In this document: one piece after another, positions 1 to 8,765 of the stretch | How positions within the stretch are numbered: position 1 is the first letter of the stretch | Layout: every line of letters starts with the position of its first letter | From: a virus | Lineage: Duplodnaviria; Heunggongvirae; Uroviricota; Caudoviricetes | Virus record (IMG/VR): IMGVR_UViG_3300028988_000042 | Direction: 5' to 3' (one strand) | DNA: 8,765 nt | Made by a program: the position numbers and the translations under genes | The notes under the pieces: model-generated | Told to the model about the DNA's origin: nothing | The model's input: only the letters and a program-made list of their open reading frames with translations | The model's database searches: none

Positions 1-53
1 TCGGCAGCACGCCGCGCATCGAGCGCCGCGTTGATTTTCTCCTGCCAGCTCAT
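1..53 (-). CDS. bioF: 8-amino-7-oxononanoate synthase, first ~17 codons only (gene continues beyond window start)
   Basis: Reverse complement of 1-53 reads ATG AGC TGG CAG GAG AAA ATC AAC GCG GCG CTC GAT GCG CGG CGT GCT GCC = [17 protein letters not shown], the E. coli BioF N-terminus as recalled. The ATG (51-53) overlaps the bioB TGA stop (50-52) in an ATGA arrangement, as in the bioBFCD operon. Confidence 0.85.
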
Positions 54-1090
54 AGTGCTGCCGCGTTGTAATATTCGTCAGTGTCCGGGGTCATCAGTGC
101 CTGCTCCAGACGCTGCTGTTGTTCGTTATCCCCTGCCAGCACGGCAGTTTGCTGCGGATTTAGCCCCAGTTTGCGAAACAGTTGCAGGTCTTTATCTTCT
201 TCCGGATTCGGCGTGGTTAGCAGTTTGCAACCGTAGAAAATCGAGTTTGCGCCTGCCATAAAGCACATCGCCTGAGTCTGTTCGTTCATCTGCTCGCGTC
301 CGGCAGAAAGGCGCACGTAAGAGGTCGGCATCATGATCCGCGCGACCGCAATGGTGCGAATAAAATCAAAGGCATCGACATCATCGTTATCCGCCAGCGG
401 CGTGCCTTTCACCTTCACCAGCATGTTGATTGGTACGCTTTCCGGCGGCGTCGGCAGGTTTGCCAGTTGTAGCAATAATCCGGCGCGATCTTTTACCGTT
501 TCGCCTAAGCCCACAATGCCGCCAGAACAGACTTTGATCCCGGCATCGCGCACTTTTTCCAGCGTATCGAGGCGTTCCTGATAAGTGCGGGTGGTGATGA
601 TATTGCCGTAAAACTCCGGCGAGGTGTCCAGGTTGTGGTTGTAGTAATCCAGCCCGGCGTTCGCGAGGCGCTGCGCCTGAGATTCACTCAACGTGCCCAG
701 CGTCATACACGCCTCCAGCCCCATCGCTTTTACCCCCTGCACCATTTGTTCCAGGTACGGCATATCGCGTTCGTGGGGATTCTTCCACGCCGCGCCCATA
801 CAGAAACGCGTCGATCCCGCAGCTTTCGCTTTGCGCGCCGACTCCAGCACCTGTTCAACTTCCATCAACCGCTCGGCTTCCAGCCCGGTTTTGTAGCGCG
901 AGCTTTGCGGGCAGTATTTGCAATCTTCCGGACAAGCTCCGGTCTTAATCGACAGCAAAGTGCTGACCTGCACCTGACGAGGATCGAAATGCTGTCGATG
1001 CACCTGCTGCGCTTCAAACAGCAGATCCAGCAACGGTTTTTCAAATAATTCTGTGACTTGCGACAATGTCCAGCGTGGGCGGTGAGCCAT
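50..1090 (-). CDS. bioB: biotin synthase (radical SAM)
   Basis: 346-aa ORF beginning [64 protein letters not shown], containing the CxxxCxxC radical-SAM motif; matches E. coli BioB in length and sequence as recalled. Confidence 0.97.
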
Positions 1091-1176
1091 GGGGCTTCTC
1101 CAAAACGTGTTTTTTGTTGTTAATTCGGTGTAGACTTGTAAACCTAAATCTTTTCAATTTGGTTTACAAGTCGATT
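1091..1176. promoter_or_regulatory. bioO: divergent bioA / bioBFCD promoter region with BirA operator (bioO); inverted repeat arms 1134-1144 and 1161-1171
   Basis: ACTTGTAAACC (1134-1144) and its exact reverse complement GGTTTACAAGT (1161-1171) separated by 16 bp, lying between the divergent bioB and bioA starts; corresponds to the known BirA-biotinyl-AMP operator of E. coli. Confidence 0.8.
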
Positions 1177-2466
1177 ATGACAACGGACGATCTTGCCTTT
1201 GACCAACGCCATATCTGGCACCCATACACATCCATGACCTCCCCTCTGCCGGTTTATCCGGTCGCGAGCGCCGAAGGTTGCGAGCTAATTTTGTCTGACG
1301 GCAGACGCCTGGTTGACGGTATGTCGTCCTGGTGGGCGGCGATCCACGGCTATAATCACCCGCAGCTTAATGCGGCGATGAAGTCGCAAATTGATGCTAT
1401 GTCGCATGTGATGTTTGGCGGTATCACCCATGCGCCCGCCATCGAGCTATGCCGCAAACTGGTGGCAATGACGCCGCAACCGCTGGAATGCGTTTTTCTC
1501 GCGGACTCCGGCTCCGTAGCGGTGGAAGTGGCGATGAAAATGGCGTTGCAGTACTGGCAGGCCAAAGGCGAAGCGCGCCAGCGTTTTCTGACCTTCCGCA
1601 ATGGTTATCATGGCGATACCTTTGGCGCGATGTCGGTGTGCGATCCGGACAACTCAATGCACAGCCTGTGGAAAGGCTATCTGCCAGAAAACTTGTTTGC
1701 TCCCGCCCCGCAAAGCCGCATGGATGGTGAATGGGATGAACGTGATATGGTTGGCTTTGCCCGCCTGATGGCGGCGCATCGTCATGAAATCGCGGCGGTG
1801 ATCATTGAACCGATTGTCCAGGGCGCAGGCGGGATGCGCATGTACCATCCGGAATGGTTAAAACGAATCCGCAAAATGTGCGATCGCGAAGGTATCTTGC
1901 TGATTGCCGACGAGATCGCCACCGGATTTGGTCGTACCGGCAAACTGTTTGCCTGTGAACATGCAGAAATCGCGCCGGACATTTTGTGCCTCGGTAAAGC
2001 CTTAACCGGCGGCACAATGACCCTTTCCGCCACGCTCACCACGCGCGAGGTTGCGGAAACCATCAGTAACGGCGAAGCCGGTTGCTTTATGCATGGGCCA
2101 ACTTTTATGGGCAATCCGCTGGCCTGCGCGGCAGCAAACGCCAGCCTGGCGATTCTCGAATCTGGCGACTGGCAGCAACAGGTGGCGGCTATTGAAGTAC
2201 AGCTGCGCGAGCAACTTGCCCCCGCCCGTGATGCCGAAATGGTTGCCGATGTGCGCGTGCTGGGGGCAATCGGCGTAGTCGAAACCACTCATCCGGTGAA
2301 TATGGCGGCGCTGCAAAAATTCTTTGTCGAACAGGGTGTCTGGATCCGGCCTTTTGGCAAACTGATTTACCTGATGCCGCCCTATATTATTCTCCCGCAA
2401 CAGTTGCAGCGTCTGACCGCAGCGGTTAACCGCGCGGTACAGGATGAAACATTTTTTTGCCAATAA
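1177..2466 (+). CDS. bioA: adenosylmethionine-8-amino-7-oxononanoate aminotransferase
   Basis: ATG at 1177 is in frame with ORF 1066-2466 and gives a 429-aa product [29 protein letters not shown]... ending ...[10 protein letters not shown], matching E. coli BioA. The upstream extension to 1066 would run through the bio operator and is rejected. Confidence 0.96.
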
Positions 2467-2524
2467 CGAGAAGTCCGCGTGAGGGTTTCTGGCTACACTT
2501 TCTGCAAACAAGAAAGGAGGGTTC

Positions 2525-3001
2525 ATGAAACTCATCAGTAACGATCTGCGCGATGGCGATAAATTGCCGCATCGTCATGTCTTTAACGGCATGGGTTACG
2601 ATGGCGATAATATTTCACCGCATCTGGCGTGGGATGATGTTCCTGCGGGAACGAAAAGTTTTGTTGTCACCTGCTACGACCCGGATGCGCCAACCGGCTC
2701 CGGCTGGTGGCACTGGGTAGTTGTTAACTTACCCGCTGATACCCGCGTATTACCGCAAGGGTTTGGCTCTGGTCTGGTAGCAATGCCAGACGGCGTTTTG
2801 CAGACGCGTACCGACTTTGGTAAAACCGGGTACGATGGCGCAGCACCGCCGAAAGGCGAAACTCATCGCTACATTTTTACCGTTCACGCGCTGGATATAG
2901 AACGTATTGATGTCGATGAAGGTGCCAGCGGCGCGATGGTCGGGTTTAACGTTCATTTCCACTCTCTGGCAAGCGCCTCGATTACTGCGATGTTTAGTTA
3001 A
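2525..3001 (+). CDS. ybhB: PEBP-family (phosphatidylethanolamine-binding / kinase-inhibitor-like) protein
   Basis: 158-aa ORF MKLISNDLRDGDKLPHRHVFNGMGYDGDNISPHLAWDDVPAGTKSFVVTCYDPDAPTGSGWWHW... preceded by AGGAGG 5 nt upstream of the ATG; matches E. coli YbhB, which lies between bioA and attB(lambda) in K-12. Confidence 0.95.
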   Translation: MKLISNDLRDGDKLPHRHVFNGMGYDGDNISPHLAWDDVPAGTKSFVVTCYDPDAPTGSGWWHWVVVNLPADTRVLPQGFGSGLVAMPDGVLQTRTDFGKTGYDGAAPPKGETHRYIFTVHALDIERIDVDEGASGAMVGFNVHFHSLASASITAMFS

Positions 3002-3009
3002 TCACTCTG

Positions 3010-3032
3010 CCAGATGGCGCAATGCCATCTGG
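3010..3032 (+). terminator. stem-loop downstream of ybhB (possible weak terminator of the bioA-ybhB transcript)
   Basis: CCAGATGGC (3010-3018) / GCCATCTGG (3024-3032), 9-bp perfect stem with a 5-nt loop, 9 nt after the ybhB stop. There is no clean U-tract immediately 3' (TATCACTT...), so intrinsic termination is uncertain. Confidence 0.3.
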
Positions 3033-3091
3033 TATCACTTAAAGGTATTAAAAACAACTTTTTGTCTTTTTACCTTCCCGTTTCGCTCAAG

Positions 3092-3106
3092 TTAGTATAA
3101 AAAAGT
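3092..3106 (-). other. attR: lambda-type att core (O) of a hybrid attR site; B' arm toward ybhB, P arm toward higher coordinates
   Basis: Minus strand reads TTCA-ACTTTTTTATACTAA-CTTGAGCGAAACGGGAAGG. The core matches lambda GCTTTTTTATACTAA at 14/15 (first base A instead of G), the 3' flank CTTGAGCGAAACG is the E. coli attB B' arm, and the 5' flank TTCA matches the lambda P arm. Confidence 0.8.
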
Positions 3107-3250
3107 TGAATGCGAAACGGTAAAAACCATTAATATCAACGTTTTATAATTGATTCAGTCTAAAAAATAGACTGCATAATGATACAAAACACAACATATC
3201 CAGTCACTATGAATCAACCACTTAGATGGTCTTAGTGACCTGTAACAGAG
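3107..3250 (-). other. lambda-like attP P arm with two inverted arm-type Int-binding-site-like repeats
   Basis: Minus strand reads CTCTGTTACAGGTCACTAAGACCATCTAAGTGGTTGATTCATAGTGACTGGATATGTTGTGTTTTG..., closely resembling the lambda P arm (P1/P2 region) as recalled. CAGTCACTAT at 3201-3210 and the inverted CAGGTCACTAA (reverse complement of 3232-3242) fit the arm-type Int site pattern. Confidence 0.65.
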
Positions 3251-3251
3251 C

Positions 3252-3294
3252 ATTAGCGCAAGGTGATTTTTTTGTCTTCTTGCGCTAATTTTTT
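3252..3294 (+). terminator. rho-independent terminator hairpin, candidate sib/tI-like retroregulator in the att P arm
   Basis: ATTAGCGCAAG (3252-3262) pairs perfectly with CTTGCGCTAAT (3279-3289), 16-nt T-rich loop, followed by a T-run to 3294. It is on the strand an int transcript would use when reading P' to O to P in the circular phage. Confidence 0.55.
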
Positions 3295-3608
3295 GTCAAC
3301 ACACTGGGTTAGCTGAATTTACAACCACGCTCAGTATCTCGATAAGCGCAGAGAAATGATGCAGTGGTGGGCGGACTGGATTGATGAAAAGGTGGAGTGA
3401 TCCGCCTTAACCATTATCGAAGAGCACAAAGCCTTGCAATCCAGTGCAATGCTTTGTGTATACCTATTTTCCCAAATTTGTTTCAGTAATATGTCGATCT
3501 CCAATTATTAGAATGGTACACTAAACAACGTGCGCAATTACAATAATGTAGCGTATAAAAAAACAAAAGCTAATTATATTTTTTAAATAAACATAGTGAA
3601 CTAAATAT

Positions 3609-4595
3609 ATGAGAAATTATAGCATAGATACTATGAGGTTTGTAGCGTGCTTTTTTATAATAGCTGTTCATATAGGTGGGTACCCGCAACAAGGAGAATT
3701 ATTTACAGAGGTATTTAGAGGTGTATCGCGATGGGCTGTGCCATTCTTCTTCCTGGTTACAGGATATTTTTTATCATGCCAAAACAAAAGAAAACTACTA
3801 TTAAGACTTACTAGGATAACATATATAACACTAATATTTAGCGTACTGTTCTTTATTTTTCAACTAACTTTGAACTATAAAGATGGATATTCATTAATTA
3901 TAAGCATCATAGATCCATTTATTTTTATCGGTGGGTCTTATTTCCATTTGTGGTTCTTGCCTTCAATCTTAATAGGTATGATTTCAGTAAGTTACATGAT
4001 AGAAAATGTTTCAGAAAATTTTGGAATCTCTTTAAGTATACTTATTATATTTATAATATGGTGCGTTGATTTCTTTGGTACTGCCTACTTCTCACATGAT
4101 ATATATGAATCAACAAGAACTATTCTATCAATACCAACAATATATATAGGGTATTACTTATACACTAAGAAAGACATAATTATAAAATCTAACGGGAATT
4201 TATTGATTTTATGTATGCTAGCTTCCGTGGTTTTTTCCGTGATTGAGATTCTAATATACAAATCAATATATGGTTCACTTGCCAATATAAGAGAACTACC
4301 TTTATTTTCTGTTATTACTGCTATAATAATACTAATGTTATCTATAAGATCACAAAGCACAAAAGAGACTGTTCTATCAAGGATAGGAAGAGATGATTCT
4401 ATCGTCATATATCTTATTCACCCACTATTTATAGTTTTAATATCAAAGGTGTTTAGGGTTGCTCATGAATATAACGGGATGGCTATTCTTGTGATTACAT
4501 TTATTGTAAGCATTTCGTTTTCATTGTTTGTCAAGAGTAAATTTCCTTCAATATATTCATTTCTTACTGGCGGTTTTATAAAAGAAACAAAATAA
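3609..4595 (+). CDS. acyltransferase family 3 (AT3) integral membrane protein; candidate prophage-encoded O-antigen O-acetyltransferase (lysogenic conversion)
   Basis: 328-aa very hydrophobic ORF with ~10 predicted TM segments. AT3 hallmarks: R-x10-H in the first helix (MRFVACFFIIAVH), VPFFFLVTGYFL (FFxxSG-type motif), and a C-terminal YLIHP motif. Visibly AT-rich relative to flanking DNA. Sits between attR and the tailspike, where P22-like phages carry serotype-conversion genes. Confidence 0.8.
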   Translation: MRNYSIDTMRFVACFFIIAVHIGGYPQQGELFTEVFRGVSRWAVPFFFLVTGYFLSCQNKRKLLLRLTRITYITLIFSVLFFIFQLTLNYKDGYSLIISIIDPFIFIGGSYFHLWFLPSILIGMISVSYMIENVSENFGISLSILIIFIIWCVDFFGTAYFSHDIYESTRTILSIPTIYIGYYLYTKKDIIIKSNGNLLILCMLASVVFSVIEILIYKSIYGSLANIRELPLFSVITAIIILMLSIRSQSTKETVLSRIGRDDSIVIYLIHPLFIVLISKVFRVAHEYNGMAILVITFIVSISFSLFVKSKFPSIYSFLTGGFIKETK

Positions 4596-4605
4596 ACCAT
4601 AAAAC

Positions 4606-4630
4606 ACACCACCATAATATATGGTGGTGT
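4606..4630. terminator. bidirectional stem-loop terminator between the convergent acyltransferase and tailspike genes
   Basis: ACACCACCAT (4606-4615) / ATGGTGGTGT (4621-4630), 10-bp perfect stem with a 5-nt loop; A-rich on the 5' side (a U-tract for the minus-strand transcript) and T-containing on the 3' side. Lies in the 57-bp gap between the two stop codons. Confidence 0.55.
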
Positions 4631-4652
4631 ATCAAATTATTTCTGAGCTGAT

Positions 4653-6551
4653 TTACATGTCATTTTCTGAATTATAAATAAGTACAACCTGACCTGAATA
4701 CGTTGCTTGTGATGACCACCCTGTATCCATATTGTATGGCCTGATCCTTACTTGGCTTGAACTAATTAATCTAGCTTTTATAAGCCATGTATCATCGTTT
4801 GTGTTTGCTGCTACCTCCTGAATTGATACTGTATTTGCTGGCTGGAATTGATCTGGTATTGCTCTTGTTACAACCCTTGACGATCCAGATACTGTTAGTG
4901 TGAAAAACTCCCTACCCGATGTTGATATAGATTGGCAACCTTCAGAAAAGTTGTTTCTTATATCTGGTCTGGATGATCTTCCTTCTGCTATGGTCTTCAT
5001 GCGAATAACGCTAAGTGGCATTACAGTTCCCGTTGTATTACGGAATCTGCAACCTGTTATCTTAACCTGAAACGGATTTGATATAAGATTTATTGCAACT
5101 CCATGTTCAGGTACTAACCAGTTGCATGAGCTAACAGTAAATCTCGCACCGTCTGAGTTTGATTCAATTAAGCATCCATCGAAATAGCATCCAACAAAAA
5201 TATCTGCGTTAGACATTATAACCACACGCCCTTTTGCGCTATCAGCAGACTGATTTGGATAAAAATGACTATTACTAAAAGAATTTGCTCCTTTACGTAA
5301 ATACATAACATCTGCATACTGTGAACCAATAACTAAGTCTGAGAAGTTATTATCATAGTTGTTGATATCCAAGCCAACGCCATCTGTAACGTTAGTTGGG
5401 TAAGAAGCATTCCAATCTGGTTGTTGAAATATAAACGTTTTTCCCACATTTAATTCATGTGGCTGTGAGTCATTAGGTTCAGTCTTTAATCCATAACGCA
5501 AGTATCTTGTCAGTAGACCTCCCAATATAGTCACTTTCAAAAAGTCATCATAAACCCTAATTGCGCCGGAAGCTTTCCAGTTAGCATCGATATTAGGATT
5601 AAATACCACGATGTTTTCAATTGGTCTAGAGCCGTTAACTTTACGAAAATCTAGAACAGGTTCTGTAGAAGGAAATGCTCCAATTGCTAAAAGAGATGGA
5701 TTCAACATAGAAAAATTCAAACAATCTGTTATTGTAAATGGACGTGATACATAGTAAGTGCCCTGAGTCATATCAAAAACAGTGCCACCCAAATTGTACA
5801 TGTTTGGATCTTCTCTATCAGTTGAGTAAGTTGTTTTGCGATTTCTCTTGATTATACTATCTCTCCACAAATCCAGTGCATCAGAGCTGTCGAATGTTGA
5901 ATCGCATGGTTTTGCTCCGTAATTTCTTGGGTCATCTACTGAATACCCAGAAAGAAATCCAACACACACCCATGTTGAGTCTGGAGTGGAGCCTGGCGTA
6001 ACTATATAACCATCAATTGGTATATTTCCTATATATGAATAATACATTCCATCTGAATATTTGAATGATTCGTATTTATTTAATATCACTCCGCCAACTG
6101 ACATATCTCCAGATTTTTTGTATACATATGGCATGTAATCGCTATAAACATTACCACCATATGTGCTCCCGACAATCTTATCTCCATTGTTTGATGAAAT
6201 ATCAACTCGCAACTGATCAGGATCATACTTCAGTAAATTAGGAAAATAGAACTGCTGCACACCATATGCATCATAAACAGCCATAGAGTGGCCTTGCACA
6301 GTTACGAACTTGGCAATCTGTCCGTTATATACAGGGTAACCAGCAGCGTTAATGATGATTGGTTGCGAAACAGGAACGTGAGAGCCGTCTTCGTTCTCCA
6401 CATAAACCTGAATCTGGTTTTCAGGGTTTTCCGGGTCAGTGTCAATTTTACCGATATAAATTTTGCCATTGGCTACGGCTTTAAAAGAACGAGCCATAGT
6501 GAAGAGTTGCGAAGGCATGCTTACCACAACATTTGCGGTGATATCTGACAT
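4653..6551 (-). CDS. tailspike protein: P22 gp9-like N-terminal head-binding domain fused to a divergent receptor-binding domain
   Basis: From ATG 6551 (GGAG 7 nt upstream) the product starts [40 protein letters not shown]...LKYDPDQLR, close to the P22 tailspike N-terminus [40 protein letters not shown]...LKYDPDQY as recalled. After the DPDQ hinge (6213-6224) the remaining ~515 aa are unrelated to P22 gp9 and AT-rich. The track ORF start at 6599 is rejected for the homology-supported ATG with an SD. Confidence 0.9.
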
Positions 6552-6576
6552 TTCATTGCTCCAGACGAATGATATG

Positions 6577-6599
6577 ATGCAATCATGATGTGATTGCAT
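6577..6599. promoter_or_regulatory. perfect inverted repeat, candidate operator for the Mnt-like repressor in the divergent tailspike/mnt intergenic region
   Basis: ATGCAATCA (6577-6585) - TGATG - TGATTGCAT (6591-6599): 9-bp arms, 5-bp spacer. Each arm carries a TTGCAT (-35-like) hexamer, one per strand. Located 26 bp upstream of the tailspike start codon and 74 bp upstream of the mnt-like start codon. Confidence 0.4.
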
Positions 6600-6672
6600 A
6601 CCGAAATGGTACTATTGAGTATTTATCCAGTAGGTTACGATGCCATTCCACCCAACTGGTGAGGCATCAAGG

Positions 6673-6933
6673 ATGTACAGCAAATACGACGAGGCGCAGT
6701 TTCACTTGAGACTTCCGCATGAACTCCACGCGAAAATTAAACAGCGCGCGAAGATGAATAACAGGTCGCTGAACTCAGAGATAATTGCAGCGATTGAAGA
6801 ATCATTGGCTAAACAAAGCTCTGCATCAGTTTACATTGACGATGCAGAGCGTATGGCAGAACAACAATCTGATATGGTTAAGAAAATTGTCTTTGATACG
6901 CTCAAGGAGCTATATAAAAAAGACAGCAACTAA
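6673..6933 (+). CDS. mnt: Mnt-like ribbon-helix-helix (Arc/MetJ superfamily) repressor
   Basis: MYSKYDEAQFHLRLPHELHAKIKQRAKMNNRSLNSEIIAAIEESL...DAERMAEQQSDMVKKIVFDTLKELYKK aligns with P22 Mnt (...HFNFRMPMEVREKLKFRAEANGRSMNSELLQIVQDAL...DAERLADEQSELVKKMVFDTLKDLYKK) as recalled. Start chosen at ATG 6673 (GAGG 8 nt upstream, length matches Mnt); the in-frame ATG at 6640 is an alternative. Confidence 0.85.
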   Translation: MYSKYDEAQFHLRLPHELHAKIKQRAKMNNRSLNSEIIAAIEESLAKQSSASVYIDDAERMAEQQSDMVKKIVFDTLKELYKKDSN

Positions 6934-6953
6934 CCATCCATTACGGAGGATTT

Positions 6954-7031
6954 ATGCAAAGAGATATGATGAATATTACATTCTACATATTTGGTTTTTG
7001 CACTTTCCTGGTGTTTGCAAAGCTATTCTGA
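6954..7031 (+). CDS. hypothetical 25-aa hydrophobic micro-protein (single predicted TM helix)
   Basis: ATG 6954 with GGAGG at 6945-6949 (4-nt spacer); translation MQRDMMNITFYIFGFCTFLVFAKLF then TGA. Directly downstream of mnt on the same strand and overlaps the 3' end of the convergent ejection-protein gene by 9 bp. No homology evidence; could be fortuitous. Confidence 0.2.
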   Translation: MQRDMMNITFYIFGFCTFLVFAKLF

Positions 7032-8531
7032 CAACGCATCAGACTTAGCCCCCTGCGTCATAGCGTTAATTGCCTTTTGTGCCTGCTGCATGGCTTTCTC
7101 AAACGCTGTTGATCCGCGTGGGGTGTTTGCCATTCGGAGCATTGCATTTCTGAATGGCTCGCTCTCATAGGCGCGAGTGAGAAGTCCGTAGCTTACTGCT
7201 GCGCCAGTTGTCGCCGGGTTCATTGCCGTCCCATACCCAATAATGAACGGGATAGTTTGCTGCCCTGTGGGTGTTGTTACTGCCGCTTTTGCAGCCTGCT
7301 GCGTGGATTGCAGGTAGTTTTTCAATCCTTTCAGATAAGCGGCTTCCTGACCTTTAAATGTGATGCCAGTCTGGTTTTGCAGGATGTTAAGCTGCCGAAG
7401 GAACTGGTCAGGGGAACCACCTGATTTCTCCATCGCCTTTCCAATGATGCCATTGCGCATTTGCGCCCTGCCAACACGACCAACTGAGTTATACAGAGTC
7501 TTAATTTCCGATTTGTTCTTGCTGAATAGCATGTTGTTGACAACTTCCGGCGTAAGATCGCCTTTCATGAGAACATTCTTCAGCCTGGTATTCTTTAGTT
7601 TCGCCGCTTCGTCAGCGTAAACGGCATTGGCCTGCTGATATTTACGGAGAGTATCGCTGCCAAGATTCTGACCAATGGCACCATTGATATCGTCGGTCAT
7701 TGCCTTGTAAACTCGCTGAATGGCAGCATCGGAACGGTTTGGTAATACCGGTCGCTCACCCTTCACGTCCATTCTGAACTGGCTGCGCAGGTCGCTTAAT
7801 TGCTTCAAATCCAGATTTACCGGACCATCAGGGCCAGCATTGCGAACAAGCTCATCACGATATGACTGAAGTTTTGAAATTGTCTCGTTATCAGCTACCT
7901 TACCAAGCTTCTGCAGATTAGATATCTCAGTATCAATCTGCTGAATTGCTCGCGCAGGCTGAATGTTTACTCCAGCCATAGCATTCTGAACCTGCTCCAG
8001 TCGATTACCGGCGGCACGACGAATTCCTGATGTTTTCGTTTTAAGGCTGCCAATAACAACCGCTGGATCATACTCGCCGAATTTATCAGCAAATCTCTGC
8101 ACCAACTGACTTCTCGCTTCCTGTTGCGTTGCTCTCATTCCGCTTGTGCCAGCCAGGGGAATATTTTCTGCTGTAGTCTGCGCCATTTTCCCGACGCGGG
8201 AAGTAGGCTGTAACAGGTCTGTGGTGTGCAGAGGCACTCCTTCACGCTCTGCAAATCTGATAGCTTGCTGCGCTTCTGGTGCAATAGCACCACGAACGCC
8301 ACGATAAGCAGCGCCTAATCCACGTCCGGCAGCGTTAATAGCGCCGCCAGCCAGAACGCCAACGCCTAAATCGGTGGCGAGTGCTTCCGCATCATCTTTC
8401 GCACTATTTGCAGCAAGTGATCCAACTGCGTTTTCAGCGAGAAGGCGAGTTGCCCCCTGAGCAATTCGACCAGCAAGTGTTGGTGCCTGTGCTGCCGCTC
8501 TCTCAACGCCAGCAGGAGTGAGGTAAGGCAA
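7023..8531 (-). CDS. phage virion internal / DNA-ejection-type protein (position equivalent to P22 gene 16); true 5' end uncertain
   Basis: Long ORF with Ala/Gly/Gln/Lys-rich composition typical of P22-like ejection proteins, located immediately upstream of the immunity-I/tailspike region on the tailspike strand. The listed start is a TTG with no good SD, and the frame stays open with protein-like translation up to a TAA at 8760-8762, so the real start is probably upstream. Confidence 0.6.
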   Translation of the reverse strand: MPYLTPAGVERAAAQAPTLAGRIAQGATRLLAENAVGSLAANSAKDDAEALATDLGVGVLAGGAINAAGRGLGAAYRGVRGAIAPEAQQAIRFAEREGVPLHTTDLLQPTSRVGKMAQTTAENIPLAGTSGMRATQQEARSQLVQRFADKFGEYDPAVVIGSLKTKTSGIRRAAGNRLEQVQNAMAGVNIQPARAIQQIDTEISNLQKLGKVADNETISKLQSYRDELVRNAGPDGPVNLDLKQLSDLRSQFRMDVKGERPVLPNRSDAAIQRVYKAMTDDINGAIGQNLGSDTLRKYQQANAVYADEAAKLKNTRLKNVLMKGDLTPEVVNNMLFSKNKSEIKTLYNSVGRVGRAQMRNGIIGKAMEKSGGSPDQFLRQLNILQNQTGITFKGQEAAYLKGLKNYLQSTQQAAKAAVTTPTGQQTIPFIIGYGTAMNPATTGAAVSYGLLTRAYESEPFRNAMLRMANTPRGSTAFEKAMQQAQKAINAMTQGAKSDALSE

Positions 8532-8765
8532 TGCTTCAGCAAATACCCTTCCCTCTGTCGTTTGTGGAGTCAGCGCGCCTTGCTGAAAGCCAAAGTCCTG
8601 CTCTAATCCCTGCGTTGTTACTCGTGGCGCTGGTTGATATGTACCATCGCCAATACCGAGTTTACCGCCAGCCCAAGTGAAGTGGTCAACAAAAACTGGC
8701 CACCGAGTTAGAGTTTTTTCCAGTATCGATTTTCCGATTCGTTTGGTGGTAACCCACCATTATAT

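What the first reader, a model, noticed from the sequence alone, without database searches (positions are those of the whole stretch)
3092..3300. attR junction with lambda-like P arm and a diverged core
The host sequence matches the K-12 attB B' arm up to the core, then switches to a P arm that is recognisably lambda-like but diverged in the region I could compare by eye, with arm-type Int-site-like repeats retained in inverted orientation (3201-3210 and 3232-3242). The first core position is A rather than G. So the integration module is lambda-family while the virion module is P22-like, which means a mosaic lambdoid phage that uses attB(lambda). The intact arm sites suggest the element may still be excisable if int and xis are intact at the other end.
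Basis: partly seen in the sequence, partly recalled or inferred. Interest (0 to 1): 0.5.

Follow-up and report, generated by a model that had tools for sequence, protein, structure and literature searches.

The report
Lambda-type attR of decayed P22-like prophage
This is the ordinary right-hand attachment junction (attR) left where a P22-like phage with a lambda-type integration module entered the classic lambda site of E. coli; the junction is intact, but the prophage behind it is an insertion-sequence-eroded remnant that almost certainly cannot excise by itself.

Summary
Window 3092-3106 (reverse strand) is ACTTTTTTATACTAA. The 600 bases of host flank up to 3105 are identical to K-12. From 3107 the sequence is a lambda-type P arm, with P1, H1, P2, X1, X2/Fis, H2 and C at exactly lambda's spacing, followed by the tI/sib hairpin (3251-3296). 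The "diverged core" is one base in the C Int-binding site, outside the unchanged 7-bp overlap. The lysogenising phages PhiR70_1 and mEp332 share it.

The mosaic claim holds but is not new. JEP4, Huey, Gally and φHS3 are P22-like phages that carry this att region or integrate at this locus, and about a third of complete E. coli genomes have a lambda-type P arm at ybhB.

The hope of excisability is not supported. The window ends in an ISEc52 element that cuts an ejection-protein gene. All five complete genomes with this attR allele have the same IS followed by a 5'-truncated int, no xis, then an intact attL and ybhC. Their breakpoints form a nested deletion series.

The mosaic joint is marked at 3317-3400 by a fossil 3' end of an IntS-type integrase gene.

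Verdict: a real, textbook feature of low novelty.

The parts
2525..3001 (+). ybhB (PEBP-family 'kinase inhibitor'), the host gene on the bio side of attB(lambda)
   Evidence: Pfam PF01161, E = 5.8e-42. Annotated ybhB in Ec40743 and K-12. The 600 bases ending at 3105 are identical to K-12.
3040..3091 (-). B' arm (host half of attR). It contains most of the B' core-type Int site CAAGTTAGT, which spans 3088-3096 on the + strand.
   Evidence: Identical to K-12 attB to the right of the core (A1). Assigning the site by the consensus CAACTTNNT rests on my own knowledge.
3092..3106 (-). 15-bp common core, ACTTTTTTATACTAA on the - strand. The 7-bp overlap (strand-exchange) region TTTATAC is at 3095-3101.
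   Evidence: The overlap is identical in lambda, 434, JEP4, Huey, 720R6 and PhiR70_1. The first position is A instead of G, as in PhiR70_1 and mEp332.
3100..3108 (-). C core-type Int site, CAACTTTTT (lambda has CAGCTTTTT). It holds the single 'core' difference, at 3106.
   Evidence: site table. attL in five related genomes keeps G, so the A came from the phage attP.
3134..3146 (+). IHF site H2 (TATCAACGTTTTA, which fits WATCAANNNNTTR)
   Evidence: Same offset as lambda H2 (-48..-36). The consensus positions are kept and only N positions differ.
3158..3178 (-). Xis site X2 (3165-3178, TATGCAGTCTATTT) overlapping the Fis site F with its A-tract (3158-3172)
   Evidence: Two changes from lambda X2. 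Identical to the allele of 434, JEP4 and mEp332.
3186..3199 (-). Xis site X1 (ATATGTTGTGTTTT)
   Evidence: Identical in all eight sequences aligned.
3201..3210 (+). Arm-type Int site P2 (CAGTCACTAT)
   Evidence: Identical to lambda P2, at offset -112..-103.
3212..3224 (+). IHF site H1 (AATCAACCACTTA)
   Evidence: One change from lambda, at an N position of the consensus; shared with PhiR70_1 and mEp332.
3232..3241 (-). Arm-type Int site P1 (AGGTCACTAA)
   Evidence: Identical to lambda P1, at offset -143..-134.
3251..3296 (+). tI terminator / sib-type hairpin followed by a T-run. This is the element that retro-regulates int in the un-integrated phage; in the prophage it is separated from int.
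   Evidence: Nearly identical to lambda, with a 2-base longer A/T run in the loop (A1, A2). RNA fold -25.1 kcal/mol, z = -5.9, 0 of 200 shuffles as good. The aligned position in phage 434 is annotated as a terminator. The simple terminator scan misses it because its loop exceeds 8 nt. The sib/RNase III role is from my own knowledge of lambda.
3317..3400 (+). Fossil 3' end (27 codons plus stop) of an IntS/P4-type integrase gene. It marks the joint where the lambda-type att/int module meets the P22-like backbone.
   Evidence: Translation is IYNHAQYLDKRREMMQWWADWIDEKVE*, against the C-terminus GIYNHAQYLDKRREMMQWWADWLDEKVE* of the 385-aa IntS in L012. Homology to the IntS-type prophage L012 starts exactly at 3317, at 99.7%. 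PGAP calls it an incomplete gene.
3609..4595 (+). Acyltransferase-3 family gene, a probable O-antigen acetylase moron, in a 27-31% GC island
   Evidence: Pfam PF01757, E = 5.9e-28. Composition. It occupies the same position as oac in Sf6.
4653..6551 (-). P22-type tailspike (632 aa from the PGAP start)
   Evidence: PF09008 Head_binding, E = 5.4e-66. Exact protein found on many contigs.
6673..6933 (+). Mnt/Arc-family repressor of the P22 immI region
   Evidence: PF03869 and PF11423.
7023..8677 (-). P22 gp16-family ejection-protein gene, truncated at its 5' end by the IS
   Evidence: The full-length 665-aa homologue in relatives carries PF26808. The window diverges from all five genomes at 8678.
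8678..8765 (+). Terminal 88 bases of ISEc52 (IS3 family), starting with the inverted repeat TGAAGTGGTCAAC...
   Evidence: Matches annotated ISEc52 copies at 98-99%. Identical to the IS end at L002 16224-16311, in the same orientation.

Best explanation
Window 3040-3296 is a lambda-family attR (P-O-B'). It was produced when a temperate P22-like podovirus carrying a lambda-type int-xis-attP module integrated by Int-mediated strand exchange at attB(lambda), between ybhC and ybhB.

Anatomy. The exchange took place in the 7-bp overlap TTTATAC. Everything on the ybhB side is host B' arm. Everything on the other side is the phage P arm (C, H2, F/X2, X1, P2, H1, P1), followed by the tI/sib hairpin. 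The A at the first core position is the phage's own allele of the C core-type site.

Biochemical competence (inferred from sequence). As DNA, the site has what lambda excision needs from attR: B', C, H2, the Xis/Fis sites and P2, all at lambda's spacing.

State of the prophage. The element behind the site is no longer a phage. A 1,250-bp ISEc52 replaced the early region, xis and the 5' part of int, and has since nibbled outward in both directions. In the source strain the IS abuts the gp16-family gene at 8678.

Conclusion. The attR is a relic. It cannot be used by the element's own functions. It could recombine with attL only if a lambda-specificity Int and Xis were supplied in trans.

Shown: the anatomy, the homologies, the IS junction, and the decay series in relatives. 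Inferred: the far end of the actual source strain, and protein binding and activity at the sites.
For: Junction:
- Host identity to K-12 runs up to 3105, then the sequence switches to a lambda-type P arm.
- All lambda sites are present at identical offsets with no indels.
- The arm-type motif occurs only at these two places in the window, against 0.10 expected.
- The tI hairpin folds at -25.1 kcal/mol, z = -5.9, and is annotated as a terminator at the aligned position in 434.

Matching attL in five genomes: the core plus P' arm is 110/110 identical to lambda, and the B side is identical to K-12.

Phage origin of the A: attL has G and attR has A. PhiR70_1 and mEp332 have the same CAACT, and their records are cut attL-to-attR, with the hosts listed as E. 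coli C and K-12 MG1655. Both annotate a 356-aa integrase and an excisionase, and PhiR70_1's Int is 99% identical to lambda Int.

Mosaic type:
- JEP4 and Huey are complete circular P22-like genomes with the order integrase (preceded by an annotated excisionase in Huey), attP, then tailspike. JEP4's Int is 99% identical to lambda Int.
- Gally excises, recircularises and lysogenises (PMC9928086).
- φHS3 integrates upstream of ybhC.

Decay:
- ISEc52 begins at window 8678 and is identical to the IS end in Ec40743.
- All five complete genomes with this attR allele have IS, truncated int, attL, ybhC, and no xis.
- The int fragment in Ec40743 is lambda Int residues 168-356 at 98% identity, without the arm-binding and core-binding domains.
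- There are five distinct left breakpoints and two right breakpoints around one IS.

Against: - The source genome was not found. No complete E. coli genome, GTDB representative or JGI metagenome contig holds the 8678 junction, so the far end of this particular strain is inferred from relatives.
- An independent second ISEc52 insertion, with a more complete prophage beyond it, cannot be strictly excluded.
- The draft contig L017 carries the identical attR, acyltransferase and tailspike with virion genes running at least to the scaffold gene. It could be a more complete or even intact copy.
- Protein binding and recombination were not tested and cannot be tested here.
- An intact attP (P-O-P') with the A variant was not found in IMG/VR: 0 hits, against 13 for the G variant.
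Confidence: 0.88

Rival explanations
1. One reading: the attR belongs to a still complete mosaic prophage, with intact int and xis at the other end, that can excise on induction.
For: All attR protein sites are intact. Closely related free phages with the same module are active (Gally, φHS3, JEP4). The draft contig L017 has the identical attR with an uninterrupted virion gene set as far as can be seen.
Against: An ISEc52 end interrupts the ejection-protein gene inside the window at 8678, so at least one essential virion gene is destroyed. All five complete genomes with this allele lack xis and have a 5'-truncated int. The IS end in the window is base-for-base the same, and in the same orientation, as the one that abuts int in those genomes.
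Confidence: 0.05
2. The attR-attL pair is still a working substrate in trans. A co-resident or superinfecting phage of lambda Int specificity (lambda, 434, Gally-type) supplies Int and Xis, excises the 7-18 kb remnant as a non-replicating circle, and so frees attB or loses the acyltransferase-tailspike cassette.
For: Every site lambda needs for excision is present: in attR at lambda's spacing and in attL, which is 110/110 identical to lambda. The overlap regions of attL and attR are identical. Int proteins of phages carrying these att alleles are 99% identical to lambda Int. Phages of this specificity are common, since about a third of complete E. coli genomes have a lambda-type P arm at ybhB.
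Against: There is no direct evidence. The 100% conservation of 3060-3300 among the five genomes probably reflects recent common ancestry rather than selection. The effect of the C-site change and the X2/H2-proximal divergence on lambda Int/Xis/IHF assembly is untested. This is a capacity, not a demonstrated function.
Confidence: 0.3
3. The attR belongs to a separate lambda-like siphovirus prophage lying in tandem with an unrelated P22-like prophage, so there is no single mosaic element.
For: The closest P-arm alleles (95%) are in the lambdoid phages mEp332 and PhiR70_1 rather than in P22-like phages.
Against: Only 225 bases of lambda-type sequence (3092-3316) precede the P22-like backbone. The same contiguous order of attP, short linker, then tailspike (with or without a moron) occurs in the complete circular P22-like genomes JEP4 and Huey. 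In the relatives, attR and attL are 10.9-17.8 kb apart, with only P22-like genes, one IS and the int fragment between them.
Confidence: 0.02
4. Chance resemblance: an AT-rich intergenic stretch that merely looks like an att site.
For: The region is AT-rich (34% GC), and short motifs are more frequent in such sequence.
Against: There is 81-95% identity over about 150 bp to known attP arms with no indels. The switch from host to phage sequence falls exactly at the core. A matching attL exists in the relatives. BLAST E-values against phage attP regions range from 1e-59 to 1e-136.
Confidence: 0

Closest known systems
Bacteriophage lambda attR / attP P arm (J02459, core 27724-27738)
   Same: Same chromosomal site, the same 7-bp overlap, and the same set and spacing of P1, H1, P2, X1, X2/F, H2 and C, with tI/sib just beyond P1. 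The attL in relatives is 110/110 identical to lambda's core plus P' arm.
   Different: The P arm is 81% identical overall, falling to 66% between H2 and C. The C site is CAACTTTTT instead of CAGCTTTTT. About 130 bp, including the intS fossil, separate tI from a hairpin that lies next to tI in lambda. The phage behind the site is a P22-like podovirus, not a siphovirus.
Lambdoid phages mEp332 (PV340541) and PhiR70_1 (PV340577)
   Same: These are the closest P-arm alleles: 95% over -160..-8 and 100% over the tI segment. They share the A-variant C site and the H1 variant, carry a full-length integrase and an excisionase, and PhiR70_1's Int is 99% identical to lambda Int.
   Different: Distal to about window 3405 they carry unrelated genes (transposase fragment, AraC-type regulator, lambda-type tail genes) rather than the acyltransferase-tailspike cassette.
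P22-like phages that carry a lambda-type att region or use this locus: Gally (OV696608; PMC9928086), JEP4 (MT740315), Huey (PQ850609), vB_EcoP-720R6 (ON470605), φHS3 (bioRxiv 10.64898/2026.05.19.726188)
   Same: Same mosaic architecture of attP, linker, then tailspike/Mnt and ejection genes. In JEP4 and Huey the integrase lies next to attP, Huey also annotates an excisionase, and JEP4's Int is 99% identical to lambda Int. The 720R6 record carries the same ybhB-attR junction. Gally excision and lysogeny, and φHS3 integration upstream of ybhC, are shown experimentally. For φHS3 only the integration site is documented here.
   Different: JEP4, Huey and 720R6 have the G-variant core, P arms 83-86% identical, and different tailspikes and morons. 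They are intact phages, whereas the element here is an IS-truncated remnant.
Shigella phage Sf6 and IntS-type P22-like prophages at argW (e.g. L012)
   Same: Same backbone of acyltransferase, tailspike, Mnt and ejection genes. L012 is 99.7% identical from window 3317 onward, and the Sf6 backbone matches at 94%.
   Different: These use a 385-aa P4-type IntS and a different site. In the window only the last 27 codons of that integrase gene survive.
IS-eroded cryptic lambdoid prophages of E. coli in general (for example the K-12 remnants; named from my own knowledge)
   Same: att junctions are retained while the recombination, regulatory and structural genes are lost to IS-associated deletions.
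   Different: Here several stages of the erosion are preserved in different strains around one and the same ISEc52 copy.

Membership tests
Lambda-family attR (P-O-B') at attB(lambda) | A host B' arm continuous with the ybhB side of the K-12 attB, with homology ending at the core | tested here: met
   600/600 identity to K-12 up to 3105, with divergence from 3106.
Lambda-family attR (P-O-B') at attB(lambda) | A 15-bp common core whose 7-bp overlap TTTATAC is identical to that of attB and attL | tested here: met
   The overlap at 3095-3101 is identical. 14 of 15 core positions match; the one change lies in the C site outside the overlap.
Lambda-family attR (P-O-B') at attB(lambda) | Arm-type Int sites P1 and P2 in inverted orientation at lambda's distances from the core | tested here: met
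   Both 10-mers are identical to lambda's, at offsets -143..-134 and -112..-103. They are the only two matches in the window, against 0.10 expected.
Lambda-family attR (P-O-B') at attB(lambda) | Accessory sites: IHF H1 and H2, Xis X1 and X2, and the Fis A-tract | tested here: met
   The IHF consensus is kept at both positions. X1 is identical, and X2/F matches the 434/JEP4 allele. This is sequence evidence only; binding was not tested.
Lambda-family attR (P-O-B') at attB(lambda) | A partner attL (B-O-P') at the other end of the element | tested here: inconclusive
   Present and lambda-identical in all five complete genomes carrying this attR. It lies outside the window, and the source strain was not found.
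Excision-competent lambda-type integration module | A full-length lambda-type Int (356 aa, with arm-binding and core-binding domains) encoded by the element | tested here: not met
   In all five related genomes only Int residues 168-356 or about 120-356 remain after the IS. The window ends in the same IS. For the source strain itself this is an inference.
Excision-competent lambda-type integration module | An Xis (excisionase) gene upstream of int | tested here: not met
   No xis is annotated or has room to exist between the IS and the int fragment in any of the five genomes.
Excision-competent lambda-type integration module | Demonstrated attL x attR recombination | not testable with these tools
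   Requires PCR for attB/attP junctions or an in vitro recombination assay.
P22-like (Lederbergvirus) virion module | A tailspike with the P22 head-binding domain, the immI Mnt/Arc gene, and gp7/gp20/gp16-type ejection proteins in P22 order | tested here: met
   PF09008, PF03869 and PF11423 in the window. PF26808, PF16928, PF25688, PF16532, PF11134, PF11650 and PF11651 in the relatives. A Lederbergvirus is among the closest phage hits.
Lambda tI / sib retro-regulatory element | A strong hairpin plus U-run on the int-sense strand just beyond P1 | tested here: met
   Fold of -25.1 kcal/mol, z = -5.9. Near-identity to lambda (A1, A2). Annotated as a terminator at the aligned position in 434. RNase III processing is not testable here.

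The most novel reading that the evidence does not exclude
The remnant may be more than dead DNA. Its fully intact attR-attL pair would make it a helper-dependent excisable cassette. A phage of lambda Int specificity could then cut out, and so remove or free attB from, the surviving acyltransferase-tailspike-mnt block. The phage-borne C-site allele CAACTTTTT lies closer to the core-type consensus as I recall it, and might bind Int better than lambda's own C site, shifting integration/excision efficiency. A smaller novel point: the IntS 3' fossil at 3317-3400 is shared by 434, JEP4, PhiR70_1 and this element. That would record one ancestral replacement of a P4-type integrase module by a lambda-type one, which then spread across both podovirus and siphovirus lambdoids.
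Probability: 0.25. Interest if true: 0.3.

Novelty: already known. Interest (0 to 1): 0.1.

Why it matters
It matters little beyond correct annotation. It tells an annotator three things: the island from ybhB to the IS is a defective P22-like prophage at attB(lambda), the att sites are intact but the recombinase genes are not, and the acyltransferase and tailspike are stranded cargo. Two aspects have modest teaching or evolutionary value. First, six stages of a two-sided, IS-anchored deletion series are preserved in different strains, which shows cleanly how a prophage is whittled away while its att sites survive. Second, the 27-codon IntS fossil pinpoints to within about 20 bp where integration modules were swapped between phage lineages.

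Tried and rejected
- **Source strain.** No complete E. coli genome covers the window past 8677. An exact scan for the 8678 junction found nothing in GTDB representative genomes or JGI metagenomes.
- **Tailspike look-up.** It failed with the 648-aa ORF from the first ATG and worked with the 632-aa PGAP start.
- **Intact A-variant attP.** A scan for an attP (P-O-P') with the A-variant core in IMG/VR gave 0 hits, against 13 for the G-variant control. The A variant's activity therefore rests on the mEp332 and PhiR70_1 lysogen records, not on a circular phage sequence.
- **Rfam.** Nothing in the window reached a gathering threshold.
- **Terminator scan.** The simple scan reported no terminator at tI because the loop exceeds its 8-nt limit. 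I relied on the fold, the homology to lambda and the 434 annotation instead.
- **Pfam.** It gave no family for the truncated ejection protein. The family assignment comes from precomputed hits on the full-length homologue.
- **Scripting error.** The host-flank comparison was invalid because a negative slice left nothing compared. It was redone correctly.
- **Literature.** A search for the core-type consensus string found no paper holding it, so that consensus is quoted from memory only.
- **Rejected explanations.** Tandem prophages and chance resemblance were considered and rejected (see rivals).
- **L017.** I could not walk beyond the 10-kb flank to see whether that copy is intact.
Full report
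**What is in the sequence**

The window runs bioB (-), bioA (+), ybhB (+, 2525-3001), then a phage-derived island. The 600 bases ending at 3105 are identical to K-12 MG1655, and identity stops at 3106. The host-flank figure printed is invalid and was redone.

On the reverse strand, 3092-3106 reads ACTTTTTTATACTAA. Lambda attP (J02459, annotated core 27724-27738), K-12 attB and the attL of related genomes read GCTTTTTTATACTAA.

In the four-way alignment (A1) the window follows K-12's B' arm on one side of the core and lambda's P arm on the other. That is the definition of an attR (P-O-B'). The orientation also fits: attR is the bio-proximal junction of a lambda-type prophage.

**Is it more than chance?**

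Yes. Over lambda positions -160..-8 the window is 81% identical to lambda (124/153) with no indel. It is 90% identical to phage 434, 83-86% to the P22-like phages JEP4, Huey and 720R6, and 95% to the lambdoid phages PhiR70_1 and mEp332.

| Site | Window coordinates | Comparison |
|---|---|---|
| P1 | 3232-3241 | AGGTCACTAA, identical to lambda |
| H1 | 3212-3224 | IHF consensus kept |
| P2 | 3201-3210 | CAGTCACTAT, identical to lambda |
| X1 | 3186-3199 | identical to lambda |
| X2 / Fis | 3158-3178 | the 434-type allele |
| H2 | 3134-3146 | IHF consensus kept |
| C | 3100-3108 | CAACTTTTT (lambda CAGCTTTTT) |

Every site sits at lambda's exact offset from the centre of the overlap. The arm-type motif MRGTCACTAW occurs only at these two places in 8,765 bases, against 0.10 expected.

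Beyond P1 lies the lambda tI/sib hairpin (3251-3296). It is nearly identical to lambda's, folds at -25.1 kcal/mol with z = -5.9, and is annotated as a terminator at the aligned position in phage 434.

**The "diverged core"**

Only one of 15 positions differs, and it lies in the C core-type Int site, outside the 7-bp overlap TTTATAC where strands are exchanged. The overlap is unchanged.

The A is phage-derived. In attR the sequence left of the overlap comes from attP, and in the five genomes carrying this element attL keeps the bacterial G while attR has A.

The same CAACT allele is present in PhiR70_1 and mEp332. Their records are cut attL-to-attR, with hosts listed as E. coli C and K-12 MG1655. 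Both annotate a 356-aa integrase and an excisionase, and PhiR70_1's Int is 99% identical to lambda Int. The allele is therefore compatible with integration at attB(lambda).

From memory, the core-type consensus is CAACTTNNT, which the A variant fits better than lambda's own C site. I could not find a paper holding that string, so this stays a recalled lead.

An un-recombined attP with the A variant was not found in IMG/VR: 0 hits, against 13 for the G variant.

**The mosaic**

The genes behind the junction are P22-like:
- a tailspike with the P22 head-binding domain;
- Mnt/Arc;
- a gp16-family ejection protein;
- in relatives, the whole P22 order back to coat, scaffold and portal.

An Acyl_transf_3 gene in a 27-31% GC island sits between attR and the tailspike, where Sf6 has oac.

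The lambda-type segment is only 225 bases long (3092-3316). From 3317 the window becomes 99.7% identical to an IntS-type P22-like prophage integrated at a different site (L012).

Window 3317-3400 encodes IYNHAQYLDKRREMMQWWADWIDEKVE*, the last 27 residues of that 385-aa IntS integrase. This fossil of a P4-type integrase gene marks the joint where integration modules were exchanged. It is shared by 434, JEP4 and PhiR70_1 and is absent from lambda (A3; A1, A2).

The mosaic type itself is already known:
- JEP4 and Huey are complete circular P22-like genomes with the order integrase (preceded by an annotated excisionase in Huey), attP, then tailspike. JEP4's Int is 99% identical to lambda Int.
- Gally of E. 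coli LF82 has been shown to excise, recircularise and lysogenise, and its attP primer lies in this same tI/P1 sequence (PMC9928086).
- φHS3 integrates upstream of ybhC.

A lambda-type P arm at ybhB is found in 1,753 of 5,426 complete E. coli genomes.

**Is it still excisable?**

The last 88 bases of the window (8678-8765) are the end of an ISEc52 element that cuts the ejection-protein gene. They are identical, in the same orientation, to the IS end in strain Ec40743.

The exact attR allele occurs in only five complete genomes: Ec40743, PM22, JNE170426, LR-51 and 23-AB02114. In every one, the far end of the element is the same 1,250-bp ISEc52, then a 5'-truncated int, then an attL whose core and P' arm are 110/110 identical to lambda, then ybhC. 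None has a xis.

The Ec40743 int fragment is lambda Int residues 168-356 at 98% identity. It is the catalytic domain only, without the arm-binding and core-binding domains.

The IS-proximal breakpoints differ between strains:

| Strain | Gene abutting the IS on the virion side |
|---|---|
| JNE170426 | portal |
| Ec40743, PM22 | coat |
| 23-AB02114 | gp10 |
| LR-51 | tail needle |
| the window | gp16 family |

There are also two different breakpoints on the int side. This is a two-sided nested deletion series around one IS copy, leaving remnants of 10.9-17.8 kb in the complete genomes and, by extrapolation, about 7.5 kb in the source strain.

The source strain itself could not be found, so its far end is an inference. 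A draft contig (L017) with the identical attR and a longer run of virion genes may be a more complete copy.

**How it works now**

The structural work on the lambda excisive complex (PMC4880445) describes what excision uses on the attR side: a bridge between the Int bound at B' and the P2 arm site, an IHF bend at H2, and three Xis subunits. Fis is a non-essential enhancer. The core-type sites are B, B', C' and C. All of these are present here in lambda's geometry, and the partner attL in the relatives is lambda-identical.

The DNA substrate is therefore probably competent, but the element encodes neither a functional Int nor Xis. The best-supported reading is a relic junction that could recombine only if a lambda-specificity Int and Xis were supplied in trans. 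I rate that capacity at about 0.3 and it is untested.

The tI hairpin, which in the free phage lies downstream of int and retro-regulates it (my own knowledge of lambda sib), is here separated from int and lies downstream of ybhB. Any present role, such as stopping read-through into the acyltransferase gene, is speculation.

**Verdict**

This is a real, well-formed lambda-family attR of a P22-like mosaic prophage. It is a textbook feature and a known phage type, so interest is low. The IS-anchored decay series and the IntS fossil are the only mildly noteworthy extras.

Noticed in passing
window 3317-3400 (+): A fossil 3' end (27 codons plus stop) of an IntS/P4-type integrase gene lies about 20 bp beyond the lambda-type tI hairpin. 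The same fossil sits next to attP in phage 434, JEP4 and PhiR70_1 but not in lambda. It marks an old swap of integration modules. In the 434 record the region is annotated only as a hypothetical ORF on the opposite strand.
   Followed up: yes
window 8678-8765; L002 16224-17473; L010, L011, L019, L020: One 1,250-bp ISEc52 copy anchors a two-sided nested deletion series. There are five different virion-side breakpoints (portal, coat, gp10, tail needle, and gp16 family in the window) and two int-side breakpoints, across six strains from China, Japan, Ecuador, Cuba, Germany and the unknown source.
   Followed up: yes
window 3427-3460: The inverted repeat CACAAAGCCTTGCAATCCAGTGCAATGCTTTGTG is conserved in 434, JEP4 and L012. 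In lambda it lies only about 25 bases from the tI hairpin, whereas here about 130 bp (including the intS fossil) separate the two. Its function is unknown; it may be a terminator or another RNA structure downstream of the former intS gene.
   Followed up: partly
window 3460-4650; L012, L016, L017: The low-GC (27-31%) acyltransferase gene and the tailspike travel together as a cassette. It is found at 99-100% identity with at least three integration contexts: attB(lambda) next to ybhB, an IntS integrase next to a Form_Nir_trans-family gene that I read as yfdC, and a third site next to a Peptidase_S11 (PBP5-type) gene.
   Followed up: partly
window 3077-3170 against complete E. coli genomes: 1,753 of 5,426 complete E. 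coli genomes carry a lambda-type P arm joined to the ybhB-side B' arm, so attB(lambda) is occupied in about a third of sequenced strains. Only five carry this exact allele.
   Followed up: partly
window 4058: A single SNP inside the acyltransferase gene separates the window (and JNE170426 and LR-51) from Ec40743 and PM22. 23-AB02114 has yet another protein variant.
   Followed up: no
L010 21114-21569 and L020 21114-21569: In JNE170426 and 23-AB02114 the DUF2824 gene of the remnant has an internal stop codon, so point-mutational decay is under way in addition to the IS deletions.
   Followed up: no
window 4653-6599 (-): The longest ORF for the tailspike (648 aa from the first ATG) is 16 codons longer than the start used by PGAP and by the protein collection (632 aa, 4653-6551). 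Only the shorter form is on record.
   Followed up: yes
window 3003-3040: The hairpin GCCAGATGGCGCAATGCCATCTGG lies just after the ybhB stop codon and is probably ybhB's own terminator. Transcription from bioA-ybhB would then already be stopped before the att site.
   Followed up: no

What the first reader, a model, noticed from the sequence alone, without database searches (positions are those of the whole stretch)
3609..6551. AT-rich cassette pairing an AT3 acetyltransferase with a non-P22 tailspike receptor-binding domain
The acyltransferase gene (3609-4595) and the receptor-binding part of the tailspike (4653 to about 6212) are convergent, separated only by a shared hairpin, and both are markedly more AT-rich than the tailspike head-binding segment, the ejection gene and the host DNA. 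This looks like a receptor-recognition enzyme and a receptor-modifying enzyme acquired as one unit. By analogy with Sf6 Oac and P22 Gtr, the acetyltransferase would alter the O-antigen that the tailspike recognises, giving serotype conversion and exclusion of related phages. Which polysaccharide is targeted cannot be read from the sequence.
Basis: partly seen in the sequence, partly recalled or inferred. Interest (0 to 1): 0.75.

Follow-up and report, generated by a model that had tools for sequence, protein, structure and literature searches.

The report
Prophage tailspike plus O-antigen acyltransferase module
This is the surviving end of a decayed P22-like prophage in E. coli, carrying a sugar-cutting tailspike next to a membrane acyltransferase in the slot where phage Sf6 keeps its O-antigen acetylase. 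It is an ordinary kind of module, but with new sequences that track the emerging OX18 serogroup.

Summary

The two genes converge on a 57-bp spacer holding one strong hairpin. GC is 29.7% (AT3), 37.2% (receptor-binding part), 43.1% (head-binding part), 50.8% (ejection gene) and 52-56% (host genes).

The layout copies Sf6 (tailspike, oac, int/att), but the AT3 is not an Oac orthologue; its nearest relative of any kind is 35% identical.

The pair sits at three integration sites (att-lambda, dacD, argW) in different phage backbones. Five of the seven complete genomes that carry it have the rare OX18 O-antigen cluster (12 of 5426 genomes; p = 4e-13). OX18 O-antigen is therefore the probable target.

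"Acquired as one unit" is only partly supported. The AT3 also pairs with a diverged tailspike allele, that allele occurs without the AT3, and relatives of the receptor-binding part are AT-rich wherever they occur.

In this window the prophage is a roughly 5.6-kb stump cut by an IS element. This is a new member of a known kind. The function is inferred, not shown.

The parts
3092..3106 (.). att-lambda core (TTAGTATAAAAAAGT, 14 of 15 matches to the reverse complement of the lambda core GCTTTTTTATACTAA). This is the bio-proximal prophage end (attR).
   Evidence: single match, none expected by chance. The core sequence is from my own knowledge. Host ybhB lies directly to the left. Lambda and 434 attP-region homology covers window ~3088-3459.
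3317..3400 (+). Stub of the last 28 codons of an Sf6-type integrase gene (IYNHAQYLDKRREMMQWWADWIDEKVE*). It is conserved junction sequence at the left edge of the block shared between prophages.
   Evidence: translation; 94.8% identical to the Sf6 int 3' end, L004 2196-2272; aligns with the end of the intact int in L013; RefSeq annotates a partial CDS there.
3473..3608 (+). AT-rich (25% GC) region upstream of AT3, unique to the module. The presumed promoter lies here, but none was found at consensus stringency.
   Evidence: fECg99.1 homology ends at 3472; GC; no + strand promoter-like site in 3473-3608.
3609..4595 (+). AT3-only membrane acyltransferase, 328 aa, carrying R10-X10-H21 and R66-x-x-R69.
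   Evidence: motif definitions from PMC9833829.
4603..4633 (.). G+C-rich hairpin in the 57-bp convergent spacer. It is terminator-like for the tailspike (late) transcript and may also stop AT3 transcription.
4653..6210 (-). Tailspike receptor-binding part (residues ~115-632). Residues ~208-632 are modelled as a right-handed beta-helix with a C-terminal beta domain. Residues 116-207 are modelled at low confidence.
6211..6551 (-). P22-type head-binding (particle-attachment) domain of the tailspike.
6640..6933 (+). Mnt/Arc-family repressor gene (immI region). RefSeq starts it at 6673. It is part of the block shared with the dacD prophage, up to 6906.
7023..8677 (-). gp16-like DNA-transfer (ejection) gene. 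It is truncated at its 5' end by the IS junction and lacks about 114 codons.
8678..8765 (.). End of an ISEc52 (IS3-family) element that has deleted the rest of the prophage.

Best explanation
Window 3092-8677 is the bio-proximal (attR) end of a P22-like (Lederbergvirus-type) prophage integrated at att-lambda between ybhB and ybhC. An ISEc52-mediated deletion has reduced it to about 5.6 kb.

The finding is this phage type's receptor module. One part is a trimeric-tailspike gene: its conserved N-terminal domain plugs into the virion, and its exchangeable beta-helix part binds and most likely cleaves an O-antigen. The other part, in the moron slot between tailspike and int/att, is an AT3-only inner-membrane acyltransferase. 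It would pass an acyl group, most likely acetyl from acetyl-CoA, through its pore via the R-X10-H and RXXR residues onto that same O-antigen.

In a lysogen this changes the receptor, so phages with the same tailspike specificity adsorb poorly. That is seroconversion and superinfection exclusion, as with Sf6 Oac.

The probable target is the E. coli OX18 O-antigen.

Shown here: gene identities, motifs, fold, linkage, mobility between backbones, and host association. Inferred: acetyl donor, acceptor sugar, glycosidase activity, exclusion phenotype, and expression. In this window's genome only the AT3 could still matter to the cell. The tailspike is a relic, or a reservoir for recombination.
For: - AT3: PF01757 at 98 bits. 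R10-X10-H21 and R66xxR69 are present; H21 is invariant across 26 homologues (motif definitions in PMC9833829). The AF2 model has pLDDT 91 and about ten long helices.
- Same order as Sf6: tailspike, terminator, oac, int. In L012, L013, L017, L025 and L027 the AT3 sits directly between the tailspike and an Sf6-type int at argW.
- Linkage: the AT3 is found in exactly the 7 complete genomes that carry this receptor-binding part. All 19 further fetched contigs pair it with a tailspike of this family, across three att sites.
- A 3.57-kb block, window 3340-6906, is 99.5% identical between two prophages that otherwise differ at the nucleotide level.
- Host association: 5 of 7 carriers, plus the one carrier of the sister allele, have the OX18 O-antigen cluster, which is present in 12 of 5426 genomes. 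Fisher p = 4e-13 and 7e-16. OX18 strains carry the module at three different att sites: JNE170426, JNE181771 and JNE151350 (PMC8084502 and PMC10793325).
- The OX18 cluster encodes no acyltransferase of its own.
- The closest AT3 relative (35% identical) also converges on a phage tail-fibre-like gene, and another relative lies in a polysaccharide locus.
- Lederbergvirus prophage tailspikes are known to track the host O-serogroup (PMC10408124).
Against: - No biochemical or phenotypic data exist for either protein.
- The AT3 is an orphan: at most 35% identity to anything else, and 27% over 95 residues to Sf6 Oac. Substrate therefore cannot be transferred by homology, and AT3-only enzymes also acetylate ECA and other glycans.
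- No consensus sigma-70 promoter or clear Shine-Dalgarno sequence lies upstream (sequence reading).
- Two carriers are not OX18: Ec40743 has an O28ab-type cluster and PM22 another cluster.
- 7 of the 12 OX18 genomes lack the AT3.
- The OX18 genomes are not phylogenetically independent, so the p-value overstates the evidence. The three att sites are the better argument.
- The tailspike allele in fECg99.1 does without the AT3.
Confidence: 0.6

Rival explanations
1. Neighbours by architecture only. The slot between tailspike and att is the usual landing place for morons in P22-like phages. The AT3 sits there without any functional tie to the tailspike's receptor. It acylates another envelope glycan (enterobacterial common antigen, capsule, colanic acid) or some unrelated acceptor.
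For: - Relatives are annotated YiaH/WecH-like by some sources.
- The AT3 is an orphan with no informative close homologue.
- The receptor-binding family occurs without it in lytic phages and in fECg99.1.
- The tailspike and the AT3 segment show different divergence between backbones.
- AT-richness of the receptor-binding part does not depend on the AT3.
Against: - The AT3 is never seen beside any other tailspike family. It stays linked across two diverged alleles of this one family, three att sites and several immI layouts.
- Every characterised gene in this slot of P22-like phages modifies the O-antigen: Sf6 and Sf101 oac, and P22 gtrABC (PMC8787464).
Confidence: 0.2
2. Relic without present function. 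In this genome the whole segment is decaying prophage DNA. Both genes survive only because they lie farthest from the IS that is eating the prophage from the int side.
For: - There is a nested deletion series, all abutting ISEc52. JNE170426 keeps phage DNA up to the portal gene, Ec40743 and PM22 up to the capsid gene, and the window only up to gp16.
- int is truncated, and a DUF2824 gene is a pseudogene in JNE170426.
- The remnant persists in two non-OX18 hosts.
- No recognisable promoter lies upstream of the AT3.
- Of the four AT3 substitutions between backbones, two are non-synonymous.
Against: - The AT3 reading frame is intact in every copy examined: 7 complete genomes and 19 contigs, at 99.1-100% protein identity.
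- Intact prophages carrying the same module exist, for example the roughly 40-kb prophage with int at dacD-sbcB in JNE181771.
- Relic status of the prophage does not stop a moron from being expressed.
Confidence: 0.15
3. The tailspike targets a surface polysaccharide other than the OX18 O-antigen, such as a capsule or a glycan shared by several serogroups. The OX18 association would then reflect clonal relatedness of the hosts.
For: - Two carriers have other O-antigen clusters.
- Several OX18 carriers belong to related phylogroup B1 lineages, ST205 and ST847 (PMC8084502).
- The best structural matches include capsule depolymerases and lyases as well as O-antigen tailspikes.
Against: - Both non-OX18 carriers hold only the IS-truncated remnant at att-lambda. 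This fits O-antigen replacement after the prophage was stranded.
- Within OX18 the module arrived at least three times, at different att sites, and a fourth prophage with the sister allele is also in an OX18 host.
Confidence: 0.1

Closest known systems
Shigella phage Sf6 gene 14 (tailspike endorhamnosidase) with gene 15 oac (O-antigen acetylase)
   Same: Same phage type. Same gene order and orientation: convergent tailspike and AT3-only acyltransferase with a terminator between them, next to int/att. The head-binding domain is about 86% identical at the DNA level. Both acyltransferases are about 330-aa AT3-only proteins carrying the TMH1 His and the RXXR motif.
   Different: The AT3 is not an orthologue: 27% identity over 95 residues, E 2e-4. 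The receptor-binding part has no sequence similarity to Sf6 and only shares the general beta-helix fold (TM 0.3-0.35). The host glycan is probably E. coli OX18 rather than S. flexneri Y/X O-antigen. In this window int has been lost and att is lambda-type.
Salmonella phage P22 gene 9 tailspike with gtrABC
   Same: Same virion-attachment domain (PF09008). Same idea of an O-antigen-modifying conversion module placed between tailspike and att.
   Different: P22 modifies by glucosylation with three Gtr proteins, not by an AT3 acyltransferase. The receptor-binding part here is unrelated in sequence to the P22 endorhamnosidase.
Serogroup-specific exchangeable tailspike domains of E. coli phages (Lederberg-, Kayfuna-, Gamaleya- and Kuttervirus; PMC10408124)
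   Same: This receptor-binding family is found behind P22-type (PF09008), T7-type (PF03906) and PF18668 adaptors. It is 70% identical in gp17 of the lytic Kayfunavirus P762. That is the cross-genus exchange pattern the paper describes.
   Different: This subtype has no characterised member and no assigned serogroup in that work. OX18 is assigned here only by prophage-host association.
AT3 family O-antigen acetyltransferases OafA/OafB (Salmonella) and WecH (E. coli ECA)
   Same: PF01757 domain, R-X10-H and RXXR motifs, and about ten transmembrane helices.
   Different: OafA and OafB carry a periplasmic SGNH domain that this protein lacks. WecH acts on ECA. Identity to all of them is too low to transfer substrate specificity.

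Membership tests
Acyltransferase-3 (AT3, PF01757) | Pfam profile match above the gathering score over the whole domain | tested here: met
   98.3 bits against a cut-off of 31; residues 3-306 match profile positions 1-322 of 326.
Acyltransferase-3 (AT3, PF01757) | R-X10-H motif in TMH1 (Arg14/His25 in OafB) | tested here: met
   R10 and H21 with ten residues between them (sequence). H21 is invariant in alignments of 20 and 26 homologues that include Sf6 Oac. Definition from PMC9833829.
Acyltransferase-3 (AT3, PF01757) | RXXR motif at the cytoplasmic face of TMH3 | tested here: met
   R66-L-T-R69 (sequence). It aligns with the KRARR stretch of Sf6 Oac. Definition from PMC9833829.
Acyltransferase-3 (AT3, PF01757) | Ten-transmembrane-helix fold | tested here: inconclusive
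   The AF2 model is all-helical with about ten long helices, pLDDT 91.1 and pTM 0.91. Foldseek against PDB found no significant match to compare with, and the AlphaFold library was unavailable.
Phage-encoded O-antigen O-acetyltransferase (Sf6 Oac type) | Gene located between tailspike and int/att of a P22-like temperate phage | tested here: met
   Window order is att, AT3, tailspike. In L012, L013 and L025 the order is int, AT3, tailspike, as in Sf6.
Phage-encoded O-antigen O-acetyltransferase (Sf6 Oac type) | Orthology to Oac (close sequence similarity) | tested here: not met
   27% identity over 95 residues, E 2e-4. No relative among 50,697 phage records.
Phage-encoded O-antigen O-acetyltransferase (Sf6 Oac type) | Acetylation of the host O-antigen and a change of serotype or phage sensitivity | not testable with these tools
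   Needs NMR or MS of LPS and adsorption assays.
P22-like tailspike | N-terminal head-binding domain (PF09008) | tested here: met
   220 bits, full profile 1-113. PDB matches to Sf6, P22 and HK620 N-terminal domains.
P22-like tailspike | Right-handed parallel beta-helix receptor-binding/enzymatic domain | tested here: met
P22-like tailspike | Trimer with glycan-cleaving activity on the host O-antigen | not testable with these tools
   Only a monomer was modelled, and the catalytic residues were not identified.
Intrinsic (bidirectional) terminator | G+C-rich stem followed by a U-run, on each strand | tested here: inconclusive
   Met on the - strand (tailspike): 14 pairs followed by a T-rich tail. 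On the + strand the same stem is followed by ATCAAATTATTTCT, which the scan does not call.

The most novel reading that the evidence does not exclude
The AT3 and this tailspike family form a co-evolving receptor/counter-receptor pair specific to the emerging STEC serogroup OX18.

The two tailspike alleles are about 60% identical in the enzymatic part. Both are found in OX18-associated prophages, with or without the AT3. They would differ in whether they tolerate the AT3-made acyl group. One allele would then be an escape variant that overcomes the exclusion imposed by the other phage's conversion gene.

In that case OX18 would exist as acylated and non-acylated subtypes: 5 of 12 complete OX18 genomes carry the AT3. 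That would have consequences for antisera and phage-based typing of a serogroup that commercial sera do not cover.
Probability: 0.15. Interest if true: 0.5.

Novelty: new member of a known kind. Interest (0 to 1): 0.3.

Why it matters
The arrangement itself is textbook lysogenic conversion, as in Sf6 oac and P22 gtr. What is new lies in the particulars.

- The acyltransferase is an orphan, and the tailspike receptor-binding family is uncharacterised.
- Host association ties both to OX18, an O-serogroup of LEE-negative Shiga-toxin-producing E. coli that has caused fatal haemolytic-uraemic syndrome and that commercial O1-O188 antisera do not detect (PMC8084502).
- If the inference holds, the tailspike domain is a ready-made OX18-specific binding reagent.
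- The AT3 would predict an acylated OX18 subtype, which matters for typing sera and for phage susceptibility.

For phage biology this is one more well-documented case of a receptor module shuttling between integration modules and between temperate and lytic phage genera.

Tried and rejected
- Foldseek of the AT3 model against PDB gave only chance-level transporter hits (best E 0.2). The AlphaFold-database library was not available. The ten-helix fold therefore could not be compared with a reference.
- NCBIfam gave only sub-threshold VanT membrane-domain hits for the AT3 and nothing for the tailspike. This is uninformative beyond the AT3 superfamily.
- Rfam found no RNA family anywhere in the window.
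- The consensus promoter scan found no + strand site in 3473-3608, so expression of the AT3 is unsupported by sequence.
- The top PHROG hit for the tailspike is labelled "colanic acid degradation". I rejected it as evidence for substrate because the match covers only the head-binding domain, residues 17-147.
- I looked for a published OX18 O-antigen structure or phage P762 host serotype. The held library has nothing on either. The hits in PMC13209904 were for "OX188", not OX18.
- A search for the exact IS junction (8677/8678) in complete genomes found none, so the source strain is not among the 5426 complete assemblies.
- I first treated shared AT-richness as evidence of co-acquisition, then rejected it. 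Relatives of the receptor-binding part are AT-rich relative to their genomes without any AT3 nearby: 41% against about 50% in P762, and 40% in fECg99.1.
Full report
**What is in the window**

The left third is E. coli chromosome:
- bioB, 50-1090 (-)
- bioA, to 2466 (+)
- ybhB, 2525-3001 (+)

These were identified from Pfam and RefSeq annotation of identical genomes.

At 3092-3106 lies TTAGTATAAAAAAGT. This is one mismatch from the reverse complement of the lambda att core, which I recall from my own knowledge. It is the only such match in the window, and none is expected by chance. Lambda and 434 attP-flank homology follows it, to about 3459.

From there to 8677 the DNA is the late-operon end of a P22-like prophage:
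- an AT3 acyltransferase, 3609-4595 (+)
- a tailspike, 4653-6551 (-)
- an Mnt/Arc repressor, 6640-6933 (+)
- a gp16-like ejection gene, from 7023 (-)

These calls rest.

At 8677/8678 the ejection gene is cut by the end of an ISEc52 element.

Complete genomes show a nested series of the same IS-adjacent deletion. JNE170426 retains phage DNA up to the portal gene. Ec40743 and PM22 retain it up to the capsid gene. In all of them the truncated lambda-type int lies next to ybhC. The window's junction is in none of the 5426 complete genomes. The source is therefore a further-decayed relative. The prophage in this window is a stump of about 5.6 kb.

**Check of the observation**

Every descriptive claim holds.
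- The 328-aa protein matches PF01757 at 98.3 bits (cut-off 31) over essentially the whole profile.
- The tailspike matches only PF09008 (head binding), on its first 113 residues.
- By sequence it matches solved Sf6, P22 and HK620 tailspikes only over about the first 120 residues.
- DNA similarity to other P22-like phages spans only about 6206-6568.
- The stop codons are 57 bp apart.
- The spacer holds an 11-bp perfect stem (14 pairs with G-T) at 4603-4633, with dG -17.5 kcal/mol, z -3.4, and 0 of 200 shuffles folding as well.
- The consensus scan accepts the hairpin as a terminator for the tailspike strand. On the AT3 strand the T-run is weak.

| Segment | GC | GC3 |
|---|---|---|
| AT3 | 29.7% | 24.6% |
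| Tailspike 4653-6212 | 37.2% | 27.3% |
| Head-binding part | 43.1% | 42.2% |
| mnt | 42.9% | 48.0% |
| gp16-like | 50.8% | 45.5% |
| Host genes (bioB, bioA, ybhB) | 52-56% | 52-64% |

**The acyltransferase**

It is AT3-only, with no SGNH domain. It carries both motifs that define functional AT3 domains (PMC9833829):
- R-X10-H in TMH1, here R10 and H21
- RXXR at TMH3, here R66-L-T-R69

H21 is invariant in alignments of 20 and 26 homologues. The AF2 model is confident (pLDDT 91, pTM 0.91) and all-helical, with about ten long helices. No solved structure exists for comparison.

The protein is an orphan:
- Apart from 99% copies in E. coli, its nearest relatives among 5.8 billion proteins are 35% identical.
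- None of 50,697 phage records has a relative.
- Identity to Sf6 Oac is 27% over 95 residues.

It is therefore a family member but not an Oac orthologue, and its substrate cannot be transferred by homology.

Two contextual hints point to surface glycans and to phage receptor-binding genes. The 35% relative P0019 is also convergent with a 1187-aa phage tail-fibre-like gene. Another relative lies among glycosyltransferase and Wzy genes.

**The tailspike receptor-binding part**

Only 17 protein clusters are related. They sit behind different virion adaptors: PF09008 (P22-like), PF03906 (T7-like) and PF18668. One is gp17 of the lytic Kayfunavirus P762, at 70% identity. This is the cross-genus exchange of serogroup-specific domains described for E. 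coli phages (PMC10408124).

The AF2 model has mean pLDDT 77.7. Residues 93-519 of the model are mostly above 80, while the first 92 residues are unreliable. It is a right-handed beta-helix.
- Foldseek ranks the Sf6, Det7 and HK620 tailspikes at the top.

The fold is glycan-active. Whether the enzyme is a hydrolase or a lyase is open.

**Relation to known systems**

The layout copies Sf6: gene 14 tailspike, terminator, convergent oac, then int. In several contigs (L012, L013, L017, L025, L027) the present AT3 lies directly between the tailspike and an Sf6-type integrase, beside yfdC/mlaA, which is the argW site.

Even in the window a 28-codon stub of that integrase survives at 3317-3400. Characterised genes in this slot of P22-like phages all modify the O-antigen: Sf6 and Sf101 oac, and P22 gtrABC (PMC8787464).

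**Are the two genes one unit?**

Evidence for linkage:
- In complete genomes the AT3 occurs in exactly the seven genomes that carry this receptor-binding sequence.
- Nineteen further contigs all pair it with a tailspike of this family.
- The pairs lie at three integration sites (att-lambda, dacD-sbcB, argW) and with several different immI regions and ejection genes.
- The att-lambda prophage and the dacD prophage of JNE181771 share only window 3340-6906, at 99.5% identity. Nothing else is shared at the nucleotide level.

Evidence against a single indivisible acquisition:
- The same AT3 (99.1% identical) is paired in L024 and L030 with a second tailspike allele that is 62% identical over residues 234-632.
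- That allele sits at att-lambda in strain fECg99.1 with no AT3, only 112 bp of unrelated spacer.
- Within the shared block the tailspike and adjoining DNA show 0 differences in 2073 bp, whereas 3420-4652 shows 6. By my arithmetic, the chance that all six fall there under a uniform rate is about 0.003.
- Relatives of the receptor-binding part are AT-rich compared with their own genomes even without an AT3: 41% against about 50% in P762, and 40% in fECg99.1.
- The AT3's 29.7% GC matches that of O-antigen gene clusters. The OX18 cluster is 29.3%.

The fair summary is that this is a tightly linked module that recombines as a block but also internally. Common origin of the two genes is not shown.

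**Which polysaccharide?**

The window alone cannot say, but the hosts can.
- JNE170426 (module at att-lambda) is OX18:H2 and JNE181771 (module at dacD) is OX18:H19 (PMC10793325).
- L013 is contig BNCX01000003, which belongs to JNE151350, OX18:H19, with the module at argW (table in PMC8084502).
- I took the six genes between galF and gnd of JNE181771 as a probe. Twelve of 5426 complete genomes carry this cluster.
- Five of the seven module carriers are among them, as is fECg99.1 with the sister allele.
- Fisher's exact p is 4e-13, or 7e-16 if fECg99.1 is included.

The genomes are not independent, so the three separate att sites in OX18 hosts are the stronger argument.

The two exceptions are Ec40743 (O28ab-type cluster) and PM22 (a different cluster). 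Both hold only the IS-truncated remnant. This fits replacement of the O-antigen locus after the prophage was stranded.

The OX18 cluster has three glycosyltransferases and no acyltransferase. Seven OX18 genomes lack the AT3. Any acylation would therefore be an accessory, phage-borne modification.

I found no published OX18 structure.

**Mechanism proposed**

During infection, the tailspike's beta-helix binds, and probably cleaves, OX18 O-antigen to bring the virion to the outer membrane. In the lysogen, the AT3 moves an acyl group from cytoplasmic acyl-CoA through its pore onto the O-unit. The R-X10-H and RXXR residues serve as in the OafB model (PMC9833829). The altered epitope reduces adsorption of phages with this tailspike specificity.

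Gene identities, motifs, fold, linkage and host association are shown. Donor, acceptor, enzymatic activity, expression and the exclusion phenotype are inferred.

In this particular genome the virion genes are gone. Only the AT3 could still act, and the tailspike gene is a relic or a recombination donor.

**Rivals**

- The genes are neighbours by architecture only, with the AT3 acting on another glycan (0.2).
- The segment is a relic with no present function in this genome (0.15).
- The tailspike targets a glycan other than the OX18 O-antigen (0.1).

Each is set out with its evidence in the Rival explanations section.

**Novelty and score**

The kind is well known: a seroconverting module of P22-like phages. 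The members are new. They are an orphan AT3 and an uncharacterised tailspike subtype, assigned here by association to OX18, an emerging STEC serogroup that commercial antisera miss (PMC8084502). A specialist would not be surprised by the arrangement. The OX18 link and the paired tailspike alleles are useful, testable leads. Interest is 0.3.

Noticed in passing
window 8677-8765: The gp16-like ejection gene is cut at 8677/8678 by the end of an ISEc52 (IS3-family) element. No complete E. coli genome has this junction. Related strains carry the same IS abutting the portal gene (JNE170426) or the capsid gene (Ec40743, PM22). This is a nested series of IS-adjacent deletions consuming the prophage from the int side.
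   Followed up: yes
window 3317-3400 (+): This encodes the last 28 codons and the stop of an Sf6-type integrase (IYNHAQYLDKRREMMQWWADWIDEKVE*), stranded next to a lambda-type att arm. The same stretch lies beside attP in lambda and 434 records. It also marks the left edge of the block shared with dacD and argW prophages. It probably serves as a homologous boundary sequence for swapping integration modules.
   Followed up: partly
window 3254-3295: A hairpin (tagcgcaag ... cttgcgcta) followed by a T-run lies inside the stretch homologous to the lambda and 434 attP flank. The phage 434 record lists a terminator among the features under its match to window ~3092-3459. It looks like the lambda tI/sib region, separated from int in the prophage state.
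   Followed up: no
window 4653-6725 versus 3420-4652, compared with L002: Between the att-lambda and dacD prophages the tailspike and adjoining DNA are identical over 2073 bp, while the AT3 segment has 6 differences, including two amino-acid changes (L96S, S317L). This suggests a more recent exchange of the tailspike than of the AT3, or looser constraint on the AT3.
   Followed up: partly
L003 (fECg99.1) 3472-5472; L024 and L030 7045-8940: A second tailspike allele is identical to the window's through residue 233 and about 60% identical beyond it. It occurs without the AT3 in an OX18 strain, and with the AT3 at dacD in other assemblies of unknown serotype.
   Followed up: partly
L005 22337-23341 and 26315-34946 (JNE181771): The OX18 O-antigen cluster has six genes at 29.3% GC: three glycosyltransferases and three unnamed membrane-protein-sized genes. 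Just beyond galF lies a GlcNAc-P-P-Und 4-epimerase gene, and between ugd and wzzB an NAD-dependent epimerase gene. There is no acyltransferase, and I found no published structure.
   Followed up: no
L031 2030-7198: The closest non-E. coli relative of the AT3 (35% identity, metagenomic contig) is likewise convergent with a large (1187 aa, cut by the contig end) phage tail-fibre-like gene, next to a UmuD-like phage gene.
   Followed up: partly
L001 28114-28569 (JNE170426): The DUF2824 (gp14-like) gene of the remnant prophage carries an internal stop in JNE170426 but is intact in Ec40743 and PM22. This is further independent decay of the remnant.
   Followed up: no

What the first reader, a model, noticed from the sequence alone, without database searches (positions are those of the whole stretch)
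6150..6300. Recombination joint at the DPDQ hinge of the tailspike
The first ~113 residues are near-identical in pattern to the P22 gp9 head-binding domain and end in LKYDPDQ (codons at 6213-6224). Immediately after this the protein becomes unrelated and the DNA turns AT-rich. This is the known module-exchange point of P22-like tailspikes, so the window appears to capture a domain swap that retargets a conserved virion to a new host receptor. An uncharacterised receptor-binding enzyme domain of ~515 aa is therefore likely.
Basis: partly seen in the sequence, partly recalled or inferred. Interest (0 to 1): 0.7.

Follow-up and report, generated by a model that had tools for sequence, protein, structure and literature searches.

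The report
Chimeric P22-like prophage tailspike gene
This E. coli prophage tailspike gene joins the standard P22-type virion-attachment domain, exactly at the known DPDQ hinge, to a rare beta-helix receptor module that probably targets the O-antigen of the emerging Shiga-toxin serogroup OX18; the architecture is textbook, the specificity is new.

Summary
Gene 4653-6551 (-) encodes a 632-aa tailspike. Residues 1-113 are a complete P22-type head-binding domain (Pfam E 5e-66; 74% identical to P22, 90% to Sf6) ending in DPDQ at 6213-6224. DNA homology to other E. coli prophage tailspikes stops at that point: 1114 of 5426 complete genomes carry this head-binding DNA. In an evenly spaced sample, 57 of 59 partial alignments end within 7 nt of 6213.

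The remaining 519 aa match no Pfam or PDB sequence. They are predicted with confidence (aa 206-632) to form a right-handed beta-helix like known tailspikes. This module is rare: 17 clusters among 5.8 billion proteins. It also occurs behind T7-type, TSP1/Gp66-type and other anchors, for example 70% identity to gp17 of Kayfunavirus P762.

A second, sharper joint lies at aa 233/234 (window 5853/5852).

The module occurs in 8 of 5426 genomes, and 6 of those carry the OX18 O-antigen cluster, which only 12 genomes have (Fisher p 7e-16). The prophages sit at two chromosomal sites.

Verdict: a new member of a well-known kind, and probably an OX18-specific O-antigen depolymerase. Interest is modest.

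The parts
4653..6551 (-). Tailspike gene, 632 aa plus stop. The true start is the ATG at 6551, not the upstream ATG at 6599 given by the ORF list.
   Evidence: RefSeq annotates the same 1899-nt CDS (WP_023156183.1) in strain JNE170426.
6213..6551 (-). Head-binding (virion anchor) domain, aa 1-113.
   Evidence: PF09008 full length, E 5.4e-66. PDB matches to Sf6 and P22 N-terminal domains. This DNA is 88-97% identical in 1114 of 5426 E. coli genomes.
6213..6224 (-). DPDQ hinge codons (aa 110-113). Joint 1 lies between 6213 and 6212.
   Evidence: for coordinates. Homology ends at 6213 (A11) and 6208 (CUS-3). 57 of 59 sampled partial alignments end within 7 nt. Many records match window 6213-7100 only.
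5853..6212 (-). Stem/neck module, aa 114-233, including the predicted cap helix (aa ~223-236) at the entrance of the beta-helix. The AF2 model is low-confidence for aa 114-205.
   Evidence: DNA is 100% identical to the fECg99.1 tailspike over gene nt 34-699 (window 6518-5853). pLDDT < 50 for model residues 1-92.
4656..5852 (-). Beta-helix body plus C-terminal beta-sandwich, aa 234-632. Joint 2 lies between 5853 and 5852. Invariant acidic and basic residues include H365, E366, D400, H429, D450 and D458.
4603..4633 (-). Strong hairpin (14-pair stem, T-rich tail) between the convergent tailspike and acyltransferase genes. Likely the terminator of the tailspike transcript.
   Evidence: The same layout (tailspike, terminator, convergent oac) is annotated in Sf6.
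3609..4595 (+). Acyltransferase_3 membrane protein, 328 aa, 29.7% GC. Putative O-antigen acetylase (lysogenic conversion gene).
   Evidence: PF01757 E 5.9e-28. PHROG O-acetyltransferase. Occupies the position of Sf6 oac. GC.
3340..6906 (.). Cassette (acyltransferase, tailspike, most of mnt) found 99.5% identical in a different P22-like prophage, integrated between dacD and sbcB.
   Evidence: (H46 and H47, query 341-3907). That prophage looks complete.
3092..3106 (-). Lambda-type att core (ACTTTTTTATACTAA, 1 mismatch), marking the prophage/chromosome junction downstream of ybhB.
   Evidence: The site lies between ybhB and ybhC. The core sequence itself was recalled from memory.
6640..6933 (+). 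Mnt/Arc-type repressor gene upstream of, and divergent from, the tailspike gene.
   Evidence: PF03869 E 1e-14 and PF11423 E 3.3e-14.
7023..8765 (-). P22 gp16-type DNA transfer (ejection) protein gene. It runs off the window end.
   Evidence: phrog_770 E 2e-196. Annotated as a 1998-nt CDS in JNE170426.

Best explanation
This is the tailspike gene of a P22-like (Lederbergvirus-type) prophage sitting at the lambda attachment site next to ybhB. The protein is a chimera of at least three exchangeable modules.

- Module 1 (aa 1-113) is the conserved head-binding domain that docks the trimeric spike onto the tail hub.
- At the DPDQ hinge it is joined to module 2 (aa 114-233), a stem ending in the cap helix.
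- Module 3 (aa 234-632) is a right-handed parallel beta-helix followed by a C-terminal beta-sandwich.

The near-identical head-binding DNA shared by more than a thousand E. coli prophages gives homologous recombination a foothold. Crossovers resolve at its 3' edge, so foreign receptor modules are swapped in without disturbing virion assembly. This part is shown comparatively.

The swapped-in module belongs to a small family that also sits behind T7-type, TSP1/Gp66-type and other anchors. This is also shown.

By analogy with P22, Sf6 and HK620 tailspikes, the beta-helix most likely binds and cleaves the host O-antigen so the virion can reach the outer membrane. Host association points to the OX18 O-antigen. 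The invariant acid pair E366/D400 (perhaps with D450, D458, H365 or H429) is the candidate catalytic site. These steps are inferred.

The convergent acyltransferase probably acetylates the same O-antigen in the lysogen to block superinfection. This too is inferred.
For: Anchor domain.

Exact, recurrent DNA breakpoint at 6213.

No sequence similarity to other P22-like receptor domains after aa ~118.

Same receptor module behind other anchors:
- Kayfunavirus P762 gp17, aa 139-631, 70% identity.
- PF18668 anchors in 7 of 17 family members and PF03906 in 1 of 17.
- A 72-kb contig with an SU10-type portal.

Second joint: 666 nt at 100% identity, then ~55%.

Fold:
- AF2 model with pLDDT mostly above 85 for aa 206-632.
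- Foldseek best hits are the Sf6, Det7 and HK620 tailspikes.

Catalytic candidates:
- 17 invariant charged, His or Tyr residues across homologues down to 31% identity.
- E366 and D400 are 34 residues apart. The mutated acid pair D339/E372 of HK620 is 33 apart (PDB entry titles).
- Sf6 has E and D at encoded positions 367 and 400.

Host link:
- The module is in 8 of 5426 genomes and the OX18 cluster in 12 of 5426. Six genomes have both, Fisher p 7e-16.
- The carriers include OX18:H2 and OX18:H19 strains (PMC8084502, PMC10793325) with the prophage at two different loci.

Gene layout matches Sf6 tailspike/oac.

Published precedent: aa 1-115 conserved with the C-terminus swapped in P22-like phages (PMC2629481). 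Prophage receptor-binding protein type tracks host O-serogroup, and receptor domains move between Lederberg- and Kayfunaviruses (PMC10408124).
Against: No enzymatic or binding data exist for any member of this receptor family. No Pfam, PDB or named homologue fixes the chemistry.

Two of the seven genomes with the identical gene have other O-antigen clusters: Ec40743 is O28ab-type and PM22 is another type. This is explained only by assuming O-antigen switching after a defective prophage was fixed.

The carriers are not phylogenetically independent, so the Fisher p-value overstates the evidence. Only about three independent contexts are seen.

Six OX18 genomes lack the module.

The copy at this locus in JNE170426 sits in a degraded prophage (IS element, truncated integrase, pseudogene), so here the gene may be a relic.

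The compositional break is only moderately significant (p ~0.03).

The AF2 model is a monomer and is unreliable for aa 114-205. Residue-level superposition on known active sites could not be done.
Confidence: 0.8

Rival explanations
1. Same chimeric tailspike, but the beta-helix is a polysaccharide lyase (beta-elimination at a uronic acid) or an epimerase-like enzyme rather than a glycoside hydrolase.

For: An invariant P-H-E motif (aa 364-366) and invariant Arg residues are present.

OX18 hosts carry ugd and an extra NAD-dependent epimerase next to the O-antigen cluster. This could mean the O-unit contains a uronic acid; that reading rests on memory and is only a lead.

Against: The Asp that, as recalled from memory, precedes P-H in the AlgE-type motif is not conserved here, judging from the homologue sequences.

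The OX18 O-unit structure was not found in the literature searched.
Confidence: 0.2
2. The receptor module targets a surface polysaccharide other than the O-antigen (capsule, colanic acid, ECA) or a protein, and the OX18 association reflects clonal ancestry.
For: Two carriers have non-OX18 clusters. The carriers fall into few lineages. Pas et al. report receptor-binding protein subtypes spread over several serogroups that probably bind other receptors (PMC10408124).
Against: The module sits in OX18 hosts in three different prophage contexts:
- the ybhB-site remnant;
- a complete prophage at dacD/sbcB in another H-type and sequence type;
- a diverged allele in fECg99.1.

The linked acyltransferase is typical of O-antigen conversion. 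PM22 has lost the colanic acid cluster yet retains the gene, which says little either way.
Confidence: 0.12
3. The beta-helix only binds its receptor and has no catalytic activity.
For: No catalytic motif of a defined enzyme family was detected.
Against: Seven acidic residues and two histidines are invariant down to 31% identity, spaced at about one beta-helix rung. All characterised P22-like tailspikes named in the hits are enzymes.
Confidence: 0.08
4. No exchange occurred. The C-terminal part simply diverged very fast from an ancestral P22-type receptor domain while the N-terminus was constrained.
For: The fold class is the same as in Sf6 and HK620 tailspikes, so very deep common ancestry is possible.
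Against: The step from 96% DNA identity to no detectable homology occurs within a few nucleotides.

The same module is 70% identical in a T7-like phage with an unrelated N-terminus.

Composition changes at the joint.

A second joint shows 100% then 55% DNA identity.
Confidence: 0.02

Closest known systems
Shigella phage Sf6 tailspike gp14 with its neighbouring oac gene
   Same: The head-binding domain is 90% identical over aa 1-113, including YDPDQ. Total length is nearly the same (623 against 632 aa). The gene layout is the same: tailspike, terminator, then a convergent O-antigen acyltransferase at the prophage end. Sf6 is the best Foldseek match for the beta-helix.
   Different: There is no sequence similarity after aa ~118. 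The acyltransferases are barely related (best local E 0.001 over 31 residues). Integration is at a lambda-type att site rather than the Sf6 site. The predicted target is OX18, not the S. flexneri Y O-antigen.
Salmonella phage P22 gp9 (endorhamnosidase tailspike)
   Same: It is the founding member of the architecture: head-binding domain, hinge, beta-helix. Identity over aa 2-113 is 74%. The gene sits after the ejection-protein genes and the mnt region.
   Different: The receptor domain is unrelated in sequence. No ant or arc genes lie between mnt and the tailspike gene here.
E. coli phages HK620 and CUS-3 (P22-like, with swapped receptor domains)
   Same: These are published examples of the same anchor joined to different enzymes. 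Anchor identity is 86-89%. DNA homology to CUS-3 stops at 6208.
   Different: Their modules are an endo-N-acetylglucosaminidase (HK620) and an endosialidase (CUS-3). Neither resembles this one in sequence.
gp17 of Escherichia phage P762 (Kayfunavirus, T7-like)
   Same: It is the closest receptor module in an isolated phage: 70% identity over aa 139-631.
   Different: Its N-terminus (aa 1-221) is unrelated to the P22 anchor, and the protein sits in the gp17 tail-fibre slot of a T7-like genome. The phage is lytic. The gene is annotated 'hypothetical protein', and the host serogroup is unknown.
O-serogroup-specific receptor-binding protein subtypes of Lederberg-, Kayfuna- and Gamaleyaviruses (Pas et al. 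2023, PMC10408124)
   Same: The same principle applies: the anchor is conserved within a genus, the receptor domain is transferred across genera, and the prophage receptor type tracks the host O-antigen.
   Different: OX18 is not among the 14 serogroups assigned there. That paper reports conserved recombination motifs only for lytic genera, not Lederbergviruses. Here the conserved anchor DNA itself marks the joint.

Membership tests
P22-like (Lederbergvirus) tailspike, gp9 type | N-terminal head-binding domain (Pfam PF09008), ~113 aa | tested here: met
   Full-length match, E 5.4e-66. PDB matches to the Sf6 and P22 N-terminal domains.
P22-like (Lederbergvirus) tailspike, gp9 type | [quoted passage not shown] | tested here: met
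   LKYDPDQ at aa 107-113, aligned with the same motif in Sf6 and P22.
P22-like (Lederbergvirus) tailspike, gp9 type | Last gene of the late region of a P22-like genome, after the gp7/gp20/gp16 ejection genes and the mnt region | tested here: met
   gp16-type gene and Mnt/Arc gene lie upstream. The full P22-like gene order is seen in JNE170426 and JNE181771.
P22-like (Lederbergvirus) tailspike, gp9 type | C-terminal right-handed parallel beta-helix with a C-terminal beta-sandwich, assembled as a trimer | tested here: inconclusive
   The monomer model shows the beta-helix and C-terminal sandwich with high confidence, and the fold matches tailspikes. Trimer assembly was not modelled.
P22-like (Lederbergvirus) tailspike, gp9 type | O-antigen binding and cleavage | not testable with these tools
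   Only a host-serogroup association and conserved acidic residues are available.
P22 gp9 / Sf6 gp14 / HK620 gp9 receptor-domain sequence families | Detectable sequence homology of the part after the hinge | tested here: not met
   PDB phmmer matches stop at aa 119. hhalign against Sf6 gives probability 2%. BLASTP E > 0.2. tblastn hits of P22-like phages cover only aa 1-~138, with two reaching aa 154 and 174 at lower identity.
Pectin-lyase-fold (right-handed beta-helix) superfamily | Three-dimensional fold | tested here: met
Pectin-lyase-fold (right-handed beta-helix) superfamily | Match to a curated sequence family (for example Pectate_lyase_3, GH28, Beta_helix) | tested here: not met
   No Pfam family at E <= 0.001-0.01 for aa 114-632.
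Serogroup-specific receptor-binding protein subtype in the sense of Pas et al. 2023 (here: OX18) | Receptor domains with at least 30% identity and 60% coverage shared across phage genera | tested here: met
   33-70% identity over 69-100% of the module in proteins with PF09008, PF18668, PF03906 or other anchors. Kayfunavirus P762 is an example.
Serogroup-specific receptor-binding protein subtype in the sense of Pas et al. 2023 (here: OX18) | All hosts of phages and prophages with this subtype share one O-serogroup | tested here: inconclusive
   Six of 8 carrier genomes have the OX18 cluster, and 2 have other clusters. The serogroups of the hosts of P762 and of the metagenomic members are unknown.

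The most novel reading that the evidence does not exclude
The module defines a new, sequence-orphan family of O-antigen depolymerases specific for the serologically untypeable STEC serogroup OX18.

Its two diverged beta-helix alleles are the window type, linked to an acyltransferase, and the fECg99.1 type, which lacks that gene. They were recombined onto an identical 666-nt anchor-plus-stem block. On this reading they recognise the unmodified and the phage-acetylated forms of the same O-antigen. That would be a snapshot of a phage-versus-phage arms race run through lysogenic conversion.
Probability: 0.15. Interest if true: 0.55.

Novelty: new member of a known kind. Interest (0 to 1): 0.33.

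Why it matters
The architecture itself teaches nothing new. Exchange of receptor domains at the end of the P22 head-binding domain has been described for over 15 years.

The value is practical and local. OX18 strains cause haemolytic uraemic syndrome, including a fatal case. They do not agglutinate with commercial O1-O188 antisera (PMC8084502). A tailspike that binds OX18 O-antigen would be a ready-made typing or capture reagent, and a module for engineering phages against this serogroup.

The gene also gives a clean natural example of nested joints (aa 113/114 and 233/234). These indicate where such proteins can safely be cut and recombined.

Tried and rejected
- Pfam, PHROGs and PDB sequence searches of the C-terminal 519 aa named no family. 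PHROG and PDB hits cover only the anchor or the anchors of other family members.
- The exhaustive profile search was diluted because alignment A1 kept the foreign N-terminal anchors. Most of the 1535 hits are to those anchors. Only about 14 representatives match the beta-helix strongly.
- hhalign and BLASTP against the Sf6 tailspike found no homology beyond the anchor. The near-coincidence of E366/D400 here with E and D at encoded positions 367/400 in Sf6 is therefore kept only as a lead.
- A literature search for 'DPDQ' with 'tailspike' gave no papers.
- A search for the OX18 O-unit structure gave nothing usable. The best-looking hit concerned 'OX188', a different antigen.
- The acyltransferase has no tblastn match in the phage collection and only marginal similarity to Sf6 Oac.
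- Assembly artefact was rejected, because the gene is identical in seven independently finished genomes.
- Gradual divergence was rejected (see rival explanations).
- Residue-level mapping of conserved acids onto the model groove could not be done, because model coordinates are not exposed.

Full report
**Context.** The window runs from the E. coli bio operon (bioB 50-1090 -, bioA +) and ybhB (2525-3001 +) into the end of a prophage.
- A lambda-type att core (ACTTTTTTATACTAA, one mismatch to the core as I recall it) lies at 3092-3106.
- The prophage part holds an Acyl_transf_3 gene (3609-4595 +), the tailspike gene (4653-6551 -) and an Mnt/Arc-type repressor gene (6640-6933 +). It ends with a P22 gp16-type ejection-protein gene (7023 to beyond the window end, -).
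- The 4.1-kb stretch 3000-7100 is 100% identical in five finished E. coli genomes. In one of these, JNE170426, the element between ybhB and ybhC is a degraded P22-like prophage: it has an IS3-family insertion, a truncated integrase and one pseudogene.

**The observation.** From the ATG at 6551 (GGAG 8 nt upstream) the gene encodes 632 aa.
- Pfam Head_binding (PF09008) matches aa 1-113 end to end, E 5.4e-66.
- Identity over this stretch is 83/112 to P22 gp9 and 102/113 to Sf6 gp14.
- DPDQ is aa 110-113, at 6213-6224.
- All PDB sequence matches stop at aa 114-119.
- BLASTP and hhalign against the Sf6 tailspike find nothing significant after aa 118.
- In the phage collection, about 190 P22-like records match only aa 1 to ~120-140.

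**The joint at the DNA level.**
- Homology to the tailspike gene of strain A11 (96.1% over 488 nt, including the upstream region) ends at window 6213. Homology to CUS-3 (90%) ends at 6208.
- With a 652-nt query spanning the joint, 1114 of 5426 complete E. coli genomes match, but only 8 continue past it.
- In an evenly spaced sample of 60 records, one row is a full-length copy. Of the 59 partial alignments, 57 end at gene nt 334-346, and DPDQ ends at nt 339.
- The joint is therefore a sharp boundary across the whole population, far beyond chance.
- Composition shifts as described but modestly: GC 43.1% to 37.3%, GC3 42.5% to 27%. The best GC3 change-point is near codon 101, and 26 of 1000 permutations reach it.

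**What lies after the hinge.** The 519-aa part has no Pfam family and no sequence relative among solved structures.
- An AlphaFold2 model built on 17 homologues is confident for aa 206-632 (pLDDT mostly 85-97) and unreliable for aa 114-205.
- The model shows a cap helix (aa ~223-236), a long right-handed beta-helix and a C-terminal beta-sandwich.
- Foldseek ranks the Sf6, Det7 and HK620 tailspikes highest (E 1e-7 to 1e-4).
- The fold is that of a tailspike depolymerase. The chemistry is not fixed by these data.
- Seventeen charged, His or Tyr residues are invariant across homologues down to 31% identity, among them H365, E366, D400, H429, D450 and D458.
- E366 and D400 lie 34 residues apart, about one rung. 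This resembles the mutated pair D339/E372 of HK620 (PDB entry titles) and the E/D at encoded positions 367/400 of Sf6. My memory that these two are the Sf6 catalytic residues is a lead, not a test.

**The module is mobile and rare.**
- Among 5.8 billion clustered proteins only 17 clusters match. In the exhaustive search only about 14 representatives match the beta-helix strongly.
- Their N-termini differ: one has the P22 head-binding domain, seven have TSP1/Gp66-type anchors (PF18668), one has a T7 tail-fibre N-terminus (PF03906), and the others match no Pfam family.
- The best isolated-phage relative is gp17 of Kayfunavirus P762, 70% identical over aa 139-631.
- Another member sits in a 72-kb contig with an SU10-type portal.
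- Homology begins at different points depending on the partner: aa ~116-117, ~137-144, 163, ~206 and ~239-252.

**A second joint.** The nearest full-length relative is the tailspike of strain fECg99.1, at the same ybhB site but without the acyltransferase.
- Its DNA is 100% identical over gene nt 34-699 (window 6518-5853, aa 12-233). Identity then falls abruptly to about 55% DNA and 45% protein.
- The break lies at the end of the cap helix ('...[10 protein letters not shown] | IKRNRK...').
- The '~515-aa domain' is thus at least two exchangeable units, and this exchange looks recent.
- A further recurrent boundary at gene nt 34 also appears in several sampled genomes.

**Host link.**
- The receptor module is present in 7 genomes, plus the fECg99.1 variant.
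- Two carriers are published STEC strains from HUS cases: JNE170426 (OX18:H2) and JNE181771 (OX18:H19) (PMC8084502, PMC10793325).
- The six-gene O-antigen cluster of JNE170426 occurs in only 12 of 5426 genomes. Six of the 8 module carriers are among them, Fisher p 7e-16. Shared ancestry inflates this value.
- Three contexts are seen. One is the ybhB-site remnant. The second is a different, apparently complete ~39-kb P22-like prophage between dacD and sbcB in JNE181771; the same 3.6-kb cassette (3340-6906, 99.5% identical) is also in 2014C-4587. The third is the diverged fECg99.1 allele.
- The two exceptions are Ec40743 (O28ab-type cluster) and PM22 (another cluster). Both carry the ybhB-site copy. 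O-antigen replacement after fixation of a defective prophage would explain them, but that is inference.
- Prophage receptor-protein type is known to track host O-antigen in Lederbergviruses (PMC10408124). The most likely target is therefore the OX18 O-antigen.

**Comparison with what is known.**
- P22-like tailspikes keep aa 1-115 and carry unrelated C-terminal receptor domains; this was described in the epsilon34 genome paper (PMC2629481).
- Pas et al. used the first 124 aa of the HK620 protein as the Lederbergvirus anchor. They documented receptor-domain transfer among Lederberg-, Kayfuna-, Gamaleya- and other genera (PMC10408124).
- The layout of tailspike, hairpin (4603-4633) and convergent acyltransferase copies Sf6 gene 14 and oac. 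The two acyltransferases are barely related, and this one has no match in the phage collection.

**Verdict.** This is a new member of a known kind. What is new is the receptor module, its probable OX18 specificity, and the inner joint.

**Limits.**
- Nothing here demonstrates binding, cleavage or trimer formation.
- The catalytic residues are inferred from conservation and spacing only.
- The serogroups of the hosts of P762 and of the metagenomic members are unknown.
- The OX18 O-unit structure was not found.

Noticed in passing
window 3092-3106 (and 3107-3340): A lambda-type att core (ACTTTTTTATACTAA, 1 mismatch) lies about 90 nt downstream of ybhB, with a CAGTCACTAT-like arm-type site at about 3211-3220. 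A P22-like prophage therefore uses the lambda attB between ybhB and ybhC. In JNE170426 this prophage is a remnant with an ISEc52 insertion and a truncated integrase.
   Followed up: partly
window 3609-4595 (+): This is a very AT-rich (29.7% GC) Acyl_transf_3 gene, convergent with the tailspike gene and in the position of Sf6 oac. It has no tblastn match in 50,697 phage records and only marginal similarity to Sf6 Oac. It is probably a new O-antigen acetylase for lysogenic conversion.
   Followed up: partly
window 3340-6906: The acyltransferase, tailspike and mnt genes travel together. The same 3.6 kb is 99.5% identical in a different, apparently complete P22-like prophage between dacD and sbcB in JNE181771, and the same 3.6-kb match is present in 2014C-4587 (surroundings not examined there). 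In JNE181771 the flanking ejection genes differ.
   Followed up: partly
window 5852/5853 (aa 233/234): There is a sharp inner recombination joint at the end of the beta-helix cap helix. Identity to the fECg99.1 allele is 100% over 666 nt upstream of it and about 55% after it.
   Followed up: yes
window 6518 (gene nt 34): A recurrent 5' boundary is present. Several E. coli prophage tailspike genes, including that of fECg99.1, align only from nt 34 (others from nt 16 or 52). The first ~11 codons therefore form a separate variable piece.
   Followed up: no
window 4603-4633 (-): A 14-pair hairpin with a T-rich tail lies in the 57-nt gap between the two convergent stop codons. It is a likely terminator and may work in both directions.
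   Followed up: no
phage records OR850875.1, OR844702.1, OR846963.1: Three unannotated records are labelled as phages of Salmonella Kentucky, E. coli O104:H4 and Listeria monocytogenes. Each matches aa 206-632 (206-597 in the Listeria-labelled record) of this tailspike at about 53% identity; the first two give identical identity, E-value and score. The host labels look implausible for one receptor module.
   Followed up: no
L010 (Ec40743) 1-14000 and L011 (PM22) 20000-24000: The two carriers without the OX18 cluster show signs of replacement of the whole region. Ec40743 has a divergent colanic-acid cluster next to an O28ab-type O-antigen cluster. PM22 lacks the colanic-acid cluster altogether.
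   Followed up: no
window 6552-6599: The mechanical ORF list starts the tailspike ORF 16 codons too early, at the ATG at 6599. The gp16-type ORF is listed from an internal TTG because the gene runs off the window end.
   Followed up: yes

What the first reader, a model, noticed from the sequence alone, without database searches (positions are those of the whole stretch)
6552..6933. Orphan Mnt-like repressor divergent from the tailspike, with no arc or ant
In P22 the immunity-I region is mnt, then the Pmnt/Pant operator region, then arc, ant and gene 9. Here an Mnt homolog lies directly back to back with the tailspike with only 121 bp between them, and neither arc nor ant is present. The residues on the predicted DNA-reading beta-strand (QFHLRLP) differ from P22 Mnt (HFNFRMP) and Arc (QFNLRWP), which suggests a different operator. 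The repressor may have been repurposed, for example to gate a promoter reading into the tailspike or for autoregulation alone.
Basis: partly seen in the sequence, partly recalled or inferred. Interest (0 to 1): 0.6.

Follow-up and report, generated by a model that had tools for sequence, protein, structure and literature searches.

The report
Lone Mnt repressor beside prophage tailspike
This is a real but ordinary feature: the cut-down secondary-immunity region of a P22-like prophage remnant, in which an Mnt-type repressor keeps its own promoter and a changed operator but has no antirepressor left to control.

Summary
An 86-aa Mnt homolog (6673-6933, +) lies head-to-head with a P22-type tailspike (4653-6551, -), 121 bp apart. 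No arc or ant homolog is in the window or in the whole related phage Sf101. The arrangement is not new. Lone mnt in this region was described for ST64T, ST104 and L. The mnt-tailspike layout also occurs in IME10, Sf101, VSe13 and Gally, and this cassette is in 282 of 5426 complete E. coli genomes. Here it sits in a prophage remnant at the lambda attachment site, cut by ISEc52 at 8677/8678. The mnt-side half of the spacer corresponds to P22 Omnt plus Pmnt. The site at the Omnt position is ATACC-N5-GGTAC (6598-6612), and its sequence changes with the beta-strand residues across Mnt types, so a different operator is supported. I found no convincing promoter towards the tailspike, and operator-to-tailspike distance varies widely, so autoregulation is favoured over tailspike gating. 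mnt is under purifying selection (dN/dS 0.18; 0.045 for the DNA-binding half). Side findings are an unannotated conserved 25-codon hydrophobic ORF (6954-7031) just after mnt, and hairpins readable only on the tailspike-sense strand. Interest is modest.

The parts
3092..3105 (.). Attachment-site core at the prophage right end. It lies between ybhB and the prophage DNA.
   Evidence: Pattern search. The ybhB...ybhC context of the same element in E. coli LR-51 is. The core sequence itself is from memory.
3609..4595 (+). Acyltransferase_3 family gene, a probable O-antigen acetylase carried as a lysogenic-conversion gene. Its GC content is low (28-32%).
   Evidence: Pfam PF01757 5.9e-28; PHROG O-acetyltransferase; composition.
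4653..6551 (-). Tailspike gene (632 aa) with the P22 gp9 head-binding domain at residues 1-113.
6552..6672 (.). The 121-bp divergent control region between the tailspike and mnt.
   Evidence: 57 of about 86 related loci have exactly 121 bp.
6577..6599 (-). Perfect 9-bp inverted repeat with a 5-nt loop. It probably forms a hairpin in the tailspike-sense RNA, ending 25 nt before the tailspike ATG. It is not the conserved operator candidate.
   Evidence: repeat; 13 alleles, and the commonest allele is imperfect as DNA; 96.6% of cells paired in minus sense against 84.6% in plus sense.
6598..6612 (.). Predicted Mnt operator ATACC-GAAAT-GGTAC, at the position of P22 Omnt. Its right half ends 2 bp before the -35 of Pmnt.
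   Evidence: Positional homology with annotated P22 Omnt/Pmnt. Conserved as C(A/G)TACC-N5-GGTAC in all QFHLRL-type loci from five genera. It is the only TACC-N5-GGTA in the window and the only one in Sf101.
6615..6641 (+). Inferred mnt promoter: -35 TTGAGT (6615-6620), a 15-nt spacer, and -10 TACGAT (6636-6641).
   Evidence: Best plus-strand position-weight-matrix hit (7.7 bits), at the place homologous to mapped P22 Pmnt. The score alone is not significant, because 28% of shuffles reach it.
6673..6933 (+). mnt: an 86-aa ribbon-helix-helix repressor with the Mnt C-terminal tetramerisation helix. The recognition strand reads QFHLRLP.
   Evidence: dN/dS is 0.18 within the clade and 0.045 for the N-terminal domain against VSe13.
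6818..6850 (-). Perfect 10-bp inverted repeat inside mnt. On the minus (late-gene) strand it reads as a hairpin followed by UUUGUUU, which is terminator-like. It lies about 270 nt upstream of the tailspike ATG.
   Evidence: fold z = -2.3.
6954..7031 (+). Unannotated 25-codon ORF (MQRDMMNITFYIFGFCTFLVFAKLF) with a GGAGG ribosome-binding site, starting 20 nt after the mnt stop codon. It is probably co-transcribed with mnt.
   Evidence: pN/pS 0.23, and variable sites by codon position 8/5/14; also present in Sf6, ST64T, Gally, 720R6 and 683R2.
7023..8677 (-). 3' part of the gene for the gp16-type DNA-ejection protein, truncated at 8677.
   Evidence: PHROG 770. 100% identical to LR-51 up to position 8677.
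8678..8765 (.). End of an IS3-family element (ISEc52), beginning TGAAGTGG. It replaces the rest of the prophage.
   Evidence: identical to L005 29220-29307; annotation; sequence.

Best explanation
The locus is the minimal form of the variable 'ant moron' (immunity I region) that lies between gene 16 and the tailspike gene in P22-like (Lederbergvirus) phages. It is of the IME10/Sf101 type. In this genome it sits in a defective prophage remnant at the lambda attachment site, cut off by ISEc52.

Shown: the 86-aa protein is a true Mnt family repressor, with an N-terminal ribbon-helix-helix DNA-binding domain and the Mnt tetramerisation helix.

Inferred from positional homology: the mnt-proximal half of the 121-bp spacer is the counterpart of P22 Omnt plus Pmnt.

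Inferred mechanism: Mnt binds as a tetramer to ATACC-N5-GGTAC (6598-6612), which abuts the -35 of its own promoter, and so sets the level of its own transcript. In this window that transcript probably also carries the 25-codon hydrophobic ORF at 6954-7031. The ancestral target promoter Pant, and with it arc, sar and ant, is gone. The repressor is therefore an autoregulated leftover module, kept by selection in the phage population, rather than a gate on the tailspike. The sign of the autoregulation is not settled. Repression by overlap with the -35 is my preferred reading. As I recall the P22 work, a site at this position is compatible with Pmnt activity.
For: Family identity: Pfam Arc and Repressor_Mnt; PDB 1MNT 3.4e-19 and 1QEY 1.7e-8.

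Context: the gp16 homolog and the tailspike flank mnt. IME10 is 97.7% identical and Sf101 98.3% identical over the region.

Homology of the control region, read in the mnt-sense direction:
- P22: AGGTCCACCGTGGACCT, then ATTGAGA, 17 nt, TATCAT.
- ST64T: AAGACCACGGTGGTCTT, then ATTGTGG, 17 nt, TATGAT.
- Window: CATACCGAAATGGTACT, then ATTGAGT, 15 nt, TACGAT.

The operator sequence changes with the recognition strand:
- HFNFRM goes with GGTCCAC-N-GTGGACC (P22, epsilon34, Pluralibacter, Pectobacterium).
- QFNLRL goes with AGACCAC-N-GTGGTCT.
- QFNFRM goes with ATATCAC-N-GTGATAT.
- QFHLRL goes with (A/G)TACC-N5-GGTAC (Escherichia, Salmonella, Buttiauxella, Serratia).

Promoters: the Pmnt counterpart is the best or second-best mnt-sense promoter match in every lone-mnt type, and no Pant counterpart appears. 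The operator-to-Pmnt spacing is fixed, while the operator-to-tailspike distance varies from about 40 to about 600 bp.

Targets: no second copy of the operator exists in the whole Sf101 genome.

Selection: dN/dS is 0.18 among 51 alleles and 0.045 for the DNA-binding domain against VSe13.
Against: No binding or transcript data exist for this Mnt type. The promoter call rests on homology only: 7.7 bits is reached by 28% of shuffles, and the spacer is an unfavourable 15 nt.

The window's operator is only partly symmetric (4 of 8 positions of the 17-mer, five-base half-sites ATACC and GGTAC).

If, as I recall for P22, Mnt at this position does not directly repress Pmnt, then a conserved operator implies another target.

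A weak Pant-position candidate exists (ATGGCA, 17 nt, AATACT, 4.9 bits). Its start site would lie under the operator.

In about 170 non-redundant QFHLRL-type loci the divergent neighbour is almost always a tailspike gene. History may explain this, but so could a functional link.
Confidence: 0.55

Rival explanations
1. Tailspike gating. A residual Pant-like promoter still fires towards the tailspike, and Mnt bound at the operator blocks it. This would keep the tailspike silent in the lysogen, or tune its level.
For: The P22 geometry is kept, with the operator just downstream of where the Pant -10 would be. A weak candidate (ATGGCA, 17 nt, AATACT) sits at the homologous position with its predicted start inside the operator. 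mnt of this type is almost always the divergent neighbour of a tailspike gene. Villafane et al. note that the P22 ant moron may affect tailspike level (PMC2629481).
Against: The candidate scores 4.9 bits, which 77% of shuffles reach, and the best minus-strand match is below the shuffle mean. The Pant -10 counterpart differs and lacks the key final T in most lone-mnt types: TATATC, TGTATC, TGCATC, CAAATC and TAAATA. The operator-to-tailspike distance is not conserved, and some loci have a 570-bp insert or an oppositely oriented gene in between.
Confidence: 0.17
2. Trans-acting immunity. The resident Mnt represses Pant of incoming phages that carry ant under the same operator type. This would protect the lysogen from antirepressor-driven induction.
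For: This would explain purifying selection and the diversification of specificity classes without any target in cis. Antirepressor cross-talk between prophages is documented (PMC7380047).
Against: None of about 290 fetched loci has arc or ant beside a QFHLRL-type mnt or beside an ATACC-N5-GGTAC site. Where an antirepressor module is present in the same moron, it has its own divergent ribbon-helix-helix repressor. The sample is biased towards close relatives.
Confidence: 0.1
3. Non-functional relic. In this genome mnt is only a hitch-hiker in a decaying prophage remnant, retained because the neighbouring O-antigen acyltransferase is useful.
For: The element here has lost everything beyond gp16 to an ISEc52-associated deletion. 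One of 51 alleles has an internal stop. Zaworski et al. raise the relic option for phage L (PMC8022706).
Against: The ORF, operator and promoter are intact here and identical to those in full-length prophages. Across the population dN/dS is 0.18, and 0.045 for the DNA-binding domain. Functional phages (IME10, Sf101, ST64T, Gally, VSe13) keep the module.
Confidence: 0.1
4. Toxin-antitoxin-like pair. Mnt would be a ribbon-helix-helix antitoxin and regulator for the downstream 25-aa hydrophobic peptide.
For: The gene order (ribbon-helix-helix gene, then a small ORF 20 nt downstream with a strong ribosome-binding site) resembles type II operons. Pfam gives weak HicB and FitA-like matches, which reflect the shared ribbon-helix-helix fold.
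Against: The small ORF occurs without any mnt in Sf6. In Gally, 720R6 and ST64T it is separated from mnt by other genes. It is anchored to the gp16 end, not to mnt. Mnt carries a tetramerisation helix, not a toxin-binding tail.
Confidence: 0.03

Closest known systems
P22 immunity I region (mnt, Omnt, Pmnt/Pant, arc, sar, ant)
   Same: Same protein family and two-domain architecture. 48.8% identity over 80 residues, and the C-terminal helix is nearly identical. Same place between gene 16 and gene 9. Same layout of operator next to the -35 of Pmnt.
   Different: No arc, sar, ant or sieA. The Pant hexamers are eroded. The operator is ATACC-N5-GGTAC instead of GGTCCAC-N-GTGGACC. The outward-facing strand residues are Q, H, R instead of H, N, R. 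The central CAC/GTG, shared by all types with Asn at the middle position, is lost here, where His replaces Asn.
mnt-only 'ant morons' of Salmonella phages ST64T, ST104 and L (Villafane et al. 2008, PMC2629481; Zaworski et al. 2020, PMC8022706)
   Same: Same reduced layout, with mnt divergent from the tailspike, a 121-146 bp spacer and no arc or ant. The function is acknowledged in the literature as unknown ('could have acquired another function or be a remnant').
   Different: Those phages have the QFNLRL strand with an AGACCAC-N-GTGGTCT operator and a P22-type tailspike leader. The window has the QFHLRL strand, a different operator and a different leader. Only the 25-codon ORF lies between mnt and gene 16.
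Coliphage IME10 and Shigella phage Sf101 (sequenced relatives carrying the same cassette)
   Same: 97.7% and 98.3% nucleotide identity over the mnt-tailspike junction, and an O-acetyltransferase next to the tailspike in Sf101.
   Different: These are complete phages. In IME10 the gene is not annotated at all. In Sf101 it is called 'partition protein ATPase' with the 97-aa start. Sf101 lacks the 25-codon ORF.
Shigella phage Sf6 gene 13-gene 14 junction
   Same: Same tailspike start region and same 25-codon ORF abutting the gene 13 (gp16) end.
   Different: Sf6 has no mnt cassette. Relative to Sf6 the window carries about 375 extra bases (about 6568-6945) holding the hairpin, operator, promoter and mnt.
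Autoregulated ribbon-helix-helix repressors such as Arc and CopG
   Same: Small beta-strand-reading dimers that bind as a dimer of dimers to short inverted repeats overlapping their own promoters (PMC2724298).
   Different: Mnt-type proteins tetramerise through a separate C-terminal helix. Whether this one represses its own promoter is untested.

Membership tests
Mnt repressor family (P22 Mnt type) | N-terminal ribbon-helix-helix (Arc-like) DNA-binding domain | tested here: met
   Pfam PF03869 7.5e-15 over residues 7-49. 1MNT match 3.4e-19 over residues 6-79.
Mnt repressor family (P22 Mnt type) | C-terminal Mnt tetramerisation helix | tested here: met
   Pfam PF11423 3.4e-14 over residues 57-82. 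1QEY match 1.7e-8.
Mnt repressor family (P22 Mnt type) | Encoded between the gene 16 and gene 9 homologs of a P22-like phage, on the strand opposite to the late genes | tested here: met
   The same layout is seen in IME10, Sf101, ST64T and P22.
Mnt repressor family (P22 Mnt type) | Dyad-symmetric operator of about 17 bp next to the -35 of Pmnt | tested here: inconclusive
   A conserved element lies at exactly that position and changes with the recognition residues. In the window it is only partly symmetric (ATACC/GGTAC). Binding is untested.
Mnt repressor family (P22 Mnt type) | Binds the operator as a tetramer and represses Pant | not testable with these tools
   Needs EMSA or footprinting and transcription assays.
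Complete immunity I region (mnt-arc-sar-ant) | Presence of arc and ant under Pant, and of the sar antisense RNA | tested here: not met
   tblastn with Arc, three Ant proteins and another antirepressor set found nothing in the window, LR-51 or Sf101. No Rfam match in 6300-7200.
Complete immunity I region (mnt-arc-sar-ant) | Strong Pant promoter facing away from mnt, overlapped by Omnt | tested here: not met
   Best tailspike-sense match is 5.4 bits against 15.9 for P22 Pant, and is below the shuffle mean.
Type II toxin-antitoxin module with a ribbon-helix-helix antitoxin | Obligate pairing of the ribbon-helix-helix gene with a downstream toxin gene | tested here: not met
   The downstream 25-codon ORF occurs without mnt in Sf6 and is separated from mnt in Gally, 720R6 and ST64T. 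No toxin family hit.

The most novel reading that the evidence does not exclude
The tailspike-adjacent mnt cassette would be a self-contained regulatory module of P22-like phages that diversifies in specificity and acts on tailspike expression independently of the late promoter. It would work with two tailspike-sense RNA elements: a terminator-like hairpin hidden antisense inside mnt, and a leader hairpin that has non-homologous but analogous versions in P22-type and IME10-type leaders. In addition, the 25-codon ORF next to it would be an unrecognised small membrane protein, conserved from Sf6 to ST64T and expressed from the prophage.
Probability: 0.15. Interest if true: 0.55.

Novelty: new member of a known kind. 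Interest (0 to 1): 0.3.

Why it matters
Lone mnt genes have been noted in P22-like phages since 2008, with their role left open. This analysis gives the question a testable form. It provides a specific predicted operator (ATACC-N5-GGTAC), a table of recognition-strand and operator pairs across four or five Mnt specificity classes, and evidence of purifying selection, which argues against simple decay. That table could be useful for studying beta-strand DNA recognition, a classic Arc/Mnt problem. The practical gains are annotation fixes. The gene is missing in IME10 and mislabelled 'partition protein ATPase' in Sf101, P22 and epsilon34 RefSeq records. A conserved 25-codon ORF is annotated in none of the records examined. 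None of this changes how P22-like phages are understood.

Tried and rejected
1. The perfect palindrome 6577-6599 as the Mnt operator: rejected. The commonest allele is imperfect as DNA. Variation among 60 haplotypes concentrates there (11 of 23 sites vary, against 3 of 14 in the operator core). The same Mnt protein occurs with a 135-bp spacer that lacks the palindrome.
3. A second operator copy that would reveal a distant target: none in the window, LR-51 or Sf101.
4. A known RNA such as sar in 6300-7200: no Rfam match at E<=1.
5. Promoter calling from sequence alone: not decisive. Both the tool scan and my own position-weight matrix give scores within the range of shuffled sequence. The promoter assignment therefore rests on homology with P22.
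6. The 97-aa start used in the Sf101 annotation: rejected, because that ATG lies inside the inferred -10.
7. The toxin-antitoxin reading of mnt plus the small ORF: rejected on distribution.
8. An ant-bearing partner for this operator class: not found among about 290 loci, but sampling was biased towards close relatives.
9. Literature search for functional work on lone mnt genes: only the two genome papers that note them.
10. Shuffle controls on the hairpin alignments are weak. 18 of 500 shuffles reach the observed pairing for the window-type hairpin, and the control is uninformative for the P22-type hairpin. The RNA reading stays a hint.

Full report
**What is in the window.** The ORF map and family searches give this order:
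- bioB, bioA and ybhB, which are host genes;
- an AT-rich Acyltransferase_3 gene (3609-4595, +);
- a tailspike gene on the minus strand, whose product from the ATG at 6551 carries the P22 head-binding domain at residues 1-113 (5e-66);
- a 121-bp spacer;
- an 86-aa ORF on the plus strand (6673-6933);
- after 89 bp, the 3' part of a gp16-type DNA-ejection gene on the minus strand (PHROG 770, 2e-196).

The 86-aa product matches Pfam Arc (7.5e-15) and Repressor_Mnt (3.4e-14). It also matches the solved P22 Mnt domains 1MNT (3.4e-19) and 1QEY (1.7e-8).

**No arc or ant.** I ran tblastn with P22 Arc and Ant, two divergent Ant proteins, and an unrelated Arc/antirepressor/KilA set taken from related prophages. 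It found nothing at E<=0.01 in the window, in 45.8 kb of the matching E. coli chromosome, or in the complete genome of the close relative Sf101. No Rfam family, including sar, matches 6300-7200.

**Genomic setting.** The window is 100% identical to E. coli LR-51 from position 1 to 8677. Its last 88 bases equal the end of an IS3-family ISEc52 that lies 3.4 kb further along in LR-51. In LR-51 the element between ybhB and ybhC is already a remnant. It holds the acyltransferase, tailspike, mnt, gp16, gp20, gp7, gp14 and a partial needle gene, then ISEc52 and a partial integrase. In the window's genome the IS abuts gp16 directly. A 14-of-15 match to the lambda att core, as I recall that sequence, lies at 3092-3105. 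So this is the right end of a P22-like prophage that integrated at the lambda attachment site and was later gutted.

**The arrangement is known and common.** The junction is 97.7% identical in coliphage IME10, where the gene is unannotated. It is 98.3% identical in Shigella phage Sf101, where the gene is annotated as 'partition protein ATPase'. mnt divergent from the tailspike, with no arc or ant between, is also seen in Gally, 720R6, ST160, ST64T, VSe13, JEP4 and Proteus phage Brookers. Villafane et al. described this variable 'ant moron' and noted that ST64T, ST104 and Para1 hold only mnt plus one unknown gene (PMC2629481). [quoted passage not shown] The exact protein is on 646 contigs in the protein collection. 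The cassette is in 282 of 5426 complete E. coli genomes.

**Anatomy of the spacer.** I compared it with the annotated P22 control region and with the other lone-mnt types. The mnt-proximal half is the counterpart of Omnt plus Pmnt. Read in the mnt direction:
- P22: AGGTCCACCGTGGACCT, then ATTGAGA, 17 nt, TATCAT.
- ST64T: AAGACCACGGTGGTCTT, then ATTGTGG, 17 nt, TATGAT.
- Gally: GAGACCACTGTGGTCTT, then ATTGAGG, 17 nt, TAAGAT.
- Window: CATACCGAAATGGTACT (6597-6613), then ATTGAGT, 15 nt, TACGAT.

The ATG at 6640 lies inside this -10, and GAGG precedes 6673. This supports the 86-aa start.

**Operator candidate.** I fetched about 290 related loci. Every Mnt with the QFHLRL strand has C(A/G)TACC-N5-GGTAC at this fixed position, in Escherichia, Salmonella, Buttiauxella and Serratia. 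One Buttiauxella locus has the nearly perfect dyad GTACCA-A-A-TGGTAC. The other strand types pair with other sites:
- HFNFRM proteins (P22, epsilon34, Pluralibacter, Pectobacterium) keep GGTCCAC-N-GTGGACC, and they do have arc and ant next door.
- QFNLRL proteins pair with AGACCAC-N-GTGGTCT.
- A QFNFRM protein pairs with ATATCAC-N-GTGATAT.

So the site changes together with the recognition strand, and the central CAC/GTG is lost exactly where His replaces the middle Asn. It occurs once in the window and once in the whole Sf101 genome.

**The perfect palindrome is something else.** The repeat ATGCAATCA-N5-TGATTGCAT (6577-6599) is the most conspicuous feature, but it is not conserved as a DNA dyad. 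The commonest of 13 alleles has a C at 6583. Variation among 60 haplotypes is densest there. The same Mnt protein also occurs with a 135-bp spacer that lacks the palindrome. The substitutions have a pattern. Four different single transitions each give a G.U pair in the tailspike-sense RNA but a C.A mismatch in the mnt-sense RNA, and there are two compensated pairs. In all, 96.6% of cells pair in minus sense against 84.6% in plus sense. P22-type tailspike leaders carry a different hairpin (CCGUAGC-CAY-GCUGCGG) at the analogous place, about 28 nt before the ATG. Its variants also stay paired only in tailspike sense. I read these as analogous leader hairpins of unknown role. The statistics are thin: four of four here, and seven of eight when the hairpin inside mnt is included.

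**Is there a promoter into the tailspike?** A position-weight-matrix scan recovers P22 Pant (15.9 bits) and Pmnt (12.1 bits). In every lone-mnt type the Pmnt counterpart is the best or second-best mnt-sense match (7.4-11.8 bits). Nothing comparable appears on the tailspike-sense strand. In the window the best minus-strand score (5.4) is below the mean of shuffles (6.6). The Pmnt score (7.7) is itself reached by 28% of shuffles, so it rests on homology. The Pant -10 counterpart differs among types and usually lacks the final T. The operator-to-Pmnt distance is fixed. The operator-to-tailspike distance ranges from about 40 bp (Brookers) through 54 bp (window) to 250-600 bp where extra DNA or an oppositely oriented gene is inserted. 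This favours an operator that works with Pmnt. A weak candidate at the Pant position (ATGGCA, 17 nt, AATACT, 4.9 bits) would start under the operator, so gating is not excluded.

**Is the gene alive?** Among 51 alleles with the 121-bp spacer, mean dS is 0.095 and dN is 0.017, a ratio of 0.18. One allele has an internal stop. Against VSe13 the DNA-binding half has saturated synonymous sites and dN/dS of about 0.045. The C-terminal half is of a different type in VSe13 and JEP4 and is P22-like in the window. The protein is therefore a domain mosaic. The module is maintained by selection in the phage population. In this remnant its present use is unknown.

**mnt can sit beside a separate antirepressor module.** Many prophages with a VSe13-type mnt next to the tailspike also carry a complete separate module between that mnt and gene 16. 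It consists of a second ribbon-helix-helix repressor divergent from a small Arc-like gene, then an antirepressor and a KilA-like gene. In one case there is a P22-type Ant at 85% identity. None of these has a second ATACC-N5-GGTAC site. The tailspike-adjacent mnt is thus a unit of its own, not the controller of those antirepressors.

**mnt is not quite alone.** Twenty nucleotides after its stop codon, behind GGAGG, is a 25-codon ORF (6954-7031) encoding MQRDMMNITFYIFGFCTFLVFAKLF. It is intact in 46 of 51 distinct downstream sequences, has pN/pS of 0.23, and its variable sites split 8/5/14 by codon position. It also occurs in Sf6, which has no mnt, in Gally, 720R6 and 683R2, and as a 23-codon version in ST64T. 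In all of them it abuts the gp16 end. It is annotated in no record I saw and is absent from the protein collection. In this minimal moron Pmnt is the obvious promoter for it.

**Verdict.** It is wrong about rarity and is not supported on tailspike gating. My preferred mechanism, at about 0.55 confidence, is an Mnt tetramer on ATACC-N5-GGTAC next to its own -35, setting the level of an mnt-plus-small-ORF transcript. The rivals are tailspike gating (0.17), trans-immunity (0.10), a relic in this genome (0.10) and a toxin-antitoxin-like pair (0.03). This is a new member, with a new specificity class, of a known kind. Interest is modest.

Noticed in passing
window 6954-7031 (+): Unannotated 25-codon ORF with a GGAGG ribosome-binding site, encoding a hydrophobic peptide (MQRDMMNITFYIFGFCTFLVFAKLF). 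It is conserved with synonymous variation (pN/pS 0.23) in IME10-type prophages, Sf6, Gally, 720R6 and 683R2, and as a 23-aa version in ST64T. It always abuts the gp16 3' end on the opposite strand. It is absent from all annotations seen and from the protein collection.
   Followed up: partly
window 6577-6599 (minus sense); compare L004 (P22) about 5164-5180: The tailspike 5' leader carries a 9-bp hairpin 25 nt before the ATG. Allele variants keep pairing in tailspike-sense RNA only. P22-type leaders have a non-homologous 7-bp hairpin (CCGUAGC-CAY-GCUGCGG) at the analogous position, with the same one-strand wobble pattern. The function is unknown.
   Followed up: partly
window 6818-6850 (minus sense): Perfect 10-bp inverted repeat inside mnt, at the junction of its two domains. 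On the late-gene strand it reads as a hairpin followed by UUUGUUU (terminator-like; fold z = -2.3). Three of four single transitions among alleles keep pairing in minus sense.
   Followed up: partly
window 8677/8678: Junction with the end of IS3-family ISEc52 (TGAAGTGG...). Relative to E. coli LR-51 the window's genome lacks a further 3.4 kb (the rest of gp16, plus gp20, gp7, gp14 and the partial needle gene). The prophage at the lambda attachment site is reduced to the acyltransferase, tailspike, mnt and a gp16 stub.
   Followed up: yes
window 6673-6933, compared with L011 (VSe13) and L006 (JEP4): Mnt is a domain mosaic. The QFHLRL DNA-binding half is shared with VSe13 and JEP4, which have an unrelated C-terminal helix. 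The window's C-terminal helix is the P22/ST160 type.
   Followed up: partly
L151, L117, L134, L106, L017 (about 3300-5400 in each locus): Prophages with a tailspike-adjacent mnt often also carry a separate module between that mnt and gene 16. It consists of a 99-127-aa ribbon-helix-helix repressor divergent from a 53-63-aa Arc-like gene, followed by a ~236-aa antirepressor and a KilA-like gene. In L134 it is instead a P22-type Ant (85% identical) followed by a ~270-aa KilA-like ORF, and no Arc-like gene was seen beside it.
   Followed up: partly
L031, L049, L057, L067, L090, L094, L100, L117 (upstream of mnt): The first 15 nt of the IME10-type tailspike gene (ATGTCAGATATCACC) are retained as a stub. 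About 570 bp of other DNA follows, then a different tailspike (MFIMPEQLYNVVV...). In L117 the insert encodes a 166-aa ORF on the mnt strand. A recombination boundary sits exactly at the tailspike start.
   Followed up: no
RefSeq phage records NC_027398 (Sf101), NC_002371 (P22), NC_011976 (epsilon34), NC_019501 (IME10): mnt is labelled 'partition protein ATPase' in the Sf101, P22 and epsilon34 RefSeq records and is not annotated at all in IME10. Sf101 uses the 97-aa start, which probably lies upstream of the transcript start.
   Followed up: yes
window 3609-4595 and 4653-6400: The acyltransferase (28-32% GC) and the tailspike receptor-binding part (37-40% GC) are much more AT-rich than the flanking host genes (52-58% GC), as expected for horizontally exchanged serotype-conversion and host-range modules.
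   Followed up: no
L021 (Buttiauxella gaviniae) 2992-3237: A QFHLRLP-type Mnt-like gene with a half-conserved operator (CGTTTCAAAATGGTACT) lies in what does not look like a P22-like context: the neighbours are other phage structural-looking ORFs. This suggests the cassette moves between phage types.
   Followed up: no

What the first reader, a model, noticed from the sequence alone, without database searches (positions are those of the whole stretch)
8532..8765. Ejection-protein gene lacks a canonical start in its own frame; possible frameshift at a T6 run
Upstream of the TTG at 8531 the same frame stays open for 76 more codons of protein-like sequence (...FTWAGGKLGIGDGTYQPAPRVTTQGLEQDFGFQQGALTPQTTEGRVFAEA) up to a TAA at 8760-8762, with no ATG, GTG or TTG in between. 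An ATG at 8758-8760 overlaps that TAA in a TAATG coupling arrangement but is in a different frame and terminates after 24 codons at 8686-8688. One base fewer in the T6 run at 8714-8719 (A6 on the coding strand) would join the ATG frame to the long frame. So this is either a frameshifted (inactivated) virion gene, implying a defective prophage, a sequencing error at a homopolymer, or a non-canonical start.
Basis: seen in the sequence. Interest (0 to 1): 0.5.

Follow-up and report, generated by a model that had tools for sequence, protein, structure and literature searches.

The report
Insertion sequence cuts phage ejection gene
The gene has no start codon because a common jumping gene (an IS3-family insertion sequence) cuts off its first 115 codons, and the last 88 bases of the window belong to that element; this is an ordinary way for a prophage to decay.

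Summary
The frameshift explanation is wrong.

- **What the last 88 bases are.** Window 8765..8678 (minus strand) is the right end of a 1250-bp IS3-family insertion sequence of the ISEc52/IS911 type. It matches full copies in E. coli and in Salmonella phage SEN22 at 100%.
- **Where the gene starts.** Homology to the phage gene begins exactly at 8677. From there to 7023 the window encodes residues 116-665 of a 665-residue P22 gp16 / Sf6 gp13 family DNA-ejection protein. These 550 residues are identical to intact E. coli prophage copies, which start MAKAWKD... 343 nt further upstream.
- **The "start" codons.** The TTG at 8531 is internal codon 164. The ATG at 8758-8760 lies out of frame inside the transposase gene.
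- **The T6/A6 run.** It lies in the last codons of the transposase gene. It is the usual allele of this element: 790 E. coli records match it exactly, against 30 for an A5 version. IS911 has A5.
- **Is the junction real?** The same junction occurs in five other assemblies, and all of them break inside the element.

The ejection gene is therefore inactivated and the prophage is defective, but by transposition. It is not a frameshift, a sequencing error or an unusual start codon. Whether the 5' fragment of the gene survives beyond the element could not be determined. This is ordinary and of low interest.

The parts
8678..8765 (-). Last 88 nt of a 1250-bp IS3-family insertion sequence (ISEc52 type, IS911-like). 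It holds the last 18 codons of transposase orfB and the right terminal inverted repeat, which ends ...GTTGACCACTTCA-3' at 8678. The rest of the element lies beyond the end of the window.
   Evidence: 100% identical over 88/88 nt to the end of the 'transposon' in Salmonella phage SEN22 and to E. coli copies annotated 'IS3-like element ISEc52 family transposase'. In the alignment the window follows the element up to 8678 and the phage gene from 8677. Full copies are 1250 bp, have TGAAGTGGT... terminal repeats and 3-bp target duplications, and carry orfA and orfB with rve domains (NF033516, E=3.8e-90).
8708..8764 (-). C-terminal codons of transposase orfB, YNGGLPPNESENRYWKKL, with stop TAA at 8710-8708. 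This is the only real coding frame in these 88 bases.
   Evidence: Translation. It is identical to the C-terminus of the 272-aa orfB of the full copy in L019.
8714..8719 (-). A6 run (T6 on the + strand), forming the two Lys codons near the end of orfB. IS911 has A5 here. With A5, orfB would read on to the TGA at 8688-8686 inside the terminal repeat (...RYWKNSNSVASFC*).
   Evidence: Alignment (IS911 copy from strain SCU-316 has one A fewer). 790 E. coli records hold a 100% match to the A6 end, against 30 for an A5 version. A6 is present in all five other assemblies that carry the junction.
8758..8760 (-). It is an out-of-frame ATG spanning the Asn-Gly codons (aAT Ggt) of orfB and is not a start codon. 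The 'TAATG' overlap is incidental.
   Evidence: Searches compared; the frame table.
7023..8677 (-). The 3' 1655 nt of a 1998-nt P22 gp16 / Sf6 gp13 family DNA-ejection (DNA transfer) gene: the last two bases of codon 115, codons 116-665, and the stop at 7025-7023. It has no promoter-proximal part and no start codon.
   Evidence: 550/550 aa identical to residues 116-665 of the intact 665-aa gene of E. coli Ec40743. 95.8-97.4% nt identity to Sf6 gene 13 and relatives, starting at query base 89. PHROG 770 'DNA transfer protein' matches at profile positions 104-666 of 668. PF26808 Phage_P22_gp16 is on record for the identical product.
8529..8531 (-). TTG that ORF finders take as the start of a 502-aa product. 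It is internal Leu codon 164 of the intact gene. The nearest Shine-Dalgarno-like stretch (GGGAAGGG) ends 14 nt upstream.
6673..6933 (+). Context: Arc/Mnt-family repressor gene (86 aa, or 97 aa from 6640), between the ejection gene and the tailspike gene.
   Evidence: Families on record for the identical sequence in L004. The window is 100% identical to L004.
4653..6551 (-). Context: tailspike gene with a P22-type head-binding domain (632 aa; the ORF from the first ATG runs to 6599).
3609..4595 (+). Context: acyltransferase-3 family gene, the last gene of the prophage.
3092..3106 (-). Context: lambda-type attachment core ACTTTTTTATACTAA (14 of 15 bases). It marks the prophage end next to ybhB (2525-3001), bioA (1177-2466) and bioB (50-1090).
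   Evidence: 0.04 matches expected by chance; gene families.

Best explanation
The window ends 88 bases inside an ISEc52-type (IS911-like, IS3-family) insertion sequence. Its right end is joined to the middle of codon 115 of a P22 gp16 / Sf6 gp13 family ejection-protein gene, in a P22-like prophage at the lambda attachment site of E. coli.

Transposition, or a rearrangement bounded by the element, has separated the 3' 550 codons from the gene's promoter, ribosome-binding site, ATG and first 115 codons. That is why no start codon is found. The frame stays open for 27 more codons through the end of the element only by chance. The ATG and the A6 run belong to the transposase gene.

The gp16-family protein is one of the ejection proteins that short-tailed phages need for infectivity. 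The prophage therefore cannot make infectious particles on its own.

- **Shown:** the identity of the two sequences, the exact breakpoint, the intact form of the gene, and the recurrence of the junction.
- **Inferred:** loss of function.
- **Not determined:** what lies beyond the element.
For: 1. **Breakpoint.** Window 8765-8678 is 100% identical to the end of the element in SEN22 and in E. coli. Window 8677 downward is 100% identical to intact prophage genes. The switch is sharp, at ...CACTTCA|CTTGGG.
2. **Background.** Window 1-8677 is 100% identical to E. coli JNE170426 and LR-51, where the gene is an uninterrupted 665 codons. The protein is 550/550 identical from residue 116.
3. **Homologue lengths.** Of the 15 listed members of the 1036-member protein cluster, 12 are 665 aa. 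The 502-aa form is on 6 contigs only.
4. **The element.** Full copies are 1250 bp. They have TG...CA ends, orfA and orfB, an A AAA AAG slippery site, an rve domain and 3-bp target duplications (CAG, AAT).
5. **Recurrence.** The identical junction is present in five other assemblies (two NCBI assemblies, three ENA metagenome assemblies). Each ends 118-127 nt inside the element, as short-read assemblies do at repeats.
6. **The TTG.** It is codon 164 of the intact gene, and there are no alternative start codons between codons 100 and 163.
7. **Function.** Ejection proteins are required for infectivity, and the Sf6 homologue is 665 aa (PMC8954989).
Against: - The window and all five related contigs stop inside the element. 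The left end, a target-site duplication and the 5' fragment of the gene were not seen.
- The predicted left-junction DNA and its predicted protein products were not found. Two of the collections searched also lack the right junction, so their negative result carries little weight.
- No complete E. coli genome in the collection carries this junction.
- Loss of infectivity is inferred from P22 and T7 biology, not tested in this prophage.
Confidence: 0.95

Rival explanations
1. One reading: the ejection gene starts at the ATG at 8758-8760 and carries a one-base insertion, or a sequencing error, in the A6/T6 run at 8714-8719.
For: Deleting one A does join the ATG frame to the long frame (for the frames).
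Against: All of 8678-8765, including the ATG and the A6 run, is 100% identical to an insertion-sequence end found in thousands of unrelated places. Intact homologues share nothing with it and start MAKAWKD... 343 nt upstream of the breakpoint. A6 is the common allele of the element (790 records against 30) and recurs in five assemblies.
Confidence: 0.01
2. The gene is a real, shorter protein that starts at the TTG at 8531 or at another non-canonical start. It would be a functional N-terminally truncated ejection protein, possibly transcribed from an outward promoter in the end of the element.
For: Gene callers do call the 502-aa TTG product. The terminal repeat contains TTGACC 8 nt from its tip. 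From my own knowledge, IS911 uses this as the -35 of its junction promoter.
Against: The TTG is internal codon 164 of a 665-codon gene. No Shine-Dalgarno sequence sits at a useful distance. No sigma-70-like promoter was found across the junction. No homologue family begins here: 12 of the 15 listed members of the protein cluster are 665 aa.
Confidence: 0.03
3. The junction is an assembly artefact: a chimeric join at a repeat. The gene would be intact in the real genome.
For: The window and all related contigs end inside a multicopy repeat. No complete genome shows the junction.
Against: Six assemblies, counting the window, made with different k-mer sizes (k119, k127) and from different submissions, share the identical junction base for base. 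If the gene were intact, assemblers would read straight through this single-copy sequence. A contig that runs up to one k-mer length into a repeat and then stops is the expected signature of a true insertion.
Confidence: 0.03
4. A variant of the best explanation. The junction is one edge of a deletion bounded by the element, not a simple insertion. That deletion would have removed the 5' part of gp16 and the upstream virion genes, leaving only the tailspike and acyltransferase end of the prophage.
For: E. coli LR-51 is 100% identical to the window over 1-8677. It has the same element in the same orientation 3.4 kb further on, between a tail-needle gene fragment and an integrase fragment, with no target duplication. 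The predicted left junction and its protein products were not found anywhere.
Against: JNE170426, whose prophage continues to the coat gene, is equally 100% identical to the window. The failure to find the left junction is weak evidence, because two of the collections searched also lack the right junction, and the exact-sequence look-up fails on a single residue difference.
Confidence: 0.35

Closest known systems
ISEc52 / IS911 (IS3 family insertion sequences of enterobacteria)
   Same: The 88 nt in the window match ISEc52-annotated copies at 100% and IS911-annotated copies at about 95-97%. Those copies are 1250 bp and have TGAAGTGGT...ACCACTTCA ends, orfA and orfB with an A AAA AAG slippery site, a DDE (rve) transposase and 3-bp target duplications.
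   Different: Only the last 88 nt are in the window. Compared with IS911, this type has A6 instead of A5 near the end of orfB, so orfB ends ...YWKKL* rather than at the TGA inside the terminal repeat. Its left repeat also differs from the right.
Shigella phage Sf6 gene 13 / Salmonella phage P22 gene 16 (DNA-ejection, 'DNA transfer' protein)
   Same: 95.8% nt identity to Sf6 gene 13 over the compared stretch. The full length in intact relatives is the same 665 aa, and the gene order is the same: gp7, gp20, gp16, then the immunity-region repressor and the tailspike.
   Different: Codons 1-115 are missing from this copy and replaced by the end of the element. The gene here is a pseudogene fragment.
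The same element inserted in other P22-like genomes: Salmonella phage SEN22 (immunity region) and the E. coli LR-51 prophage remnant
   Same: Same element. The last 88 nt are identical to the window in both, both copies span 1250 bp, and both interrupt a P22-like phage genome.
   Different: The insertion sites differ. SEN22 has a 3-bp duplication (AAT), which indicates a simple insertion. LR-51 has none and is flanked by gene fragments, which indicates a deletion.

Membership tests
IS3 family insertion sequence (ISEc52 / IS911 type) | Terminal inverted repeats that start 5'-TG and end CA-3' | tested here: met
   The window end reads ...GTTGACCACTTCA at 8678. Full copies start TGAAGTGGT and end ACCACTTCA. 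Only the right end is in the window.
IS3 family insertion sequence (ISEc52 / IS911 type) | Two overlapping reading frames (orfA, orfB) joined by a -1 programmed frameshift, with a DDE/rve transposase in orfB | tested here: met
   The window holds only the last 18 codons of orfB. In full copies whose ends match the window at 100%: orfA 100-112 aa, orfB 272 aa, rve E=1e-31, NF033516 IS3 family transposase E=3.8e-90, and A AAA AAG at position 324.
IS3 family insertion sequence (ISEc52 / IS911 type) | 3-bp (sometimes 4-bp) target-site duplication flanking the element | not testable with these tools
   The left end lies outside the window and outside all related contigs. Other copies show CAG and AAT duplications. 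The expected duplication here is CTT.
IS3 family insertion sequence (ISEc52 / IS911 type) | Multicopy and found at unrelated genomic sites | tested here: met
   8945 places in 3939 of 5426 E. coli genomes, on chromosomes and plasmids.
P22 gp16 / Sf6 gp13 ejection-protein family (PF26808, PHROG 770) | Sequence match to the family profile | tested here: met
   PHROG 770, E=2.5e-213, profile positions 104-666 of 668. PF26808 is on record for the identical product. The local Pfam and NCBIfam copies gave no hit even for the intact protein, so they do not appear to cover this family.
P22 gp16 / Sf6 gp13 ejection-protein family (PF26808, PHROG 770) | Complete reading frame of about 609-665 codons with its own start, placed after the gp7 and gp20 genes | tested here: not met
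   The first 115 codons and the upstream genes are absent from the window. The intact arrangement is seen in L003 and L009-L012. This copy is a gene fragment, not a functional member.
Frameshifted gene / programmed frameshift at a homopolymer | Homologous protein sequence on both sides of the homopolymer, in two frames | tested here: not met
   Upstream of the breakpoint at 8677, no frame resembles gp16-family proteins. All 88 nt belong to the element.

The most novel reading that the evidence does not exclude
The stranded 550-codon C-terminal part of the ejection gene might still be expressed, by read-out from the element or from a hybrid promoter that uses the TTGACC in the terminal repeat. 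The lysogen might then keep it because it interferes with the ejection channel of incoming P22-like phages, as a domesticated exclusion factor. The evidence does not exclude this. However, no promoter or ribosome-binding site was found, and the insertion looks very recent: the flanking 8677 nt are 100% identical to strains with the intact gene.
Probability: 0.02. Interest if true: 0.4.

Novelty: already known. Interest (0 to 1): 0.06.

Why it matters
This matters mainly as a correction. An apparent 'gene without a start, possibly frameshifted' at the edge of a contig is really the boundary of a mobile element. Annotators should record a pseudogene fragment plus a partial insertion sequence. 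They should not record a 502-aa TTG-initiated protein, which is how gene callers have recorded it in public collections.

Biologically it is one more example of insertion sequences eroding a P22-like prophage at the E. coli lambda attachment site, while the tailspike and acyltransferase end of the prophage stays intact.

Tried and rejected
- **Junction searches in DNA collections.** The right junction was not found in the species-representative genomes or the JGI metagenomes. The predicted left junction (gp16 codon 115, 0-6 nt, then the left repeat) was not found in either collection. Because the right junction is also absent from both, these negatives say nothing about the left side.
- **Left-junction protein products.** A homologue search with the predicted 149-aa fusion returned only ordinary partial gp16 N-termini, none with a tail derived from the element. 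Exact look-up of five predicted variants found none.
- **Tailspike look-up.** Exact look-up of the 648-aa tailspike ORF found nothing. Callers use a downstream start that gives 632 aa.
- **Local Pfam and NCBIfam copies.** Neither recognises the gp16 family, even in the intact protein. PHROGs and the precomputed Pfam hits were used instead.
- **PGAP's 'frameshifted' flag on ISEc52 copies.** I considered it as evidence that A6 is a mutation. I rejected it because an A5 copy carries the same flag.
- **Hybrid promoter at the junction.** None was found.

Full report
**Observation.** On the minus strand the window begins atataATGgtgggttaccaccaaacgaatcggaaaatcgatactggAAAAAActctaactcggtggccagtttttgTTGAccacttca|cttgggctggcgg....
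- The long frame has TAA at 8762-8760 and then runs open to the stop at 7025-7023.
- Its first ATG/GTG/TTG is the TTG at 8531, which gives a 502-aa ORF.
- The ATG at 8760-8758 is in another frame and stops after 24 codons at TGA 8688-8686.
- The A6 run is at 8719-8714.

**What the last 88 bases are.** A similarity search with window 8300-8765 split the query in two.
- Bases 89-466 of the query (window 8677 downward) match Sf6 gene 13 and its relatives at 95-100%.
- Bases 1-88 (window 8765-8678) match something else: a 'transposon' in Salmonella phage SEN22 at 100%, and thousands of places in E. coli.

A four-way alignment shows that the window follows the SEN22 element exactly up to ...GTTGACCACTTCA. 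It then follows the intact E. coli Ec40743 and Sf6 genes exactly from CTTGGGCTGG. The breakpoint is therefore between 8678 and 8677.

Searched alone, the 88 bases occur at 8945 places in 3939 of 5426 E. coli genomes. The features under them are annotated 'IS3-like element ISEc52 family transposase' (100% matches) or 'IS911 family transposase' (about 95-97%).

Full copies whose ends match the window at 100% have these properties:
- They are 1250 bp and start TGAAGTGGT and end ACCACTTCA.
- They have 3-bp target duplications (CAG in strain CAVp367, AAT in SEN22).
- They carry orfA and a 272-aa orfB with rve domains. orfB matches NF033516 'IS3 family transposase' at E=3.8e-90.
- They have an A AAA AAG slippery site at position 324.

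The only real coding frame in window 8764-8708 is the end of orfB, YNGGLPPNESENRYWKKL*.

**What the gene is.** Window 8677-7023 encodes 550 residues identical (550/550) to residues 116-665 of the intact 665-aa protein of E. coli Ec40743.
- That intact gene starts ATG GCT AAA (MAKAWKD...), 343 nt upstream of the breakpoint.
- The Sf6 homologue is gene 13, 'similar to phage P22 gene 16 protein', and follows the gp7- and gp20-like genes.
- The fragment matches PHROG 770 'DNA transfer protein' at profile positions 104-666 of 668.
- PF26808 Phage_P22_gp16 is on record for the identical product.

So it belongs to the gp16 family, not gp20. Of the 15 listed members of the 1036-member protein cluster, 12 are 665 aa. 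In the intact gene there is no ATG, GTG or TTG between codons 100 and 163. The TTG at 8531 is simply Leu codon 164, with no usable Shine-Dalgarno sequence.

**The 76 'extra' codons.** They are 27 codons of incidental open frame through the end of the element, one junction codon, and 48 real gp16 codons. A stop-free frame of 27 codons occurs in 15% of shuffles of those 88 bases.

**The T6/A6 run.** It lies in the two Lys codons near the end of orfB. An IS911 copy has A5 at this position.

The A6 allele is the common one. 790 E. coli records hold an exact match to the A6 end, against 30 for an A5 version. All five other assemblies with this junction also have A6. It is not a sequencing error in this window, and it has nothing to do with the ejection gene. 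PGAP marks these transposase genes 'frameshifted', but it does the same for an A5 copy, so the flag does not bear on the run.

**Is the junction real?** The 502-aa product is on record on contigs from three ENA metagenome assemblies and two NCBI assemblies.
- All five contigs carry the identical junction and stop 118-127 nt inside the element. This is the usual behaviour of short-read assemblers at a repeat.
- The window is 100% identical to one of them (L004) over all 8765 nt.
- No complete E. coli genome in the collection has the junction.

**Context.** Window 1-8677 is 100% identical to the chromosomes of E. coli JNE170426 and LR-51.

| Window coordinates | Strand | Feature |
|---|---|---|
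| 50-1090 | - | bioB |
| 1177-2466 | + | bioA |
| 2525-3001 | + | ybhB |
| 3092-3106 | - | lambda-type att core, 14/15 bases |
| 3609-4595 | + | acyltransferase |
| 4653-6551 | - | tailspike |
| 6673-6933 | + | Arc/Mnt repressor |
| 7023-8677 | - | gp16 fragment |

This is the right end of a P22-like prophage at the lambda attachment site. In JNE170426 the prophage continues through gp20, gp7, the needle gene and on to the coat gene.

In LR-51 the same element, in the same orientation, sits 3.4 kb further on. It lies between a needle-gene fragment and a lambda-Int-like integrase fragment and has no target duplication. That is a deletion bounded by the element.

**What remains open.** Whether the window's junction is a simple insertion, with the 5' 343 nt on the far side, or the edge of a deletion could not be decided. 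The predicted left junction was not found as DNA or as protein.

**Mechanism and consequence.** An IS3-family element has cut the gene in codon 115, either by copy-out/paste-in transposition or by a later rearrangement at one of its ends. The remaining 550 codons have no promoter-proximal part and no start codon. No sigma-70-like promoter spans the junction.

Ejection proteins of short-tailed phages are required for infectivity (PMC8954989). From my own knowledge, P22 gene 16 mutants make particles that cannot deliver their DNA. The prophage is therefore inferred to be defective.

**Verdict.** This is an ordinary, well-understood event, and the annotation of a 502-aa TTG-initiated protein is an artefact of gene calling on a truncated gene. 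Interest is low.

Noticed in passing
window 3092-3106 (- strand): A lambda-type attachment core, ACTTTTTTATACTAA (14 of 15 bases), lies 91 nt after ybhB. The P22-like prophage therefore occupies the classical lambda site between bio and ybhC, and relatives carry a lambda-Int-like integrase (L013 19863-20327).
   Followed up: partly
L013 18511-19760 (E. coli LR-51, AP027550.1): A strain 100% identical to the window over 1-8677 carries the same 1250-bp element in the same orientation. It sits between a tail-needle gene fragment and an integrase fragment and has no 3-bp duplication (GCG against GCC). This is a deletion, bounded by the element, of most of the prophage.
   Followed up: partly
window 8714-8719; L018 (IS911), L019/L020/L022 (ISEc52): ISEc52-type ends have A6 where IS911 has A5. 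This moves the transposase stop from the TGA inside the terminal repeat to a TAA 22 nt upstream (...YWKKL*). A6 is much the commoner allele (790 E. coli records against 30), so the shortened C-terminus is evidently compatible with spread. PGAP flags both alleles as 'frameshifted'.
   Followed up: partly
window 7023-8531 (- strand); L004-L008: Public gene calls record the truncated gene as a 502-aa TTG-initiated protein on six contigs. This is an annotation artefact that could spread into protein databases.
   Followed up: yes
L005 6380-7510: One related metagenome contig has an IS605-family OrfB (TnpB-like) gene inserted between ybhB and bioA. The window lacks it. The bio region of that contig is only 97% identical to the window.
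   Followed up: no
window 4653-6599 (- strand): The tailspike ORF from the first ATG is 648 aa. Public gene calls for the identical DNA use a start 16 codons downstream (632 aa). The true start was not examined.
   Followed up: no
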